Positions 1 to 64,000 of a stretch of 64,000 bases of DNA are shown here, one piece after another. The stretch lies in assembly GCA_965248535.1 (NCBI GenBank), contig CBDFJR010000002.1, positions 1,312,001 through 1,376,000 of the forward strand, written 5' to 3'. The translations under genes and the position numbers were made by a program. Under the pieces are notes generated by a model, which was given only the letters and a program-made list of their open reading frames with translations, did not search any database and was not told where the DNA came from. Every line of letters starts with the position of its first letter. Within the stretch, counting starts at the first letter, position 1. This DNA comes from Phormidesmis sp. (GTDB lineage Bacteria; Cyanobacteriota; Cyanobacteriia; Leptolyngbyales; Leptolyngbyaceae).

Positions 1-634
1 ACGTTGCCAGCATCGCCCAGCAGAACAAGGGCATCTGGTTTAGCCCCATTCCCGGTATCCGCATTTTGAAAATCGTGACGATGAAGTTCACCGCCGCCAA
101 AATCGAAGATGTTCCCAGCAGCAAAACGCTGAGAATCCAAATCAGTTCGCCGGGCTTGCCGTTCATCAAGCTTAGAGGCGGATAAGAAGTCCAGCCTGAG
201 CCAGGGGCACCGACGAAAAAGCTCGACATCAAGAGAATTCCAGCAGGCGGAATAATCCAGAAGGCGATCGCGTTGAGGCGAGGAAACGCCATATCTCGCG
301 CCCCAATCATCAGGGGGATCAGATAATTGCCAAATCCACCTGTTCCCGCCGGAACAATCCACAAAAAGATCATCACCGTCGCGTGAACCGTGAATAAGCT
401 GTTGTAGACTTCACGACTGACAAAATCAGATTCGGGAGTGGCCAACTCAGTTCGCACCATCGTCGCCAGCACGCCACCCACGAGATAGAAAATAAATGTG
501 GTGACTAAGTACTGAATCCCGATTACTTTGTGGTCGGTGCTAAAACCAAAATATTTGCGCCAATCGCCTTGATCCGGCTCGGTGCCGCGGGCAGGAAGAT
601 TGGCTTGTTCTTGAAAGTCTGCGGCTTGGGTCAT
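1..634 (-). CDS. ctaD: Cytochrome c oxidase subunit I, 5' part (runs off window)
   Basis: Manual translation from ATG 634 gives MTQAADFQEQANLPARGTEPDQGDWRKYFGFSTDHKVIGIQY, later DMAFPRLNAIAFW and GWTSYPPL; follows ctaC on the same strand. Confidence 0.95.
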   Translation of the reverse strand, partial: MTQAADFQEQANLPARGTEPDQGDWRKYFGFSTDHKVIGIQYLVTTFIFYLVGGVLATMVRTELATPESDFVSREVYNSLFTVHATVMIFLWIVPAGTGGFGNYLIPLMIGARDMAFPRLNAIAFWIIPPAGILLMSSFFVGAPGSGWTSYPPLSLMNGKPGELIWILSVLLLGTSSILAAVNFIVTIFKMRIPGMGLNQMPLFCWAMLAT

Positions 635-655
635 AGGAAATGTGAAGGGTTCTCT

Positions 656-706
656 GTCATTCGTCACAGGTCATGGGTCACAGGTCATTAGCTAACGACG
701 AATGAC
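656..706. repeat. Heptamer tandem repeat (STRR-like) forming an inverted repeat in the ctaC-ctaD spacer
   Basis: GTCATTC GTCACAG GTCATGG GTCACAG GTCATTA followed by GACGAATGAC, the reverse complement of GTCATTCGTC. Confidence 0.7.
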
Positions 707-715
707 GCATCACCA

Positions 716-1735
716 CTAGCTCATGGAAGGGTGATCAGAATGGAGTTGCTTCAGCGTGTCTGTGCTGATCCCGACTTCTTTGGCGTAGGGAGCGAGATAT
801 TCAGCTTCAGTCATGGCGGCTGGGGTCGTAGCAATCGCTTTGCTCAGTCCTTCAGCGCTGGCAACTTGCTGACTCTGAATCCATTTTTGGACATCTTCAG
901 CAGATTCAACAATCACTTTAGTGTTCATTGCGCCGTGGTAAGCACCACACAATTCAGCACAGATCAGAGGATATTCTCCCAATCGGTTGGCCGTAAATCG
1001 CACTTCAGTTTGCTGTCCGGGAACGGCATCCTGCTTAAGGCGAAACTGAGGCACCCAGAACGCATGAATCACGTCATTTGCAGTCAGGTTAACTAGCACT
1101 TTCTGGTTGATTGGCACATGCAGTTCACCCGCCACGACCTCAGTGCCAGGGTAAGTAAACAGCCAAGCATACTGCATTCCCGCTACGTTGACGACAAACT
1201 CAGGAGTTCCTGATTCTGCGCCGCCGATCGTGGGAGACACCACAGGCGCTGACGCATCATTGCTCTGAGCCAGATCTGCGGCATTAGCTTGGGCCATCAA
1301 AGTGCCCGCCATGGCCGATCCAGGCATAGTAGCCATCTGTTGATGGGCTTTGCCGTGGGCCATTGAGTGATCCATCGGGTCATTGCCCCCGTTTTCGTTG
1401 TAAATATCAAAACTCAGGATTGAGATGCCCAGAACCATAATGGCTGGGATCGCTGTCCAGAGGATTTCTAGGGGAATATTGCCATGAACGGGCGGCCCAT
1501 CTGACTCGTCGCCGTGATCCCGGCGAAACTTGAAGGCAGAGTAGACCAACACGCCGATAACGAGTAGAAAAATCCCCGTTCCGATCGTCATCATTAAATT
1601 GAAAAGGCTATCAATGCGGATAGACTCTACCGACGCAGAAACGGGTAAAAGATCATGATTCTGACCGTACCAGAAGCTGACCAGGGTCAGAGCGATACCA
1701 GCCAGCAGGGTTGTAATCTGACTTGGAATATTCAC
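716..1735 (-). CDS. ctaC: Cytochrome c oxidase subunit II
   Basis: LEILWTAIP, DVIHAFWVP and CuA motif CAELCGAYHGAM. Confidence 0.97.
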   Translation of the reverse strand: MNIPSQITTLLAGIALTLVSFWYGQNHDLLPVSASVESIRIDSLFNLMMTIGTGIFLLVIGVLVYSAFKFRRDHGDESDGPPVHGNIPLEILWTAIPAIMVLGISILSFDIYNENGGNDPMDHSMAHGKAHQQMATMPGSAMAGTLMAQANAADLAQSNDASAPVVSPTIGGAESGTPEFVVNVAGMQYAWLFTYPGTEVVAGELHVPINQKVLVNLTANDVIHAFWVPQFRLKQDAVPGQQTEVRFTANRLGEYPLICAELCGAYHGAMNTKVIVESAEDVQKWIQSQQVASAEGLSKAIATTPAAMTEAEYLAPYAKEVGISTDTLKQLHSDHPSMS

Positions 1736-2167
1736 AGTTCGTCAAATCTCACAAACAACTGGGCGATCGCATCAGCGACCTAATGAGAACTATCGAAGGT
1801 GCCCTGAATTTTTTAGAGCTTGAATCTAACTTTAGAGGGTGTCTTGAGGTCGATACCTCCACCATACTGCACCTGAACAGTTTCAAGGTTTCAGGCTCAA
1901 AATTCACGGCTACTCGTTCGTCTAACTACACGGTAAGCTACCCATCTCGGTAGGGGGCAACCATTTAATTATCCTTAAGAATCTCTTTGGGATCTGGTTT
2001 AAAAGGTGACTGACTCCTCGCGTCCCTTTGGCTGCAATCGGAAGAAATTCCGAAAGCTGGTCACGAATTAGATTTGCTTCATTAAAGTAGACGCTAGAGT
2101 AGATACTCACTGCTTAGTTAACTTTTATTTTATTTTCATCAAGCATTGGAACAAAGGCTCTTACCTC

Positions 2168-3121
2168 ATGTCTGACTCTTTCCTGCATCAGCCCGCCGTC
2201 TCAACACCTGATCCCACCGTGGTTAGAACTTGGGTGACCCGTCTGGTGTTTGGGTTAGCGATCGCGACGCTCTTTTTAATGGCTCTCGGCAGCGCCACCC
2301 GCGTCATGAATGCTGGGCTGTCATGCCCTGACTGGCCCCTCTGCTACGGTGAGTTTGTCCCGCGTGACCAGATGAATCTTCAGGTGTTTTTAGAATGGTT
2401 TCATCGACTGATCGCCACATCCATGGGATTTGCCACAATTGGCCTAGCCGCCCTAGCTTGGTGGTATCGCCGCGCCCTGCCTAACTGGACTCCTTGGGCA
2501 GCGGCGTTTGCCCTATTCTTGGTCGTCGTGCAAGGGGTTTTGGGCGGGCTGACCGTCACGGAACTGCTGCGATTTGACATTGTGACCGCTCACCTCGGCA
2601 CCGGACTGCTGTTTTTCAGCACCCTAGTTGCCATTGGCACCACCCTAATTTCCCACAACGGAACGGGAACCGTGGGCAACCTCAAGTGGGTAGGGTTGGG
2701 CGCGGCGATTTTGGTCTACCTGCAAAGTATTCTGGGTGGGCTAGTCTCTTCTCAGTGGGCACTGCATCAATGCTTTGGCACTCAGCAGCTATGCATTGTG
2801 ATGAACAGTCATTTGGCTGGAGTGGTTCCGGCAACGATCGCCACTCTGACCCTGATCGTTCTCACCTGGCGAACTCCAGCCCTATCTCCGTCGCTGCGGC
2901 GCTGGGCCACTCTGGCAGGGCTTTGTCTCGTGCTGCAAATCGCCCTAGGAGTCGCCACCTTCCGTCTTCACCTTCAGGTTGAGCCGCTCACGGTTGCTCA
3001 CCAGGCAGTCGGGGCTTCCCTCCTCGGAACTTTAATTATCTTCACGGTTTTGGCATTTCGAGATGCTCCAGTTCTCAAGGGTCTGATCGAAGAAGTCTCG
3101 ATCGACGTTTCTGCATCTTGA
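2168..3121 (+). CDS. ctaA: Heme A synthase (COX15/CtaA)
   Basis: GLSCPDWPLCYG and EWFHR motifs, multiple TM segments, divergent from ctaC. Confidence 0.95.
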   Translation: MSDSFLHQPAVSTPDPTVVRTWVTRLVFGLAIATLFLMALGSATRVMNAGLSCPDWPLCYGEFVPRDQMNLQVFLEWFHRLIATSMGFATIGLAALAWWYRRALPNWTPWAAAFALFLVVVQGVLGGLTVTELLRFDIVTAHLGTGLLFFSTLVAIGTTLISHNGTGTVGNLKWVGLGAAILVYLQSILGGLVSSQWALHQCFGTQQLCIVMNSHLAGVVPATIATLTLIVLTWRTPALSPSLRRWATLAGLCLVLQIALGVATFRLHLQVEPLTVAHQAVGASLLGTLIIFTVLAFRDAPVLKGLIEEVSIDVSAS

Positions 3122-3171
3122 CTGTTTGCCTCTTTTTTCCTCCTACTCTCCCCTTTCGGAACCTTTAGAGA

Positions 3172-4152
3172 ATGCAAAATACTGCGCTTCCTGGCATTTC
3201 TCGCCACAACCAAGATTTTCCCCACGTCATTCAAAGCTATTGGCAACTGACCAAGCCGCGGATTATTTTGCTGCTGCTAATCACCACCGCAGGCGGCATG
3301 TGGATTGCGGCTGAAGGACAAGTTGATCCCTTTTTGCTGATCATCACGCTGGTGGGCGGAGCGTTTTCGGCAGGCGCGGCCAACACGATTAACTGTTTAT
3401 ACGATCGTGACATCGACTACATCATGGAGCGCACTCGCCACCGCCCGCTGCCATCGGGTCGAGTCAGCCCTAGAGATGCGCTAATTTTTGCGACGATTCT
3501 GGCGGTGACTGCTTTTACTCTCTTGGCAGTTTTTGCAAATCTGCTTAGTGCAGGTCTCGCCATGTCGGGCATCTTTTGCTATGTCGTGGTTTACACGCAC
3601 TGGCTCAAGCGTCATAGCACTCAAAATATCGTCATCGGTGGGGCTGCTGGCGCGATTCCGCCGCTGGTTGGCTGGGCTGCGGTGACGGGCGATCTTAGTT
3701 GGGCGGCTTGGGTGCTGTTTGCGATCGTGTTTATGTGGACTCCGCCTCACTTTTGGGCGTTGGCGATCATGATTCGCGAAGACTATGCCAAAGTGGGCGT
3801 GCCAATGATGCCCGTGGTTGAAGGCAACGAATCAACCAGCTACCAGATTCTCTATTACACGCTGGCTTTGATCCCCGTGACGCTGCTGCTGGTCTACCCG
3901 CTGCATGTGATGGGGGCGGTGTATGCGGCGATCGCCCTCTTGCTCGGTGGGGTGTTTGTGCAAAAAGCCTGGAAGTTAGTTCAAGAACCGTCTGAACTAA
4001 TGGTAGCTAAGTCTTTGTTCAAATATTCGATTCTCTACCTGATGCTGCTGTGTGCAGGCATGGGAATTGACAGCTTGCCCATGACGCACCAACTCACAGA
4101 CACTCTTTTTTCTAACCTGCATACCCTAGTGGGGCTGATTTCTGGGCGCTAG
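3172..4152 (+). CDS. ctaB: Protoheme IX farnesyltransferase (heme O synthase)
   Basis: [21 protein letters not shown] and WTPPHFWAL motifs. Confidence 0.97.
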
Positions 4153-4267
4153 GAGGGGGATCATTGACGGACTGAATGACGATTGCACCCATTCAACTCG
4201 TCAATGCTCTCTACAATAAAAGAGAGCAGCGATCGAGATTTGTATCCCATTTAAGGGAGGAGTATTC

Positions 4268-5287
4268 ATGGCTCCTGCGGTTTTAATTGAACACCTTCAG
4301 AAACGCTATGGCGCGATCGAAGCGGTCAAAAATGTTTCTTTGCAGGTAGAGTCGGGCGAGATTTTTGGATTATTGGGCCCCAACGGAGCCGGAAAAACCA
4401 CGACTCTGAGATGTTTGTGCACCCTGACCGATCCTGACTCAGGACGCATCGAGGTCTCTGGGATCTCAGCGATCGAGCAGCCCCGTCTAGCCCGGCAGCA
4501 TTTGGGCTATGTTGCTCAAGAAGTTGCCCTAGACAAAGTTTTAACCGGACGAGAACTGCTAGAGCTTCAGGCAGCCCTCTACCATCTGCCTCGGCAGTCT
4601 ATCCGATCGCGAATTGCCGAAATTTTGACCCTGTTGGGATTGGATGAATGGGCAGATCAGAAATCGGGCACCTACTCCGGCGGCTTAAAAAAACGCCTGG
4701 ATCTAGCGGCTGGGCTGCTCCATCAGCCCGATGTGCTCATTCTCGACGAGCCAACAGTTGGGTTAGATATTGAAAGCCGAGTCGCCGTGTGGAGCTTTTT
4801 GCGCCAACTGCGATCGCAGGGAACCACTATTTTAATCACCAGCCACTATTTAGAAGAAGTGGATGCTCTGGCCGATCGAGTGGCCATTATCGATCGCGGA
4901 GTCGTGATTGCATCGGGCACGCCGTCAGAGTTAAAAGATCAGGTGGGGGGCGATCGGGTTACCCTGCGAATTCGCGAATTCTCTCCGGTGGAGGAAGCTG
5001 AACAGGCCAAGGTTTTGCTAGCAGCGTTGCCCCTGGTGCAGGACGTGATCATCAACCACGCTCAAGGAAACTCTCTCAATCTAGTCGTCGTTCCTCAAAG
5101 TGAAGCCTTGATGAGCATTCAACACGCCCTTCAGCAGGCTGGGCTACCCATGTTTGGCATTGCTCAAGCGCGTCCTAGCTTAGATGATGTCTATCTCAAT
5201 GCGACGGGTCGCACCCTTTTAGATGCCGAGCTTGCTGCGGCCGGAAATCGCGATCTCAAAGCCGAAAAAAAGCAAAATATGCGCTGA
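4268..5287 (+). CDS. ABC-2 transporter ATP-binding protein (DrrA-like)
   Basis: Walker A GPNGAGKT, signature YSGG, ILDEP. Confidence 0.93.
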   Translation: MAPAVLIEHLQKRYGAIEAVKNVSLQVESGEIFGLLGPNGAGKTTTLRCLCTLTDPDSGRIEVSGISAIEQPRLARQHLGYVAQEVALDKVLTGRELLELQAALYHLPRQSIRSRIAEILTLLGLDEWADQKSGTYSGGLKKRLDLAAGLLHQPDVLILDEPTVGLDIESRVAVWSFLRQLRSQGTTILITSHYLEEVDALADRVAIIDRGVVIASGTPSELKDQVGGDRVTLRIREFSPVEEAEQAKVLLAALPLVQDVIINHAQGNSLNLVVVPQSEALMSIQHALQQAGLPMFGIAQARPSLDDVYLNATGRTLLDAELAAAGNRDLKAEKKQNMR

Positions 5288-5317
5288 TTTCGTTGTCCCT
5301 CATTTCAAAATTGTCCT

Positions 5318-6202
5318 ATGAGTCGCACAATTACGCCTCCTCAGTCTGAATTTAAAAGCCCAGTCAGCCCGATCGCGCTCCCAAAATCTACGCCGTTGAG
5401 CGACTTTATTCAAGAAACGCTGGCGTTGACTCGTCGGTTGTTTATTCAGCTTCAGCGTCGCCCTTCGACCCTGGCCGCCGGAATTATTCAGCCGTTGATG
5501 TGGCTGGTTCTATTTGGGGCCTTGTTTCAAAACGCGCCTCAGGGGTTATTTGGAGAGAGCGCCAGCTATGGGCAGTTTCTCGGTGCGGGGATCATTGTCT
5601 TCACAGCCTTTGGGGGCGCACTAAATGCTGGGCTGCCCGTGATGTTTGATCGGGAGTTTGGATTTCTGAATCGGTTGCTGGTTGCACCGCTTGCCTCTCG
5701 CTTCTCGATCGTGATGGCCTCTGCCATTTTTATCACGACGTTGAGCTTGATTCAGACGGGGGCGATCGTGGCGATGAGTGCGTTTCTAGGGTCAGGGTTA
5801 CCCAACGCATTAGGGTTGGCGTTGGTCGGGCTAATTGTCTTAATGCTGGTTCTCGCAGTCACTGCATTGAGTTTGGGGTTAGCGTTTGCGTTGCCGGGTC
5901 ACATTGAGTTGATCGCAGTGATCTTTGTCACTAACTTACCCCTGCTGTTTGCGAGCACGGCATTAGTGCCCCTATCGTTTATGCCCCATTGGTTGCAGGT
6001 GGTGGCGACGCTGAACCCATTAAGCTATGCGATCGAGCCGATTCGCTATGTCTATTTGCACTCTGATTGGACTCTGAGCAGTGTCGTTGTGCAAGCCCCG
6101 TGGGGAGCCGTCACGATGGGCACCTCTCTGCTGATTTTGTTAGGGTTTAACGGAGTGGCGTTTTTGGCGATTCAGCCTTTGTTGAAGCGCACTTTAGCCT
6201 AG
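5318..6202 (+). CDS. ABC-2 transporter permease (Ycf38-like)
   Basis: QPLMWL, DREFGFLNRLLVAP, NPLSYA; about 6 TM segments; directly follows the ATPase. Confidence 0.9.
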   Translation: MSRTITPPQSEFKSPVSPIALPKSTPLSDFIQETLALTRRLFIQLQRRPSTLAAGIIQPLMWLVLFGALFQNAPQGLFGESASYGQFLGAGIIVFTAFGGALNAGLPVMFDREFGFLNRLLVAPLASRFSIVMASAIFITTLSLIQTGAIVAMSAFLGSGLPNALGLALVGLIVLMLVLAVTALSLGLAFALPGHIELIAVIFVTNLPLLFASTALVPLSFMPHWLQVVATLNPLSYAIEPIRYVYLHSDWTLSSVVVQAPWGAVTMGTSLLILLGFNGVAFLAIQPLLKRTLA

Positions 6203-6293
6203 AAGTCTAAAATAAGATTTTCAGGAGCAAATCATAGATTATTGCGTCTTGAGTAGAATTAGCAATAGAAACTCATTCAGAATTCAAATAGCA

Positions 6294-6692
6294 ATGAAAA
6301 CCAAATTTAAGCGTCAGTCTATTAATCGGCTTGCCTGGGTTGCGCTTAATCTTGTTGTGGGATTAGGCTTGGCTGCTTTGGTAGCCCGACCGTCGATCGC
6401 TCAGGTGACAAACGTCGATCCTTTTAAAGACACTCAATCAAAAGACGGGCTTTCTGACATTTTTTCTAACCGCAATGACGGCTCGACGAGCAGTGTGTTT
6501 GATTTAATGCAGCGCATCATCAGGGGTGGAACAAACCCGGCTGATTTTAAAGCACAACAGCAGCAAAACCTAGATGATGCAGCCGCCCAGTTTCGGGCCC
6601 AGCAGCGACAGCGAATCCAGGGGCAACCGCCCCAAACGGTGCCTTCAACACCTCAGATTGTGCTGCCTGCGGGGACGATTTCAACCCCGTAG
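6294..6692 (+). CDS. Hypothetical exported protein
   Basis: Signal-peptide-like N-terminus ending PSIAQ; Gln-rich; ATG 6294 preferred over the TTG at 6249. Confidence 0.65.
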   Translation: MKTKFKRQSINRLAWVALNLVVGLGLAALVARPSIAQVTNVDPFKDTQSKDGLSDIFSNRNDGSTSSVFDLMQRIIRGGTNPADFKAQQQQNLDDAAAQFRAQQRQRIQGQPPQTVPSTPQIVLPAGTISTP

Positions 6693-6735
6693 TTTAACTG
6701 GCTGCCCCCATTAAAACATTTGAGGTGACAGTGAC

Positions 6736-7068
6736 GTGAGCACGTCTGCGATCGAGTTGCCGATGAATGCGATTGCTGAGTTTTGCGATCGCTGGCACGT
6801 CATAGAATTTGCCCTTTTTGGCTCTGTCCTACGTCAAGATTTTCGCCCTGATAGTGATATTGACGTGATGGTGCGATTTCACCCAGAGTCCCATCCCACT
6901 TTGTTTGACTTAGTTTATATGGAGGATGAATTAAAAATTCTCTTTGAGAGAGACGTTGATTTGGTGACTCGCAAAGGGATCGAGACGAGTCGTAACTATC
7001 TACGTCGAGAAGCAATTCTCTCGTCTGCTCAAGTAATTTATGGAACGCGATCTTCAATCTCTGCTTGA
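6736..7068 (+). CDS. Minimal nucleotidyltransferase (MNT) antitoxin
   Basis: FGSVLRQDFRPDSDIDV (GS-x10-DxD) motif; overlaps the HEPN gene. Confidence 0.9.
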   Translation: MSTSAIELPMNAIAEFCDRWHVIEFALFGSVLRQDFRPDSDIDVMVRFHPESHPTLFDLVYMEDELKILFERDVDLVTRKGIETSRNYLRREAILSSAQVIYGTRSSISA

Positions 7069-7402
7069 TGTGTTGCAGTCTGCCCAAATCGCTACGGGGT
7101 ACGTGACTGGGCGATCGCCAGATCAGCTAATCACTGATCTGCAATTTCAAGATGCACTGATTCGCCGACTTTTGATCATTGGTGAAGCCTCAAAGCGAGT
7201 TTCTCAAGCAACTCGACAAACCTTAACGACTATTCCCTGGGCTGCTATTAATGGCATGAGAAACCGACTCATTCACGAATATGATGAAATCGACCTGGAT
7301 GTTGTTTGGAATACAGCAGTTAACAGCTTACCAGCCTTGATTTTAGCTCTAGAGAAAGTATTTCTTAGTGAGCAGCCTGAGTTACCCAAGGAAGAAGGCT
7401 AA
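7040..7402 (+). CDS. HEPN/DUF86 RNase toxin (HepT-like)
   Basis: IGEASK and IPW..I.GMRNRLIHEY (Rx4H) motifs. Confidence 0.9.
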   Translation: MERDLQSLLDVLQSAQIATGYVTGRSPDQLITDLQFQDALIRRLLIIGEASKRVSQATRQTLTTIPWAAINGMRNRLIHEYDEIDLDVVWNTAVNSLPALILALEKVFLSEQPELPKEEG

Positions 7403-7405
7403 CTT

Positions 7406-7582
7406 AGATCTTGCACTTCTGGCAACAACCGCCAAGAATTGAAGTTCGTGACTCATCGCTCAAACCCATTGAAATAGGTTGAAATCTTTTCCCAGTCCTC
7501 TTCAGAGGACTTTTGCTGCTATTAGCCCGAATTTTAATTCAGGATGGGCGATCGGGAAATCGTTGAGACTGGTGCAAGATCT
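7406..7582. mobile_element. 177-bp MITE-like element with 11-bp terminal inverted repeats
   Basis: AGATCTTGCAC (7406-7416) and GTGCAAGATCT (7572-7582); internal hairpin AGTCCTC-TTCA-GAGGACT; no ORF. Confidence 0.7.
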
Positions 7583-7590
7583 GACCTAAG

Positions 7591-9081
7591 TTAGATTTCT
7601 TCGGTTAAAAGCTCTTCGGATTGCAAATTGCCGGGCACGGCTTTTGATGACAGTAGTGATTTGATCACTTGTCCGATCGAGGGCCCGCGCTTTTCGTGCA
7701 CAAACACGAGAGGCAGCAGCGCGAGCAACCGCACCACACTAGAAAGGGCAAAGAGTCCCGGTATGCCACCATAGTCAGCAAATTGAGCCAGATATCCGCC
7801 AGCAGTGGTTCCTAACGCGCCACTAACCCCCGCGATCGCGGCCGCTACTGCAAAATAAGTTGCCTGATGTTTAACCGACGCGATGCCTAGTTGAATGTTG
7901 TTGTTACACAGGTCGATCGCGGCCCAAGTGCCGCCGCTAAAAAGGTGCAATAGCGGTAGCCACAGCCAGATCGAGACGGCGTTTGCCCCTGTTGCCAGCC
8001 AAAAGAGCGGCGTAACGGCGACCAAAACTCCGACTAGCAGCAGCAGCGCTCGATTGCCAAACCGATCGGCGAGTTTGCCCCAAAAAAGCATCATTACTAG
8101 GTTTGCCCCAGCCGTCAGACTGTTGTAGGCCGTCACCCCAGCCACGTCGATCGCCAGATTATCCAACATATATAAGTTAAAAAATGGCGAACTCAAATTG
8201 ACGGCAAACATCCACAGACTAAAGTAGACCAAGAAGCGCAAAAAATTTCCGTCTTGCAAAATGGGCGAGGCAGTTACCCAGTTGATTCCAAACGGCTGAT
8301 CCTCCACGATCGCCGAGTCTTTAGCCGTGACCTCGGCCAATTGCTTTTGAACTTGTGGATTGATATCTGCCATCAACCACTGATAGCCCAGACTCACCAG
8401 CCCCGCAATAATGCCCAGCAGCAAGACTAACCCATAACCCTCAATGGTGCCACGGGGATAAGTAGAGACGATCACCCCTGCGATCGGCACAGCAATCAAG
8501 CAAGTCAAACTAGCGGCGCTGTTGCGAATCCCAAAATAGCGGCCTCTCAGTCGTCGCGGCACTAATGCCGCCAGCCAACTCAGCCAGGCAGCGCTTCCCA
8601 AAGCTCCTAAGACGTGGGTGGCACAGACGATTAGCAGCGTCCACTGCACGAGCAGGTGTGACTCTAGCTGTCCCCAACTCGCGATCGCGATGCCGATCAC
8701 CAGCAGCAGCCAGATTAACCGAGCCGGGGCGTAGATCCAAAAACAATACATGTGGCGGCTGCGAGTGCGATCGCTCCAATAAGCCCCCAGAGGCTGCATC
8801 AAATTTGCCACCATCGGAATCGAGGCCGACAGCCCAATCTCAACCGGAGTAGCGTGTAGCTCTACTAAAAAGTTACTGAGCAGCACGCCCCCAACAATAT
8901 TAGAAAAAATCGTCGCAAACACGCCATCGATCGTCGAGGCTCTTAAGCTATTGCGAACGTCCTGTTTAGGCGTTTTAGAATCTGGCTCAGTCACCACAGG
9001 CAGCAGAGACTCAGTGCCCGCGATCGGTTCTGGAGACCCTTGAGGCGGGGAAGTGAGTGTTTTGATCGTCCCTAAATCCAC
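7591..9081 (-). CDS. MFS transporter
   Basis: About 12 TM segments; WGKLADRFGNR motif; RGRYFG. Confidence 0.9.
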   Translation of the reverse strand: MDLGTIKTLTSPPQGSPEPIAGTESLLPVVTEPDSKTPKQDVRNSLRASTIDGVFATIFSNIVGGVLLSNFLVELHATPVEIGLSASIPMVANLMQPLGAYWSDRTRSRHMYCFWIYAPARLIWLLLVIGIAIASWGQLESHLLVQWTLLIVCATHVLGALGSAAWLSWLAALVPRRLRGRYFGIRNSAASLTCLIAVPIAGVIVSTYPRGTIEGYGLVLLLGIIAGLVSLGYQWLMADINPQVQKQLAEVTAKDSAIVEDQPFGINWVTASPILQDGNFLRFLVYFSLWMFAVNLSSPFFNLYMLDNLAIDVAGVTAYNSLTAGANLVMMLFWGKLADRFGNRALLLLVGVLVAVTPLFWLATGANAVSIWLWLPLLHLFSGGTWAAIDLCNNNIQLGIASVKHQATYFAVAAAIAGVSGALGTTAGGYLAQFADYGGIPGLFALSSVVRLLALLPLVFVHEKRGPSIGQVIKSLLSSKAVPGNLQSEELLTEEI

Positions 9082-9237
9082 TGCATACCTCTGAGTGCTT
9101 AGACAGCGCCAGACTTTGTTGCTTCCACAAAGTTTAGCGCGATCGCTGGGTTAAGCTTAAGCAATTCTCAAGGTTTGCTAACTCTCCTTTTGAAGGATTT
9201 CTCAGGAGAGTCGCCAAGATCGGTCTTTCGGAGACTT

Positions 9238-9657
9238 TTACCAGCCTCTTAGCACAGGTTCTCTGAGCAGTTCGCGCTGACCCTTGGTAACCGTGAGCAC
9301 GTTTCCTTTAGGCGTTTTCGCTAAAACATATTCAACATCTTTGTTGACGGCGTGAAAGTAAGTCCCTTTCGGATCAAAATCTTTGAGGGGCACCCGAATG
9401 TTTTGACGGCGATCCTTCTTATTGACCCCGACATAAGTGTTGGGATTATCTCCGCCGCAAATGCTGATCCAGTAGCTCTTGGTTTCCATCGTCAAAAAGG
9501 TGCTATCCCCACGACGACAGTAGTTAGGAATCTTTTGGGCAGCGGTTGGCGAGGTCTCTGCCAACACCGGGGATGCAGCTAGGCACAAGGCTCCTAGCGC
9601 GATCGAGACGCGGTTTAAAGCGGACAGATGCAGGGATCGAGATTGAATTGAGGTCAT
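9238..9657 (-). CDS. Hypothetical secreted protein
   Basis: Signal peptide ending SPVLA-E; conserved-looking ETKSYWISICG; ATG 9657 preferred. Confidence 0.7.
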   Translation of the reverse strand: MTSIQSRSLHLSALNRVSIALGALCLAASPVLAETSPTAAQKIPNYCRRGDSTFLTMETKSYWISICGGDNPNTYVGVNKKDRRQNIRVPLKDFDPKGTYFHAVNKDVEYVLAKTPKGNVLTVTKGQRELLREPVLRGW

Positions 9658-9807
9658 TGTTAGAACTCTGTGTAAAAAAGTACTTCCAAGAAATCCATTA
9701 AACCGCAAAACTACGAATCAGAATCAAGAATTTATGATGAAGAGAGTGCTTACACTGAAGGTACGATCGGCGAAAGTTCTTTTTTCTCTTTTTCTGAGAT
9801 TATTGGC

Positions 9808-11211
9808 ATGGATTTAGTTGACTTAGCCTTTACGTCCGCTTTAGATCAGGCTCGACTGATTCGCAATCAAGATATTTCTCCCCTCGAATTGACCCAACTC
9901 TATTTAGAACGCATTCAGCAGCTAGACCCGCAGCTAGGCAGTTTTTTCACCGTGACTGCTGATCGAGCGATCGCCGATGCCAAAGCCAAAACTGAGCGGC
10001 TAACGGGCGATCGCTCGGAGTTGCCGCCGTTTTTTGGGGTGCCGATCGCGATTAAAGATCTCAATCCCGTAGCTGACCTGCCGTTTTCGGGTGGGGTGAA
10101 AATTGCCCTGCAAAGAAATATTGCCAAACAGGATGATTTGGTCGTAACCAAAATCAAGCAAGCAGGTTTTGTGATTCTGGGCAAGACAGCCACCTCTCAG
10201 CTTGGCTCCTTTCCTTACACAGAGCCGCCTGGCTTTCCACCAGCCCGCAACCCCTGGAATTTAGACTACACGCCCGGTGGCTCTAGCGGGGGGTCGGCCG
10301 CGGCCGTCGCCGCAGGCTTGTGCGCGATCGCTCAGGGTTCTGATGGGGGTGGGTCGGTGCGTGGCCCGGCTGCCTGCTGTGGTCTGGTGGGGCTAAAGCC
10401 GTCTCGCGGCCGCATTTCTAATGCCCCAGTGGGCGACTATTTGGGCGGCTGCTCGGTGAATGGAGTGCTCACCCACACGGTTGCCGATGCGGCGGCGTTT
10501 TTAGATGTGACCGCAGGCTATGTGACCGGAGATCCCTATTGGCTAGCTGACCCTGACCCCTCTTTTTTAGCTGCGACCCACCGAGATCCCGGCAAGCTGA
10601 GAATTGGCTGCATCACGTCAATTTTGCCGATCGGGGACGCTGATCCGGTTTATCAAAAGGTGACGCTTGAAATGTCCCACTTGCTCGAAGGACTAGGCCA
10701 CACGATCGAGCCAATTACCCCAGACTTTAGTGACTTAATCACGCCCTTTGTGGCGGTTTGGCGGGCCCAAACAGATGTCGGCATTCCGCCATTTTTTTTA
10801 GAGCGGGTCAATCGCTGGCTGTGGCTAAGAGCGAGGTTTACTAGGGCAAGTCAGCATATACGATCGCTGCATCAACTTCAGCGCTTTGCCCGCCAAGTGG
10901 TCGAGATGACCAACCCCTTTGATGTGCTGCTGACTCCCACTTATTTTCATCCCACAATTCGAGTCGGTGAATGGGCTAGGCTGAGTTCGGCTCAGACGAT
11001 CGAGAAGATTATTCAGTGGATCGCCCCTTGCCCGGCCTTTAACGTTAGCGGACAGCCCGCCATCTCGCTACCCGCCGGATTTGATGCCAACGGGGTGCCT
11101 TTGGGCATTCAGCTAGTGGGTCGCCCTGCCGATGAAGTGACGATCTTAGCCTTGGCAGCCCAGATTGAGTCCGTTCAGCCGTGGATTGGAAACCGCCCCA
11201 AGGTGAACTAA
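9808..11211 (+). CDS. Amidase (amidase-signature family)
   Basis: GGSSGGSAAAVA, GSDGGGSVRGPA, GLKPSRG. Confidence 0.95.
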   Translation: MDLVDLAFTSALDQARLIRNQDISPLELTQLYLERIQQLDPQLGSFFTVTADRAIADAKAKTERLTGDRSELPPFFGVPIAIKDLNPVADLPFSGGVKIALQRNIAKQDDLVVTKIKQAGFVILGKTATSQLGSFPYTEPPGFPPARNPWNLDYTPGGSSGGSAAAVAAGLCAIAQGSDGGGSVRGPAACCGLVGLKPSRGRISNAPVGDYLGGCSVNGVLTHTVADAAAFLDVTAGYVTGDPYWLADPDPSFLAATHRDPGKLRIGCITSILPIGDADPVYQKVTLEMSHLLEGLGHTIEPITPDFSDLITPFVAVWRAQTDVGIPPFFLERVNRWLWLRARFTRASQHIRSLHQLQRFARQVVEMTNPFDVLLTPTYFHPTIRVGEWARLSSAQTIEKIIQWIAPCPAFNVSGQPAISLPAGFDANGVPLGIQLVGRPADEVTILALAAQIESVQPWIGNRPKVN

Positions 11212-12119
11212 TCTTGCGGCTCTTTGCGAATTGAGCAACGATCGAACCAGCCTTGATATAAATCGAAATGACTGGGGTCTTCTACCTCAATTTCAATGCG
11301 GATCTTTTTGCAGCTATGGTGAGCTTGATGGGCGATCGAGTCAAGCAACCAGGCACCCGTCTGAGGCGAATCGAATTCTCCGCTAACCCTTAAAGAATTG
11401 TCGCCCGTTGTTAACTCATGGGATTGATAATTCTTCAGTTCTAACCCATCGATTTCGCCGTTGCCCAAATCGATTTCTGCTAACTGTTTATAGGTAGGAC
11501 TGATCTGTTCGACAATTAGCTTTTCGCGCCGAACTGGAACCTGAATGATGCGAGTTTCAATCTCTTTGCGAACGATCACTTCGCCAATTTTTTGCTTGCT
11601 GTAATCAACCGCTATTCGCTCTTCTAAAAGTCGAATGGTCTCTTCTTGCACCACTTCCCCTGAAACGGATTTGGGTAAGTTTGTGTAGTCAGTTAATGCT
11701 TTTGGGCTGACGGCGGTCGGCTGATCGTTTAACCCTTCTAGAGAGGTCAGATCGATCGCGTTAGAAACTGGCTCATTGGAAGGTTGCATAAGCGGCTGAT
11801 AGTCAGGGAACAGTCTGATATTGGATTGAGTAAGCGTAATTGAGAGTGTGTGGGCCCGCGATCGCACCCAACTCACCACTCGACTAGGAATTAAGAACAA
11901 ACGCTGCCCCTGATCAACATCTGGCTGAGAAATGAGCAGATGCAATCGCCGCTGATCGTCGAGAATTAAATCACTGACTTCCCCGACAAATCGCCCCTCT
12001 GCGTCGATCACCGCAAAGCTTTTTAGTTTCATTTTTAGTTGGTCTAGCCTTAGCGCTAGCCGCCGAGCCACGATCGCGCTGGTTGGCTGCGCTTCAGCAG
12101 AAGAAAGTTCACGATTCAT
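11208..12119 (-). CDS. PRC-barrel plus DUF2382 (YsnF/AvaK) domain protein
   Basis: N-terminal PRC-like GEVSDLILD; IRLLEERI..GEVIVRKEIETR..VPVRREKL. Confidence 0.85.
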   Translation of the reverse strand: MNRELSSAEAQPTSAIVARRLALRLDQLKMKLKSFAVIDAEGRFVGEVSDLILDDQRRLHLLISQPDVDQGQRLFLIPSRVVSWVRSRAHTLSITLTQSNIRLFPDYQPLMQPSNEPVSNAIDLTSLEGLNDQPTAVSPKALTDYTNLPKSVSGEVVQEETIRLLEERIAVDYSKQKIGEVIVRKEIETRIIQVPVRREKLIVEQISPTYKQLAEIDLGNGEIDGLELKNYQSHELTTGDNSLRVSGEFDSPQTGAWLLDSIAHQAHHSCKKIRIEIEVEDPSHFDLYQGWFDRCSIRKEPQD

Positions 12120-12248
12120 AGGGATATATCAATAGGGCTGATTTTGCGTAGAGGCGTGGGCAGAGCCACAAATAGCCCTGCCCCTTTAAGCGCTAAACGT
12201 TCATCCCTTAGGGACTGCTACGTTTGACGACTGTCTTAGATACGAGTC

Positions 12249-13220
12249 TTAGATGCGAGACGGAGCATCGCCTTCAACAACCGGGCGGCCCTGGGTGTCG
12301 ATGTCGAGTTCTTCACGACGAATTTGCTCTTCAGCGTTTACGACATCTTGGTCAACGACTTTTGTCACGCGCACTTCTTCACGCACAAAGGCTTCTTTGT
12401 GGATATCAGGCGTTTCTTCATAAACTTCCATGCGAGCCACTTCGCCTTCCTGAAACGCTGTGCTGCCTGGAGTGACAGCCGTGGTAGCGGTTGGGGTGCT
12501 GCGCTCAATCACGACCCGCTCTTTTTCGACGGGCACCGACACTCTAGCGGTTTCAGTTTCGATGTGCTTGCCGATCGTCACTTCGCCCGTTTTTTGGCGG
12601 CTCTTGTTAGCCACGAGACGCTCTTGATAGAGTTTGAGGCTAGGATTTTTGCTCTCGTCGATGTCATAAAGGTCTGCATCCATCCCATAGTGGTAGGTGT
12701 CACGATCGTAGCTGTGGCGATCATAGTCAGGCACAACTGCACCCATCGAAGACCCTGTGTAAGCCATGCCATCAACCGGGGAAATGGAACCCAGTCCAGC
12801 CGAGGTTTCTAGGGGCGCAGCATCTAGAACGCCAGCCCCCATGGATGCACCCATTGCAGCGCTTGCGGCAGAGGGACGATAGACGTTACGCACTTGCTCT
12901 TCGTGCTCATAGTCGAGGTTGAGGTCGTCTGTGAGTTCTGGTAGGGCCTCAACTTGCTGCCGGGTCAGACCGTCTGCGTAGACGCGACGATCGTTGTAGT
13001 CAATGCGAGCACGCCCGATCGGAAGCATCACTTTTTTGCCAAAAATCCAGGCACCTGTGCTGATGACTAAGTAGCGAAACTTCCCGTCTTCGTCCACTAA
13101 AACGTCATTGACTGACCCAATTCTTTCATCTCCAGAATAGAGGTCTAAATCTTTAACATCTTGGCCATCAAAATGATCGCGATAGTCTGGGTCAAAGTCT
13201 TTGATTTTATGAAGTGCCAT
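12249..13220 (-). CDS. PRC-barrel plus DUF2382 protein (AvaK-like)
   Basis: MALHKIKDFDPDY, GKKVMLPIGRARID, LKLYQERL, VSVPVEKERV. Confidence 0.9.
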   Translation of the reverse strand: MALHKIKDFDPDYRDHFDGQDVKDLDLYSGDERIGSVNDVLVDEDGKFRYLVISTGAWIFGKKVMLPIGRARIDYNDRRVYADGLTRQQVEALPELTDDLNLDYEHEEQVRNVYRPSAASAAMGASMGAGVLDAAPLETSAGLGSISPVDGMAYTGSSMGAVVPDYDRHSYDRDTYHYGMDADLYDIDESKNPSLKLYQERLVANKSRQKTGEVTIGKHIETETARVSVPVEKERVVIERSTPTATTAVTPGSTAFQEGEVARMEVYEETPDIHKEAFVREEVRVTKVVDQDVVNAEEQIRREELDIDTQGRPVVEGDAPSRI

Positions 13221-13457
13221 GTTAATTTCCTCAAGCTATATATTCTCTCGCTTTGGTATCAACAATAGAGACTTCTCTCTCTAGTTCCATCTTTCCAACG
13301 ACTTAACCAGCTTCTTTCTAATGGCTGAGTTCTGGTTGCTGTAAGGGCAAACTAACTATTTGTTCAATAATGGATTAAAAGGCGATTAACTTTGGTTTAG
13401 GGGGTCGGGCAGTGGGCGAAAATGAGCATTCTGCTGGTTTATAGCCCTTGTAATGAA

Positions 13458-14117
13458 ATGAAGACTCAATCTTGGTTGACGATCGTGGCCCAACAGCGAG
13501 CGATCGCCGTGATTCGGGCCCCTGAGTTTGAACTCGGCAGGCAGATGGCTAGAGCCGTTGCAGCAGGCGGCATGAAGATCCTCGAAATCACCTGGGACAG
13601 CGATCGTCCGGCCCGGTTAATTCACCAACTTCAGTCAGAGTTGCCAGACTGCACGATCGGCACCGGAACCGTGTTGACGCTTTCACAACTGCAAGCGGCG
13701 ATCGCCGCAGAGGTAGCGTTTGTGTTTACCCCCCATGTTGATGTCAATCTGATTCGTCTGGCGGTCGATCGGGCAGTTCCGATCATTCCGGGGGCATTAA
13801 CGCCGACTGAAATTGTCACAGCGTGGCAAGCAGGAGCCAGCAGCGTCAAGGTTTTCCCGGTTCAGGCGTTGGGCGGCGCTAGCTATATTCGCAGTTTGCA
13901 GGCCCCGATCGGGCAGATTCCTTTAATCCCCACGGGGGGCGTGACTCTTGAGAATGCTGCCGCGTTGATCGAGGCCGGAGCGATCGCGATCGGGCTTGCC
14001 GGAAGCTTGTTTCCTCAAGACGCGCTGCACGCTCAAAACTGGGCCGCCATCACTCAGCAAGCTAAAACTCTGATGGCCCGATTAAACGTCTCGCCAGATT
14101 CACGGAATCTGATTTGA
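13458..14117 (+). CDS. eda: KDPG/KHG aldolase
   Basis: IAVIR, GTGTVL, PGALTPTE, VKVFP, IPTGGV. Confidence 0.93.
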   Translation: MKTQSWLTIVAQQRAIAVIRAPEFELGRQMARAVAAGGMKILEITWDSDRPARLIHQLQSELPDCTIGTGTVLTLSQLQAAIAAEVAFVFTPHVDVNLIRLAVDRAVPIIPGALTPTEIVTAWQAGASSVKVFPVQALGGASYIRSLQAPIGQIPLIPTGGVTLENAAALIEAGAIAIGLAGSLFPQDALHAQNWAAITQQAKTLMARLNVSPDSRNLI

Positions 14118-14304
14118 GAGCGGTGTAGCTTATTTCATCTGCCTCGATCGACGCGACAAATGTGCATGAGGGCAAGACGACAGGGAAGATCTGCCCTCTT
14201 TTTATCTCTATCAAAAGGCTTGCCCTGCCTGAGATTTAGCCTTAGGGCAGGGTTGCATTTACGACTATTCAAATAGTATTAAATTAAGAGGATGGGAGGG
14301 ACTG

Positions 14305-14838
14305 ATGATCAAGTACCTCGTTGAGAGTCGTTGGTTACACAACGCTAGACTTGTAACTTTTGCAACACTAGCGATCGCTTCTTTGAGTGTTTTTGCAGCG
14401 CCTGCTTTATCGCAGATTCCACCGACTGCGATCGCACGATCGGCCAATCCGCTTAAAGGAGCGATGACGCAGTTGAAAAAATCTAATCAACGCTGGATAG
14501 AAATTGATTTAACCCGACAGCGATTAACTGCCTGGCAAGGAAACGATCCGTCTTATGCCGTGATTGTTTCAACAGGCAAAGACTCTACGCCAACGCTCAC
14601 AGGAATCTTTAAGATTCAGTCAAAGCTTCAAGTAGCGCGGATGAGGGGCGACGGATACGACATTTCAGATGTGCCGTTTACGATGTATTATTCGGGCGGC
14701 TATGCGATTCATGGCGCTTATTGGCACCGCAGTTTTGGCACCCCGGTGAGTCATGGCTGTGTCAATGTGGCAGTTGATCATGCAGAACGGCTGTTTGATT
14801 GGGCGGCGGTGGGCACCCCGATCGTGGTGCATGATTAG
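14305..14838 (+). CDS. L,D-transpeptidase (YkuD family)
   Basis: YAIHGAYW...SHGCVN; N-terminal signal peptide. Confidence 0.92.
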   Translation: MIKYLVESRWLHNARLVTFATLAIASLSVFAAPALSQIPPTAIARSANPLKGAMTQLKKSNQRWIEIDLTRQRLTAWQGNDPSYAVIVSTGKDSTPTLTGIFKIQSKLQVARMRGDGYDISDVPFTMYYSGGYAIHGAYWHRSFGTPVSHGCVNVAVDHAERLFDWAAVGTPIVVHD

Positions 14839-14875
14839 AGGAAATGAATAACTATTGGTTGGGTGCATGGGCCTT

Positions 14876-14900
14876 GGGCGCGGCAATGCCGTGCCCTTAC
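14876..14900. repeat. REP-like palindrome, family A
   Basis: GGGCGCGGCAATGCCGTGCCC-TTAC; related copies at 26434, 27277, 51545 and 57802. Confidence 0.75.
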
Positions 14901-14955
14901 GATGCTGTGGCCTGAGTCTAGGCGATTTTAGGGTTTGGGAAGATTAGAGCGATCG

Positions 14956-17262
14956 CTACATATATCCGCGCACGCGCTCGACCCGTTTGGGGGCCTCCAT
15001 CTCGGTAAACAATCGGATCGCTCGATAGAAATGGATGCGGCTTTCTTCGGCTTGGTGCATCGTTTTGTGGGTGATGGCAAGCTGCAAGTGAGCTTCAGCG
15101 AGGTCACATTTGGCCCCAATTTTACCTAAGAGCTTGATCGCTTGCTGGTGATGCGCGATCGCAGGTTCAAACGCTTGTTGTTCACGATAGAGTTGAGCAA
15201 TGCCGTGAAGAGAGTTGGCTTTAATTTGGGTGAAGTGTTTTGCTTCAGAATACAGCGTGGTTTTTTGATAGAGGGTGAGCGATCGGGCAATCTCTCCCAC
15301 ATTTCGATAGGTTGCGGCTAAATAGAGCAAGCTATAACCCGCTCCCCAGGCCGAGAGTTGACCGAGCAGCGCTTCAGTATCGACCTGATTGGCAAACTCT
15401 AACGCCATTGACTCTTGCCCAGTGCTGGAATATAAATAAGCCAAACAGCATTGAGAATAGACTAAATAATTTGAATGCACAGTGTCTTGTTGGCTCATTT
15501 CATAAACCTGATTGAAATATGCGATCGCCTCTTCAACTTCCCAGAGATCTTTTTTGCAAAGCCCTAAGTTTAACAGGGTCGAAGCTTTGAACTGGTCTTG
15601 ATTAAAGGTTTCTGAAATTTCTCCGGCTTTTTGATGACACTCGATCGCTTGTTGAAAGTTTCCGGCTAGCCGATAGATATAGCCGAGTAAGTTATAGAGC
15701 ATTCCCGATCGATGATCAGAGGTAACATTATCGATAATGCGGTTAATGGCAGACACCATTTGTTCCATTAATCCCAATCGATAAAACAGCCACCCTAAGG
15801 GAATCTCTTCACCCCACTGGCTGTCTTTAAACTCAACAATCACATTACAAGCTCGCTCAAAATTGCCAATTTCTAAATAGTGATGATAGGCTTCTAGCGC
15901 TCTTAAAGCATCTCCTACGGTGTTAACAATTTGAACACTTTGCATCCAAAACTCGGCAGCATTTTGATGGGTAATCGTCCATTCATCACTCGATTTAAGC
16001 TTGGCGATCGCCATCGCTCTAATCACGGGGTGCAGCCAATATTTTTGTTCACGTCGCCCTTCTAGCAGCGATCGTTTTTGCAGCGATCGAATCACCCGTC
16101 TATGTCGTTCTAAAGGCACATCCCACAGCAAACACAAAACACCTTCTGTAGAGATATAAGAAATGTCTTGATAGCGATAACACCCCAATCGACACAGCAA
16201 CTGATAGGCATCGATATCGACCGTTTGCAATCGCGTAAATTGACTAGCTACTAAATGATTTAGCTCTTGTTCAATCAGCAGGTCATCTTTGTTTTCTTGC
16301 CAATAAGACTCGATATCTCCATCAGAGTCGGTCAAAATCGCGCCACTGAGAATCTTCATTGCCTTGGCATTGCCGCCATAAGAGCGCCACATCTCAGACA
16401 AAGCCCCAGACTCAGTGCGAATCTGACGACTGCTAAAAAACTGCCTCCAATTCTCTTCGCTTAGGCTGTCGGGGCAATAGAGTTGCACGTTGACGTTTGG
16501 CTCATACAACCGCTCTCGACTGGTGATTAGGGTCACCGATCGCACCGAAGAATCAGCCAACACTCGCAGCAAATCAACATAGAGACGACGAGTGTCTATA
16601 AATCGACCTTCCCCGTTTAGGGCCGATTCTAAGTTGTCGATCAGCACCCCAATGCGGCGATCGGGGTCTCGCAATCTGCGCCGCAGTCGCTCTAGGTTAA
16701 TGCCAAAGTCTCGTTCGGTTTCTTCGTTAAAATTTTTGCGAAGCCATTCTTCGACAACGCTTTCGGCCGGGGTGATGCTCTCTTGCTCGGTGGGCATCCA
16801 CAGTTCTAATTGCAGGTCAAACCCTTGAGTGTCAAGATATTTTCGGGCTAGGGTCGTTTTTCCGAGGCCGCCTTCGCCTTGAATGACAATGATTTTTGCG
16901 CCCTGATTAACAAACTGATTGAGATCGGCGATCGCCTGTTCTCGACCCATAAAATCAGCACTGGCCGCGATCGCCAAGGGCGCAGACGCGGGGGTGCAAT
17001 CGGCTCGATATCGCCGAATCAGAGGGGCCTTAAAGTTTGATTTGCTGACACTTTCGCCGAGGGCCTGCGAGAGTTTGTTGAACAAACATGAACCGACATA
17101 GCGAACATAGCTTTCGTCATAGCCTAGATCTTGTGCAATCAGCTCATATTTTTTCCCGTCCCAAACTCGTCTAAAAATTTCTTGTGTTAGGTCGTCAAAA
17201 TGCTCTCCGATCGTGCTAAATACTAATGCGTCTGCAAACTCTAATACTTCGTCAACACCCAT
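14956..17262 (-). CDS. N-terminal HTH plus STAND (NB-ARC-like) ATPase plus TPR protein
   Basis: HTH-like KKYELIAQDLGYDESYVR; FMGRE; Walker A GEGGLGKT; Walker B VLIDNLE; ITSRE; LHPVIR; C-terminal TPRs; ATG 17262 preferred. Confidence 0.88.
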   Translation of the reverse strand: MGVDEVLEFADALVFSTIGEHFDDLTQEIFRRVWDGKKYELIAQDLGYDESYVRYVGSCLFNKLSQALGESVSKSNFKAPLIRRYRADCTPASAPLAIAASADFMGREQAIADLNQFVNQGAKIIVIQGEGGLGKTTLARKYLDTQGFDLQLELWMPTEQESITPAESVVEEWLRKNFNEETERDFGINLERLRRRLRDPDRRIGVLIDNLESALNGEGRFIDTRRLYVDLLRVLADSSVRSVTLITSRERLYEPNVNVQLYCPDSLSEENWRQFFSSRQIRTESGALSEMWRSYGGNAKAMKILSGAILTDSDGDIESYWQENKDDLLIEQELNHLVASQFTRLQTVDIDAYQLLCRLGCYRYQDISYISTEGVLCLLWDVPLERHRRVIRSLQKRSLLEGRREQKYWLHPVIRAMAIAKLKSSDEWTITHQNAAEFWMQSVQIVNTVGDALRALEAYHHYLEIGNFERACNVIVEFKDSQWGEEIPLGWLFYRLGLMEQMVSAINRIIDNVTSDHRSGMLYNLLGYIYRLAGNFQQAIECHQKAGEISETFNQDQFKASTLLNLGLCKKDLWEVEEAIAYFNQVYEMSQQDTVHSNYLVYSQCCLAYLYSSTGQESMALEFANQVDTEALLGQLSAWGAGYSLLYLAATYRNVGEIARSLTLYQKTTLYSEAKHFTQIKANSLHGIAQLYREQQAFEPAIAHHQQAIKLLGKIGAKCDLAEAHLQLAITHKTMHQAEESRIHFYRAIRLFTEMEAPKRVERVRGYM

Positions 17263-17581
17263 TTGCCAGCCAGCTATATTTTTTTTCTTTATTGTAATGA
17301 CAAGCGACAAGCAAGCAGACAGTCCTCAGGGGCAATGGCTCGATTCGCTGCGCGATCGCCCTCTGACTGAATAGAAAAATCGAACCTATCCAACGTTTTC
17401 CAACAAAGCGATCGCTTCTAACGTTTTCCAACACGAGCAGGGTTTGAGCATCATACAGAATCAAGCGGCACAAATTTTAGACTTGCGAGATGATGTCTGT
17501 GTGAGGTGCCCCAAACGCCTCAGCCCAGCCAAAGTGAGGAAGATTCTGTCACGCTTCAAACCTTTAGCAGGAGTTGCACCC

Positions 17582-18019
17582 ATGCGCCATCTAAACCCTC
17601 AAAAAACCTCTTCATCTTCTACTCAAGCTGATACTTCAACTCCGTGGATTTCGTCAGAAATGGCAAAGGCGATCGCTCTTCTAACCGCGCAAAATAACCT
17701 GCTTCAAGCTCAGTTACAGACCGTGCAAAATCGGTTGGATGTGATAGAAGAGATGGCTGCCCCCATCAATCGTCGCTATCGGGCCCCTGACCCTGAGAAC
17801 ACAATTTATAGCCCGATCGTCAAACTTTCTTTCAAGGCGATGAAGCTGTTGTTTCTGTTTATGGCGGGGTTTGCGTTAGCCTACGTTTTGGCTGGAGGAT
17901 TGGGAGCCTCAAATGTCATGGAGGTTTTGCAAATTCTCATGTCGGTTTGGCTATTGCCCCTGATGGCGCTGACTTTTTGCATTATCGCTCTGGCCACGAT
18001 CGTAGAATCGTTCAAGTAG
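17582..18019 (+). CDS. Hypothetical membrane protein (coiled coil plus 2 TM)
   Basis: AGGAG ribosome binding site before ATG 17582; heptad segment and two hydrophobic C-terminal helices. Confidence 0.65.
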   Translation: MRHLNPQKTSSSSTQADTSTPWISSEMAKAIALLTAQNNLLQAQLQTVQNRLDVIEEMAAPINRRYRAPDPENTIYSPIVKLSFKAMKLLFLFMAGFALAYVLAGGLGASNVMEVLQILMSVWLLPLMALTFCIIALATIVESFK

Positions 18020-18077
18020 CCTATAGAAAAAACGGTGCGAGGATTTGAAGAAGTGGAGATTCTAAGCGTCAAGGTAA

Positions 18078-18683
18078 ATGCAATCAACCCCTAAAATTTC
18101 TAACAGATCTCTAAGCGCGATCGTCCTCGCGGGTGGACAAAGCTCTCGCATGGGTCGCGACAAAGCGCTGATCGAGATTTCAGGGGTTCCTCTGCTGAGA
18201 CGAGTCTGTGAGGCGGCTCTGGGCTGCACCGATCAGGTTTATGTGGTGACAGCCTGGGGCGATCGCTATCGCGCCATTGTGCCGCCCAGTTGTCATCTGA
18301 TCGCCGATCTTCAGCAAGGGCCGTTGGTAGGCTTTGCTCAAGGATTGATCCCCATTCAAACCGATTGGGTGCTGCTGCTAGCGTGTGATCTGCCGCGACT
18401 GCGAGGTGAAGATCTGCAATCCTGGACAGCCAAATTAGAGCCAATTTCACCGGACGCGATCGCGCTATTGCCCCGCAGTCAAAAAGGCTGGGAACCGCTC
18501 TGTGGATTTTATCGCCGCACCTGCTTACCGGATTTAGAGGCGTTTATTGACCAAGGCGGACGATCGTTTCAAGCCTGGTTAGCCAACCAATCGGTTCAAG
18601 AATTGCTGTTAGAAAACCGAGAAATTTTATTTAACTGCAACACGCCTCAAGATTTAGAAGATTTTAGTCATGGCACTCGCTAA
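18078..18683 (+). CDS. mobA: Molybdenum cofactor guanylyltransferase
   Basis: LAGGQSSRMGRDKA, GPL, LACDLP, FNCNTP. Confidence 0.95.
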   Translation: MQSTPKISNRSLSAIVLAGGQSSRMGRDKALIEISGVPLLRRVCEAALGCTDQVYVVTAWGDRYRAIVPPSCHLIADLQQGPLVGFAQGLIPIQTDWVLLLACDLPRLRGEDLQSWTAKLEPISPDAIALLPRSQKGWEPLCGFYRRTCLPDLEAFIDQGGRSFQAWLANQSVQELLLENREILFNCNTPQDLEDFSHGTR

Positions 18684-18713
18684 ACTCAAAGGCGGCGAGT
18701 TTGTGAGATAGTT

Positions 18714-19454
18714 GTGACTCAATTTCTATTAGTGACAGATTTAGATAACACCTTGGTCGGCAACGATCGGGCCCTTGACCAACTCAATCAACGCTTAACG
18801 CAATGTCGTCAAGTCAGTGGACTCAAACTGGTTTATTCGACGGGGCGATCGCTCACGTCTTATCAGCAGCTATTAACCAAAGTCACGTTGCTAGAACCAG
18901 ATGTGCTCATCACCGCCGTTGGCACTGAGATTTATTATCCTGGCAACATCTTGGATCAAACCTGGGCAGACCAATCATCGGTCGGCTGGAATCGAGATAC
19001 AGTGGTTGCGATCACCCAACAATTTCCTCAGCTTGTGCCGCAGCCAGATTCTGAGCAGCGGGCGCTCAAAGTCAGCTTTTTGCTGGATGCAAAAGACGCA
19101 CATATTTTGCCAGACCTCGAAGCCAAAATGCACCATCAGGGCGTTGACGCTCAACTGATCTACAGCAGCCACAAAGATCTCGATATTTTGTCTAGCCGAG
19201 CCAATAAAGGCAACGCCCTAAACTACATTCGGCAAGTGTTGGAGTTTGACCCCGATCGCACGATCGCCTGTGGCGATTCGGGCAACGATATTGCGCTATT
19301 TGAGCAAAAAACCCTGGGGGTGATTATGGGCAATGCCCAACCAGAACTATTGCAGTGGCATTACCAAAACCCAAGTGACGATCGCTATCTCGCTCAGGGG
19401 TTTTGTGCCGCCGGAATCTTAGAGGGCTTACAATACTTCGGCTTCTTAGAATAG
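18714..19454 (+). CDS. spp: Sucrose-phosphate phosphatase (HAD family)
   Basis: [28 protein letters not shown]. Confidence 0.9.
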
Positions 19455-19488
19455 AAGCAAGACAGTTTGCCCTCTCAACTTCATCTTC

Positions 19489-20115
19489 ATGATTGGCTAT
19501 CTCAAAGGAACGATCGCAGGCATTCAAAAAAACAGCAGCAATCGCGTCACCCTCACCCTAGAGGTGAATCAAATCGGCTATGACCTGCAAATCGTGCCGC
19601 GATTGCTGCAACAACTCCCCCAAGTCGGCGAAGATGCTCAAATCTTTACTCATCTCAACGTGCGAGAAGATCAGGTGACGCTGTTTGGGTTTAGCTCATC
19701 GGCCGAGCGCGATCTGTTTCGGCAACTCGTGAGCGTAAGCGGCATCGGCCCGCAACTGGCGCTAGCCTTGCTCGACACCCTCGGACTGCAAGATCTTGTT
19801 CAAGCGATCGTGGCGGGCAACACCCGTTTACTTTCTCGCACTCCCGGCGTAGGCAGCAAAACCGCCGAGCGCATCGCCCTAGAGCTAAAAACTAAACTGG
19901 CTGAATGGCGACAGCAGGCAGGCATCGCCATCGCCCCCGGAGCCGGGCCCGCCACCAATATTCTTGAAGATGTCGAAATGACCCTACTAGCTTTAGGCTA
20001 CACCGATCAGGAAATCACTCAGGCATTGCAGGCGGTTGGACAAAGCTCGACGCTCTCAAAAACAGACGACACCGAAGCCTGGATTCGGCAATCGATCGCG
20101 TGGCTCAGTCAATAA
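19489..20115 (+). CDS. ruvA: Holliday junction branch migration protein RuvA
   Basis: [43 protein letters not shown]. Confidence 0.97.
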
Positions 20116-20125
20116 CCCACGCCCG

Positions 20126-20986
20126 CTAGCCTTGAAGGGCCGTGATCTCTTCTGGAGTCTCGTTTTGAATCTCTTCTTGAATCAGAGCTTGAAATCTGGC
20201 ATCTTCGCGCAGGGTTTGAAAATTGATGTCTGTGGTCGCCATGCCCTTAATCACATAAGGCGATAGCTGAATCGCTCGCTCCAAATTTTCTAAGGCTTGA
20301 TCAAGCTTTCCTTGCAGCGCATAGATCCCCGCTTTTCCATACCAAGCGCTGGCGCTGCGATCGTTTATTTTTAAGCAGTTATCAAAACTGACTAGCGCCT
20401 CACTATAGCGGCGCAGCTTATTGAGAATTAGGCCTCTGTAGTTCCACACATAGTCACAGTTCGGTTTGATTTTCAAGGCCACCTCCACATCAAGCAGAGC
20501 CGCTGGCTGGCGGTTTAAGCACGAAAGAGCAATGCCCCGGTTATACCAGGCTTTGTGACTGTCTGGATTGAGGATCAGCACCCGATCGAAGCTGGTGATC
20601 GCCTCGGTGTAGCGAGAAAGATAGAGCAGAATTTTGCCGTGATTTTGCCAAGTGCGATAGTCGTTTGGCTCAAACTTGAGGGCCTGATAAAAGCTAGTTA
20701 GCGCTTCTGCATAGCGGCAGAGTTTACCCAACGAGAGACCTCGCCCTTGCCAGGCTAGCGACCATCGAGGCCGCAGGACGATCGCCCGTTCAAAATTGGC
20801 GATCGCGTCTTCGTAGTGCCCTATCTTTTCGAGAGCATAGCCGCGGCAAACCAGCGCGTCGGTGTTGTCAGGCTCAACCGTCAAGATCTGCTCATAGATT
20901 GCCGCCTGCTGCCCATAGGCACTGAGCAACCCTAGCGATCGTCCCCACCGATATCTAGCTTCTCGCGCATCCTCCTCAAGTTGCAT
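20126..20986 (-). CDS. TPR repeat protein
   Basis: 34-aa repeats such as AWYNRGIAL; C-terminal capping motif. Confidence 0.9.
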   Translation of the reverse strand: MQLEEDAREARYRWGRSLGLLSAYGQQAAIYEQILTVEPDNTDALVCRGYALEKIGHYEDAIANFERAIVLRPRWSLAWQGRGLSLGKLCRYAEALTSFYQALKFEPNDYRTWQNHGKILLYLSRYTEAITSFDRVLILNPDSHKAWYNRGIALSCLNRQPAALLDVEVALKIKPNCDYVWNYRGLILNKLRRYSEALVSFDNCLKINDRSASAWYGKAGIYALQGKLDQALENLERAIQLSPYVIKGMATTDINFQTLREDARFQALIQEEIQNETPEEITALQG

Positions 20987-20998
20987 ATCGCGCTGCGC

Positions 20999-21835
20999 TT
21001 ACGCCTCTCCTGGATATCGAGCCGTCAGCAGCGATAAAAAGCGCTCATCTTGCCGGAGTTGGTTAAAGTCGGCGTTGGTTTGAGCAATCTCGCGATATTC
21101 GCCAGGGTTGAGTTCGATCGCCCGCTCTAGGTGCTCGAAGGCCAGATCGAGTTCGCCTTGAAGGGCATAGCAGCAGGCTTTGTTATACCAAAGGGTGGGG
21201 GTGTTTGGCTTGAGTTCTAAGGCTCTGTCATAGCTGGCGATCGCGGCTTCGATCTGCCCTAGGTGATAGAGGGCGTTGCCTCGGTTTGTCCACGACTCTT
21301 CAAAATCGGGTTTGAACTCAATCGCTTTGTCGTAGCTGGCCACCACTTTTTCGAGCTTGCCCAATTTGCGAAGGGCCAACCCTCGGCTATACCACGCCCA
21401 GTGATAGTCAGGTTTAAACTCAATGGCCCGATCGTAGCTGTCTACCGCTTCTTGATAGCGCTCTAGGTTTCTCAGTGAGATGCCCCGGTTGTACCACGCC
21501 CAGTAGTAATTGGGTCTGAATTTAATCGCCTGGTCATAGCTGTGGATGGCTTCTTCATAGTGGTAAAGCTCATCTAAGGCGTTGCCCCGGTTATTCCACG
21601 CTTCTGGGAACCCTGGCTGATAGTCGATGGCTTGGTCATAGCTCTCGATCGCCTCTTCATATTTTTTGAGGTGATAGAGAGCATTGCCCCGGTTATACCA
21701 GGCATCAGAGTAATCGGGTTTGAGATTGAGCGCGGCTTCGTAACTGTGGATTGCAGTTTCGTAAGCTTTTGTCTTGTTTAGATACAGTCCCTTCTGAAAG
21801 AAGAAGGTCATCTCAACGTCTTGGGTTTGGCTCAT
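20999..21835 (-). CDS. TPR repeat protein
   Basis: Regular AWYNRGNAL...SYDQAI repeats; WYNKACCYALQG cap. Confidence 0.92.
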   Translation of the reverse strand: MSQTQDVEMTFFFQKGLYLNKTKAYETAIHSYEAALNLKPDYSDAWYNRGNALYHLKKYEEAIESYDQAIDYQPGFPEAWNNRGNALDELYHYEEAIHSYDQAIKFRPNYYWAWYNRGISLRNLERYQEAVDSYDRAIEFKPDYHWAWYSRGLALRKLGKLEKVVASYDKAIEFKPDFEESWTNRGNALYHLGQIEAAIASYDRALELKPNTPTLWYNKACCYALQGELDLAFEHLERAIELNPGEYREIAQTNADFNQLRQDERFLSLLTARYPGEA

Positions 21836-21980
21836 CGCCTGGGTTTGTTTAACCTAAAGTGTCTTCGTTAAGATTCCCAGGACATGAAGCCAATCACCAC
21901 AAAGTGCAAAGAAAATTTATACGACTCGGTGAGGAAAAATCAACAAAGTGTGCATTTTTCTCAAGTTCACCGTCACCGTT

Positions 21981-24917
21981 TTATTTAGTGTCCATCCAAT
22001 TTTGGCCCGCGTGAATTTCAACCAGCAGCGGCACACTTAGCTGAACGGCAGTTTCCATTTGAGATTTGATTTGTGGCTGCAATTCTTCCCACGCATCGGG
22101 GGCGACTTCAAACACCAGTTCGTCATGCACTTGCAGCAACAAACGGGCATCATATCGCTTGAGCAACTCGTGCAGTGTCACCATTGCAATCTTGATAATA
22201 TCGGCACTCGACCCTTGAATCGGGGCGTTAGCGGCGGCTCTCAAAAGCTGTGCGTCGAACTGGTCGCGGGTTTTGACTTTGCTCAAGTCGATCGAGTCAG
22301 GATTGACACCGCGCAACTGCTTGAGCGAGTCGCTGGCAAAGTTGAAATAACGCCGCCGACCGCGAATCGTTTCGACATAGCCGTTGGCGATCGCTTCTCG
22401 CTGCATCTGCTGGAGATAGGCAAACACGCGAGAGTAGCGATCGTTAAACTTTTCAATAAATTCTTTAGCGACCGAAGATTTGACTCCGGCTTCTCTGGCA
22501 AAGCGCTGGGCACCCATGCCATAAATCACGCCGAAGTTGATGATCTTCGCTAACCGCCGTTCTTCAGAACTGATGTCGTCTTTTTCGAGCAATAGTCTAG
22601 CCGTCAGCGTGTGTACGTCCTGATTATTGCGGTAGGTGTCGAGCAACACAGGTTCTTGACTGAGGTGTGCGAGAATTCTCAACTCGATTTGCGAATAGTC
22701 TGCCGCCACCATCAGCCAGCCTTCGGCGGGGATAAAGGCTTTGCGAATCTGACGGCTAAAGGCAGTCCGAATGGGGATGTTTTGCAGGTTGGGGTTAGAC
22801 GACGACAGCCGACCCGTTGAAGTGGCTGCCTGGTTAAAGTCAGTGTGAACCCGATGCGTGTCAGAGCGTACCAGGTTTGGCAACGCATCCACATAGGTTG
22901 ATTTGAGTTTCGAGAGGGTGCGATGTTCGAGAATTAAGTCAACCACGGGATGATCGCCCTGCAACTTCTCTAGCGTTGCTGCATCGGTTGAGAATCCGGT
23001 TTTAATTTTGCGAGATTTCTTGCGATCGAGGCCCAAGCGATCAAATAACAATTCGCTCAATTGTTTGGGAGAGGCGAGACTAAAAGTTTCATCAGCAGAT
23101 TCATAAGCACGTTGCTCTAAGGATTGTAGATCGCGTTCTAACGTTTTTGAGAAAGCGTGTAGATACGATTCATCAATCCGTACTCCGCAGGCTTCGGCTT
23201 CGGCTAAAACGGGTTCTAACGGCTGTTCAACTTCTAACAACAATTGCTGTAGTTGGGGAATCGGTTCGAGTAGCGATCGTAGCTTGGGCACCAGATGAAA
23301 CGTGCTATAAACATCCATACCGCAATAGTCAGCAACGGCCGCAATCTCAATCTCTGGCAGGGTTTTGCCTTTGGTCACGAGGTCGGTGTAGTCGAGCGCT
23401 CGAATGCCTAAATAAGTTTGGCTGAGATCGCCCAGTTTGTGACTGCCTTCGGGATTGATGATGTAGCTGGCCAGCATCGTGTCAAAAACCACGCCAGCGA
23501 GGTGAATGCCCTGAAATCGCAGCACCAAGCGATCGTACTTAGCATTTTGCAATGACTTGGGATAGTTGGCGCTTTCTAAAATCGGCCGCAGGGATTCGAG
23601 TACCAGAGTTTTATCTAAGTTCTTGCCCGACAAATGCCCGATCGGAATGTAAGCCAGCGTGTCTTTTTCGGCAGCCCAACAGCAGCCAATGCCAACTAAA
23701 TTTGCGTCTCGTGGCTCTAGGGATGTGGTTTCGGTATCCCATGCGACGGGAGTTTTTGCATCGGTGCAGGTTTGCAGAATGGCAACCAGTTCGCTGAGTT
23801 TCTCAGGCGTATCGATAATGTGAGGCGAGAGAATAACAGGCTGGATTTTCTCAGCATTGGCCGTGTCTTCGGCACTAAAAAACCACAGATCGTCGCTTTC
23901 GCCATAGCGAGGAGCCGGGTTTTGAATCGGAGCGGTTTCGGCGATCGCCGCGATCGTGCCCTCAGTTTCAGACAACTCGGTGCCATCGCTAAGTTGATAG
24001 CGCCACTTTTTGACCTTGTTGAGAAACGATCGGAACTCAAATTTCTCTAACAGAGCGGTGACGTGTTCTTCATCAAATCCTTGGAGCCTGCACGCGGCGG
24101 GATCGATGTCGATCGGCACATCTAGATGAATCTGCGCCATCCACTGCGAATGACAGGCTGCATCGCGGCCGTCTTCGAGTTTTTTCTTGACGGCTCCTTT
24201 GATTTCGGCGATCGAGTTATAGACGTTTTCTAACGATCCATAGGTCGTGAGCAGTTGCACGGCCGTCTTTTCGCCGATGCCTTTCACACCCGGAATGTTG
24301 TCTGACGGGTCGCCGCACAGCGCTTTAAAGTCCACGACTTGCGACGGCAACACGCCCATTTTGTCTTTGACTTCCTGCACGCCAAACTCTCTCGGCGGCT
24401 GAGTTCCGCGCCCATAAACGGTGCTCATATAGAGAATTTTGATGTGATTTTCGGCATCGACTAGCTGAAATAGATCCCGATCGCCGCTCAGAATCTTGAC
24501 ATCAAATCCTTCTCGCCGGGCTTTGTGGGCCAACGTGCCGATCACGTCATCTGCTTCATAGCCGGGCTTGACGACGATCGGCAGATTCATCGCTCTGAGC
24601 AATTCCTGAAGATTTTCTAAATCGGGGATGAAATCTTCGGGCGTTTCGGGGCGATCGGCTTTATAAGTCTCGTCTGCGTCGTGGCGAAAGGTCGGGCCGC
24701 CTAGGTCGAACGCGATCGCGACATACTCTGGCTTTTCTAACTCGACCGTTTCTAACAGCGCTTTGAGAAACCCATAAGAGACGCTCGTCGGGATGCCCGT
24801 TGAGGTGCGAAGCCCACCGTCTCGCCCTTTGGCAAAGGCAAAATAAGAGCGAAACGCTAGGGAATGACCATCAACAAGAACGATTTTTGGGGGGGTTGTG
24901 GCAGTCAAAGTAGGCAC
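21981..24917 (-). CDS. polA: DNA polymerase I
   Basis: LVDGHSLAFR, GYEADD, DPSDNIPG, TGRLSS..PNLQNIP, DYSQIELR, LQVHDEL; start most likely GTG 24917 (or ATG 24944), not 25181. Confidence 0.96.
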   Translation of the reverse strand: MPTLTATTPPKIVLVDGHSLAFRSYFAFAKGRDGGLRTSTGIPTSVSYGFLKALLETVELEKPEYVAIAFDLGGPTFRHDADETYKADRPETPEDFIPDLENLQELLRAMNLPIVVKPGYEADDVIGTLAHKARREGFDVKILSGDRDLFQLVDAENHIKILYMSTVYGRGTQPPREFGVQEVKDKMGVLPSQVVDFKALCGDPSDNIPGVKGIGEKTAVQLLTTYGSLENVYNSIAEIKGAVKKKLEDGRDAACHSQWMAQIHLDVPIDIDPAACRLQGFDEEHVTALLEKFEFRSFLNKVKKWRYQLSDGTELSETEGTIAAIAETAPIQNPAPRYGESDDLWFFSAEDTANAEKIQPVILSPHIIDTPEKLSELVAILQTCTDAKTPVAWDTETTSLEPRDANLVGIGCCWAAEKDTLAYIPIGHLSGKNLDKTLVLESLRPILESANYPKSLQNAKYDRLVLRFQGIHLAGVVFDTMLASYIINPEGSHKLGDLSQTYLGIRALDYTDLVTKGKTLPEIEIAAVADYCGMDVYSTFHLVPKLRSLLEPIPQLQQLLLEVEQPLEPVLAEAEACGVRIDESYLHAFSKTLERDLQSLEQRAYESADETFSLASPKQLSELLFDRLGLDRKKSRKIKTGFSTDAATLEKLQGDHPVVDLILEHRTLSKLKSTYVDALPNLVRSDTHRVHTDFNQAATSTGRLSSSNPNLQNIPIRTAFSRQIRKAFIPAEGWLMVAADYSQIELRILAHLSQEPVLLDTYRNNQDVHTLTARLLLEKDDISSEERRLAKIINFGVIYGMGAQRFAREAGVKSSVAKEFIEKFNDRYSRVFAYLQQMQREAIANGYVETIRGRRRYFNFASDSLKQLRGVNPDSIDLSKVKTRDQFDAQLLRAAANAPIQGSSADIIKIAMVTLHELLKRYDARLLLQVHDELVFEVAPDAWEELQPQIKSQMETAVQLSVPLLVEIHAGQNWMDTK

Positions 24918-25036
24918 GATCGGGTGAGAAGGACAGACCACCATTGTAGCGAGTCTAGGGTATACACACGGCGTTGCTCGATTCGTCGTGGCTGTGATCT
25001 GGGTAGACACGATTAGGTTCAGGGAGAGATACCAGG

Positions 25037-25267
25037 ACTCGTGAGCGAAGTGCAACAACTCACGATCGAGAGGCAAAGACTCATCAACCAGGCATGGAAA
25101 CTCATGAACCGAGTGCAAAGACTCACGGGAGGCAATCAAGGACTTACAGGAGGCGATCAAAGACTCGCGGGAGACAATCAAGAACTCGCGGGAGAGATAC
25201 AGAGACTCGTCAAAGCAGAGTTAAAACTGGTGAGCGAGAAGATCTTCCTCGTCAATGAGTAGTGATC
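25037..25267. repeat. Degenerate 21-bp tandem array, about 11 units in phase
   Basis: ACTC-like anchor at 25037, 25058, 25079, 25100, 25121, 25142, 25163, 25184, 25205, 25226 and 25247. Confidence 0.85.
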
Positions 25268-25314
25268 CTCAGTTGGGGGGATCGAGAACGGCTTCAGCCC
25301 GATCTCCAATCGCG

Positions 25315-26394
25315 TTACGCAGGTTGAAAATAGAACGCCGCGCCCAAAATCACATAGGTTGCTAACAAGAGTACGCCTTCTAACCAGTTCGATCGTCCGT
25401 CTAGACTAATCAGATTGGCAACGATCACCGCAACAGCGACAGCGACCACTTCAAACGGGTTAAAACTGAGATCCATTGGCTGCCCGATCGCTTGTCCGAC
25501 TAGCACCAACATCGGAGCCATTAATAACGCGACAAGCAAGCTAGAACCCATCGCAACGGATACCGATAGATCCATGTTATTTTTAACCGCAACGCCAACA
25601 GCCGTGACATACTCAGCAGCACCGCCCACCAACGGTAATAAAATCACTCCGGTAAACAGTGGTGTTAATCCTAATCCTTTTGTAGCCTCTTCAACCACGC
25701 CTACAAAAATCTCAGACTCATAGGCAACCGCCACCGTCGAAACGAGCAAAACGCCCAGCCAGAGCCACAGATTAGGCTGGTGAGTGGTGCCATCACTGTC
25801 TGTTTCTAATTCAGAAATGCCGACTTCATATAAATAATTATGAGTTTTGAGCGAGAAGATTAGCGTCATTACATAAACCACGATGAGCACGATCGCCACC
25901 GTCACCGAGAGTTCTTTAACGGGCAGAGTTTCGACTTCTCCAGAAAAATAAAACGCCATTGAGGGCAGCAAAATCGCAATCACCGCCAGCGTCATTGATG
26001 AGCCATTGACTCGCGCCACGATCGGCTTAAATTCTTGCTCTTTAAACCGCAGCCCACCAAAAAACATTGACATCCCCATTGCCAGCAGCAAGTTGCTAAT
26101 AATCGTTCCGGTAATGCTGGCTTTCACGATGTCGATCAGTCCGGCTCTGAGGGCAACTAGTCCAATAATCAGTTCAGTCGCGTTGCCAAACACGGCATTG
26201 AGCAACCCACCCACTGAGGGGCCCGTGACCACCGCCACTTCTTCGGTCGCAGTGCTTAACCAAATCGCTAGGGGCACGATCGCTAGAGCCGAAGTCACAA
26301 AAACCGTCATGCTTCCCCAGTCTAGTTTCTCGGCGGCGATCGAGATCGGCACGAAGATCAGCAACCCGATCGACAAAATCTTTTTAAGGGACAT
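25315..26394 (-). CDS. cax: Ca2+/H+ exchanger (CAX/ChaA)
   Basis: GNATELI, GTIISNLLL, GGAAEY, GSS, NWLEG motifs. Confidence 0.93.
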   Translation of the reverse strand: MSLKKILSIGLLIFVPISIAAEKLDWGSMTVFVTSALAIVPLAIWLSTATEEVAVVTGPSVGGLLNAVFGNATELIIGLVALRAGLIDIVKASITGTIISNLLLAMGMSMFFGGLRFKEQEFKPIVARVNGSSMTLAVIAILLPSMAFYFSGEVETLPVKELSVTVAIVLIVVYVMTLIFSLKTHNYLYEVGISELETDSDGTTHQPNLWLWLGVLLVSTVAVAYESEIFVGVVEEATKGLGLTPLFTGVILLPLVGGAAEYVTAVGVAVKNNMDLSVSVAMGSSLLVALLMAPMLVLVGQAIGQPMDLSFNPFEVVAVAVAVIVANLISLDGRSNWLEGVLLLATYVILGAAFYFQPA

Positions 26395-26433
26395 AGCAAA
26401 TCGCTCAAGGTCAAAAACTATAGCCATCCTAGT

Positions 26434-26453
26434 GTAAGGGCATGGCAGTGCCC
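26434..26453. repeat. Truncated REP-like palindrome, family A
   Basis: GTAA-GGGCATGGCAGTGCCC. Confidence 0.55.
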
Positions 26454-26519
26454 ACTGTCTCAGTCAGTCACCGATAGGATTTAATCTACGATCGTTCAAG
26501 TCTGTAATTTCTCAAGCGG

Positions 26520-27146
26520 TCATCGCTGAACGGGGTGTTGACCATAAAACGGCAGCACCTCTGACCAGTCGCCATAGTCTTTTTTTTGCCAACGCTGGTA
26601 GGCCAGCTTCAGCACAGAAGCGACTCGCTCCCCTTGGTCTGCTTCCGCTTCAATCAATTGGTAGGGCGTGTCCCACGCTGAGAGCCTCTGCTGCCAAGCC
26701 TCCCCAGTCACCACCATTTCTGGCAGCAGCGCCGTTAACCCGTCCGCAGACTTCTGATAGATGGCAGCGTATAGCTCTCCGCGCTGGGCGGGCATTTGAA
26801 CGGCGATCGTGCCTTCAGTTGCAGGATGATCGGCAGCGATCGCCGCTAAACTTGACACCCCTAATAATGGAATCTGCAATTGCTGCGCCAACGTTCTAGC
26901 TGTGACGACTCCGATCCGCGTTCCGGTAAAGCCGCCGGGCCCAGTGGCAACTGCGATAAACGCCAGATCTGACCAAGTTTGGGGAGCTAAAAAATCGGCC
27001 AAAATCTGATGCAGATGAGTGGACAAATCTCGACCTAAGGGCCAAACCTGTTGGCGCGAGTCTGTAGCAAAATTGGCGATCGCTAACCCTAAATCAGGAC
27101 TGCTGGTGTGCAGGGCGATGCCATAAATGGATTGAAGATTTGACAA
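26520..27146 (-). CDS. tsaB: tRNA t6A biosynthesis protein TsaB
   Basis: GPGGFTGTRIG, GVSSL, AQRGELY, P.YGQ.PV. Confidence 0.92.
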   Translation of the reverse strand: MSNLQSIYGIALHTSSPDLGLAIANFATDSRQQVWPLGRDLSTHLHQILADFLAPQTWSDLAFIAVATGPGGFTGTRIGVVTARTLAQQLQIPLLGVSSLAAIAADHPATEGTIAVQMPAQRGELYAAIYQKSADGLTALLPEMVVTGEAWQQRLSAWDTPYQLIEAEADQGERVASVLKLAYQRWQKKDYGDWSEVLPFYGQHPVQR

Positions 27147-27276
27147 GGGAGGGATTGATCTTGGGTGATTTGATCGTCATTGTCTCATTGGAGTTGCCAT
27201 TCTCAAATTTTTTAATCCGCGTTATTAATCTTTTTAGAGTGTGGATTAAATTTTATGCGTGATCGGCATGGGCAAT

Positions 27277-27301
27277 GGGCACGGCAGTGCCGTGCCCGTA
27301 C
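27277..27301. repeat. REP-like palindrome, family A
   Basis: GGGCACGGCAGTGCCGTGCCC-GTAC. Confidence 0.8.
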
Positions 27302-27319
27302 ACAGATCTGGGGGTGGCC

Positions 27320-28738
27320 TTAGTTTGAAAAGATGACCTCTTTCAGTTCTCCTGGTTCTCCAAATACCCGATCGGGCTTTTGATTAAACGAAACCCTCAA
27401 AGCGCCCGCGTTGCCTGCCCGCAGAATAATTTGTCGATCGGCTGTCCAAGTTCTGCGAGTTCCGGCTGCTAAAACGCCCTCAAATTCGAGCTTTCCATCC
27501 ACCTCGATCGCCGCCCAAGTAGAATCAGTCACCCAGATCGAAACCGTGACTGGCTCTTGAGGAACCACGATCGGGTCACGCGGATTCGGGAACTTGACAA
27601 ACCCCGGAGGATGATGACGCGACGACGAAACAGCACTCAAAACGCTGGTCAAAAACACAGGCAAACTCAACACAATCAGCGTCGCCGGAAACGACCAATT
27701 GCTGAGTCTCAAATGTCGGCGCGAAGCCAATCGACTCGTCGCCCGTTTTGAAGTTGTCAAAGGCTTGGCTGGCTCGACATCCAGCGCGATCAAAGGATTC
27801 ACCAAAGCTTCGGCAATGGTTTTCCAGGGCGGCGGCTCAGATTTGGGCACCTCGGCTAACGGCGGAGTCGGTGATAGATCAGCGATCGCCGCCTCCGCCG
27901 ATCGATAGCGGCGATTGGTGGCACTTTCTAAGAGATTATCTAAAACGGTTCCTAAGCGATCGCCGACGGGAGCGGTCAAATAATCACGCCAGATCCATTG
28001 CCCCTCAGTGCCATCAAACAGATCAAACGGGGACATTTGGGTAAGAAGATGAATGCACGTCACGCCCAAACTATAGAGATCGCTAGAAAACTCTGCTTTG
28101 CCTCTAATCTGCTCTGGCGCAGTATATTCAGCACTGCCGATCATCGTCCCCGTTTTGAGCAACGCCGTTCCACTGGCAAATTTCGCCGCTCCTAAATCGA
28201 CTAAAACCAGGCTACGATCGCTCCTACGCCGAATAATATTGGCAGGCTTAACATCGCGATGGATCACATGATGCTGATGAACAAACTGCAAAACAGGCAG
28301 CAAATCTTGCAGGAGTTGATGAATCTGATCTTCAGTAAACGCCCCGGCTGCCAACTCTTGTTCTAACGTCTGTCCATCGATCCATTCTTGGACTAAATAT
28401 TGATGATGATCTTGTTCTAAATAAGCCAGCAGCGCCGGAATTTGGGGGTGATGCCCTAACTGCTCTAGGCGCTGTGCCTCGCGCTCAAAAAGCTGAGACG
28501 CAGTTTTGAGTAGCTTGGAGTCTTGCTGCTGCGGAAAAAACTGTTTAATCACACAGCGAGGTTTTGATGGCTCGGCTTCGTTGACGGCTAAAAACGTTCT
28601 GCCAAACCCGCCTTGAGCGATCGGGTGAATGGCTCGATATTGGGCCTGCAATCGCACGATCGCGCCACAGTGATGACAGATTTCGGCTTCACTGAGATTT
28701 TGCGGGTCGGCGCAGATGGGATTTAAGCAATAGCTCAT
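27320..28738 (-). CDS. Ser/Thr protein kinase (cyanobacterial Pkn2 type) with TM and C-terminal RodZ/DUF4115-like domain
   Basis: MSYCLNP..C Zn ribbon, QGGFGRT, HRDVKPAN, DLG, APEQ; TM segment; W..IEVDGK..FEG.L..G..RTW.A...I.LRAGNAGA. Confidence 0.88.
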   Translation of the reverse strand: MSYCLNPICADPQNLSEAEICHHCGAIVRLQAQYRAIHPIAQGGFGRTFLAVNEAEPSKPRCVIKQFFPQQQDSKLLKTASQLFEREAQRLEQLGHHPQIPALLAYLEQDHHQYLVQEWIDGQTLEQELAAGAFTEDQIHQLLQDLLPVLQFVHQHHVIHRDVKPANIIRRRSDRSLVLVDLGAAKFASGTALLKTGTMIGSAEYTAPEQIRGKAEFSSDLYSLGVTCIHLLTQMSPFDLFDGTEGQWIWRDYLTAPVGDRLGTVLDNLLESATNRRYRSAEAAIADLSPTPPLAEVPKSEPPPWKTIAEALVNPLIALDVEPAKPLTTSKRATSRLASRRHLRLSNWSFPATLIVLSLPVFLTSVLSAVSSSRHHPPGFVKFPNPRDPIVVPQEPVTVSIWVTDSTWAAIEVDGKLEFEGVLAAGTRRTWTADRQIILRAGNAGALRVSFNQKPDRVFGEPGELKEVIFSN

Positions 28739-29010
28739 AGCAACACCCAAACGTTGACAAGACTGTCTTGATCTTAATTCGAGGGGCGCGAACACCTATG
28801 GTGCAGGGAACCTGTGCGCAATCCGCAGAATTTATCTTAGAAGACCTCATCACTCATGCAAACAGCAGCCAACCTTTCTGAATAGTTGAAGCCATCTAAC
28901 GTTCCCAATCAGTGGCGACAGAGATGACCGAAACGAAGCGCAAAGTCTCTGTACATCGGCTGCATTGGGGTTGTGATGCCGCACTTTCACGAGCAACTTT
29001 TTGCACAGGA

Positions 29011-29760
29011 TCACGTTGAGCTTTGTGCAGACTCATTGATTTGCTGTTGGAGTTGTTGAACGTCCTCGATCAATAAACCTGTTGAAGATGCAATGAGATT
29101 GATGTCCACGCCTCCTCGTAAAAGATTGAGCGCGATCGCCCGCGTCTTTTCATCCTGAATGGAACGGTAAATCACAGATTCTTGCATGATGTCCCTCCGC
29201 ACTAAGCTATAAATCACGTCTTCCTCTAATCGTAACCCAGCTAGAATCGCTGAGGCTGCCATCAAATTTGCTTGGGTTGTGGGTTCTTCAATCTGATCCA
29301 CAATTTGAGTTACTTGTCGCAACATCTCGGCTGGATTCTCGCTTTGTCCCAGTGCAGCAAAGGGCAGCAGTCCAGGATACTGAAGAAATAATGAGGCAGG
29401 TTGCTCCCATAGTCGAATGACCTGAAAATCATGACGGGTGTTTTCCAGCATGAAGCTGGTCTGATGTACAAGTTCAGAGGTTGTGGGTTTGAGATAAATC
29501 ACCACTTGCCGCATCGCTTTGTCTTCATAACGTCGATGCCCTCGAACGCGATAATCCAGCATCCGAAATGGAATTTTCTTCTTCGGCAGCGTTTGAAACT
29601 CGATGTGGAGGATGGATTCATCGGATTGGAGCAGAATCATGGCATCGGCTCGAATCGGCTCTAAAGAGAGTTCGGAGGGTTTGAGTTCTGTCATCATGAC
29701 AGGCTCTCCAAGTAGCCAACTTGCGAAGTCGGCGGAGAAGTGTTCGGCAAGTATCGTCAT
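29011..29760 (-). CDS. Rpn family recombination-promoting nuclease / putative transposase (5' end apparently altered)
   Basis: ELSLEPIRAD, LHIEFQT, FRMLDY, MQESVIYRSI. Confidence 0.85.
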   Translation of the reverse strand: MTILAEHFSADFASWLLGEPVMMTELKPSELSLEPIRADAMILLQSDESILHIEFQTLPKKKIPFRMLDYRVRGHRRYEDKAMRQVVIYLKPTTSELVHQTSFMLENTRHDFQVIRLWEQPASLFLQYPGLLPFAALGQSENPAEMLRQVTQIVDQIEEPTTQANLMAASAILAGLRLEEDVIYSLVRRDIMQESVIYRSIQDEKTRAIALNLLRGGVDINLIASSTGLLIEDVQQLQQQINESAQSST

Positions 29761-29854
29761 ACATGAGGAGATTGTACGACTTATGATGCCGATTTAATTA
29801 TGCTCGAATTCAAAGAGAAATTAATTATCTTCACATAAGGTTTTAAGATTTTAA

Positions 29855-30958
29855 TCAATGCAGTAATTTCTTAAACTCTTCGTCTTCTTTAATCAGGTTA
29901 AAATCCGAATCCTCCGCTGCTAATTCTTTTGCCTTCAATGGAGCAAGATTAATAGCTTTCTCTAAGTTTTCTAAGGCTTTTTTAGAATCATTTAGAAACG
30001 CACAATAACACGCTTTATTATACCAAGCTCTAGGATAGTTAGGTGCAATTGAAATAGCCTCATCAAAGCATTTAATTCCTTCTCTAATTCCCTCTTTTTC
30101 ATCGGTATATAACCTTCTATGCACAAGCCCTTTATTAACTAGTGCTACAAAAGGAAGGCGTTCAAGCTGGATAGCGCGATCGTAGCATTTGATAGCTTCC
30201 CCATAATCTCCTAGCATTCTGAGCGCATTTCCTGAACCCAGCCAAGCATAGTAAGTTTCCTTAACTCCAATTGCCTCGTCATACTTTAATATCGCTTCTT
30301 TATATTGTGCAATAATTTTCTTGTCCTTACCTATACGACTTGAAATACTTATTTCATTAAACCAAGAATTAGTTGATTTGTAAGTGGCTAGCACTTGATA
30401 ATTTGCTAGATAGAATAAGCTGTCTCCCCATTTTGTATAGTCTTCAAATGTTAAATACAATCTAGAGTTTTCTACTCTAAGTGATTGAAGTTTAGTTATC
30501 AATTCTTGCAACATTGATTTAATCTCAGGCTTAATTTCCTCTTGAAAAAATGAGCTTGTCGAGGGCAGGAAATTTGAAATTTCTTGAATAATCTCATCTT
30601 TTTGTCTTTGGGATGCCAGATCGTTTTTCAAACTTTTGAGTTCTTCATCAAAATCTTCCTTGAACTGCTTCCTTAACTCAGTTTGTAAACTATTAATTAC
30701 GCTCTGTCGTAGAACCCACACAGAAGTACCGATTAAAAATACTGCGAAGTTGAATTGAGTAAAAAATCTGGTGTATGAGCGATCGACTTCTTTCTCGATT
30801 GTGTCTCTGATACTTGTTTCTGCACCTTCTCTGAGATTGAGCATTAGGTATGAACTAATCCCAAAGGTTATACACATCATCAGTAGATAGAGAGTAATGG
30901 CGCACTTCAAAAGATTGGAAAAATTATTCTGCTCGCTCTGCGGGTTTTGGTTTTGCAT
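29855..30958 (-). CDS. Membrane-anchored coiled-coil TPR protein, low GC
   Basis: Two N-terminal hydrophobic segments; TPRs with WYNKAC cap; AT-rich codon usage; start uncertain. Confidence 0.8.
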   Translation of the reverse strand: MQNQNPQSEQNNFSNLLKCAITLYLLMMCITFGISSYLMLNLREGAETSIRDTIEKEVDRSYTRFFTQFNFAVFLIGTSVWVLRQSVINSLQTELRKQFKEDFDEELKSLKNDLASQRQKDEIIQEISNFLPSTSSFFQEEIKPEIKSMLQELITKLQSLRVENSRLYLTFEDYTKWGDSLFYLANYQVLATYKSTNSWFNEISISSRIGKDKKIIAQYKEAILKYDEAIGVKETYYAWLGSGNALRMLGDYGEAIKCYDRAIQLERLPFVALVNKGLVHRRLYTDEKEGIREGIKCFDEAISIAPNYPRAWYNKACYCAFLNDSKKALENLEKAINLAPLKAKELAAEDSDFNLIKEDEEFKKLLH

Positions 30959-31078
30959 ACTGGTGGTGTAAGATACTAAACACAAAATCCTACACAGGAG
31001 AAACATAGTTTTCCAGATTGTTTGCAAAAACAGACATCTTGTAAGTCACTGCTACCACTCTGAATCAATGCGACCTAA

Positions 31079-31375
31079 TTATTCTTTCTGCTGAATCTGC
31101 ACGATCGCTTGTCTAAAACCCAACACAACCAGAATATTAGAAAGGGTCAAAAACGATTCTGCACTGCCGTGTAGCCAGTCTATGTTGGCTAACTGATCGT
31201 GATAAGCCACCTGAGCATAAATGCCTGCGGGAATCGTGACCGCAACAAACACGAGCGTCATATAGAAGCCAATCAGCGCTAGACGAGGGGTGGTTTTAGA
31301 GCGAGTCAGAAACCACAAAAACGCGAGATAGGGAAATAGCGAAAGTCCAAACAGGGTTTCTTTAGAGAGCTGCAT
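31079..31375 (-). CDS. DUF3593 family membrane protein
   Basis: LFGLSLFPYLAFL, LANIDWLHGSAESFLTLSN. Confidence 0.88.
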   Translation of the reverse strand: MQLSKETLFGLSLFPYLAFLWFLTRSKTTPRLALIGFYMTLVFVAVTIPAGIYAQVAYHDQLANIDWLHGSAESFLTLSNILVVLGFRQAIVQIQQKE

Positions 31376-31633
31376 AGAAACGAGACCCCATCTTACGGGT
31401 CAAATCCGCTAATTTTTGGCATCCATACGGCATAATCTTCTCACAAAGCGTGCTGCCTTAATCACCAAAGAGTTCACAGGCAGAAACATTTGAAAGCTAG
31501 AGCTTAAGCATTAGAGTTGTGACCGAGTAAAACCGGATTGATCTCTATCACAGGTGAAGTGTCTAACAACAACGTTTAAGTCTCCTTGCCCAGTTTGAAT
31601 CTCCTCTATCGTGTTGCCCCCACGGAGAAAACT

Positions 31634-34192
31634 ATGCAAAAGCCTCTCTCGACTGCACTTAGAATCACTCTTCTCGGCTTGTCATTGCCTCTGTTATTCA
31701 CTAGCAATGCCTGGGCGAAAACCTGTACGGAAAAGGAAATCGAAACCTACATCAGCAACAAAAACCGACCTGCGATCGTTGACTGCGGGGCAGAAGCGAT
31801 TCCTAATTTGCTCAAAGCTCTGAAAATGGGTGGAACAACAAGCGAGTTTGCTGTTTCAGCTTTGGAATATATTGATACAGATGGTAAAACCATTGTTCCT
31901 GAATTGATTGAAGCTTTTAAGAGCGGAACTCAGAATATTCGCAGAAGCGCTGCTTGGGCTTTGGTGACTCAGGCTAAGAAGGATGAAGCCAAAGAAATTG
32001 TTCTACCTATTTTGATTGAAGTCCTTCAAGGTCAAGATTTAGATGTACGAATAATCTCCATGAATGCTTTAAAAGAGATTGGTTCGCCAGCTAAGGCGGC
32101 TGTTCCAGCGCTGATTGATAACTTGAAACATAAGCACTCTATGATTCGTTGGAATGCTGCTTATGCACTGGGCGGGATCGGATCTGATGCTGAAGCGGCT
32201 GTTCCTGCGCTAACTGAAAGGCTTAAAGATGAGAATGCCAATGTCCGTAGCTTTGCCGCTAGTGCGCTTGGCTCAATTGGCAAAAAGGCTAAAGCTGCAA
32301 TTCCCGGTCTGGTTGAGCTGCTGAAAGATAAGAATGCATCTGTTCGTGGTGGTGCTGCCTATGCTCTAGTAAATATCTGCAACAATAACGTGACAAGTGT
32401 AGAGTACAAACCTGCTCTTCCTGCTTTGATGACGGCGCTCAAGGATCAGGACGATACCGTGCGCGCTGGGGCTGCCTCCAGTCTGGAATACTTTGCTAAA
32501 GATAACGAAGTGGTTGTTCCTGCCTTAATTGCAGCCCTCAAAGATAAAAATGGCAAGGTTCGCACTGAGGCGGCACTCTCTCTACGATATATGGCTCTAC
32601 AATTGCAAGAAGAAGCCAAAAATCTTCAGGAAACCGAAAAGGCGATCGTCGTTGTCAAGCAAATTCAGGCGGCTTTTGGCGACTCACCGGACTTTGAAGA
32701 TAATCGTTTAGCAGTAGATAAAACTCTGGAAACGCTGGGCGATCGTAAACAATCGTTTCTACTTCAATCAGCTACTAAATGGGTTTCAGCCGGGAAAGAA
32801 GTTTGGCTGGCTCATGCCGCGTTTTGGCTAGCTCTAATTCTGGTCTATCCCAAATCTCCGCAAATTCAAGCCATCTTCTTCTGGAATCCTTGGGTGCGAA
32901 AGATTATGGGATTAGGGTATGTCGGCTTCGCATTGACTTGGGTGCCATTTTTGCGACGATCGCTCTTCGCCCCCTTTCGTGAATCACTGCTTGCCGATGC
33001 CGCGCTAGAGAACTTTAAACCACAAGCCTATTTTGAGAACTCAGACATCAAATATCAATCAGGAGACATTAAACCCATTCGAGAGGCGGTTTCAGGGTTT
33101 AAGGGACAAGTTGTGCTGGAAGGCGCGTCAGGGTTAGGGAAGACTATGTTTTTACGGCACCTGTGCCAACAATCACAGCGAGTTGTGGTTTATCTTCCAG
33201 CTACCAAGTGTGCCGATGGCGTGATTGAGGCCATTCAAAAGAAGCTGCACGGCGAGGAGATTAAAGACCCCAAGTTTTTGCAGAATTTGATTTATAGTGG
33301 CGCGATCGCGATCTGCATTGATGGTCTCAATGAAGTCAGTGCCGACACACGAGCAAAGATTGTCGAATTCACCGAAAACTACTTCAAAGGTGACATTATT
33401 CTGGCAACGCAGCCGATGGAATGGACACCCCCGGCAACGGCCAAACTGTTTGTCATGCAACCATTGGGGCGATCGCACATTCAAGCATTTCTGCTTTCTC
33501 GCAAACCGTTAATTCCTGACTATGCTCCAGTTCGAGATGCAGCTTATGAACAGTCATGCTCTCGTTATCTTGAACAAGTATTGCACGATCAACAGCCCTT
33601 AGAAGAACTAGAAGCCACTCAACGGATTCTCTCTAACCCAATGGATTTGACGGTGATTGCTTCGATGATTGCTGCCGACAAACAGCCCGATTTGTTTCGC
33701 TTGCAGGAACAACAATATACTGTCGTGGCCGAGGAGTACCAGGAAAAGCATCTGGGGCAAGAATTTCCGCTAGATGTTTTCTCGGAAGCGGTTTACCAAA
33801 TGCGGCTTAAAGATGAAACCACGCTGCCAGAAGAACAGTTTTTAGAGGAACTGTTGGGTATGGAACGGCACAAAATGGTCGTCAGCCGTCAATCTAAAGA
33901 TAGCCAAGGCAAACCTGCCAAGGAATGGTACTTTCGTCATGACAAAATTGCTGAGTTTTTTATTGTTCAAACCTTTTTAGAACACCCAGAGCGACAGGAG
34001 CAACACTTAGGCGATCCGCGCTTTCGAGGAGTCTATTTTATGTTGGTGAACTTTCTCAAACTGGAAGATGCGATCGCTCTCCGTGAAATGCTAATCCAAT
34101 ACGCTGCGGACACGAAAGATCATACGGTTAGTGACACGTTTGTTCAGTTGTTGCGATCGCGTAAAGTAGAGTTCATCCAAGCAGCAGCGTAA
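31634..34192 (+). CDS. HEAT-repeat, TM and NACHT-like NTPase protein
   Basis: Signal peptide ending NAWA; PBS-lyase HEAT repeats (AVPAL..LKD....VR..AA.ALG); hydrophobic helices; GASGLGKT; ICIDGLNE; FRHDKI. Confidence 0.88.
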   Translation: MQKPLSTALRITLLGLSLPLLFTSNAWAKTCTEKEIETYISNKNRPAIVDCGAEAIPNLLKALKMGGTTSEFAVSALEYIDTDGKTIVPELIEAFKSGTQNIRRSAAWALVTQAKKDEAKEIVLPILIEVLQGQDLDVRIISMNALKEIGSPAKAAVPALIDNLKHKHSMIRWNAAYALGGIGSDAEAAVPALTERLKDENANVRSFAASALGSIGKKAKAAIPGLVELLKDKNASVRGGAAYALVNICNNNVTSVEYKPALPALMTALKDQDDTVRAGAASSLEYFAKDNEVVVPALIAALKDKNGKVRTEAALSLRYMALQLQEEAKNLQETEKAIVVVKQIQAAFGDSPDFEDNRLAVDKTLETLGDRKQSFLLQSATKWVSAGKEVWLAHAAFWLALILVYPKSPQIQAIFFWNPWVRKIMGLGYVGFALTWVPFLRRSLFAPFRESLLADAALENFKPQAYFENSDIKYQSGDIKPIREAVSGFKGQVVLEGASGLGKTMFLRHLCQQSQRVVVYLPATKCADGVIEAIQKKLHGEEIKDPKFLQNLIYSGAIAICIDGLNEVSADTRAKIVEFTENYFKGDIILATQPMEWTPPATAKLFVMQPLGRSHIQAFLLSRKPLIPDYAPVRDAAYEQSCSRYLEQVLHDQQPLEELEATQRILSNPMDLTVIASMIAADKQPDLFRLQEQQYTVVAEEYQEKHLGQEFPLDVFSEAVYQMRLKDETTLPEEQFLEELLGMERHKMVVSRQSKDSQGKPAKEWYFRHDKIAEFFIVQTFLEHPERQEQHLGDPRFRGVYFMLVNFLKLEDAIALREMLIQYAADTKDHTVSDTFVQLLRSRKVEFIQAAA

Positions 34193-34231
34193 AGTTAGAT
34201 GGGCGGTCGCGGTCAAATAATTGCGGCTCTT

Positions 34232-34570
34232 TTAGTCATGATCGATCGCGTCGGAATTCCCTGATTTGTCGGTCGAAATTTTAGACGATCGCCAGATCCA
34301 CCAGCCCGCGATCGCTAGCGTGCAGTTTCCCACCACCGTCATCGCGGCTTGCACCGTCACGACCCAATCCAATGCGGGCAGATTGTCAAAGAAATGCCAG
34401 GTGCAGGCACACATCGCGCTGACCAACGCAGGCAACATCCCCAGCGAGAGCGATCGCCACGCGAGATTTCCGCTCACCTCGGCATAGCGCCAAATCAGCC
34501 AGATTGCCGCGATCCATTCGATCACGCTAGACACATGAATCACCCAAGTCGGAATCGAGAGAGCGTGCAT
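34232..34570 (-). CDS. DUF2499 / Ycf49-like protein
   Basis: MHALSIPTWVIHVSSVIEW, SAMCACTWHFFDN. Confidence 0.9.
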   Translation of the reverse strand: MHALSIPTWVIHVSSVIEWIAAIWLIWRYAEVSGNLAWRSLSLGMLPALVSAMCACTWHFFDNLPALDWVVTVQAAMTVVGNCTLAIAGWWIWRSSKISTDKSGNSDAIDHD

Positions 34571-34669
34571 AAAAAATTGAGAGTCGGGCGGATTCGCAGC
34601 GATCGCGCCTCGCAAGCTCTAGTGTAAGTGGAGTTGTGCTGTAGAATTGGCTTCAATCTAAAATCTGAC

Positions 34670-35722
34670 ATGAACAAGCGTCGAGCCGTGTTGTGTGGCT
34701 ACTATGGCATGGGCAACGGCGGCGATGAGGCGCTACTAGCTTCTCTGCTGCAAATGCTGCCGCCCGAAATCGAGCCGATCGTGCTGTCGGGCAACCCTCA
34801 GCAAACTCGCGATCGCTATCAAGTGGCAAGCTGCGATCGCAAATCCCTAGCCTCCGTCGTGCAGGCACTGCGGCGATCGGAGATTTTTATCTGGGGCGGC
34901 GGCAGTCTGATGCAGGATGCGACGAGTCCGTTTAGTGCTTTTTATTATGGGGGGTTGATGAAACTCGCCCAAACAATGGGGCTGACGACGATCGCTTGGG
35001 CCCAAGGCATCGGGCCGCTGAACCGATCGCTGACGCGCTGGCTCACCCAACAATCTCTTCAACAATGTGCTGGGGTGAGTGTGCGCGATCGTGGCTCGGC
35101 GGCATGGCTCGATCAGTGGAACATTCCATCAGTGCTAGCCCCTGACCCGGTTTGGGCGATGGAATCAGAAGCTGTCGCGGGATTGTGGGATCTGCCTGCG
35201 CCCAGAGTGGCGGTGAATCTACGATCGCATCCGCTTTTAACGCCCGATCGCTTGGCTGTTTTGACCCGTGCGCTAATCGAGTTTCAAACCGCGACGCAGG
35301 TCTGCCTGCTGCTGGTGCCCTTTCAAGCCAGTCAAGATCTAGCGATCGCCGAGACCATTCAGCCCCAGCTTCCGGGAGTGAGCAAAATTCTCAGGTTAGA
35401 AACCCCGCAGGAGCTAAAAGGCGTGTTTCGGGGCGTAGAAATGGCGATCGCCATGCGATTTCATGGGCTGATCATGGCGGCGGCCGAGGGCTGTCGGTGC
35501 TGCGCGTTGAGCTATGACCCCAAAGTCACCCACTTGATGGATGAGCTAGCCTTGCCCGGTTGGGAACTGGCCGATCTGCCCCTTGACTCCCATCAGATCA
35601 GTCAAGCCTGGCTGGAGATTTACGCCAATGGCGAAGCGCTTTCAGCCGATCAGATTCATTCGTTAGTCGATCGCGCCCTAATGCACCAAGACGTGTTGAA
35701 AAAAGCCTTAAGAAACTCTTAA
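34670..35722 (+). CDS. csaB: Polysaccharide pyruvyl transferase CsaB
   Basis: GYYGMGNGGDEALL, GGGSLMQD, QGIGP, VRD, MRFH, SYDPKV. Confidence 0.93.
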   Translation: MNKRRAVLCGYYGMGNGGDEALLASLLQMLPPEIEPIVLSGNPQQTRDRYQVASCDRKSLASVVQALRRSEIFIWGGGSLMQDATSPFSAFYYGGLMKLAQTMGLTTIAWAQGIGPLNRSLTRWLTQQSLQQCAGVSVRDRGSAAWLDQWNIPSVLAPDPVWAMESEAVAGLWDLPAPRVAVNLRSHPLLTPDRLAVLTRALIEFQTATQVCLLLVPFQASQDLAIAETIQPQLPGVSKILRLETPQELKGVFRGVEMAIAMRFHGLIMAAAEGCRCCALSYDPKVTHLMDELALPGWELADLPLDSHQISQAWLEIYANGEALSADQIHSLVDRALMHQDVLKKALRNS

Positions 35723-35993
35723 AAATAGAATATTTTTAGCTTCTAAGCTTGGTAAATCACCTTTGTATGGTAAAAAGTTGGTTTATAAAGTTGATTTGGT
35801 CGTGACCTTTTTGAAAGTCAGCGTTCTTTGAGCAGCGATCGGGCCCAAAAATCTCAACTCTCTGGTTCAATTTTAAGCAACAGTCGGTATAACTAAGTCT
35901 AGAGATCTTAAACGTTGACCTGAGTTCTAACCGCTCTGTCAAAAAACGCCGCCATATTCTCAGGTTCCTTTCTTCTAGGGTAAACAAATCGCG

Positions 35994-37604
35994 ATGAATG
36001 AAGCTGAAAATTCAAACAATAACCCCCCCTTGTTTGAGTCCATTCCTCAGTCTGTCTCTGAGCCAGCCGAGCCAGACTCTCTTGCAGAAGAGTGGATAAC
36101 GGTCGATTTCCCCCAGGCGCTGCCCGTTGACGAAATTCCTCACGAGGAGCCTGTCCTGCCTGATCTTAGCCACTCGCTGCCAGAGTTGAGCGATCGCGTC
36201 TGCGACCTAGATCAGCAAAATCAAGACCTTCGCCGCCAAAAAGCCGATCTGATTAGCGTCTTAGAAAAGCAAGACCAAGAGTTTCACGCCCAGATTGCAA
36301 ACTTAAATAAAGCATTGCAACAAACTCGCAACATGCTGCGGTTAGAGCGACGAAACTGGGAGTCACAATCGCGACAAATTAAGCAGCGATCGCAGGAGCA
36401 AACCACCCACATTGCTCAACAAACCCAAGAATTAACCACCACTCAAGAGCAAGTGGTCAAGCTCTTTAGAGAGCTAGAAAACGCTCAACAAACGGCTCAA
36501 CGCCAGCAAATCTTGGTCGAAACGTTAACCACCCAGCTAGAAGTCAGTCAAGAACAAGTCGCCCAGCTAGAGCGCGAGTGTGCCATCACTCAACAGCGAT
36601 ATAGTGAGCAGACGCAGCACGTCCATCAGACCGACCATGCTTGCAAAGATCTGCGATCGCGCCTCTTGCGTCAGCAGCGCTACACCATGCAGTTCAAGGC
36701 GGCTTTAGAAAAGTGTCTCGATGTTCCGGCGGCTAAATCGGCTGATGGGTTAGAAACCCTGTTGACAGAGACCAGCGTCACTCGGCCCGATCGGCTTAAT
36801 CCGGCGGCTGATTTGTTAGCCCCTAAAGCTCAACCCGTGCAGCCCTGGTCAGCGCAGCCCGACTTTCCTGACCTCGACCCGCTGCCAGAGCCTCACTCAG
36901 TCTACATTCCGTCTCCTTGGGATGACGACTCTGAGATAGCCCCTGAAGACTTGATCACTCAAACCCCAGAGGTTGACAGCATTGTTTGCGACGCGATCGC
37001 TGATCAGCCCTTTGAGCCTCCGGTGGTGGTTGCGACCCAGCGCGAACCCTTGGTTGTGAGCTACACCATTCAGCGATCGCCAGAGACTTCAGACGCGCTG
37101 ATTCCTGAAATTCAGCTATTTACGCCCGATCTGACCCCTGAGATCATGGGAGAGACTCCAGACGAAACCGCACAAGCGATCGCATTCCCCGCTTTTCTGG
37201 AGATTGAATCAGATCTAGAACAAAAACTTGACCACGCCCTACAAGCCTTTGAGCTTCCGGTTGAGCCGTTTGCCTCTGGCTCTGAGCTTGCAGACTTGCT
37301 GCAAAATGATCAAGAGATTCTCAACGAGATTCACGCGATCGCAGAGTCGGCCGACCCAGCCCCAGATCTTGACTTATCTGAGCCTGAAGCCGTTGATCTG
37401 GCAGCCAATTCTGCGTCTGCGTCGCCTTTCATCACCCTGCAATCAATGACCTCCCGCGAGTTAACTCGGCAGAGTGTTTCAGCAAGTGACAACCCCCTTT
37501 TGGTGAATGGGCCCTCTCCGATCGTCTACCCGCTGCGATCGTCTAAAAAGCTCAAATCTCTGGCTGCCGTTGACTTACCCTCGTTTCCACGTCCCGGAAA
37601 GTAG
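35994..37604 (+). CDS. Hypothetical coiled-coil protein with acidic disordered region
   Basis: Long Q/E-rich heptads; C-terminal PSPIVYPLR..KKLKSLAAVDLP. Confidence 0.75.
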   Translation: MNEAENSNNNPPLFESIPQSVSEPAEPDSLAEEWITVDFPQALPVDEIPHEEPVLPDLSHSLPELSDRVCDLDQQNQDLRRQKADLISVLEKQDQEFHAQIANLNKALQQTRNMLRLERRNWESQSRQIKQRSQEQTTHIAQQTQELTTTQEQVVKLFRELENAQQTAQRQQILVETLTTQLEVSQEQVAQLERECAITQQRYSEQTQHVHQTDHACKDLRSRLLRQQRYTMQFKAALEKCLDVPAAKSADGLETLLTETSVTRPDRLNPAADLLAPKAQPVQPWSAQPDFPDLDPLPEPHSVYIPSPWDDDSEIAPEDLITQTPEVDSIVCDAIADQPFEPPVVVATQREPLVVSYTIQRSPETSDALIPEIQLFTPDLTPEIMGETPDETAQAIAFPAFLEIESDLEQKLDHALQAFELPVEPFASGSELADLLQNDQEILNEIHAIAESADPAPDLDLSEPEAVDLAANSASASPFITLQSMTSRELTRQSVSASDNPLLVNGPSPIVYPLRSSKKLKSLAAVDLPSFPRPGK

Positions 37605-37683
37605 CTCACCCTAAAGCCCCCTACTCTGGCAGGGCTGACCTATTGAAGAAAGGAAAAAGTACATGACCCAGGGCAGCCAATTT

Positions 37684-39456
37684 TTAATCTTGACCATTTT
37701 TCTGAAATCGCCACAACTGCCGACCTAACCGAGGAGGTAGCCAAAAGGGATGGTTCCACGATCGTGCCCCTGCCTGCTCGCCCAGCACCTCAATGCGCCA
37801 AGCTTGCCACATTAACAACAGCCAGAGATTATTGCCGAGATAGCGATCGCTGGGCAAAGTTCCACTGGAACCGTGCATCGCAGCGCCCCGTCTTCCTGAC
37901 ATCATCTGTGCGGCGAGATGGGGCTGCCAGCGTCCTTCTTGCTGCAACACACCAGGATTGAGCCATTGCCCGATCTCTGACCACAGCGTTTGATAATAGC
38001 TCGGTCTGAGGGGCACCCCCATGCCTCGTTTTTCGCGCCAAACCACTTCGGGCGGCAGCCACGATTCGACCGCTCGTTTGAGAATATATTTTTCACACGC
38101 TCCCTGCAAAACCAGGTCTCCGGGCAGCCGAAACGTCCATTGAGTCAACGCCGGATCACAGAAGGGCGATCGTACCCACAACCCATGAGCAAACCCTAGA
38201 GCAGTGGCGCGGGGCTGAATGTTTTGTGCCCCTTTGAGCATCAGCGATGCTCGGCGCAATCGCGCTAACAGCGACGAGTCTGACTCTAAAGCGGGGCGCA
38301 AATAATCTTGCAGGTCGATCGCCTGAATTTGCTGATAAACCTCTGGAGAAAAAATCTGTGACTCATAGCCATAAAATCGTTGAAACGTCCGTAGATACTG
38401 CTGATTAAAGTCCTTAGTTCCCATCGGGTTTTCAGAATTGTAAACCGCACTGGCAATCAGAGGTTTATTGACCCAACCCGCAAAGAGTTGATCGCCGTTT
38501 TCGCCGTTAAAGACAACACGAGTTTCTTGAGCCGCCGCCTGATTGAGCAAAAATAAAGGAGCCGTCACCCCGTCACCATAGGGAGAATCGAGCGATCGGG
38601 CCGTCTCTCTCAAGACCGCCATCAATCGTTGAGGCGGGGCGGACACCCGCACTAGGGGAATCTGCAAATAGTCTGCAACCTGCTGGGCATAGGGCAATTC
38701 TGAATAGCTGTCATCGCCAAAATCAAGCGCATAAGCCCGCACGGTCAGCCCTGCCTGCACTAGCAGCGCCGCCACGATCGACGAATCAATCCCGCCCGAC
38801 AAAAAAACGCCCACGGGCTGATCAGGAAGATCGGCGACTTGAGCCGCGATCGCTCCTTTGAGCAGATCTTGCAATTGCGCGATCGCAGTATCTTGATCAT
38901 TAATCAGATCGCTAGATTCTCGCCACGATAATTGATCATCACAGGATTGAGAAATAGGATGGGGATGACCGTTCCAAATTAATTCAACCCCGGCCGGAAC
39001 GCTAGAAACTTGCTCGATCGAGGTGAGCGGAGTTGGAACGTAAGAAAAACAAGCATAGCCATATAACGCTGGAAAACTAACTTTAGGAGATTCAACGATT
39101 GGCAAGAGCAACCGCAATTGAGTCGCAAACCAAATCACCTGGTCAACACAAGTCCAATACAGTGGCACTCGCCCAAAGCGATCGCGCCCTAATCGCAACT
39201 CGTGGGGTTTGAGATTGACCCAGACATCACGATGATTAATTCTCCCGCAGGCAGACAGCCCGATTGAGTCTTCGTCTGACGGCAGATGATCGGCTCCGAT
39301 ATAAGCGATCGTCCAGTCAGAAGATTGTCTAAATAAACAAGGTTCAGAAGTCTTCAAACGCTGAAGAAGCTGACGGAGACAGACGTTCAAATCGGGATGG
39401 TTTGTGGCATTGCTCAATCTCCAGCCGCCGACAAACTGATAGGGTCGCCCCAGCAT
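37684..39456 (-). CDS. Asparagine synthetase-like ATP-dependent amide ligase lacking Cys1
   Basis: RDRFGRVPLYW, LSGGIDSS, GENGDQLFAG, RSPF, EKYILK; ATG 39456 overlaps the upstream TAA. Confidence 0.85.
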   Translation of the reverse strand: MLGRPYQFVGGWRLSNATNHPDLNVCLRQLLQRLKTSEPCLFRQSSDWTIAYIGADHLPSDEDSIGLSACGRINHRDVWVNLKPHELRLGRDRFGRVPLYWTCVDQVIWFATQLRLLLPIVESPKVSFPALYGYACFSYVPTPLTSIEQVSSVPAGVELIWNGHPHPISQSCDDQLSWRESSDLINDQDTAIAQLQDLLKGAIAAQVADLPDQPVGVFLSGGIDSSIVAALLVQAGLTVRAYALDFGDDSYSELPYAQQVADYLQIPLVRVSAPPQRLMAVLRETARSLDSPYGDGVTAPLFLLNQAAAQETRVVFNGENGDQLFAGWVNKPLIASAVYNSENPMGTKDFNQQYLRTFQRFYGYESQIFSPEVYQQIQAIDLQDYLRPALESDSSLLARLRRASLMLKGAQNIQPRATALGFAHGLWVRSPFCDPALTQWTFRLPGDLVLQGACEKYILKRAVESWLPPEVVWREKRGMGVPLRPSYYQTLWSEIGQWLNPGVLQQEGRWQPHLAAQMMSGRRGAAMHGSSGTLPSDRYLGNNLWLLLMWQAWRIEVLGEQAGARSWNHPFWLPPRLGRQLWRFQKNGQD

Positions 39457-40079
39457 TACTTCACCCCAAAGCTTTGACGACTCAGCGATCGTCCTTCCAA
39501 AGACATTTGCACCTGCCACGTTCCTGCCGGAGAGCGGCTATCGAGTCGATAAAAACAGTAGGTTGTCCAGAGGGGGTTTTCGATCGGTTGAGTTTGGTAA
39601 TTGCTCTGCTGAACCACCTGCCCCGATGGATCGATCCAATCACAGGTGAGATGTAAGCGATCGCCCAGAGGCACCTCTTTAAGAGTGACTTGATAAAACA
39701 CTTGAGGATTTTTTTGGCGATCGACGAATTCTACATTCGCCGGACTGTTTTTTGTGAGGGTAATCCGACTTTGACCAGCCGAAATGCGGGCAATTGACTG
39801 CTGATATTGTTGATGAAAAATCGCTGCAGCTGCGATTCCACCCACGATCACGACAGCGATCGCGCTCCCAATCAACCAATTTCGTTTTTTCTGTCTTGCT
39901 AGTGCTTTACGTCGCGTTAACTGCGCGAGAGCATCGTCTAACAAATCATCGGGCAAGTTGAGTTCTTGCAAAATTTGTTTAACTTGCTCTGATGACAACT
40001 CTTCATCACGCTGTTTTGAAAGTTGCCCAACTTCGGCAACCACCTGAGCTAACTGCGTTTGGGTAAGACGAGTATCCAT
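39456..40079 (-). CDS. DUF3859-like single-TM protein
   Basis: N-terminal helical region, TM, Ig-like C-terminus ending GTWQVQMSLEGR..S...F.V. Confidence 0.75.
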   Translation of the reverse strand: MDTRLTQTQLAQVVAEVGQLSKQRDEELSSEQVKQILQELNLPDDLLDDALAQLTRRKALARQKKRNWLIGSAIAVVIVGGIAAAAIFHQQYQQSIARISAGQSRITLTKNSPANVEFVDRQKNPQVFYQVTLKEVPLGDRLHLTCDWIDPSGQVVQQSNYQTQPIENPLWTTYCFYRLDSRSPAGTWQVQMSLEGRSLSRQSFGVK

Positions 40080-40137
40080 AACAAAGACGAGATACGATCG
40101 CGGTTGTCCCTATTCATATCATGTCTAGCGATCGCTT

Positions 40138-40169
40138 AGATCTCCGCTTCTTAAAGAAGTCGGAGATCT
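40138..40169. repeat. Palindromic dispersed repeat, family B
   Basis: AGATCTCCGCTTCTTAAAGAAGTCGGAGATCT; a half copy follows; related copy at 52525. Confidence 0.7.
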
Positions 40170-40233
40170 TGGGAAAAGCCGGGGATCTGGGCAGGATTGC
40201 TTTACGATCGAGGCTTCTCTGCATCTATTAACT

Positions 40234-42009
40234 ATGTCTGCCGCTACCTCAAACCCTTTGCAACGCCTTTTGCACTACAGTCGCCCTCACCGCGCTCAAA
40301 TTTGGCAAGCCAGCGTTTGCTCAGTTTTGAACAAAATCTTTGATCTGGCACCTCCCTATCTGATTGGCATGGCCGTCGATGTTGTTGTCAAACGCGAGTC
40401 GTCTTGGATTGCAAAAGTCGGGTTCACCAGCATCATCGGACAGTTGGCCGTGTTATCGCTGCTGACCTTTGTGATCTGGAGTCTAGAATCGCTGTTTGAA
40501 TATGCCTACGATCGGCTCTGGCGCAACCTAGCCCAAACCTTGCAGCATGAGTTGCGACTCAACGCCTATAGCCATTTGCAAGAGCTAGAACTGAGCTTTT
40601 TTGAAGAGCAAAGCACCGGAACATTGTTATCCATTCTCAATGACGATATCAACCAATTAGAACGATTTCTTGACAGCGGAGCCAATGAGATTCTGCAATT
40701 TGTGACCACGATCGTGTTTGTGGGCGGCACATTTTTGGCCTTAGCACCGGGCGTTTCGTGGTTTGCCATGTTACCCATCCCATTTATTTTTTGGGGTTCG
40801 ATCGCGTTTCAAAAACGTCTCGCGCCCCGTTATGCCGATGTGCGACAAAAAGCCAGTTTGATTAACAGTCGATTAGCTAATAATTTATCTGGCATTGCCA
40901 CAATTAAGAGTTTTACGGCTGAAACCTATGAGCACGATCGGGTTGCCACTGAGAGCAATGCTTATCGCTCTAGCAATCGTCGCGCCATTGCCCTTAGCGC
41001 TGCCTTTGTGCCGTTGATTCGCATTATCATTTTGGTTGGCTTCACCGCAACCCTCTTTTTAGGCGGCATCGAAGCGGCCAACGGTCGGCTCTCAGTCGGC
41101 ACTTATGGGTTTATGGTATTCATCATTCAGCGATTGCTGTGGCCCTTCACCCGACTGGGGCAAACGATGGATCAATATCAGCGAGCGATGGCCTCAATCA
41201 GTCGCGTCATGAACTTATTGGATACCCCGATCGCGATTCCCACAGGTGATCGTTCCTTGCCCACTCAGCAAGTGCGCGGCGAAGTCGATCTCAACCACAT
41301 CACCTTTGCCTACCAGGGTCGCAGTCACGCCCTAGAAGACCTATCGCTCCACATCCCTGCCGGAGAAACGATCGGCATCGTCGGCGCAACCGGGTCAGGA
41401 AAAAGCACTCTGGTAAAACTGCTGCTGCGATTTTATGAGATTCAGCAGGGGCAAATCTTGCTCGACGGCATTGACATTCGTGAACTGCGGCTGCGTGATT
41501 TGCGTCGCTGCATCGGCTGGGTGAGTCAAGAAGTCTTTCTGTTTCACGGCACTGTTGCCGATAACATAGCCTACGGCAGTTTTGATGAAACGCGGGAAGA
41601 GATCATGCGATCGGCAAAACTAGCCGAAGCCCACGACTTTATTCAGGGGTTGCCCGATGGCTATGACACGATTATTGGCGAACGCGGTCAAAAACTGTCA
41701 GGCGGACAGCGCCAGCGCCTCGCGATCGCTCGTGCTCTGCTCAAAGATCCCCCAATTTTGATCCTCGACGAAGCCACCTCTGCGGTCGATAACGAAACCG
41801 AAGCAGCGATTCAGCGATCGCTAGAATACATCACTCAAAATCGCACCACGATCGCCATTGCCCATCGTTTATCTACAATCCGCCACGCCCACTGCATTTA
41901 TGTGATGGATGGCGGACGCGTCGTTGAGCAAGGCACCCACGAAACACTGCTTAACCAATCTGGCATTTATACGGCTCTGTGGCGGCTGCAATCGGGAGTC
42001 AAGGCTTGA
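40234..42009 (+). CDS. ABC exporter, fused permease and ATPase (MsbA/MdlB-like)
   Basis: 6-TM domain plus GATGSGKS, LSGGQRQR, ILDEATS. Confidence 0.95.
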   Translation: MSAATSNPLQRLLHYSRPHRAQIWQASVCSVLNKIFDLAPPYLIGMAVDVVVKRESSWIAKVGFTSIIGQLAVLSLLTFVIWSLESLFEYAYDRLWRNLAQTLQHELRLNAYSHLQELELSFFEEQSTGTLLSILNDDINQLERFLDSGANEILQFVTTIVFVGGTFLALAPGVSWFAMLPIPFIFWGSIAFQKRLAPRYADVRQKASLINSRLANNLSGIATIKSFTAETYEHDRVATESNAYRSSNRRAIALSAAFVPLIRIIILVGFTATLFLGGIEAANGRLSVGTYGFMVFIIQRLLWPFTRLGQTMDQYQRAMASISRVMNLLDTPIAIPTGDRSLPTQQVRGEVDLNHITFAYQGRSHALEDLSLHIPAGETIGIVGATGSGKSTLVKLLLRFYEIQQGQILLDGIDIRELRLRDLRRCIGWVSQEVFLFHGTVADNIAYGSFDETREEIMRSAKLAEAHDFIQGLPDGYDTIIGERGQKLSGGQRQRLAIARALLKDPPILILDEATSAVDNETEAAIQRSLEYITQNRTTIAIAHRLSTIRHAHCIYVMDGGRVVEQGTHETLLNQSGIYTALWRLQSGVKA

Positions 42010-42367
42010 TGGCGTGTTCTTGCAGCACTTCTAAGGCAACGACTTTGAGGGCCGCCTCGTGAGTGGCAGACAGCACGATCGGCGGCGCAATTCCAGCGTC
42101 AAGCGCCTGCTTCCAGCGAGACACACACAAACACCAGCGATCGCCAGGGTTTAACCCCGGAAACTCAAACATCGGCATCGGCGTGCTCAAGTCGTTTCCC
42201 TCTGCTTTGGTGTAGGCAAGAAACCCTTCGGTCACTTGGGCACAGACGACGTGAGTCCCGACATCTTGCGCCCCAGTTTCACAACAACCATTGCGAAAAA
42301 ACCCGGTCATCGGAGATGTGCTGCAAGTCTCCAAAGTTGTACCCAATACATTCTTCGCGTCTGTCAT
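41999..42367 (-). CDS. DUF2237 family protein
   Basis: NVLG..L..CS..PMTGFFRNGCC, GNDLSTP, PGDRWCLC. Confidence 0.92.
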   Translation of the reverse strand: MTDAKNVLGTTLETCSTSPMTGFFRNGCCETGAQDVGTHVVCAQVTEGFLAYTKAEGNDLSTPMPMFEFPGLNPGDRWCLCVSRWKQALDAGIAPPIVLSATHEAALKVVALEVLQEHAIKP

Positions 42368-42542
42368 CACCAAGGCTCCTAGCATCTGAGCGGGGAAGGT
42401 TCCGATACATTCTACCGCGCCGCCCAAAACTGACGTTTGTCTTTACCCTCTGATCGGTTGTTTTGATTCGTTAAGGTTTGAGGAGGATTTTAATTCACGG
42501 TTTGAGGCTATAACAAGCATCTCAGGATTCTCTACTCCAGGT

Positions 42543-42914
42543 TTACTTCTGCGAGAAGCATTGTTCGCCACTTTTCCGTTTGAATAATGCATCAAGCTGT
42601 TTCCCCAACGCAGTACTTTGCTCGATTTCTCGATTAGCGTATGTGCCAATCTGCATGATGAATTGGATCTCTTCAGGAGAGCGATGCCACTTAAGTCGAT
42701 TACACAGACTGCAAGCAGGCAAAAAATTATCTAAAGAGTTTTCACCTCCTTTAGCAAGGGGTTTAATATGATCAGCCGTCCAGCGCAAATCTAGCGCTCC
42801 TCCACAGATATGACACAACCCGCCTGTCTTTTGAAAAATTACGCTGCGTTCTTGAGCCGACGGGTTGCGACGACGCACAACGTAAGGATCAGGTTGCGAT
42901 ATAGGTATATCCAA
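42543..42914 (-). CDS. Stand-alone HNH endonuclease
   Basis: CHICG...DHIKPLAKGG.N.LDN.LPACSLCN..K. Confidence 0.85.
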   Translation of the reverse strand: MDIPISQPDPYVVRRRNPSAQERSVIFQKTGGLCHICGGALDLRWTADHIKPLAKGGENSLDNFLPACSLCNRLKWHRSPEEIQFIMQIGTYANREIEQSTALGKQLDALFKRKSGEQCFSQK

Positions 42915-43058
42915 TTTCTAAAGTGTCCAAAGCTTGACTTCTCTTTAAGCAAAGAGTGCCCCGTTAGGCAATCCTTTAACTGTCATTTGACCAGATGAGC
43001 GGCATTTCCAAAATGCTATCTACTCATAACTTTCAAATGACCTGTGATGAAAACATTT

Positions 43059-43151
43059 ATAGTGGTTCTCGGTTAAGTGCAGTAGATCTTTAATCTTGAA
43101 GCTATTGCTAGTTGAGGATTGGCTGTACTCCACTAGCTTAATAAGCGCTAT
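43059..43151. mobile_element. About 93-bp MITE-like element with imperfect terminal inverted repeats
   Basis: Left end ATAGTGGTTCTCGGTTAAGTGCAGTA versus reverse complement of right end ATAGCGCTTATTAAGCTAGTGGAGTA. Confidence 0.55.
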
Positions 43152-43226
43152 GTTCAATAACTAAAAAATACTTTGCGTCAAGCGGTAGACAAATAGAACG
43201 ATCGCCACCGCTTGATGCTCACCTTT

Positions 43227-43847
43227 CTAAGGAACGATCGCCAAAGGAGTCTTCAGCTTCAGCTTCACATCAGTTCCCTTTTTGAGATCCACTTCGCCCC
43301 CCGGACTCGACAACACAAACGCTGCTGCCGCCGCCCCACCTGCCAATCCGCCGTGCTTAAACTTGGTTTTGTCTCCAATAAAGTGACCCGCCACGGCTCC
43401 GCCCAAGACAATGCCTACATTTTGCAAAAACTTTCCTTTGGTTTGGCTTTCAACCTGCGTGTTGACCAGCGTGGCATCGATCGGATATTGACTGCCATCT
43501 TTAAGCACCACATCATCTAACACGAGATGCAAACTCGCCTTCTTGCCGCTCTGGGCCTTCACGACATCTTCTAAATGCCCCTGAATCTGAGCATCTTTGG
43601 GCAACCCATTTTTGACCTTGAGGGTGAACTGCTCTTGATCACGACTTTTGCCCGTCGAGATCTCTTGTTGAAGATCGGTGTCGATCGTGGTGCCTGCGGC
43701 GATCGTGACGGGTTGAACTTTGGTGTCTACGTTCGTGGCTTTTGTGCCGTCAGGGGCCATCGAAGCCGTGTCATTGGATTTGCTGCACGCGATCGCGCCA
43801 CTCAACAGCGTTGCACTGAGCAACAGAGACAAACACTTTTTTTTCAT
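43227..43847 (-). CDS. Hypothetical lipoprotein with glycine-zipper region
   Basis: Lipobox AIAC; GGAVAG and GGLAGGAA; beta-rich core. Confidence 0.75.
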   Translation of the reverse strand: MKKKCLSLLLSATLLSGAIACSKSNDTASMAPDGTKATNVDTKVQPVTIAAGTTIDTDLQQEISTGKSRDQEQFTLKVKNGLPKDAQIQGHLEDVVKAQSGKKASLHLVLDDVVLKDGSQYPIDATLVNTQVESQTKGKFLQNVGIVLGGAVAGHFIGDKTKFKHGGLAGGAAAAAFVLSSPGGEVDLKKGTDVKLKLKTPLAIVP

Positions 43848-43942
43848 GGTGATTTAGCTCACTAAATTCAATTGAATCCCCCTAGAATAAATCCCCCTGC
43901 CAGAAGCGGCTCAACTATTTTTAGAGTGAAGGTGATCATTCC

Positions 43943-43969
43943 AAAAAAAAGGAGCCTCAAAGAGACTCC
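43943..43969 (-). terminator. Intrinsic terminator after rplL
   Basis: Minus strand GGAGTCTC-TTT-GAGGCTCC followed by T8. Confidence 0.85.
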
Positions 43970-43999
43970 AACATCATCAGAAAATCTACCCGAAATCGA

Positions 44000-44386
44000 T
44001 TATTTAATCGAAACCTTACCGCCGACTTCTTCGATTTGCTTCTTGATATCTTCAGCTTCAGCCTTGGCAACGCCTTCTTTCAGCGCTTTGGGTGCCGCTT
44101 CAACAAGATCCTTAGCTTCCTTCAGACCTAGCCCGGTGATCACCCGAACAACCTTGAGAATTGCAATCTTCTTGTCAGCAGGCACATCGTCTAAGACCGC
44201 GCTAAACTCGGTCTGCTCTTCGACTTCTTCAGCCGGAGCCGCAGCACCCGGAGCCATCATCATCATGCCACCAGCCGGAGCCGCCGCACTCACGCCAAAG
44301 GTCTCCTCGATTTGCTTGACCAGATCAGCCGCTTCCAGCAGGGTCAAACCTTTTAACTTGTCAATAATTTCGTCAACAGCAGCCAT
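44000..44386 (-). CDS. rplL: 50S ribosomal protein L7/L12
   Basis: [35 protein letters not shown]. Confidence 0.98.
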
Positions 44387-44472
44387 GAGATTACTCCTAA
44401 GATTCTAGATTGTGAACATTGGACTTTGAATCGAGTTTCCAGTGCAGAATTCGCAACTCAAAATTCATTTTC

Positions 44473-45000
44473 TTAAGCAGATTCCTTCTCAGAAATTTGC
44501 TTGATGGCGCGTGCCAAACCAGACGGCACTTCGTTGATGCCCACTGCCAGTTGAGTGGCGACACCGTTGATCGCGCCCGCAATTTGTGCCAGAAGCTGCT
44601 CTTTAGAAGGCAGATCAGCGATCGCTTTCAAATCTTCCTCAGTCAGCAGTTTGCCGTCCATCACGCCGCCGCGAATTTCGGTTTTTTTGCTGGCTTTTTG
44701 GAACTCTTGATACGCCTTGATTGCGCCGCCCAGGTCATCTTTGACCATGACAAACGCTGAGTCGCCCTTGAGAATTTCACCCACGGCTTGCCAGCGATCG
44801 TCGTCTTGGACTGCGATGCCCATAAACGTGTTTTTCGTCACCTTGCAGCTTGCGCCTTTAGGACGAAGACGGTTCCGCAAATCACCGATTTCACGCACGC
44901 TCAAACCTCGATAGTTGACGATAAACATCAACTGAGATTCGTCTAGTGATTGCTTGAGATCGGCAACGATTTGCCTTTTGTTTTCTGGCGTTCTACCCAC
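44473..45000 (-). CDS. rplJ: 50S ribosomal protein L10
   Basis: YRGLSV, KVTKNT, LPSKEQLLAQIAG; operon context. Confidence 0.97.
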   Translation of the reverse strand: MGRTPENKRQIVADLKQSLDESQLMFIVNYRGLSVREIGDLRNRLRPKGASCKVTKNTFMGIAVQDDDRWQAVGEILKGDSAFVMVKDDLGGAIKAYQEFQKASKKTEIRGGVMDGKLLTEEDLKAIADLPSKEQLLAQIAGAINGVATQLAVGINEVPSGLARAIKQISEKESA

Positions 45001-45059
45001 TCGAAATCACCTCCTTAAATTGGGGTTCTGTCCCTTGCTTTGCTCTCACTGTCTAGCCA

Positions 45060-45195
45060 AAAACAAACCCCGACAGTTAAATGCCGGGGTGAAGTATGTT
45101 TTAATCTCAGCGCAACAGTTGTGCATCTGGGATGTTAGAAAACAAACCTCGGCAGGAATTTATGCTTAACGCACCTGCTGTCTCCGGCTTAGTTA
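45060..45195 (-). promoter_or_regulatory. L10 leader (r-protein autoregulatory RNA) with hairpin
   Basis: Minus strand CCGGAGACAGCAGGTG...TAA...CCTGCCGAGG, then CCCCGGCA-TTTAAC-TGTCGGGG-TTT upstream of rplJ. Confidence 0.8.
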
Positions 45196-45246
45196 TTCAG
45201 TTTGAGCAAATTTTTCTGGTGCCGTTCTCCTGATTGAAGACTTGAT

Positions 45247-45960
45247 TTATGCAGCGTCTCCTAGTTTAAAGTCACGCAGGGCATTAATGTCAACCTCGAT
45301 CGAGGGCCCCATCGTCGAAGAGATGTAAACACTCCGCCAATAGCGACCTTTCGCGCCCGCAGGACGGTTGCGATCGATGGTTTCTTGCAGCGCTTTCAGG
45401 TTCTCCATCAAGTCTTCTGCCGAGAACGCAGCTTTGCCAAACAAGACGTGAACAATCCCCGTTTTGTCGGCCCGAAACTCTAGTTTTCCGGCTTTAAACT
45501 CAGCGATCGCCGGCCCTAAATCATAGGTGACAGTGCCCCCCTTAGGAGACGGCATCAAACCACGCGGGCCCAAAACCCGACCAAGCTTTGCCACTTGGGG
45601 CATCATATCAGGAGTCGCAATCAGTAGATCAAAATCCATCATCCCTTTTTGGATTTCGTCGATCAATTCTTCAGATCCGGCGATGTCTGCGCCCGAAACG
45701 GTGGCTTCATTGACCTTTTCGCCTCGTGCAATCACAGCAACGCGAATGGTTTGACCCGTTCCTTTGGGGAGCGATACCGTTGTTCTCAACTGTTGGTCAG
45801 CATACTTCGGGTCAATGCCCAGACGCACATGCGCTTCGGCCGACTCTGCAAACTTTGCAGTTGCCGTCTCTTTTAGGAGATTGAGCGCCTCTACGGGATC
45901 GTAGGCACGTTCTTCAACCTTCCCCTGCAATTCTTTGAGTCTTCGAGATACCTTTTTCAT
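45247..45960 (-). CDS. rplA: 50S ribosomal protein L1
   Basis: [34 protein letters not shown]. Confidence 0.98.
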
Positions 45961-46023
45961 GTCGCTTTATTGGGGTCGCTAACGAGGAACGTCCTCTCCC
46001 CCATAAATAATGTGGTCGATGTC

Positions 46024-46449
46024 TTAAGCGCTAACAGTGATGCCCATGTTTTTAGCCGTGCCTTCGATGATTTTCATCGCGGCTTCGATGTCATTGGCGT
46101 TGAGGTCAGGCATTTTGGTCTTAGCAATGTCTTCTAACTGGGCACGAGTGATTGACCCGACTTTTTTACGGTTGGGTTCACCTGAGCCAGTCTCAATTCC
46201 CGCCGCTTTTGCAATCAACTTAGACGCAGGAGGCGTTTTGAGAATGAAGGTGAAACTGCGATCTTCATAGACTGAAATTTCTACCGGAACCACCATACCT
46301 GCCTGGTCAGCAGTTCTGGCGTTATATTCCTTGCAGAACATCATGATATTGACCCCGTGCTGACCTAGCGCGGGACCGATCGGAGGGGCTGGGTTTGCTT
46401 TTCCAGCGTTAATGGCTAACTTAATAACCGCCGCAACTTTTTTTGCCAT
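46024..46449 (-). CDS. rplK: 50S ribosomal protein L11
   Basis: [22 protein letters not shown]. Confidence 0.98.
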
Positions 46450-46476
46450 CGATCGTGATCTCTTTGAGAATTCAAA

Positions 46477-47121
46477 TTAAACTTTCTGAACCTGATTGAC
46501 TTCCAACTCGACGGGGGTGTCCCGCCCGAAGATCGAAAGCAGCGCTTTGAGTTTATTACGCTCACCGCTCACCTCAATCACTTCGCCTTCAAAGTCCTTA
46601 AACGGACCCGAAAGCACGACGATCTTATCGCCTGCCGCCATGTCAATCTTTCTGACTGGCTCCTGTCCTTGGGCCTGTTTGAAGATGCGCTCAACTTCTG
46701 AGTGACCCAAAGGCATTGGTTTGACGTGGCCCCGACCACGACCGTAGCGGCGCTTTTGCTCTGCGCCAACAAAGTTAATCACATTGGGCGTGTTTTTGAT
46801 CACCTGCCAAGTGTCGTCATCCATTAACATTCGCACCAAGACATAGCCCGGAAAGACTTTTTCAGCCCCTTCTTTAGACTTGCCATCTTTTTGAGGTCTC
46901 AAGACGGGTGTTTCGGGGATCTGAACGTCTAAAATGCGATTGGCGACATCCAAGGTTTGAATGCGCTGCTCTAAGTTGGCTTTGACGCGCTTTTCACAGC
47001 CCGATGCAACCTGCACCGCATACCATCGGGCTTTTTCTAGCTGGACATTTTCTTCAGGGTTTTCTTCCGCCGCACTATAGGGCTGATTTAAGTCTTTTGA
47101 CTCGTCTGATGTAAAAGTCAT
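46477..47121 (-). CDS. nusG: Transcription termination/antitermination factor NusG
   Basis: WYAVQV, FPGYVLV, KOW motif SGPFKDFEG, IFGRDTPVEL. Confidence 0.97.
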   Translation of the reverse strand: MTFTSDESKDLNQPYSAAEENPEENVQLEKARWYAVQVASGCEKRVKANLEQRIQTLDVANRILDVQIPETPVLRPQKDGKSKEGAEKVFPGYVLVRMLMDDDTWQVIKNTPNVINFVGAEQKRRYGRGRGHVKPMPLGHSEVERIFKQAQGQEPVRKIDMAAGDKIVVLSGPFKDFEGEVIEVSGERNKLKALLSIFGRDTPVELEVNQVQKV

Positions 47122-47342
47122 CCAAACACCTTCACCTGCGCCCATTGAAAGAGTTGATCGACCAGGTAGATAAGGGTTGCAGAGAGGGTGACCATCAAAA
47201 TTACCGCCACTGACTCACTGATAAGCTGCTGTCGGCTAGGCCACACCACCTTGTCCAATTCTTCTCGCGTTTCTTGGATAAAGGCGTTGGGGTTAAAGGT
47301 TGCCTTCTGCTCTGGAATGGTTGCTTCGTCTTTTTTTGCCAC
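47118..47342 (-). CDS. secE: Preprotein translocase subunit SecE
   Basis: EELDKVVWPSRQQL plus TM; lies between tRNA-Trp and nusG. Confidence 0.95.
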   Translation of the reverse strand: MAKKDEATIPEQKATFNPNAFIQETREELDKVVWPSRQQLISESVAVILMVTLSATLIYLVDQLFQWAQVKVFG

Positions 47343-47456
47343 AGTTCCTAAGCGCTCCCGTCAGGTTAATGAATGAGTGGTTTACACCCCTGTAGGCTTG
47401 ATGATCTAACCTGGAGGAAACCATGAATCTGGTGGCTCTAAACCAGAATAGTTCAG

Positions 47457-47529
47457 CGCGCCCTGGAGGACTTGAACCCCCGACATCAGGTTTTGGAGAC
47501 CTGCGTTCTACCAACTGAACTAAGAGCGC
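47457..47529 (-). tRNA. trnW: tRNA-Trp (CCA)
   Basis: GCGCTCTTAGTTCAGTTGGTAGAACGCAGGTCTCCAAAACCTGATGTCGGGGGTTCAAGTCCTCCAGGGCGCG; cloverleaf with anticodon CCA. Confidence 0.97.
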
Positions 47530-47635
47530 ACAAGCCGAACCGATCGCATTGCCACTTGTCTAGTCTAGCAGCTATTGGCAGTTTAGCTTTTAGCGATTAG
47601 TGATTGTGAAGGACTAACCGCTAGAAGCTGATTGC

Positions 47636-47998
47636 TTAGAGCGGACGATCGAAGCGTTGCTTGAGGCGGGTGGCCTTGCCGACGCGATCGCGCAAATAAT
47701 AAAGCTTGGCCCGACGAACTCGACCGCGACGCAGCACCTTGATGCTCTCAATGCGGGGAGAGTGCATTAGAAAAACCCGCTCTACGCCCACGTTTTGAAA
47801 GACGCGGCGAACGGTAATGTTTTGACTAATTCCTGCGCTGCCTTTGGCGATGATCACCCCTTCATAGGGCTGAGTTCGCTCTTTGTCGCCCTCTTTAATT
47901 TTGACACCCACGCGAACAGTGTCGCCCACATGGAGGATGGGAAGGTCTGATTTCATTTGTTCCGCTTCGATCGAGCGGATCAGTTCCTGCGCTTTCAT
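47636..47998 (-). CDS. rplS: 50S ribosomal protein L19
   Basis: [30 protein letters not shown]. Confidence 0.98.
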
Positions 47999-48164
47999 AG
48001 GGCTTCAAAAAACTCACAATTGCTTAGTGTAGCTGAGGGGTCAGTTTCTCGTCTAGAGGCTAGCCCGAATCTTATCTTAACTGACTAGGTGACATCTGTG
48101 CAGAAATCTTAGCGCCGAGGGATCTGAAGGGACAGGATTCGCTATCTTTTATGGGCGGCACTGC

Positions 48165-48736
48165 TGGGGTTGACGATCGCTCGTCTGCTCAGGGGGCGTG
48201 GGGAGATGGTGAAACTCTGACCGCTGAACCTGAAGGAGGCTAGACTTTAAGCTAGGGATCGTCTTGGTTTGCTCACGCCCGCTGAAACAGGGGCACGGTG
48301 GTGCCATAGCTTAAGTCACCCTTCAGAACGGTTCATAGTTTATTTCATTGTGTCACTGGGAAACCTAATCCCCTTGTGGGTTGGGAGGGATAGGTGCGCT
48401 TGCTGGTGGGGTTCAATACCCCGGAAGCAAGCAATAATCCTTGCTACTAACAGACTGTTTTTTGGTACAATCGAACTCATGACAAGCCCACTCCTTTAAT
48501 AAAGGCACGACCTGCAAGACTACGCACTACAGGGGATACAGTTTCAGAAGCTCCGGCTTTTTGGGAGAGAGGGATGAGAACACCAGGTTGTTGCTCCTTG
48601 CGAAAAAATTAAATACTCCGGGCTGCGGTCAATCAGCCTACTGCGCTCCGACTTCTAGACGGCTAGATGGATGTGGAAGTGCAAGCCTCATCCCCTTGTG
48701 GGTGAGGTAGTTGACTCACCTGACGATTGACTTCAC
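48165..48736 (+). ncRNA. ssaA: Probable 6S RNA, about 48165-48348 plus 48716-48736, interrupted by an IS605-type element
   Basis: Rod-like pairings TGAACC/GGTTCA, TGAAGG/CCTTCA and ACTTTAAGCTA/TAGCTTAAGT; closing-stem partner CCTGACGA lies beyond the insertion; resemblance to cyanobacterial 6S RNA is from memory; ends approximate. Confidence 0.65.
48349..48715 (+). mobile_element. 367-bp non-autonomous IS200/IS605-family element (PATE) with no tnpA or tnpB
   Basis: Matching subterminal hairpins CCTAATCC-CCTTGT-GGGTTGGG and CCTCATCC-CCTTGT-GGGTGAGG; guide GAAA matches flanking TCAT and guide CAAG matches terminal TGAC; no target-site duplication. Confidence 0.85.
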
Positions 48737-48748
48737 AGGGTTTTGAGT

Positions 48749-51529
48749 ATGTCATTTTTATTTTCTCTACGGCGATATCGTCTTCCTGGTTTTTTGTTTG
48801 CCCTTTGTTTAGCCACCGTTCTCTTGTCAGGAGAAATCGCGTTTTTGCCCCCTGCGATCGCCGAGCAAGCGCCTGCTAAACCGCCGATCGCCATCACCAC
48901 CACGCAACAAGTCAAAAAAACGATTTTAGAGAATGGCTTGACCGTATTGACTAAAGAAGTGCCAACTGCGCCTGTGGTAACGGTGCAAGTTTGGTATCGC
49001 ATTGGGTCACGCAACGAAGCGCCCGGTGTCAACGGCATTGCTCACCAGCTTGAACACTTGATGTTTAAAGGCACGAGCGATCGTCCGATTCAGTTTGGTC
49101 GATTGTTTAGCGCCTTGGGCAGCCAATCAAACGCCTTCACCAGCTACGATCAGACCGCTTATTTTGGCACGGTTGAACGCGACAAACTGCGATCGCTGCT
49201 GGCCCTCGAAGCCGATCGGATGCAGAGTGCCGTGATCGGTGCCCCTCAACTCACGAGCGAAAAGCGTGTCGTCATTTCAGAACTGCAAGGCTATGAAAAC
49301 AGCCCCAGCTATCGACTCGATCGGGCCGTGATGCGATCGGCGTTTCCTGACTCGCCCTATGGGTTGCCCGTGGGCGGCACTAAAGCCGATGTTGAGAAAT
49401 TCACCGTTGAGCAAGTGCGGGATTATTATCGCAATTACTACAGTCCTGACAATGCAACCGTGGTGATTGTGGGAGACTTTCAAACCGATGCGACGCTAAA
49501 AGCGGTTCAAGAATCCTTTGGTCAGGTTCCGAGGTCTGAAAAGCCCAAAGCTGCGGCCCAACCTCCGGCCCCGATCGTGACCAAAGGCAGCCCAGCAAAA
49601 GCGGCGATCGTGCTCAAACAACCCGGTAGCGCTGCTCTTTTACAGTCCGTCTACCCCCTGCCCAACGTCACCCATCCCGATGTGCCTGCTCTGCACTTGT
49701 TTGATTTAGTGCTGACTCAGGGGCGCAGTTCTCGGCTCTATCAATCTTTGATCGAATCGGGTTTAGCTAGCGACTATAGCGGCTATCCGGCCAATATGCT
49801 ATCTGGCGGATGGTATGGATTAGGTGCGACGGCGGCACCCGGTCAAGACTTATCAAAAATCAACCAAACCATCCAGGCAAGTTTGGCGAACCTTCGCACC
49901 AAGCCTGTGACCGTTGACGAACTGAAGCGGGCCAAAACTCAGCTTAAATCTTCTGTGCTGCTGCGAAACCGAAGCATCACCAATCAGGCGATGCAGCTAG
50001 GCGACGATCAAACGACGGCGGGCGATTATCAGTTTACCGATCGCTATTTGGCAGCGATCGAGAAAGTAACCACCGCCGATATTCAACGAGTTGCAAAAAC
50101 TTATTTTGACCCTAGCCAGCAGACCTTGGGATTCTTTGAGCCGACTCAGCTAGATGCCAAAGCAGGCGGCTCGGTGAATGCGGGTCAAACCGTGGAGCAA
50201 TTTAATCTAGGTGCTCCGGTCGATCCGGCTGAGGTGGCAAAATATTTGCCGCCTGTGACGCGGAGCGATCGCCCGGCTCAGGCACTGCCCGAAAAAACAA
50301 TTCTCTCAAACGGGCTGCGAGTGCTGCTGCTGCGCGACTCTAGCACCCCAACAGTTTCGCTCAGGGGTTATCTAGATGCCGGAACCTCTTTTGATGCGAG
50401 TCAAAAATCAGGGCTTGCCAAACTGACGGCTGACAACCTGCTGAATGGCACCCAAACCAAAGATGCGTTAACGCTAGCAACGACGCTTGACGATCGGGGC
50501 ATTGCGCTAGGATTTGATGTGAATCGAGAAGGATTGTCGATTAGAGCAAACACGCTTGTTGAAAATCTGCCAACGCTCGTGCAAACACTGTCAGACGTGA
50601 TGCAACATGCAGTCTTTCCTGATAGAGAATTGGAACTGAGCCGTCAACGCGCCCTCACTGCTCTCAAAGTTCAATTAGACAGCCCTGCATCTAAGGGAAG
50701 ACGCACCTTTCAGCAAGCGATCTATCCCTCTAATCATCCCTTTCACAACTTTCCGACTGAGGCCAGTTTGAAAGGCATTCAACGGCAAGACTTGCTGAAC
50801 TTTTATAAGAGTCACTATCGTCCTGATAAGACCACGGTGGCGCTGGTGGGCGACTTTGACCCGGCTCAGGTGAAGAGTCTATTAGAGAAAGAATTGGGCA
50901 CCTGGAAAGCCACAGGGCAGGCTCCTGCCTTGACGTTTCCGCCTGTGGCGCTGCCTGCAACTGGGGTGCGTCTCTATGACGGCATTCCTGGCAAAACGCA
51001 ATCGATTAGCTACCTGGGTTATGTGGGCATCAATCGCACCGATCCCCGCTATTATTCAGCGATCGTGATGAACCAAATTTTGGGCGGCGACACGCTAGCG
51101 AGTCGATTGGGCACCGAGATCCGCGATCGTCAAGGACTCACCTACGGGATTTATAGTGTCTTTCAGGCAGGCATTCATCAAGGGCCCTTTCTGATCTCAA
51201 TGCAGACAGCCCCCGAAGATGCCCCGAAGGCGATCGCCAACACGCTCAAAGTGTTGGAGCAATTTCGCACCCAAGGGGTAAGCACCAGCGAGGTGTTAAC
51301 GGCCCAGCGATCGCTGACGAGCAGCTATCCCGTAGATTTAGCCGACCCCGATGATCTGGCATCCATCATCTTGATGAACGATGTTTATGGACTGAATCCC
51401 GCAGAAATTCGTCAGTTTCCTAAACAGATTGATGCGGTGACTCAGGCTCAGGTGAATGAAGCCACTCAAGATTTGCTGCACCCCGATCGCTTGGTGGTTG
51501 TGACGGCTGGGCCTGCAATGGCTCGTTGA
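48749..51529 (+). CDS. M16 family zinc peptidase (pitrilysin/PqqL-like), exported
   Basis: GIAHQLEHLMFKG (HxxEH), SNAFTSYDQT, duplicated M16 halves, signal peptide. Confidence 0.93.
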   Translation: MSFLFSLRRYRLPGFLFALCLATVLLSGEIAFLPPAIAEQAPAKPPIAITTTQQVKKTILENGLTVLTKEVPTAPVVTVQVWYRIGSRNEAPGVNGIAHQLEHLMFKGTSDRPIQFGRLFSALGSQSNAFTSYDQTAYFGTVERDKLRSLLALEADRMQSAVIGAPQLTSEKRVVISELQGYENSPSYRLDRAVMRSAFPDSPYGLPVGGTKADVEKFTVEQVRDYYRNYYSPDNATVVIVGDFQTDATLKAVQESFGQVPRSEKPKAAAQPPAPIVTKGSPAKAAIVLKQPGSAALLQSVYPLPNVTHPDVPALHLFDLVLTQGRSSRLYQSLIESGLASDYSGYPANMLSGGWYGLGATAAPGQDLSKINQTIQASLANLRTKPVTVDELKRAKTQLKSSVLLRNRSITNQAMQLGDDQTTAGDYQFTDRYLAAIEKVTTADIQRVAKTYFDPSQQTLGFFEPTQLDAKAGGSVNAGQTVEQFNLGAPVDPAEVAKYLPPVTRSDRPAQALPEKTILSNGLRVLLLRDSSTPTVSLRGYLDAGTSFDASQKSGLAKLTADNLLNGTQTKDALTLATTLDDRGIALGFDVNREGLSIRANTLVENLPTLVQTLSDVMQHAVFPDRELELSRQRALTALKVQLDSPASKGRRTFQQAIYPSNHPFHNFPTEASLKGIQRQDLLNFYKSHYRPDKTTVALVGDFDPAQVKSLLEKELGTWKATGQAPALTFPPVALPATGVRLYDGIPGKTQSISYLGYVGINRTDPRYYSAIVMNQILGGDTLASRLGTEIRDRQGLTYGIYSVFQAGIHQGPFLISMQTAPEDAPKAIANTLKVLEQFRTQGVSTSEVLTAQRSLTSSYPVDLADPDDLASIILMNDVYGLNPAEIRQFPKQIDAVTQAQVNEATQDLLHPDRLVVVTAGPAMAR

Positions 51530-51544
51530 TCAATGCGGCAAGAG

Positions 51545-51568
51545 GGGCACGGCGTGCCGTGCCCGTAC
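51545..51568. repeat. REP-like palindrome, family A
   Basis: GGGCACGGCGTGCCGTGCCC-GTAC. Confidence 0.8.
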
Positions 51569-51705
51569 TGGCAAGGCGTATTTGTAATATTGTCATTCCA
51601 AATCAAATGGGTTGAGACGCGCAAGCGAGAATTAAGCTACCTTAGAAAATGGCGAGGGCGTGTGTTGCGCGATCGCTTTCCCACTGCCGACCTAGTGCCA
51701 TTGCC

Positions 51706-52518
51706 ATGAACATTCTCAGTAATCTGCTCCCCCAGTCTGCTCCTAAAAAGCGTCGCGGCATTGAGATCAAGTCTCAGCGCGAGATCGAGATTATGCGGCA
51801 GGCAGCAAAAATTGTAGCGATCGTGCTCAAAGAAATCTCAGAACTGGTCAAACCTGGCATGACTACCGCCGACCTAGATGCCCATGCCGAAAAACGGATT
51901 CGAGAGATGGGAGCCACTCCCAGCTTTAAGGGCTATCACGGGTTTCCGGCTTCGATTTGCGCCAGCATTAATCAAGAAGTGGTGCACGGAATTCCCAATC
52001 GCAAAAAAGTGATTCGGACGGGCGACGTGCTGAAAGTCGATACAGGCGCGTTTTTTGAAGGCTTTCACGGCGACTCGTGCATTACGATCGCCGTTGGTCA
52101 AGTCACTCCCGATGCCGCCAAACTGATTCACGTTGCTGAACAGGCTCTCTATAAGGGCATTGAGCAAGTTCGGGCGGGGGCGTTTTTGCTCGACTTGGCG
52201 GGGGCCATTCAAGATTATGTCGAGGCAAACGGCTTTAAAATCGTAGAAGACTTTACGGGTCATGGGGTTGGGCGCAATCTTCATGAAGAACCGTCAGTTT
52301 TTAACTTTCGCACCCACGATATGCCCAACGTCAAGCTTCGGGCTGGCATGACATTGGCGATCGAGCCGATCGTCAATGCAGGCACCAAAAATACTCGCGT
52401 TTTGCCCGATCGTTGGACGGCGGTCACCCTAGACAATGCGCTCTCTGCTCAGTTTGAGCACACGGTTCTTGTCACCGAGGAAGGCTATGAGATTTTGACC
52501 GATCGGACAAATCTCTAG
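51706..52518 (+). CDS. map: Methionine aminopeptidase type I
   Basis: EVVHGIP, FHGDS, GHGVG..LHEEP, IEP, SAQFEHT. Confidence 0.96.
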
Positions 52519-52524
52519 ACCCTC

Positions 52525-52557
52525 AAACCTCCGAATTCTTAAAGAATTCGGAGGTTT
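52525..52557. repeat. Palindromic repeat, family B; likely bidirectional terminator between convergent genes
   Basis: AAACCTCCGAATTCT-TAA-AGAATTCGGAGGTTT, a perfect 15-bp stem. Confidence 0.75.
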
Positions 52558-52564
52558 AGACCTA

Positions 52565-52963
52565 TTATTCCACTAGCTGCGTCACCCAGCTTGAGCCGCT
52601 CTCTTGGGGCTGAGGTTGGGCGAGTCGCCAGGTTTTTCCTTCACGCTGCCGCTGCAAATAAACGTCAAACGGATTGTCTTTTGGGGTCACCGTCCGTTTA
52701 GACAGTTTGAGGGTGTAGTCATAGGTGCCTTGGACTCGATAAGCCGACAGATTTTGAATGGTCAGAGGCTCTTGACGAGTCACCTTGACCCGATCGATCG
52801 TCAGATTGGGCAGCGCCAACCGCAACTGCTGACTTAAAGCTTGCTGAGTTTGGCTGACTTGCAGCGCGATCGCTTGTCGCACAATCTGATGGCTCGGAGT
52901 CAACTGATTCGCGCTACAGGCGGTGATTAGACTCGCCAAGACCACAACCAAAATGATTTGCAT
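52565..52963 (-). CDS. Hypothetical lipoprotein
   Basis: Lipobox ITAC; NPFDVYLQRQREGKTWRLA looks like a conserved motif. Confidence 0.75.
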   Translation of the reverse strand: MQIILVVVLASLITACSANQLTPSHQIVRQAIALQVSQTQQALSQQLRLALPNLTIDRVKVTRQEPLTIQNLSAYRVQGTYDYTLKLSKRTVTPKDNPFDVYLQRQREGKTWRLAQPQPQESGSSWVTQLVE

Positions 52964-53048
52964 CGATCGCCGCACAGCTACTTTCCTCCAAATGCCACTA
53001 TTAGAGTAGCAGCGATAGGATGAGCCTGAAAGTGACCTAGGAGAACTG

Positions 53049-53708
53049 ATGTACAAAAAATCATTTGGGGTCAGTGACGACCTCTACCACTATATTGCCG
53101 CCAACTCGCGTAACGAACCTGAGATTCTCGCCAAGCTGCGTCAAGAAACCGCCGATCATCCTCAAGCCAGAATGCAAATCTCGCCGGAGCAGGGGCAGTT
53201 TATGGGCTTACTGGTTCGGCTGATGGGTGCCCAAAAAACCCTCGAAGTGGGCGTGTTTACAGGCTACAGTTCTCTCGCGATCGCCCTAGCGTTGCCCCCC
53301 GATGGCAAGCTAATTGCCTGTGATATTAGCGAAGACTACACCGCGATCGCTCGTCGCTATTGGCAAGCCGCTGGGGTCAGCGCCAAGATAGAACTGCACA
53401 TTGCGCCCGCTCTAGAGACCTTAGATCATCTGCTCAAAACTCAAGCCGAAACCTTTGACTTTGCGTTTATTGATGCCGACAAAGGCAACTATGAACATTA
53501 CTACGATCGGGCCTTTCAACTGATTCGCCCCGGTGGATTGATCGCGATCGATAACGTGCTTTGGTCAGGGCGAGTGGCTGATCCCACCGATCAAGATAAG
53601 ATTACCCAAACGATTCGCGCCTTTAATCAAAAGCTGGCGCAGGACGATCGGGTGGTGTTGAGCTTGCTGCCGATCGCCGACGGGTTAACCCTCGCGTTCA
53701 AGAAATGA
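53049..53708 (+). CDS. Cation-dependent O-methyltransferase (CCoAOMT-like)
   Basis: LEVGVFTGYS, FIDADK, DNVLW.G, DGLTL. Confidence 0.92.
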   Translation: MYKKSFGVSDDLYHYIAANSRNEPEILAKLRQETADHPQARMQISPEQGQFMGLLVRLMGAQKTLEVGVFTGYSSLAIALALPPDGKLIACDISEDYTAIARRYWQAAGVSAKIELHIAPALETLDHLLKTQAETFDFAFIDADKGNYEHYYDRAFQLIRPGGLIAIDNVLWSGRVADPTDQDKITQTIRAFNQKLAQDDRVVLSLLPIADGLTLAFKK

Positions 53709-53893
53709 GTTCCTGAGAATCAGTGCTCCGCCGCAGCCTGTCGCTAAAAAGAAGGAAATTGTTCCCCCACTACTTGAGTCAAGTTTGTTAATAGGATTAA
53801 AATACCCAAAAGCCCGAATTTATTGACTCCCCTGCGAACCATTTTTTTCACACGTTTATCTGTCCACTTTTAGGATTTCATTAGGTTATCTCC

Positions 53894-55525
53894 GTGACTC
53901 CTCAGACTGAACAAGCTGCTCTCACATCACCATCTGCATCTACCTCAGACAGCGACTTGGATGTAGTCAATCGACAGATGATTGTGATTCTGGACTTTGG
54001 CTCCCAATATTCTGAGTTGATTGCACGGCGCATCCGCGAAACTCAAGTTTATTCAGAGGTGCTCTCCTATCGCACCTCGGCCGAACACCTTAAAAAACTC
54101 AATCCCAAAGGCATTATTCTTTCGGGAGGCCCAAGTTCTGTCTATGATCAGAATGCTCCCCACAGCGATCCTGAGATTTGGAACCTAGGCATTCCTGTTC
54201 TAGGGGTGTGCTATGGAATGCAATTAATGGTGCAGCAACTCGGTGGCGGGGTCGAAAAGTCCGATCGCGGTGAATATGGCAAGGCCAGTTTAGAAATCGA
54301 CGACCCTACCGATCTGCTGACCAATGTCGAAGATAACACCACGATGTGGATGAGCCACGGCGACTCGGTGACGAACCTTCCGACGGGCTTTGAGCTATTG
54401 GCCCACACTGCAAATACGCCCTGTGCCGCGATCGCTGACCACGATCGGAAACTCTATGGAGTGCAGTTTCACCCCGAAGTCGTGCATTCCCAGGGCGGTC
54501 AAGCCCTGATTCGCAACTTCGTCTATCACATCTGCACCTGCGAACCCACTTGGACAACGGCAGCGTTTGTCGAAGAAGCGGTGCGAGAAATTCGGGCTAG
54601 GGTCGGCGAAAAACGGGTCTTATTGGCACTGTCGGGCGGCGTTGACTCTTCGACCTTGGCATTTTTGCTGCACCGGGCGATCGGGGATCAACTGACTTGT
54701 ATGTTTATCGACCAAGGGTTTATGCGAAAGCTAGAACCAGAGCGGTTGGTGAAGCTTTTTGCTGAGCAGTTTCATATCGCCGTTGAGTATGTCAACGCCC
54801 GCGATCGCTTCATTGATTCAGTCAAGGGCATCACCGATCCCGAAGAAAAACGGAAGCGAATCGGGCATGAGTTTATCAGCGTGTTTGAGTCCGAGTCTAG
54901 ACGGTTGGGCCCCTTTGACTATCTCGCTCAGGGGACGCTTTATCCCGATGTGATCGAGTCGGCCGATACCAATGTTGATCCCCAAACGGGTGAACGGGTC
55001 GCCGTCAAGATCAAGAGCCATCACAACGTCGGCGGGTTGCCCAAAGATCTGCGCTTTAAGCTCGTCGAGCCGCTCCGCAAATTGTTTAAAGACGAAGTGC
55101 GGAAGGTGGGACGCTCGATCGGGCTGCCTGAAGAAATTGTCAATCGTCAGCCCTTTCCTGGCCCAGGGTTAGCGATTCGCATCTTAGGAGAAGTCACCAG
55201 CGAACGGCTCAATATTCTTCGCGATGCCGATCTCATTGTTCGTCAAGAGATTAATCGAGCCGGGCTATATCATGATCTCTGGCAAGCGTTTGCGGTGCTG
55301 TTGCCCGTTCGCAGCGTCGGAGTGATGGGCGATCAGCGCACCTATGCTTATCCGATCGTGCTGCGCTTTGTCGCTAGTGAAGATGGCATGACGGCTGATT
55401 GGGCAAGGGTTCCCTATGATTTGCTGGAGACGATTTCTAATCGCATCGTCAACGAAGTCAGCGGGATCAATCGCGTAGTTTATGACATCACCTCTAAACC
55501 ACCAGGCACGATCGAATGGGAGTAA
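53894..55525 (+). CDS. guaA: GMP synthase (glutamine-hydrolyzing)
   Basis: [44 protein letters not shown]. Confidence 0.98.
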
Positions 55526-55584
55526 CCTAGCCTCTCTGTAGGTTCAAAAATAAGTGCGATCGGGGCAGCGATCGCCTAATAATT

Positions 55585-55634
55585 TGTGGAAAACAGCCCA
55601 AACTCTGTGGAAAACTCTGGGAAGTTGTGGAAAA
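55585..55634. promoter_or_regulatory. Three co-oriented DnaA-box-like 9-mers
   Basis: TGTGGAAAA (reverse complement TTTTCCACA) at 55585, 55606 and 55626. Confidence 0.5.
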
Positions 55635-55635
55635 C

Positions 55636-56544
55636 TCATTTTTCTACTGGAGACCCGTAGCTAATCTGATCAGATTGATAAGTCGGCGGCTCTACGTGAA
55701 TCATCACTCTCACAGGGCTATATTTTTCAGCTAATCGGGCTTCTACTTCCTCGGTGATGTCGTGAGCCGTCTGCACATCCCCCACTTCGACGATCAGGTG
55801 CATCTCAATAAAAGACTGCCGACCCACCACCCCTCGCGATGCGATGTCGTGACAGTTCAGCACGCCAGGCACCTGCATCGCCACTTCATAAATGGCTTCT
55901 GGCGCGATCGCCATCTCATCTACTAGAGAAGGCAGATTTTGTTTGAGCACTGACCACCCACTCCAAAACACCATCAGCGCTACGGGAAAAGACAGCGCCA
56001 GATCCAGCCACTGCCAGTTAAACGCCCAAACGCCAACTAAACCTGCCAAAACGCTGATCGTTACCCAGACATCACTCATCGTGTGCTGGGCATCGGCAAT
56101 CAAAATCGGACTGCCCACTCGCTGCCCTTCGGCGCGCTCGTAGTAGGTGACAAAAATATTGATCCCCAACACGATCAGCAATAGCCACAGTTCCCCGGCC
56201 GAGATGTGAATCGGCTTACCCGTGCCCATCAACCGCTCGATCGCGCCCTGCAAAATCTCAAAACACGCAATCCCCAAAAAGGCAGCGATGCCTAAAGCAC
56301 TCACAGCTTCAAACTTTTGGTGCCCATAGGGATGATCGCGATCGGGCATCGGAGACGAAAATCGGCTGGCAATCAATCCCAGAATGTTGCTAGCGCTGTC
56401 GGTTAAACTATGCAGCGCATCTGCTAACAAACTTAATGAACCCGTTGTCAATCCCACAAAGGCCTTGAGTCCCAAGACAAACAGATTGAGCAATAGGGTG
56501 ATGATTAACACTTTGCGAACCGTCGATCGATTATCTACTATCAC
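55636..56544 (-). CDS. Cation diffusion facilitator (CDF) transporter
   Basis: ADALHSLTD, HPYGHQK, ADAQHTMSD, IHVEP. Confidence 0.93.
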   Translation of the reverse strand: MIVDNRSTVRKVLIITLLLNLFVLGLKAFVGLTTGSLSLLADALHSLTDSASNILGLIASRFSSPMPDRDHPYGHQKFEAVSALGIAAFLGIACFEILQGAIERLMGTGKPIHISAGELWLLLIVLGINIFVTYYERAEGQRVGSPILIADAQHTMSDVWVTISVLAGLVGVWAFNWQWLDLALSFPVALMVFWSGWSVLKQNLPSLVDEMAIAPEAIYEVAMQVPGVLNCHDIASRGVVGRQSFIEMHLIVEVGDVQTAHDITEEVEARLAEKYSPVRVMIHVEPPTYQSDQISYGSPVEK

Positions 56545-56684
56545 AATCTCTCATTACCCTTTAGCGCTCTGAATTATTCAGTGTAGATCTCGAAGATTAA
56601 AAGCGCTCTAAAGTCTTATTCGTTAAAGCTTTGAGCTTTCTATAACTGTTTTAAGTTCTTGACGACAATCGCAATTAGCAAGTC

Positions 56685-56797
56685 ATACCAAATTGAAAAT
56701 AGACTGCAACAGGTGATCAATAAAACCTACTCAAAGTCCCCCATTTTGGGGGATTTAGGGGGCGAGGAACGGTCGCATTCACAAATTGACCTGGTAT
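56685..56797. mobile_element. 113-bp MITE-like element with imperfect TIRs and an internal GC hairpin
   Basis: ATACCA...GACTGCAAC versus reverse complement ATACCA...GAATGCGAC; internal TCCCCCATTTTGGGGGATTTAGGGGGC. Confidence 0.6.
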
Positions 56798-56955
56798 TAC
56801 AGAACCCGATAAACCTTACGTCTTGACTCAAGACTTGAGAGATTCTTTTTGTAGATCTTTGTCATCTAGAAAGTTAACTTTTTTGCTTGGGCTTCAATTC
56901 TCAATCCTGCTTCCCAGTAGGATGAAAGGGCTGCCACCGGGGACGAATCGTGTCT

Positions 56956-57300
56956 ATGTCTTCTCAACTCACGTTAAACCTAATCGAAGGCTCTATTTCT
57001 TTCCGCTTTAGTCCAGAAGCCGCCAGAGACTTAAAAGCGACGCTGGCAGACCTGATGGAGCGGCTCAAAGTCACCGCCAATAAGCCAACCCCTGGAGGCA
57101 GAGTTACGCCCCAAAAGCCTGTGGAATATCGCCATACAGGAGACGTTTTTTTAGAGGTGTTTTGCAACCCCAATATTTGGCCCACACCCTTTGCAGCCAA
57201 GGTGCTGATCACCCTGAGAGACGATCGCATTCGCATCACGACCGAAGCCGAACTCAGCCGCGTCAATGACGATATCAGCGCTTATTTAGAACAAGCTTAG
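56956..57300 (+). CDS. Conserved cyanobacterial hypothetical protein
   Basis: Compact ORF with normal codon usage; FLEVFCNPNIWPTPFAAKV. Confidence 0.75.
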   Translation: MSSQLTLNLIEGSISFRFSPEAARDLKATLADLMERLKVTANKPTPGGRVTPQKPVEYRHTGDVFLEVFCNPNIWPTPFAAKVLITLRDDRIRITTEAELSRVNDDISAYLEQA

Positions 57301-57405
57301 AGAACAAGTCTAGCTCGTAAGCCTTAGCTGAGAAATGTTACAGACCGCACTGTGAGCGGTGCAGTAAAATCGAGGCAACCACTCTCCTATTTATCGCTTT
57401 AAGCC

Positions 57406-57786
57406 ATGACTTCTGATACCGTCCTTCGGCTATTGCAGAAAGGGTTTCGCGTCACGATCGGGGCAACAGCAACGCTGATCGAAGTGCTGCAAGACCCTCA
57501 AAGACGCGAGCAAAATTTATCAAAATTAAGGCTAGAGCTAGATCAGCTAGCGCAAGAATGGGCTGAAAAAGGGGAAACCACCGAGCAAGAAGCCCGCAGT
57601 TTTGTAGACACCTTCGTGGCCCAACATCGCGCCACCAGCGATCGGGCTGCCTCTGAAACCACCGTGACGACGATCGCAACGTCAGTGCCCTCCTCCACAG
57701 AGGTGCTCGAACTGCAAGAACTCACTGCACAACTCGCCGCCATTCGAGCCGAGCTAGCGCAGCTACGATCCCAAAAGCAGCCCTAA
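57406..57786 (+). CDS. Hypothetical helical/coiled-coil protein (phasin-like pattern)
   Basis: EWAEKGETTEQEARSFVD; C-terminal heptads. Confidence 0.7.
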   Translation: MTSDTVLRLLQKGFRVTIGATATLIEVLQDPQRREQNLSKLRLELDQLAQEWAEKGETTEQEARSFVDTFVAQHRATSDRAASETTVTTIATSVPSSTEVLELQELTAQLAAIRAELAQLRSQKQP

Positions 57787-57801
57787 AGACCGGAGATTCG
57801 C

Positions 57802-57826
57802 GTAAGGGCACGGCACTGCCGTGCCC
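57802..57826. repeat. REP-like palindrome, family A
   Basis: GTAA-GGGCACGGCACTGCCGTGCCC. Confidence 0.8.
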
Positions 57827-57902
57827 CCTAGACTCGACCAGTCACCGATCGTTTTAATAACTCTAAAGATACTATTCACGACTCAGTTAAAAGGAGTGTG
57901 CT

Positions 57903-59006
57903 GTGGATCTAGCGACCACCTTAAAAAGTCAAACCCCTCGCAATCATGTGCGAGAAATCGGCATCAACGGCAACCATTGGTATGCGATCGCTTGGTCTGC
58001 TGATCTCAAACCGACAAAAATTCTGACCGCGACCATTTGGCAGCAGTCAATCGCCTTTTATCGCGATCGCCACAACCAGATTCAAGCCGTCGAAAATGTT
58101 TGTCCCCACAAAGGCGTTTCGTTTGATCAGGGCAAAGTTGCAGAGAATGCGATCGTGTGCCCCTATCACGGCTGGGAGTTTAACGGGCAGGGCGAATGCG
58201 TCAATATTCCCTACTTTCCGCCCGATCAAAAGCTGCCTTGTGTCAAGATGCAGAGCTTCCCCGTGCAGGAAAAATATGGATTAATTTGGGTCTTTCCGGG
58301 TGAGCCTGCCCTGGCAGCCACGCAGCCCCTAATCGACATTGCAGAATACGACGACCCCCACTGGCTGCTGATTCCCATTGAGGCAGACTTTAAAGCCCAC
58401 TTCTCAATCTGCAATGAAAACACGATGGATGTGTTTCACGGTCATCTTCACAAAAAGCTACAAGGCTGGTTTGATCCCGTGCTGCTCAAGCTTCGAGAAA
58501 CTGAAACCTCGGTCGAAGCTAGCTATCAACTCTCTTACACAGGCTTTGTGACTCAACTGTTGGGGCTGAGTCAATCAGCCAATCGAGTCACCACCAAAGT
58601 CATTTCGGTGAGCTATCGCTATCCTCACTACATCAACTATCTTCCAGGGCTTTCATCGCTCTATTTGATGCGGTTGCCCATCGCACCTCAAAAAAGCCGA
58701 TCGTTCTCGCTTTTGTTTCTTAAGTTAGGATTGCCTCCGTGGTTGCTCAACATCCTGCGTCCCGTTTTGCAGCCTCTCATTCTAAATCTGCTGCTGCTGC
58801 CCTTTCTCAGACAAGATATTGAAATGATCGAGAGCGAACAGGAGAATTATGCAAAAAATCCTCAGCGGCGCTATGTCGAGGTTAACCCCGCGATCGTCGC
58901 CGTGCAGCGCCTGATATTACGTCAATATGAGCAGTTTATCCGCTATTCGCCCCACCCTGAAAGCCCGTTAGACTCGCCCGTTCCGCAGGAAGCATCGACC
59001 CAATAG
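57903..59006 (+). CDS. Rieske non-heme iron oxygenase alpha subunit
   Basis: CPH-x16-CPYH Rieske motif; ENTMDVFHGHLH mononuclear iron motif. Confidence 0.92.
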   Translation: MDLATTLKSQTPRNHVREIGINGNHWYAIAWSADLKPTKILTATIWQQSIAFYRDRHNQIQAVENVCPHKGVSFDQGKVAENAIVCPYHGWEFNGQGECVNIPYFPPDQKLPCVKMQSFPVQEKYGLIWVFPGEPALAATQPLIDIAEYDDPHWLLIPIEADFKAHFSICNENTMDVFHGHLHKKLQGWFDPVLLKLRETETSVEASYQLSYTGFVTQLLGLSQSANRVTTKVISVSYRYPHYINYLPGLSSLYLMRLPIAPQKSRSFSLLFLKLGLPPWLLNILRPVLQPLILNLLLLPFLRQDIEMIESEQENYAKNPQRRYVEVNPAIVAVQRLILRQYEQFIRYSPHPESPLDSPVPQEASTQ

Positions 59007-59177
59007 CAGCACAAAACTTTTTGGGATTCCTTCTGAGTTGTTGCAAAATGTAGTCTTTACGATCACACGATTGCGGCGCGATCGCATTACATTACAGAAG
59101 TAGTCATCGGGAATAGGGCCTAACGCTCTACTCAGATGCCCCGATGGTCTCTCATCCACCTTTATGAGACTCAACCC

Positions 59178-59681
59178 ATGTCATTTTTAAACTGGCATAG
59201 AGGCGCTGTTGCCTTAATGCTGTCTGTCGTTTTGCTGCTCACAGGCTGTCAGCCCAAAGCCCCCTCACAGTTTGCTCAAGCCCAGCAAGACAGCAGCCAA
59301 AAAGGAGTCACCGCCGTTGCCAAAGATGCGACCCAAGGCAGCGAGTTTAACAAATTTTTCCCGCGGGCTGCCGATGGCTACGCCAGAGCCTTTAGCCAAG
59401 AAAAGAAAGGATTTGCTGAGGCAAAACTCAATAAAGACGGCAAAAACATCGCTATGCTGTCGATTAACGACACAACAGGCATCCCAGGATCTGCTCAAAA
59501 ATATGCGGCGGCAACCGAAAAAATTGCGGGGTATCCTGCCACCAATCTTGGCAATCAAACGGCTGTTTTAGTGGGCAAATATCAGGTCAAAGTTCAGTCT
59601 CGCGATCCGTCGTTTGAAAAGACCGATCGCCAAGCCTGGCTGCAAAAGTTTGACCTCAAAGGGCTAGAAAAACTCAACTAG
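59178..59681 (+). CDS. Hypothetical lipoprotein
   Basis: Lipobox LTGC; QEKKGFAEAKL; WLQKFDL.GL. Confidence 0.8.
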   Translation: MSFLNWHRGAVALMLSVVLLLTGCQPKAPSQFAQAQQDSSQKGVTAVAKDATQGSEFNKFFPRAADGYARAFSQEKKGFAEAKLNKDGKNIAMLSINDTTGIPGSAQKYAAATEKIAGYPATNLGNQTAVLVGKYQVKVQSRDPSFEKTDRQAWLQKFDLKGLEKLN

Positions 59682-59715
59682 CCACAGCACCCACCCTCAC
59701 TATCAGGAATTTTTC

Positions 59716-60603
59716 ATGAGCAAATCCATTTTTGAACTCGTCGATGAGCTTCCTACCGGAGGGACGACCGTCACCGCCCTCAATGCCCTAGATTTTGTGA
59801 TTCCGGGGCAGTGGCAAAACTTGACAGGCTTCACCAACACGATTAGAGCCGTCACGGGCGAATCTGATGAGGCCATGATTCAAGCGATCGGAGACCGAGC
59901 CGTCTATCTTTACAATGACGAATCCCAGGGCTATCAGCGCGCCCTGTGGCTCTATCAAACCGTCGATAGTGCCGCAGGGGCCTTGGGTGCAGCCGCGATG
60001 GCCAACAAAATTGGTCAAGACATTTCATTTTTAGGGTTTTTAGGCAATCTCACCCCCAAGCCCGAAAAAGTTCAGAGTCTCGATCTGTGCATCAAACTAG
60101 TCGTCGAACTGGTGGCATTCTGCCAGATCAACGGCATCCCCGGTGACAGCATTGGCGACTTTTTAGGTGCATTGGGCGACTACAGCGGCGAGTCATTGAT
60201 GCGAATGGCGGCATTAGTCTGCTTTGACGGCATCATTCCTCTAGGAGCCGACTTTATCAATATGGGGCTATCCACCATTCAACAGACCACCCCCGATGAT
60301 TTGCAGCACAACCAGAGCTTTAAGAGCGTCAGCAGCCTGATTCCGGGCGGCAACCCGGCTGGGCAACTGGGGTTTATCACTCAGAGCTTTGATTCAGTTA
60401 AAGGCTGGATGGGCGATTTTGTCAGTTCTCGTAATTTGACTCAAGACGGTCTGTTGAGCCATGTCAAACAATATGTTGACATTTCGGCTGACAAACTTGA
60501 TTATGTCGGCGCGTTCCTCGATGTAGCCGTCAAATACTACACTCATACTGGAACGCAAACGCTGGCTCGTCGTTTAGTCGAGCGGGCAGTCGCAGAAATT
60601 TGA
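59716..60603 (+). CDS. Conserved cyanobacterial hypothetical protein
   Basis: Long clean ORF co-oriented 34 bp after the lipoprotein gene. Confidence 0.8.
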   Translation: MSKSIFELVDELPTGGTTVTALNALDFVIPGQWQNLTGFTNTIRAVTGESDEAMIQAIGDRAVYLYNDESQGYQRALWLYQTVDSAAGALGAAAMANKIGQDISFLGFLGNLTPKPEKVQSLDLCIKLVVELVAFCQINGIPGDSIGDFLGALGDYSGESLMRMAALVCFDGIIPLGADFINMGLSTIQQTTPDDLQHNQSFKSVSSLIPGGNPAGQLGFITQSFDSVKGWMGDFVSSRNLTQDGLLSHVKQYVDISADKLDYVGAFLDVAVKYYTHTGTQTLARRLVERAVAEI

Positions 60604-60622
60604 TTCTAGCCTACACTCAATG

Positions 60623-60689
60623 GCAAAAAAGACCGTCTGTAACGGGTAGCACCTGGTTGAGTGCCTACCCACAGACCGTCTTTTTTTGC
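60623..60689. terminator. Long hairpin, possible bidirectional terminator
   Basis: GCAAAAAAGAC-CGTCTGT...ACAGAC-CGTCTTTTTTTGC with an inner GGGTAG/CTACCC stem. Confidence 0.7.
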
Positions 60690-60900
60690 AATCAGTGCCT
60701 TTGAACCCACTTAGTTAGAGTGCTTACTGATAAGCTGGATTCAGACAATTGACGAATGGACGCATGTTCTTATATTTCAGCTTCAGATCGACGAGTTAGC
60801 GAAATCCTACGCAAGCCAGATATAGGGTTAGATTTAGTTGCGACGCACTCGGCGCAGCTTTATAGAATCGCCGTCTAGAAAAAGGTGAGAGGAGTTTACT

Positions 60901-62178
60901 GTGCAAGTTGTTAAGGAGTACGTGCGGCGCTGGTACGAAAGCGGCTTAGATCCCGATGAGTACATCTGCCACAAACGCCAGGGAAATTTTGTCGAGATCG
61001 AGGAGGCTGAAACGGGGAAACGACGCACCGTTCTCACCTTTTGCACCAACGATGTTTTGGGGCTGACTCAAGAAGAATCCGTTAAACAAGCGGCCGTTGA
61101 TGCCATCTGGCAATATGGAACGTCTAACAGTTCTACCTCGGTTCTGAGCGGTCGCATTGATCTACATCGCCAGCTAGAAAATGAGATTTCGGCGTTTAAG
61201 CATCTGCCTCACACTCAGCTTTTTTTAAATGCGTGGATGGCAGTGCAGGCGTTGATGGATGCGTTTTGCCATTTGGCGATTCCCGTTTCGGGGTTTCAAA
61301 ACGATCGTGAGACGCTAATTTTGACCGATGTTCTCAATCATGGCTGCATTGTCACGGCGGTTGCCAATGCCGGAACTCGCTCTGGCAAGATGTTTGGGCA
61401 CAGTCCGAGGGTGCGGGTGCGGGCTTATCGCCATTGTGATGTTGAAGATTTAGCGCGCAAGCTGAAGCGCTATGCTCAACCTAACGATCGTATCCTGGTT
61501 ATTTCTGATGCGGTGTTCTCAATGGATGGGGACATTGCGCCGCTGCCGGAGATGATTGAGGTGCTGGCTAACTATCCTGATTCGGTCTTGGTGATGGATG
61601 AGGCCCACGCCAGTGGCGCGATCGGGGCAACAGGTCGCGGCATTTATGAACATTTTGGACTCACGCCACAAGACGCGATCGATCGCGGCATTACGCCCTT
61701 GATCATGACAACATTCTCTAAGTTTGCGGCATCGGCAGGCGCGGCCATCAGCACCCATGTGCCTGAACTCAAGCCTTTGTTGAATGTGTCACCGACCTCA
61801 ATCGGGACGATCTCGTTGCCTGCTCCGACAACGGCGGCGGCCTTGGAGAGCATTCGCATCGTCCGTCAAGAACCCGATCGAGTCAAGCTTCTGCAAGAAA
61901 ACACGCGATATCTGCGATCGCGGCTTGAGGCTCACGATTTTGCAGCGATCGGAGAAACCAATGTTGTGCCAGTTTTGCTACCACCCGAAATCAATCCTAA
62001 AGTCTATGCAAGAGAATTGCTAGATTATGGAACGTGGGTGTCTCCGATTTGGTTTATCGCCAAACCTCGGATTCGCATTACCGTCAACACGCTGCACACC
62101 AAAGAAGAAATGGATCGGTTGGTGACAGGCATGGTGAAGATGCGCGATTTGGTTTATAAGCCCACGATTAGCGCCTAA
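60901..62178 (+). CDS. PLP-dependent alpha-oxoamine synthase (BioF/KBL/SPT family)
   Basis: FCTNDVLGL, LNHGCI, VFSMDGD, DEAHASG, TFSK (PLP lysine), RIRIT. Confidence 0.88.
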   Translation: MQVVKEYVRRWYESGLDPDEYICHKRQGNFVEIEEAETGKRRTVLTFCTNDVLGLTQEESVKQAAVDAIWQYGTSNSSTSVLSGRIDLHRQLENEISAFKHLPHTQLFLNAWMAVQALMDAFCHLAIPVSGFQNDRETLILTDVLNHGCIVTAVANAGTRSGKMFGHSPRVRVRAYRHCDVEDLARKLKRYAQPNDRILVISDAVFSMDGDIAPLPEMIEVLANYPDSVLVMDEAHASGAIGATGRGIYEHFGLTPQDAIDRGITPLIMTTFSKFAASAGAAISTHVPELKPLLNVSPTSIGTISLPAPTTAAALESIRIVRQEPDRVKLLQENTRYLRSRLEAHDFAAIGETNVVPVLLPPEINPKVYARELLDYGTWVSPIWFIAKPRIRITVNTLHTKEEMDRLVTGMVKMRDLVYKPTISA

Positions 62179-62206
62179 CCTCAATTTAATCGCTTTAGTT
62201 AGCTGA

Positions 62207-62244
62207 GAGCGATCGTTCTTTTTAAGGGAGCGATCGTTCTTTTT
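62207..62244 (+). terminator. HIP1-like hairpin terminator
   Basis: GAGCGATCGTTCTT-TTTA-AGGGAGCGATCGTTC followed by a T-run. Confidence 0.65.
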
Positions 62245-62721
62245 ATGGGCTGGTTATTAGAGGGGTTACTTCACCTTACAGAGATATATTACCTAGATAA
62301 GTCGGCATCCTGGCAGAGGTCGATAGACTCCCAAACGTCAGTTGCAGGCTAGCAAATTAGTAAGGGTTAAGTTCACAGTTTCTGAGCAAAATTCACCAGA
62401 ACTTTACGAATATCTCAGCGCAATCACATACTATTAGTTCAACTTAGACCTAGCCAGTTTAATTTAATTAAAGCCTTTTCAAAAAAGCTTCTAACATTAC
62501 CAACATTTAAAAGGAAGAGTGTCCACGATCGTGGGTCGTCAATCCTTTATAGGAGCACAGAACAGGTGCAGCGATGATTCTTGTAGGGGGACGATCTGCC
62601 TCGCCCTATAGGAATTGGACTGCTGGTTTTAACCTGCACCGTGAACGGGTATCACCTTACTACACAGTTCACGAAAAGGCGAAGGAGTGTTTTTCTACCC
62701 TTTTTTAACAGGAGTTTTTCG

Positions 62722-63609
62722 ATGGATGCTGTTGAGCAATCAAAGCTACAGCCATTTCTGACTTTAAATCATCAAGTTAATCTTAAAAGCGATATTCCAG
62801 AAGCCCCAATTGTCAGCACACCTGAAATCCAAGCAAATAGCTTTTATTTCAGCAACTCAACTTGGGCGAAGACATATTTTGATGCTTGTCATCGCGATGC
62901 TGCCTTTAAAGAGCGGTGGGTTGCCGCGGTGGGTAGTTGGGACGATAAGATCGTGGTGGATGTAGGTTGTGGCCCAGGCAACCTCTATGCAAACCTAGGC
63001 GGGAAACCAGCGGTGCTCATTGGAGTAGATGTAGCACGTGGGTCTCTGGAAATGGCCCAGCAGATTGGGTATACGCCATTGTTGGCAGATGCCCACGACA
63101 TGCCACTGATTACAGAGTTTGCTGATATTGTGGCCGTCAATGCGTCATTGCACCATTGCATCGACATGTCTCAGGTATTGGCAGAGTCAGCCCGGTTGGT
63201 GCGCCCCGGTGGAGTCTTGATTGTTGACCACGATCCACAACTGACAGCTTGGAACTATAAAGGATTGGGACTATTGCTCTACAAAGTCCGTCTGGGAGTG
63301 ATCTATCGGTTTTTCCTTCGTAACTTAGCGGTTCCTAATGAAGAACGAACCCGTGCACTTGCAACCGAGGTGCATCATCAGCCCGGTCACGGTGTGACGA
63401 AGAATTTGTTTCATGAAATCCTAGAACCGATGGGCTTTGAGGTGAAGGTCTACCCTCATAACAATACGATCGGGGCTGACGCTCTAAAAGGGATTTGCGG
63501 CAACCCACCCCATTGGCGATATCGTCTCGGACAATTGCTTTCTGGCATTAATCCCTATTCTTCGGAGGCAGCATTGTCTCTAATGTGCGTGGCGGTTCGC
63601 AAGCCTTGA
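62722..63609 (+). CDS. Class I SAM-dependent methyltransferase
   Basis: VVDVGCGPG, GVDVA, ADAHDMP, SLHH, LVRPGG; AGGAG ribosome binding site before ATG 62722. Confidence 0.9.
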   Translation: MDAVEQSKLQPFLTLNHQVNLKSDIPEAPIVSTPEIQANSFYFSNSTWAKTYFDACHRDAAFKERWVAAVGSWDDKIVVDVGCGPGNLYANLGGKPAVLIGVDVARGSLEMAQQIGYTPLLADAHDMPLITEFADIVAVNASLHHCIDMSQVLAESARLVRPGGVLIVDHDPQLTAWNYKGLGLLLYKVRLGVIYRFFLRNLAVPNEERTRALATEVHHQPGHGVTKNLFHEILEPMGFEVKVYPHNNTIGADALKGICGNPPHWRYRLGQLLSGINPYSSEAALSLMCVAVRKP

Positions 63610-63830
63610 TCAAAAGATTGCTCATGACACCTTCATAAGAGATCAGAGTTTCAGGAATTTTCTGCACCACGACCGGGGCTGATCTGAGCGATCGCCTCAA
63701 ACTAATCGGTTGGCTGTCTTCGTATCTGAACAATTTGTTTCAAAACTAGCTTAATCAAGCCCTCACCTGGAGAAATGCTGATATATTTCTCCATAACGCT
63801 TAGTTTGCACCTGTGGGAGGCAATCCGCCC

Positions 63831-64000
63831 ATGAATCCCTCTCTTGATAAAAGTTTTGGAGGAGCCAGATCAGCAGCTTTTCAGATCATCTCGGTCACTA
63901 GCGCAACAGAGCAAGCGATGTTTTTAGAGGTGCCCGCGATCGTATATGCCCACGATCGCTATTGGGTGTCTCCACTTCGCAGTGACGTTGCCAAAAAGTT
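63831..64000 (+). CDS. YghO / bacterial ceramide-synthase-like GNAT protein, 5' part (runs off window)
   Basis: Not in the ORF track; GGGAGG ribosome binding site; manual translation MNPSLDKSFGGARSAAFQIISVTSATEQAMFLEVPAIVYAHDRYWVSPLRSDVAKK. Confidence 0.65.
   Translation, partial: MNPSLDKSFGGARSAAFQIISVTSATEQAMFLEVPAIVYAHDRYWVSPLRSDVAKK

Follow-up and report, generated by a model that had tools for sequence, protein, structure and literature searches.

Gene-less members of the IS200/IS605 group have been described as PATE-like elements, among them ISGst of G. stearothermophilus, for which cutting of the donor joint is also treated (PMC10055086), and the PATE of Halanaerobium hydrogeniformans, which in the relevant part of that report consists of the element ends plus the last 58 nt of tnpB (PMC7290912). 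Stand-alone omegaRNAs of OMEGA systems can act in trans, and a passage of PMC10691335 states their role as an open question. In the ISDra2 omegaRNA, as portrayed in part of PMC10097598, the 5′ portion overlaps tnpB codons and is dispensable for cutting. At the ends of IS608, according to a section of PMC3201880, guide bases 1 and 2 pair with bases 2 and 1, respectively, of the cleavage motif.

The window analyzed here is a stretch of 64,000 nt (G000:C2:1312001-1376000) from a near-complete cyanobacterial genome, that of Phormidesmis sp. Its plus strand carries, at 48349..48715, a non-autonomous IS200/IS605 element of the PATE type, 367 nt long. Like the PATE-like elements as described in parts of PMC10055086 and PMC7290912, it contains no ORF, shares its hairpins, guides and target motif with tnpB-coding copies and keeps the tnpB tail together with the right end. 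Unlike the Halanaerobium PATE, in the account of PMC7290912 that we draw on, it has a 120-nt segment that is unmatched in tnpB loci, lies behind a retained promoter motif and is found in four families. With stand-alone omegaRNAs, as far as the cited passage of PMC10691335 describes them, it shares mobility, lack of an effector, a compatible effector in the same genome and a flank-derived guide; it differs in its extra 5′ domain, and its in-trans role is putative. As in ISDra2, in the portion of PMC10097598 cited above, the terminal bases are predicted to pair with a loop ca. 90-105 nt upstream, the guide follows the right end and the total RNA length is near 230 nt, whereas the 5′ part is non-coding here and yet conserved. 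As in IS608, each subterminal hairpin is preceded on its 5′ side by a guide of four bases that pairs with a cleavage motif, the left site being outside and the right site inside the element; the motifs differ, TCAT/TGAC here versus TTAC/TCAA in the cited section of PMC3201880, and no tnpA is present here.

We propose that this gene-less 367-nt element, inserted after TTCAT, is likely to transcribe a stand-alone TnpB guide RNA directed against its own empty site. The kind of element is otherwise ordinary; the new part is a family in which tnpB is replaced by the conserved 120-nt segment.

The Insertion and Its Ends

The target (transposon-adjacent) motif TTCAT occupies plus-strand positions 48344..48348, so that the left cleavage site lies outside the element. 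The left end (48360..48385, plus strand) consists of the guide GAAA (48360-48363) followed by a subterminal hairpin, and the right end (48682..48715, plus strand) of the guide CAAG (48682-48685), a hairpin (48686-48707) and the cleavage motif TGAC. The four-base guides fit their cleavage motifs (GAAA/TCAT and CAAG/TGAC), as is expected of a PATE, and both pairs fit the IS608 pairing register as given in part of PMC3201880, the fourth-base pairing being extrapolated from AAAG/TTAC in the same source.

In all five genus relatives aligned, TTTCAT is joined directly to TC(A/G)CCTGAC, and the empty site of a relative is also present in a contig of run X3. Thus, the empty site is exact, the insertion lies 3′ of a conserved motif and there is no target duplication; no transposase or nuclease ORF is found inside, and the ends are common to coding copies. 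These empty sites and the other copies in the genome bear out, to the nucleotide, the boundaries (48349-48715) that the original prediction gave for an ORF-less IS200/IS605 element, and they support in principle its proposal that excision would restore the site without a scar. None of the four joints listed from the contigs of four runs is the 48348-48716 joint, contigs being apt to drop rare variants. Contigs of runs X1 and X2, which possibly derive from the source sample, are unbroken across the left junction.

BLAST revealed five further copies in the genome (six in total), four of them inserted after TTCAT and one after TTTAT. One encodes an intact 374-aa TnpB, two have a broken tnpB and the remaining two, both short, contain no ORF. 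A minus-strand IscB/HEARO element was considered and dropped, the sister copy having tnpB on the plus strand. IStrons, which are self-splicing IS605/IS607 elements, have a group I intron at the left end and a terminal G; here, no Rfam intron match was obtained, and the element ends in C.

Several of these copies have features of their own. The sister ORF-less copy at G000:C5:390170-390530 has a truncated right end, and the 11 nt that immediately precede its left end are found again where the truncation falls, which is unusual for a family without target duplication. The broken-tnpB copies at C5:460036-460893 and C5:2022985-2021827 share a ca. 290-nt unrelated stretch before a right end that has no CAAG guide. 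In another genome (G014:C6:44691), a 51-nt minimal element of the same family is made up of TTCAT, one hairpin and then GTTGAC.

The Host DNA and the 6S RNA Question

The element is inserted between rplS on the minus strand (47636..47998; named, for ribosomal protein L19, from its sequence), the divergent neighbor of the host stretch, and a plus-strand gene for an M16-family peptidase of 926 aa (48749..51529), whose ATG at 48749 is separated from the element end by 33 nt. An ordinary tRNA gene with a CCA anticodon (Trp) lies at 47457-47529, between rplS and the secE-nusG-rplK cluster. The host intergenic DNA to the left of the element extends over 48113..48348. Its right part (approximately 48225-48348) can be aligned, weakly, with the DNA upstream of the peptidase gene in genus relatives: a profile of five such regions crosses the join from ca. 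48225 and scores 76 bits in total; taken by itself, the portion to the left of the join reaches only 0.3 bits (E 0.033). This profile and the relatives' empty sites place the element in the peptidase upstream region. There, GCTAGACT is kept in six of six genus relatives; in the window, CTAGACT (48240..48246, plus strand), with the −10-like TAGACT at 48241, is a candidate host promoter. The element parts this conserved −10-like motif from the peptidase gene and yet brings a −10 motif of its own.

For the left part, 48113-48224, no homologue was found by BLAST in 40 relatives and 400 genomes of the class. It occupies the place of a transporter operon of 3-5 kb, cbiMNQO-like or metal ABC (names inferred from the ORFs), which separates rplS and the peptidase gene by 3.5-5 kb in genus relatives. 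The host stretch as a whole has BLAST matches in 0 of 40 relatives, and the matches in 52 of the 400 class genomes cover only 19-50 nt (E 1e-4 to 0.05) and are short chance-level hits. The operon is found in genus and family relatives and is gone from this site in G000; cbiM, cbiN and cbiQ of the relative G002 have no tblastn match at E 1e-3 anywhere in G000. A decayed cbi gene was rejected as the origin of the host stretch: no convincing protein match was obtained, and local DNA scores were within the shuffle range, except for G002 (42 versus a shuffle maximum of 37). The host stretch was also considered as a second IS element, given a preceding TTAG and a joint 48112-48716 in runs X1 and X2. 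This reading was dropped because the joint has a side of 30, has unknown letters between and lies at the entry point of the relatives' transporter operon; most likely, it comes from a co-occurring relative.

The original prediction took the host stretch for a probable 6S RNA gene, a global regulatory RNA with the element inserted in its 3′ strand, and saw in it either a natural knockout, a 6S RNA tolerant of an extruded domain or a locus restorable by TnpA acting in trans. What the stretch has in common with cyanobacterial 6S RNA (SsaA/Yfr7, Rfam RF00013) is only a rough length, near 180-200 nt, and a partial rod. The genome has a single RF00013 match, intact and outside the window (101 bits; C2:1909137-1909320), beside purK, a name read from the ORF. 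A location of cyanobacterial SsaA beside purK is reported in the part of PMC1242208 consulted, and this is the locus described there. Exactly one RF00013 match was found in each of 25 genomes out of 25, the 24 relatives included, and the single-copy position beside purK is thus held by intact ssaA, not by the host stretch. Since ssaA is intact there, no global regulator has been knocked out.

Searches of the locus itself agree. An Rfam scan of 46000-51000 at E up to 1 returned only a tRNA and one chance match, hence no 6S RNA in the native region, and scans of four natural empty loci likewise returned no 6S. A profile HMM built from the 6S genes of the 24 relatives gave 178 bits on the genome's ssaA and no match on the native or the joined host stretch; the joined stretch was tested with this profile and through the natural empty sites, in place of the Rfam model. 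A covariance model built from 18 of those 24 genes and run with filters off gave 182.5 bits on ssaA. With E up to 10 it matched nothing in the host stretch, and elsewhere in seven loci, five natural empty sites among them, no score exceeded 6.8 bits. The one result in favor of a 6S relationship is a pairwise local alignment with the genome's own ssaA (score 29, z 3.0), one of 25 comparisons, the others of which reached at most 1.9.

The rod on which the 6S assignment rested is partly real. All the motifs quoted for it are in place, and the inner part of the supposed long rod (48181-48348) is a genuine imperfect inverted repeat (48212..48341) whose arms, 48212-48257 and ca. 48304-48341, give a score that only one dinucleotide shuffle in 500 attains, as do 19 windows among 1500 drawn at random from the genome. 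The repeat is not the minimum-energy fold of 48165-48348 (z −1.14); its folding z is −1.5 versus −3.8 for the true 6S RNA of the genome, and five genus relatives do not conserve it. The partners of TCGTC and TCAGG were thought to occur only after 48715, yet GACGA is present at 48172 and CCTGA at 48229, both inside the 5′ piece. The two partners share 2 nt in CCTGACGA, and all five relatives have T in place of the G at 48725. When 48349-48715 is deleted in silico, the resulting joined forms of 205 nt and 179 nt have folding z values of 0.01 and −0.42. With partners already present in the 5′ piece, overlapping in CCTGACGA, and with joined z values about zero, the argument from closure by excision fails.

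The covariance search thus found no 6S RNA, excision brought no gain in score (joined folds at z about zero, no profile HMM match) and the 3′ ends of the 24 relatives' 6S genes are unlike TCACCTGACGA, and on these three grounds we consider the split-6S reading refuted. That the element splits a 6S gene, be it a divergent second paralogue, and that excision could restore it, is accordingly given next to no probability: the length, the partial rod and the single alignment at z 3.0 are opposed by the one intact ssaA beside purK, the single 6S match per genome and the negative results of the Rfam, profile HMM and covariance searches. The stretch differs from cyanobacterial 6S RNA in sequence and covariance, in locus and in its lack of conservation, the true gene being elsewhere. 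Taken jointly, that the element is a gene-less IS200/IS605 element and that its host is not 6S RNA is close to certain. The claim of a split global regulator falls, and a real insertion with exact ends, in a misnamed host, stays.

The repeat could instead belong to a strain-specific structured leader or small RNA of the peptidase region, other than 6S, the 3′ part of which was displaced by the element. Its score, above that of 499 of the 500 shuffles, speaks for this, but random genome windows score as high 19 times in 1500 and the region was picked after the fact; in addition, the repeat lacks conservation in the five genus relatives, the class genomes offer chance-level matches only and the joined form is no more stable than shuffles. 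We consider such an RNA quite improbable. On the present alignments, the repeat is lineage-specific, and we treat the rod in the host DNA as incidental.

Supply of TnpB and TnpA

The genome bears a heavy IS200/IS605 load: matches to the TnpB zinc-finger domain number 28, and of 11 matches to Y1 transposases, five are full length. The TnpB of the sister copy (C2:243657-242536) is 374 aa long, scores 194.5 bits against NF040570 (cut-off 100) and contains GVDLG, VFEDL and HADHNAA, which we take to be the RuvC motifs. A related intact TnpB is thus encoded in the same genome, as is expected where an omegaRNA stands alone; a close TnpB was found in only two of the eight other genomes that carry the element's segment, most of these being fragmented assemblies. 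By fuzzy search, the CAAG...TTGAC right end is present at 19 of 28 loci of this TnpB family.

The 1.5-kb flanks of the 28 TnpB-family loci contained no match to TnpA, nor did the flanks of 25 further loci, and the element's ends are present at none of the five full-length Y1 transposase genes of the genome. With no TnpA found to have these ends, the element may be stranded.

A Conserved Segment in the tnpB Slot

The slot that tnpB fills in coding copies is taken in the element by a conserved segment (48482..48601, plus strand), predicted to be a structured RNA domain and without Rfam or Pfam match. It is preceded by an extended −10 motif, TGGTACAAT, at 48463..48471 on the plus strand (−10 place at 48466), the same position that the motif takes before the tnpB ATG in coding copies. 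Of 20 copies for which upstream sequence is available, near-duplicates being counted, 17 have the motif at a distance of 10-11 nt from the conserved start, versus a background of 0.8%. A consensus promoter scan, which requires a −35 box, returned no site.

Within the genome, the two ORF-less copies are all that a profile built on 48482-48601 detects, and against the 28 tnpB loci it gives nothing better than E 0.5; on this profile, the element's middle part does not derive from tnpB. Its origin as a tnpA fragment was rejected, with a best E of 0.016 over 7 residues and no Pfam match. At seven loci of the family, no Rfam match exceeded the gathering score. The segment is present in 6 of 401 class genomes, spanning four families, in 6 of 90 order genomes and in six metagenome stretches; the class and order searches combined give nine carrier genomes, G000 included, from four cyanobacterial families. 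Exact-pattern scans gave no hit in metagenomes or viral contigs. A phylum-wide 16-nt pattern occurred in 41 of 401 genomes, and among 30 of its loci, only the window's own matched the interior profile.

Twenty-two loci were collected, among them 11 full-length copies of 340-435 nt. These 11 have a mean identity of 87% over the segment and of 89% over the tnpB tail, compared with 69% and 66% over the two stretches that precede the segment on its 5′ side. An alignment was made of 16 of the 22 loci, four near-duplicates, one 5′-truncated and one internally deleted copy being left out, and the interior structure, 24 pairs, was composed of RNAalifold helices and one helix added by eye. Its pairs are kept at 97.6%, and nine cells have changed on both sides (0 of 500 shuffles); two of the 24 pairs covary, a count that 81 of 500 shuffles reach. 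Since the structure was derived from the same alignment, the covariation support is modest, and the 120-nt segment is a structured RNA by prediction. In no reading frame are synonymous changes clearly in excess; the best frame has 9 of them against 13 non-synonymous ones. In the genome G271, an ORF-less copy and a tnpB copy have the same variant ends, which suggests that segment and tnpB can be exchanged in one slot.

These data also bear on the view that the element is an inert relic, in which the segment is captured DNA without function, spread by a single recent ancestor, and no usable guide RNA is made. The absence of a TnpA with matching ends, the six of eight other carriers in which no cognate TnpB was found, the mere two covarying pairs and a copy in this genome that has lost most of the segment all fit such a relic. 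Against it stand a segment better conserved than its 5′ neighbors, a −10 motif kept at fixed spacing while surrounding bases change, stems that are kept while loops vary and the G271 segment, which sits between the variant ends of that genome's tnpB element; the lack of synonymous excess speaks against it as well. We therefore regard an inert relic as unlikely and retain the reading in which the element gives rise to a guide RNA.

Tentatively, and with more doubt than belief, we suggest a cyanobacterial mobile, RNA-only IS605 family in which a structured RNA domain would be an exchangeable cassette that replaces tnpB under the tnpB promoter and is selected in its own right. If so, the domain may serve to express, protect or load the guide RNA without a tnpB message, and gene-less elements would hijack TnpB in trans and offer a natural leader for guide expression. 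In the portions of the literature searched, we came upon no account of a segment of this kind in place of tnpB.

Putative Guide RNA and Its Target

The 3′ part of the element (48617..48715, plus strand) is an omegaRNA-type scaffold common to the tnpB tail. Its loop GTCAAT (48628-48633, plus strand) is complementary to the terminal GTTGAC, with which it is predicted to form a pseudoknot; GTCAA(T/C) is found 75-88 nt before the right end at 24 of 28 tnpB loci. Three of 26 pairs in the 3′ part covary (17 of 500 shuffles), and the scaffold differs from the tail of the sister TnpB gene in the middle stem. The flank at 48716..48731 (plus strand) would be the guide segment and, together with TTCAT, matches the empty site; TTCAT plus the first 10 nt of the flank has no other match in the genome. 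Scaffold, terminal pseudoknot and flank-derived guide are thus present as in an omegaRNA, as read from sequence complementarity alone. We lean towards the element producing a working guide RNA.

In the scheme that we propose, TnpA acting in trans would most likely have inserted the element behind TTCAT. From the extended −10 motif, transcription would start at ca. 48478 and yield an RNA of ca. 235 nt plus the guide, the 3′ 95-100 nt of which may fold into the omegaRNA pseudoknot. The RNA could then be loaded by the TnpB encoded at C2:243657-242536. With the flank as its guide, the only full target would be the empty site, so that the sister TnpB would cut chromosomes that had lost the element, as has been shown for ISGst elements (PMC10055086); repair of the cut chromosome from a sister chromosome would keep the element in place. 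The 120-nt segment might stand in for the tnpB message, acting as a folded leader that protects the guide RNA or helps process it; this is the weakest step, and a leader role of the segment is conceivable rather than probable.

Contigs of RNA runs, which come from other organisms, include deeply covered relatives of the element, whereas 48136-48336 is missing from them altogether. The DNA-type run X5 shows the same pattern, and this coverage therefore says nothing about expression. The family is a compact test case for the role of stand-alone omegaRNAs, combining a candidate promoter, a TnpB in the same genome and a known target motif, and it also offers many natural guides and a conserved 5′ RNA segment without Rfam match. 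In the tnpB genes of this family, the start codon lies 6 nt after the −10 motif, and the message is therefore probably leaderless.
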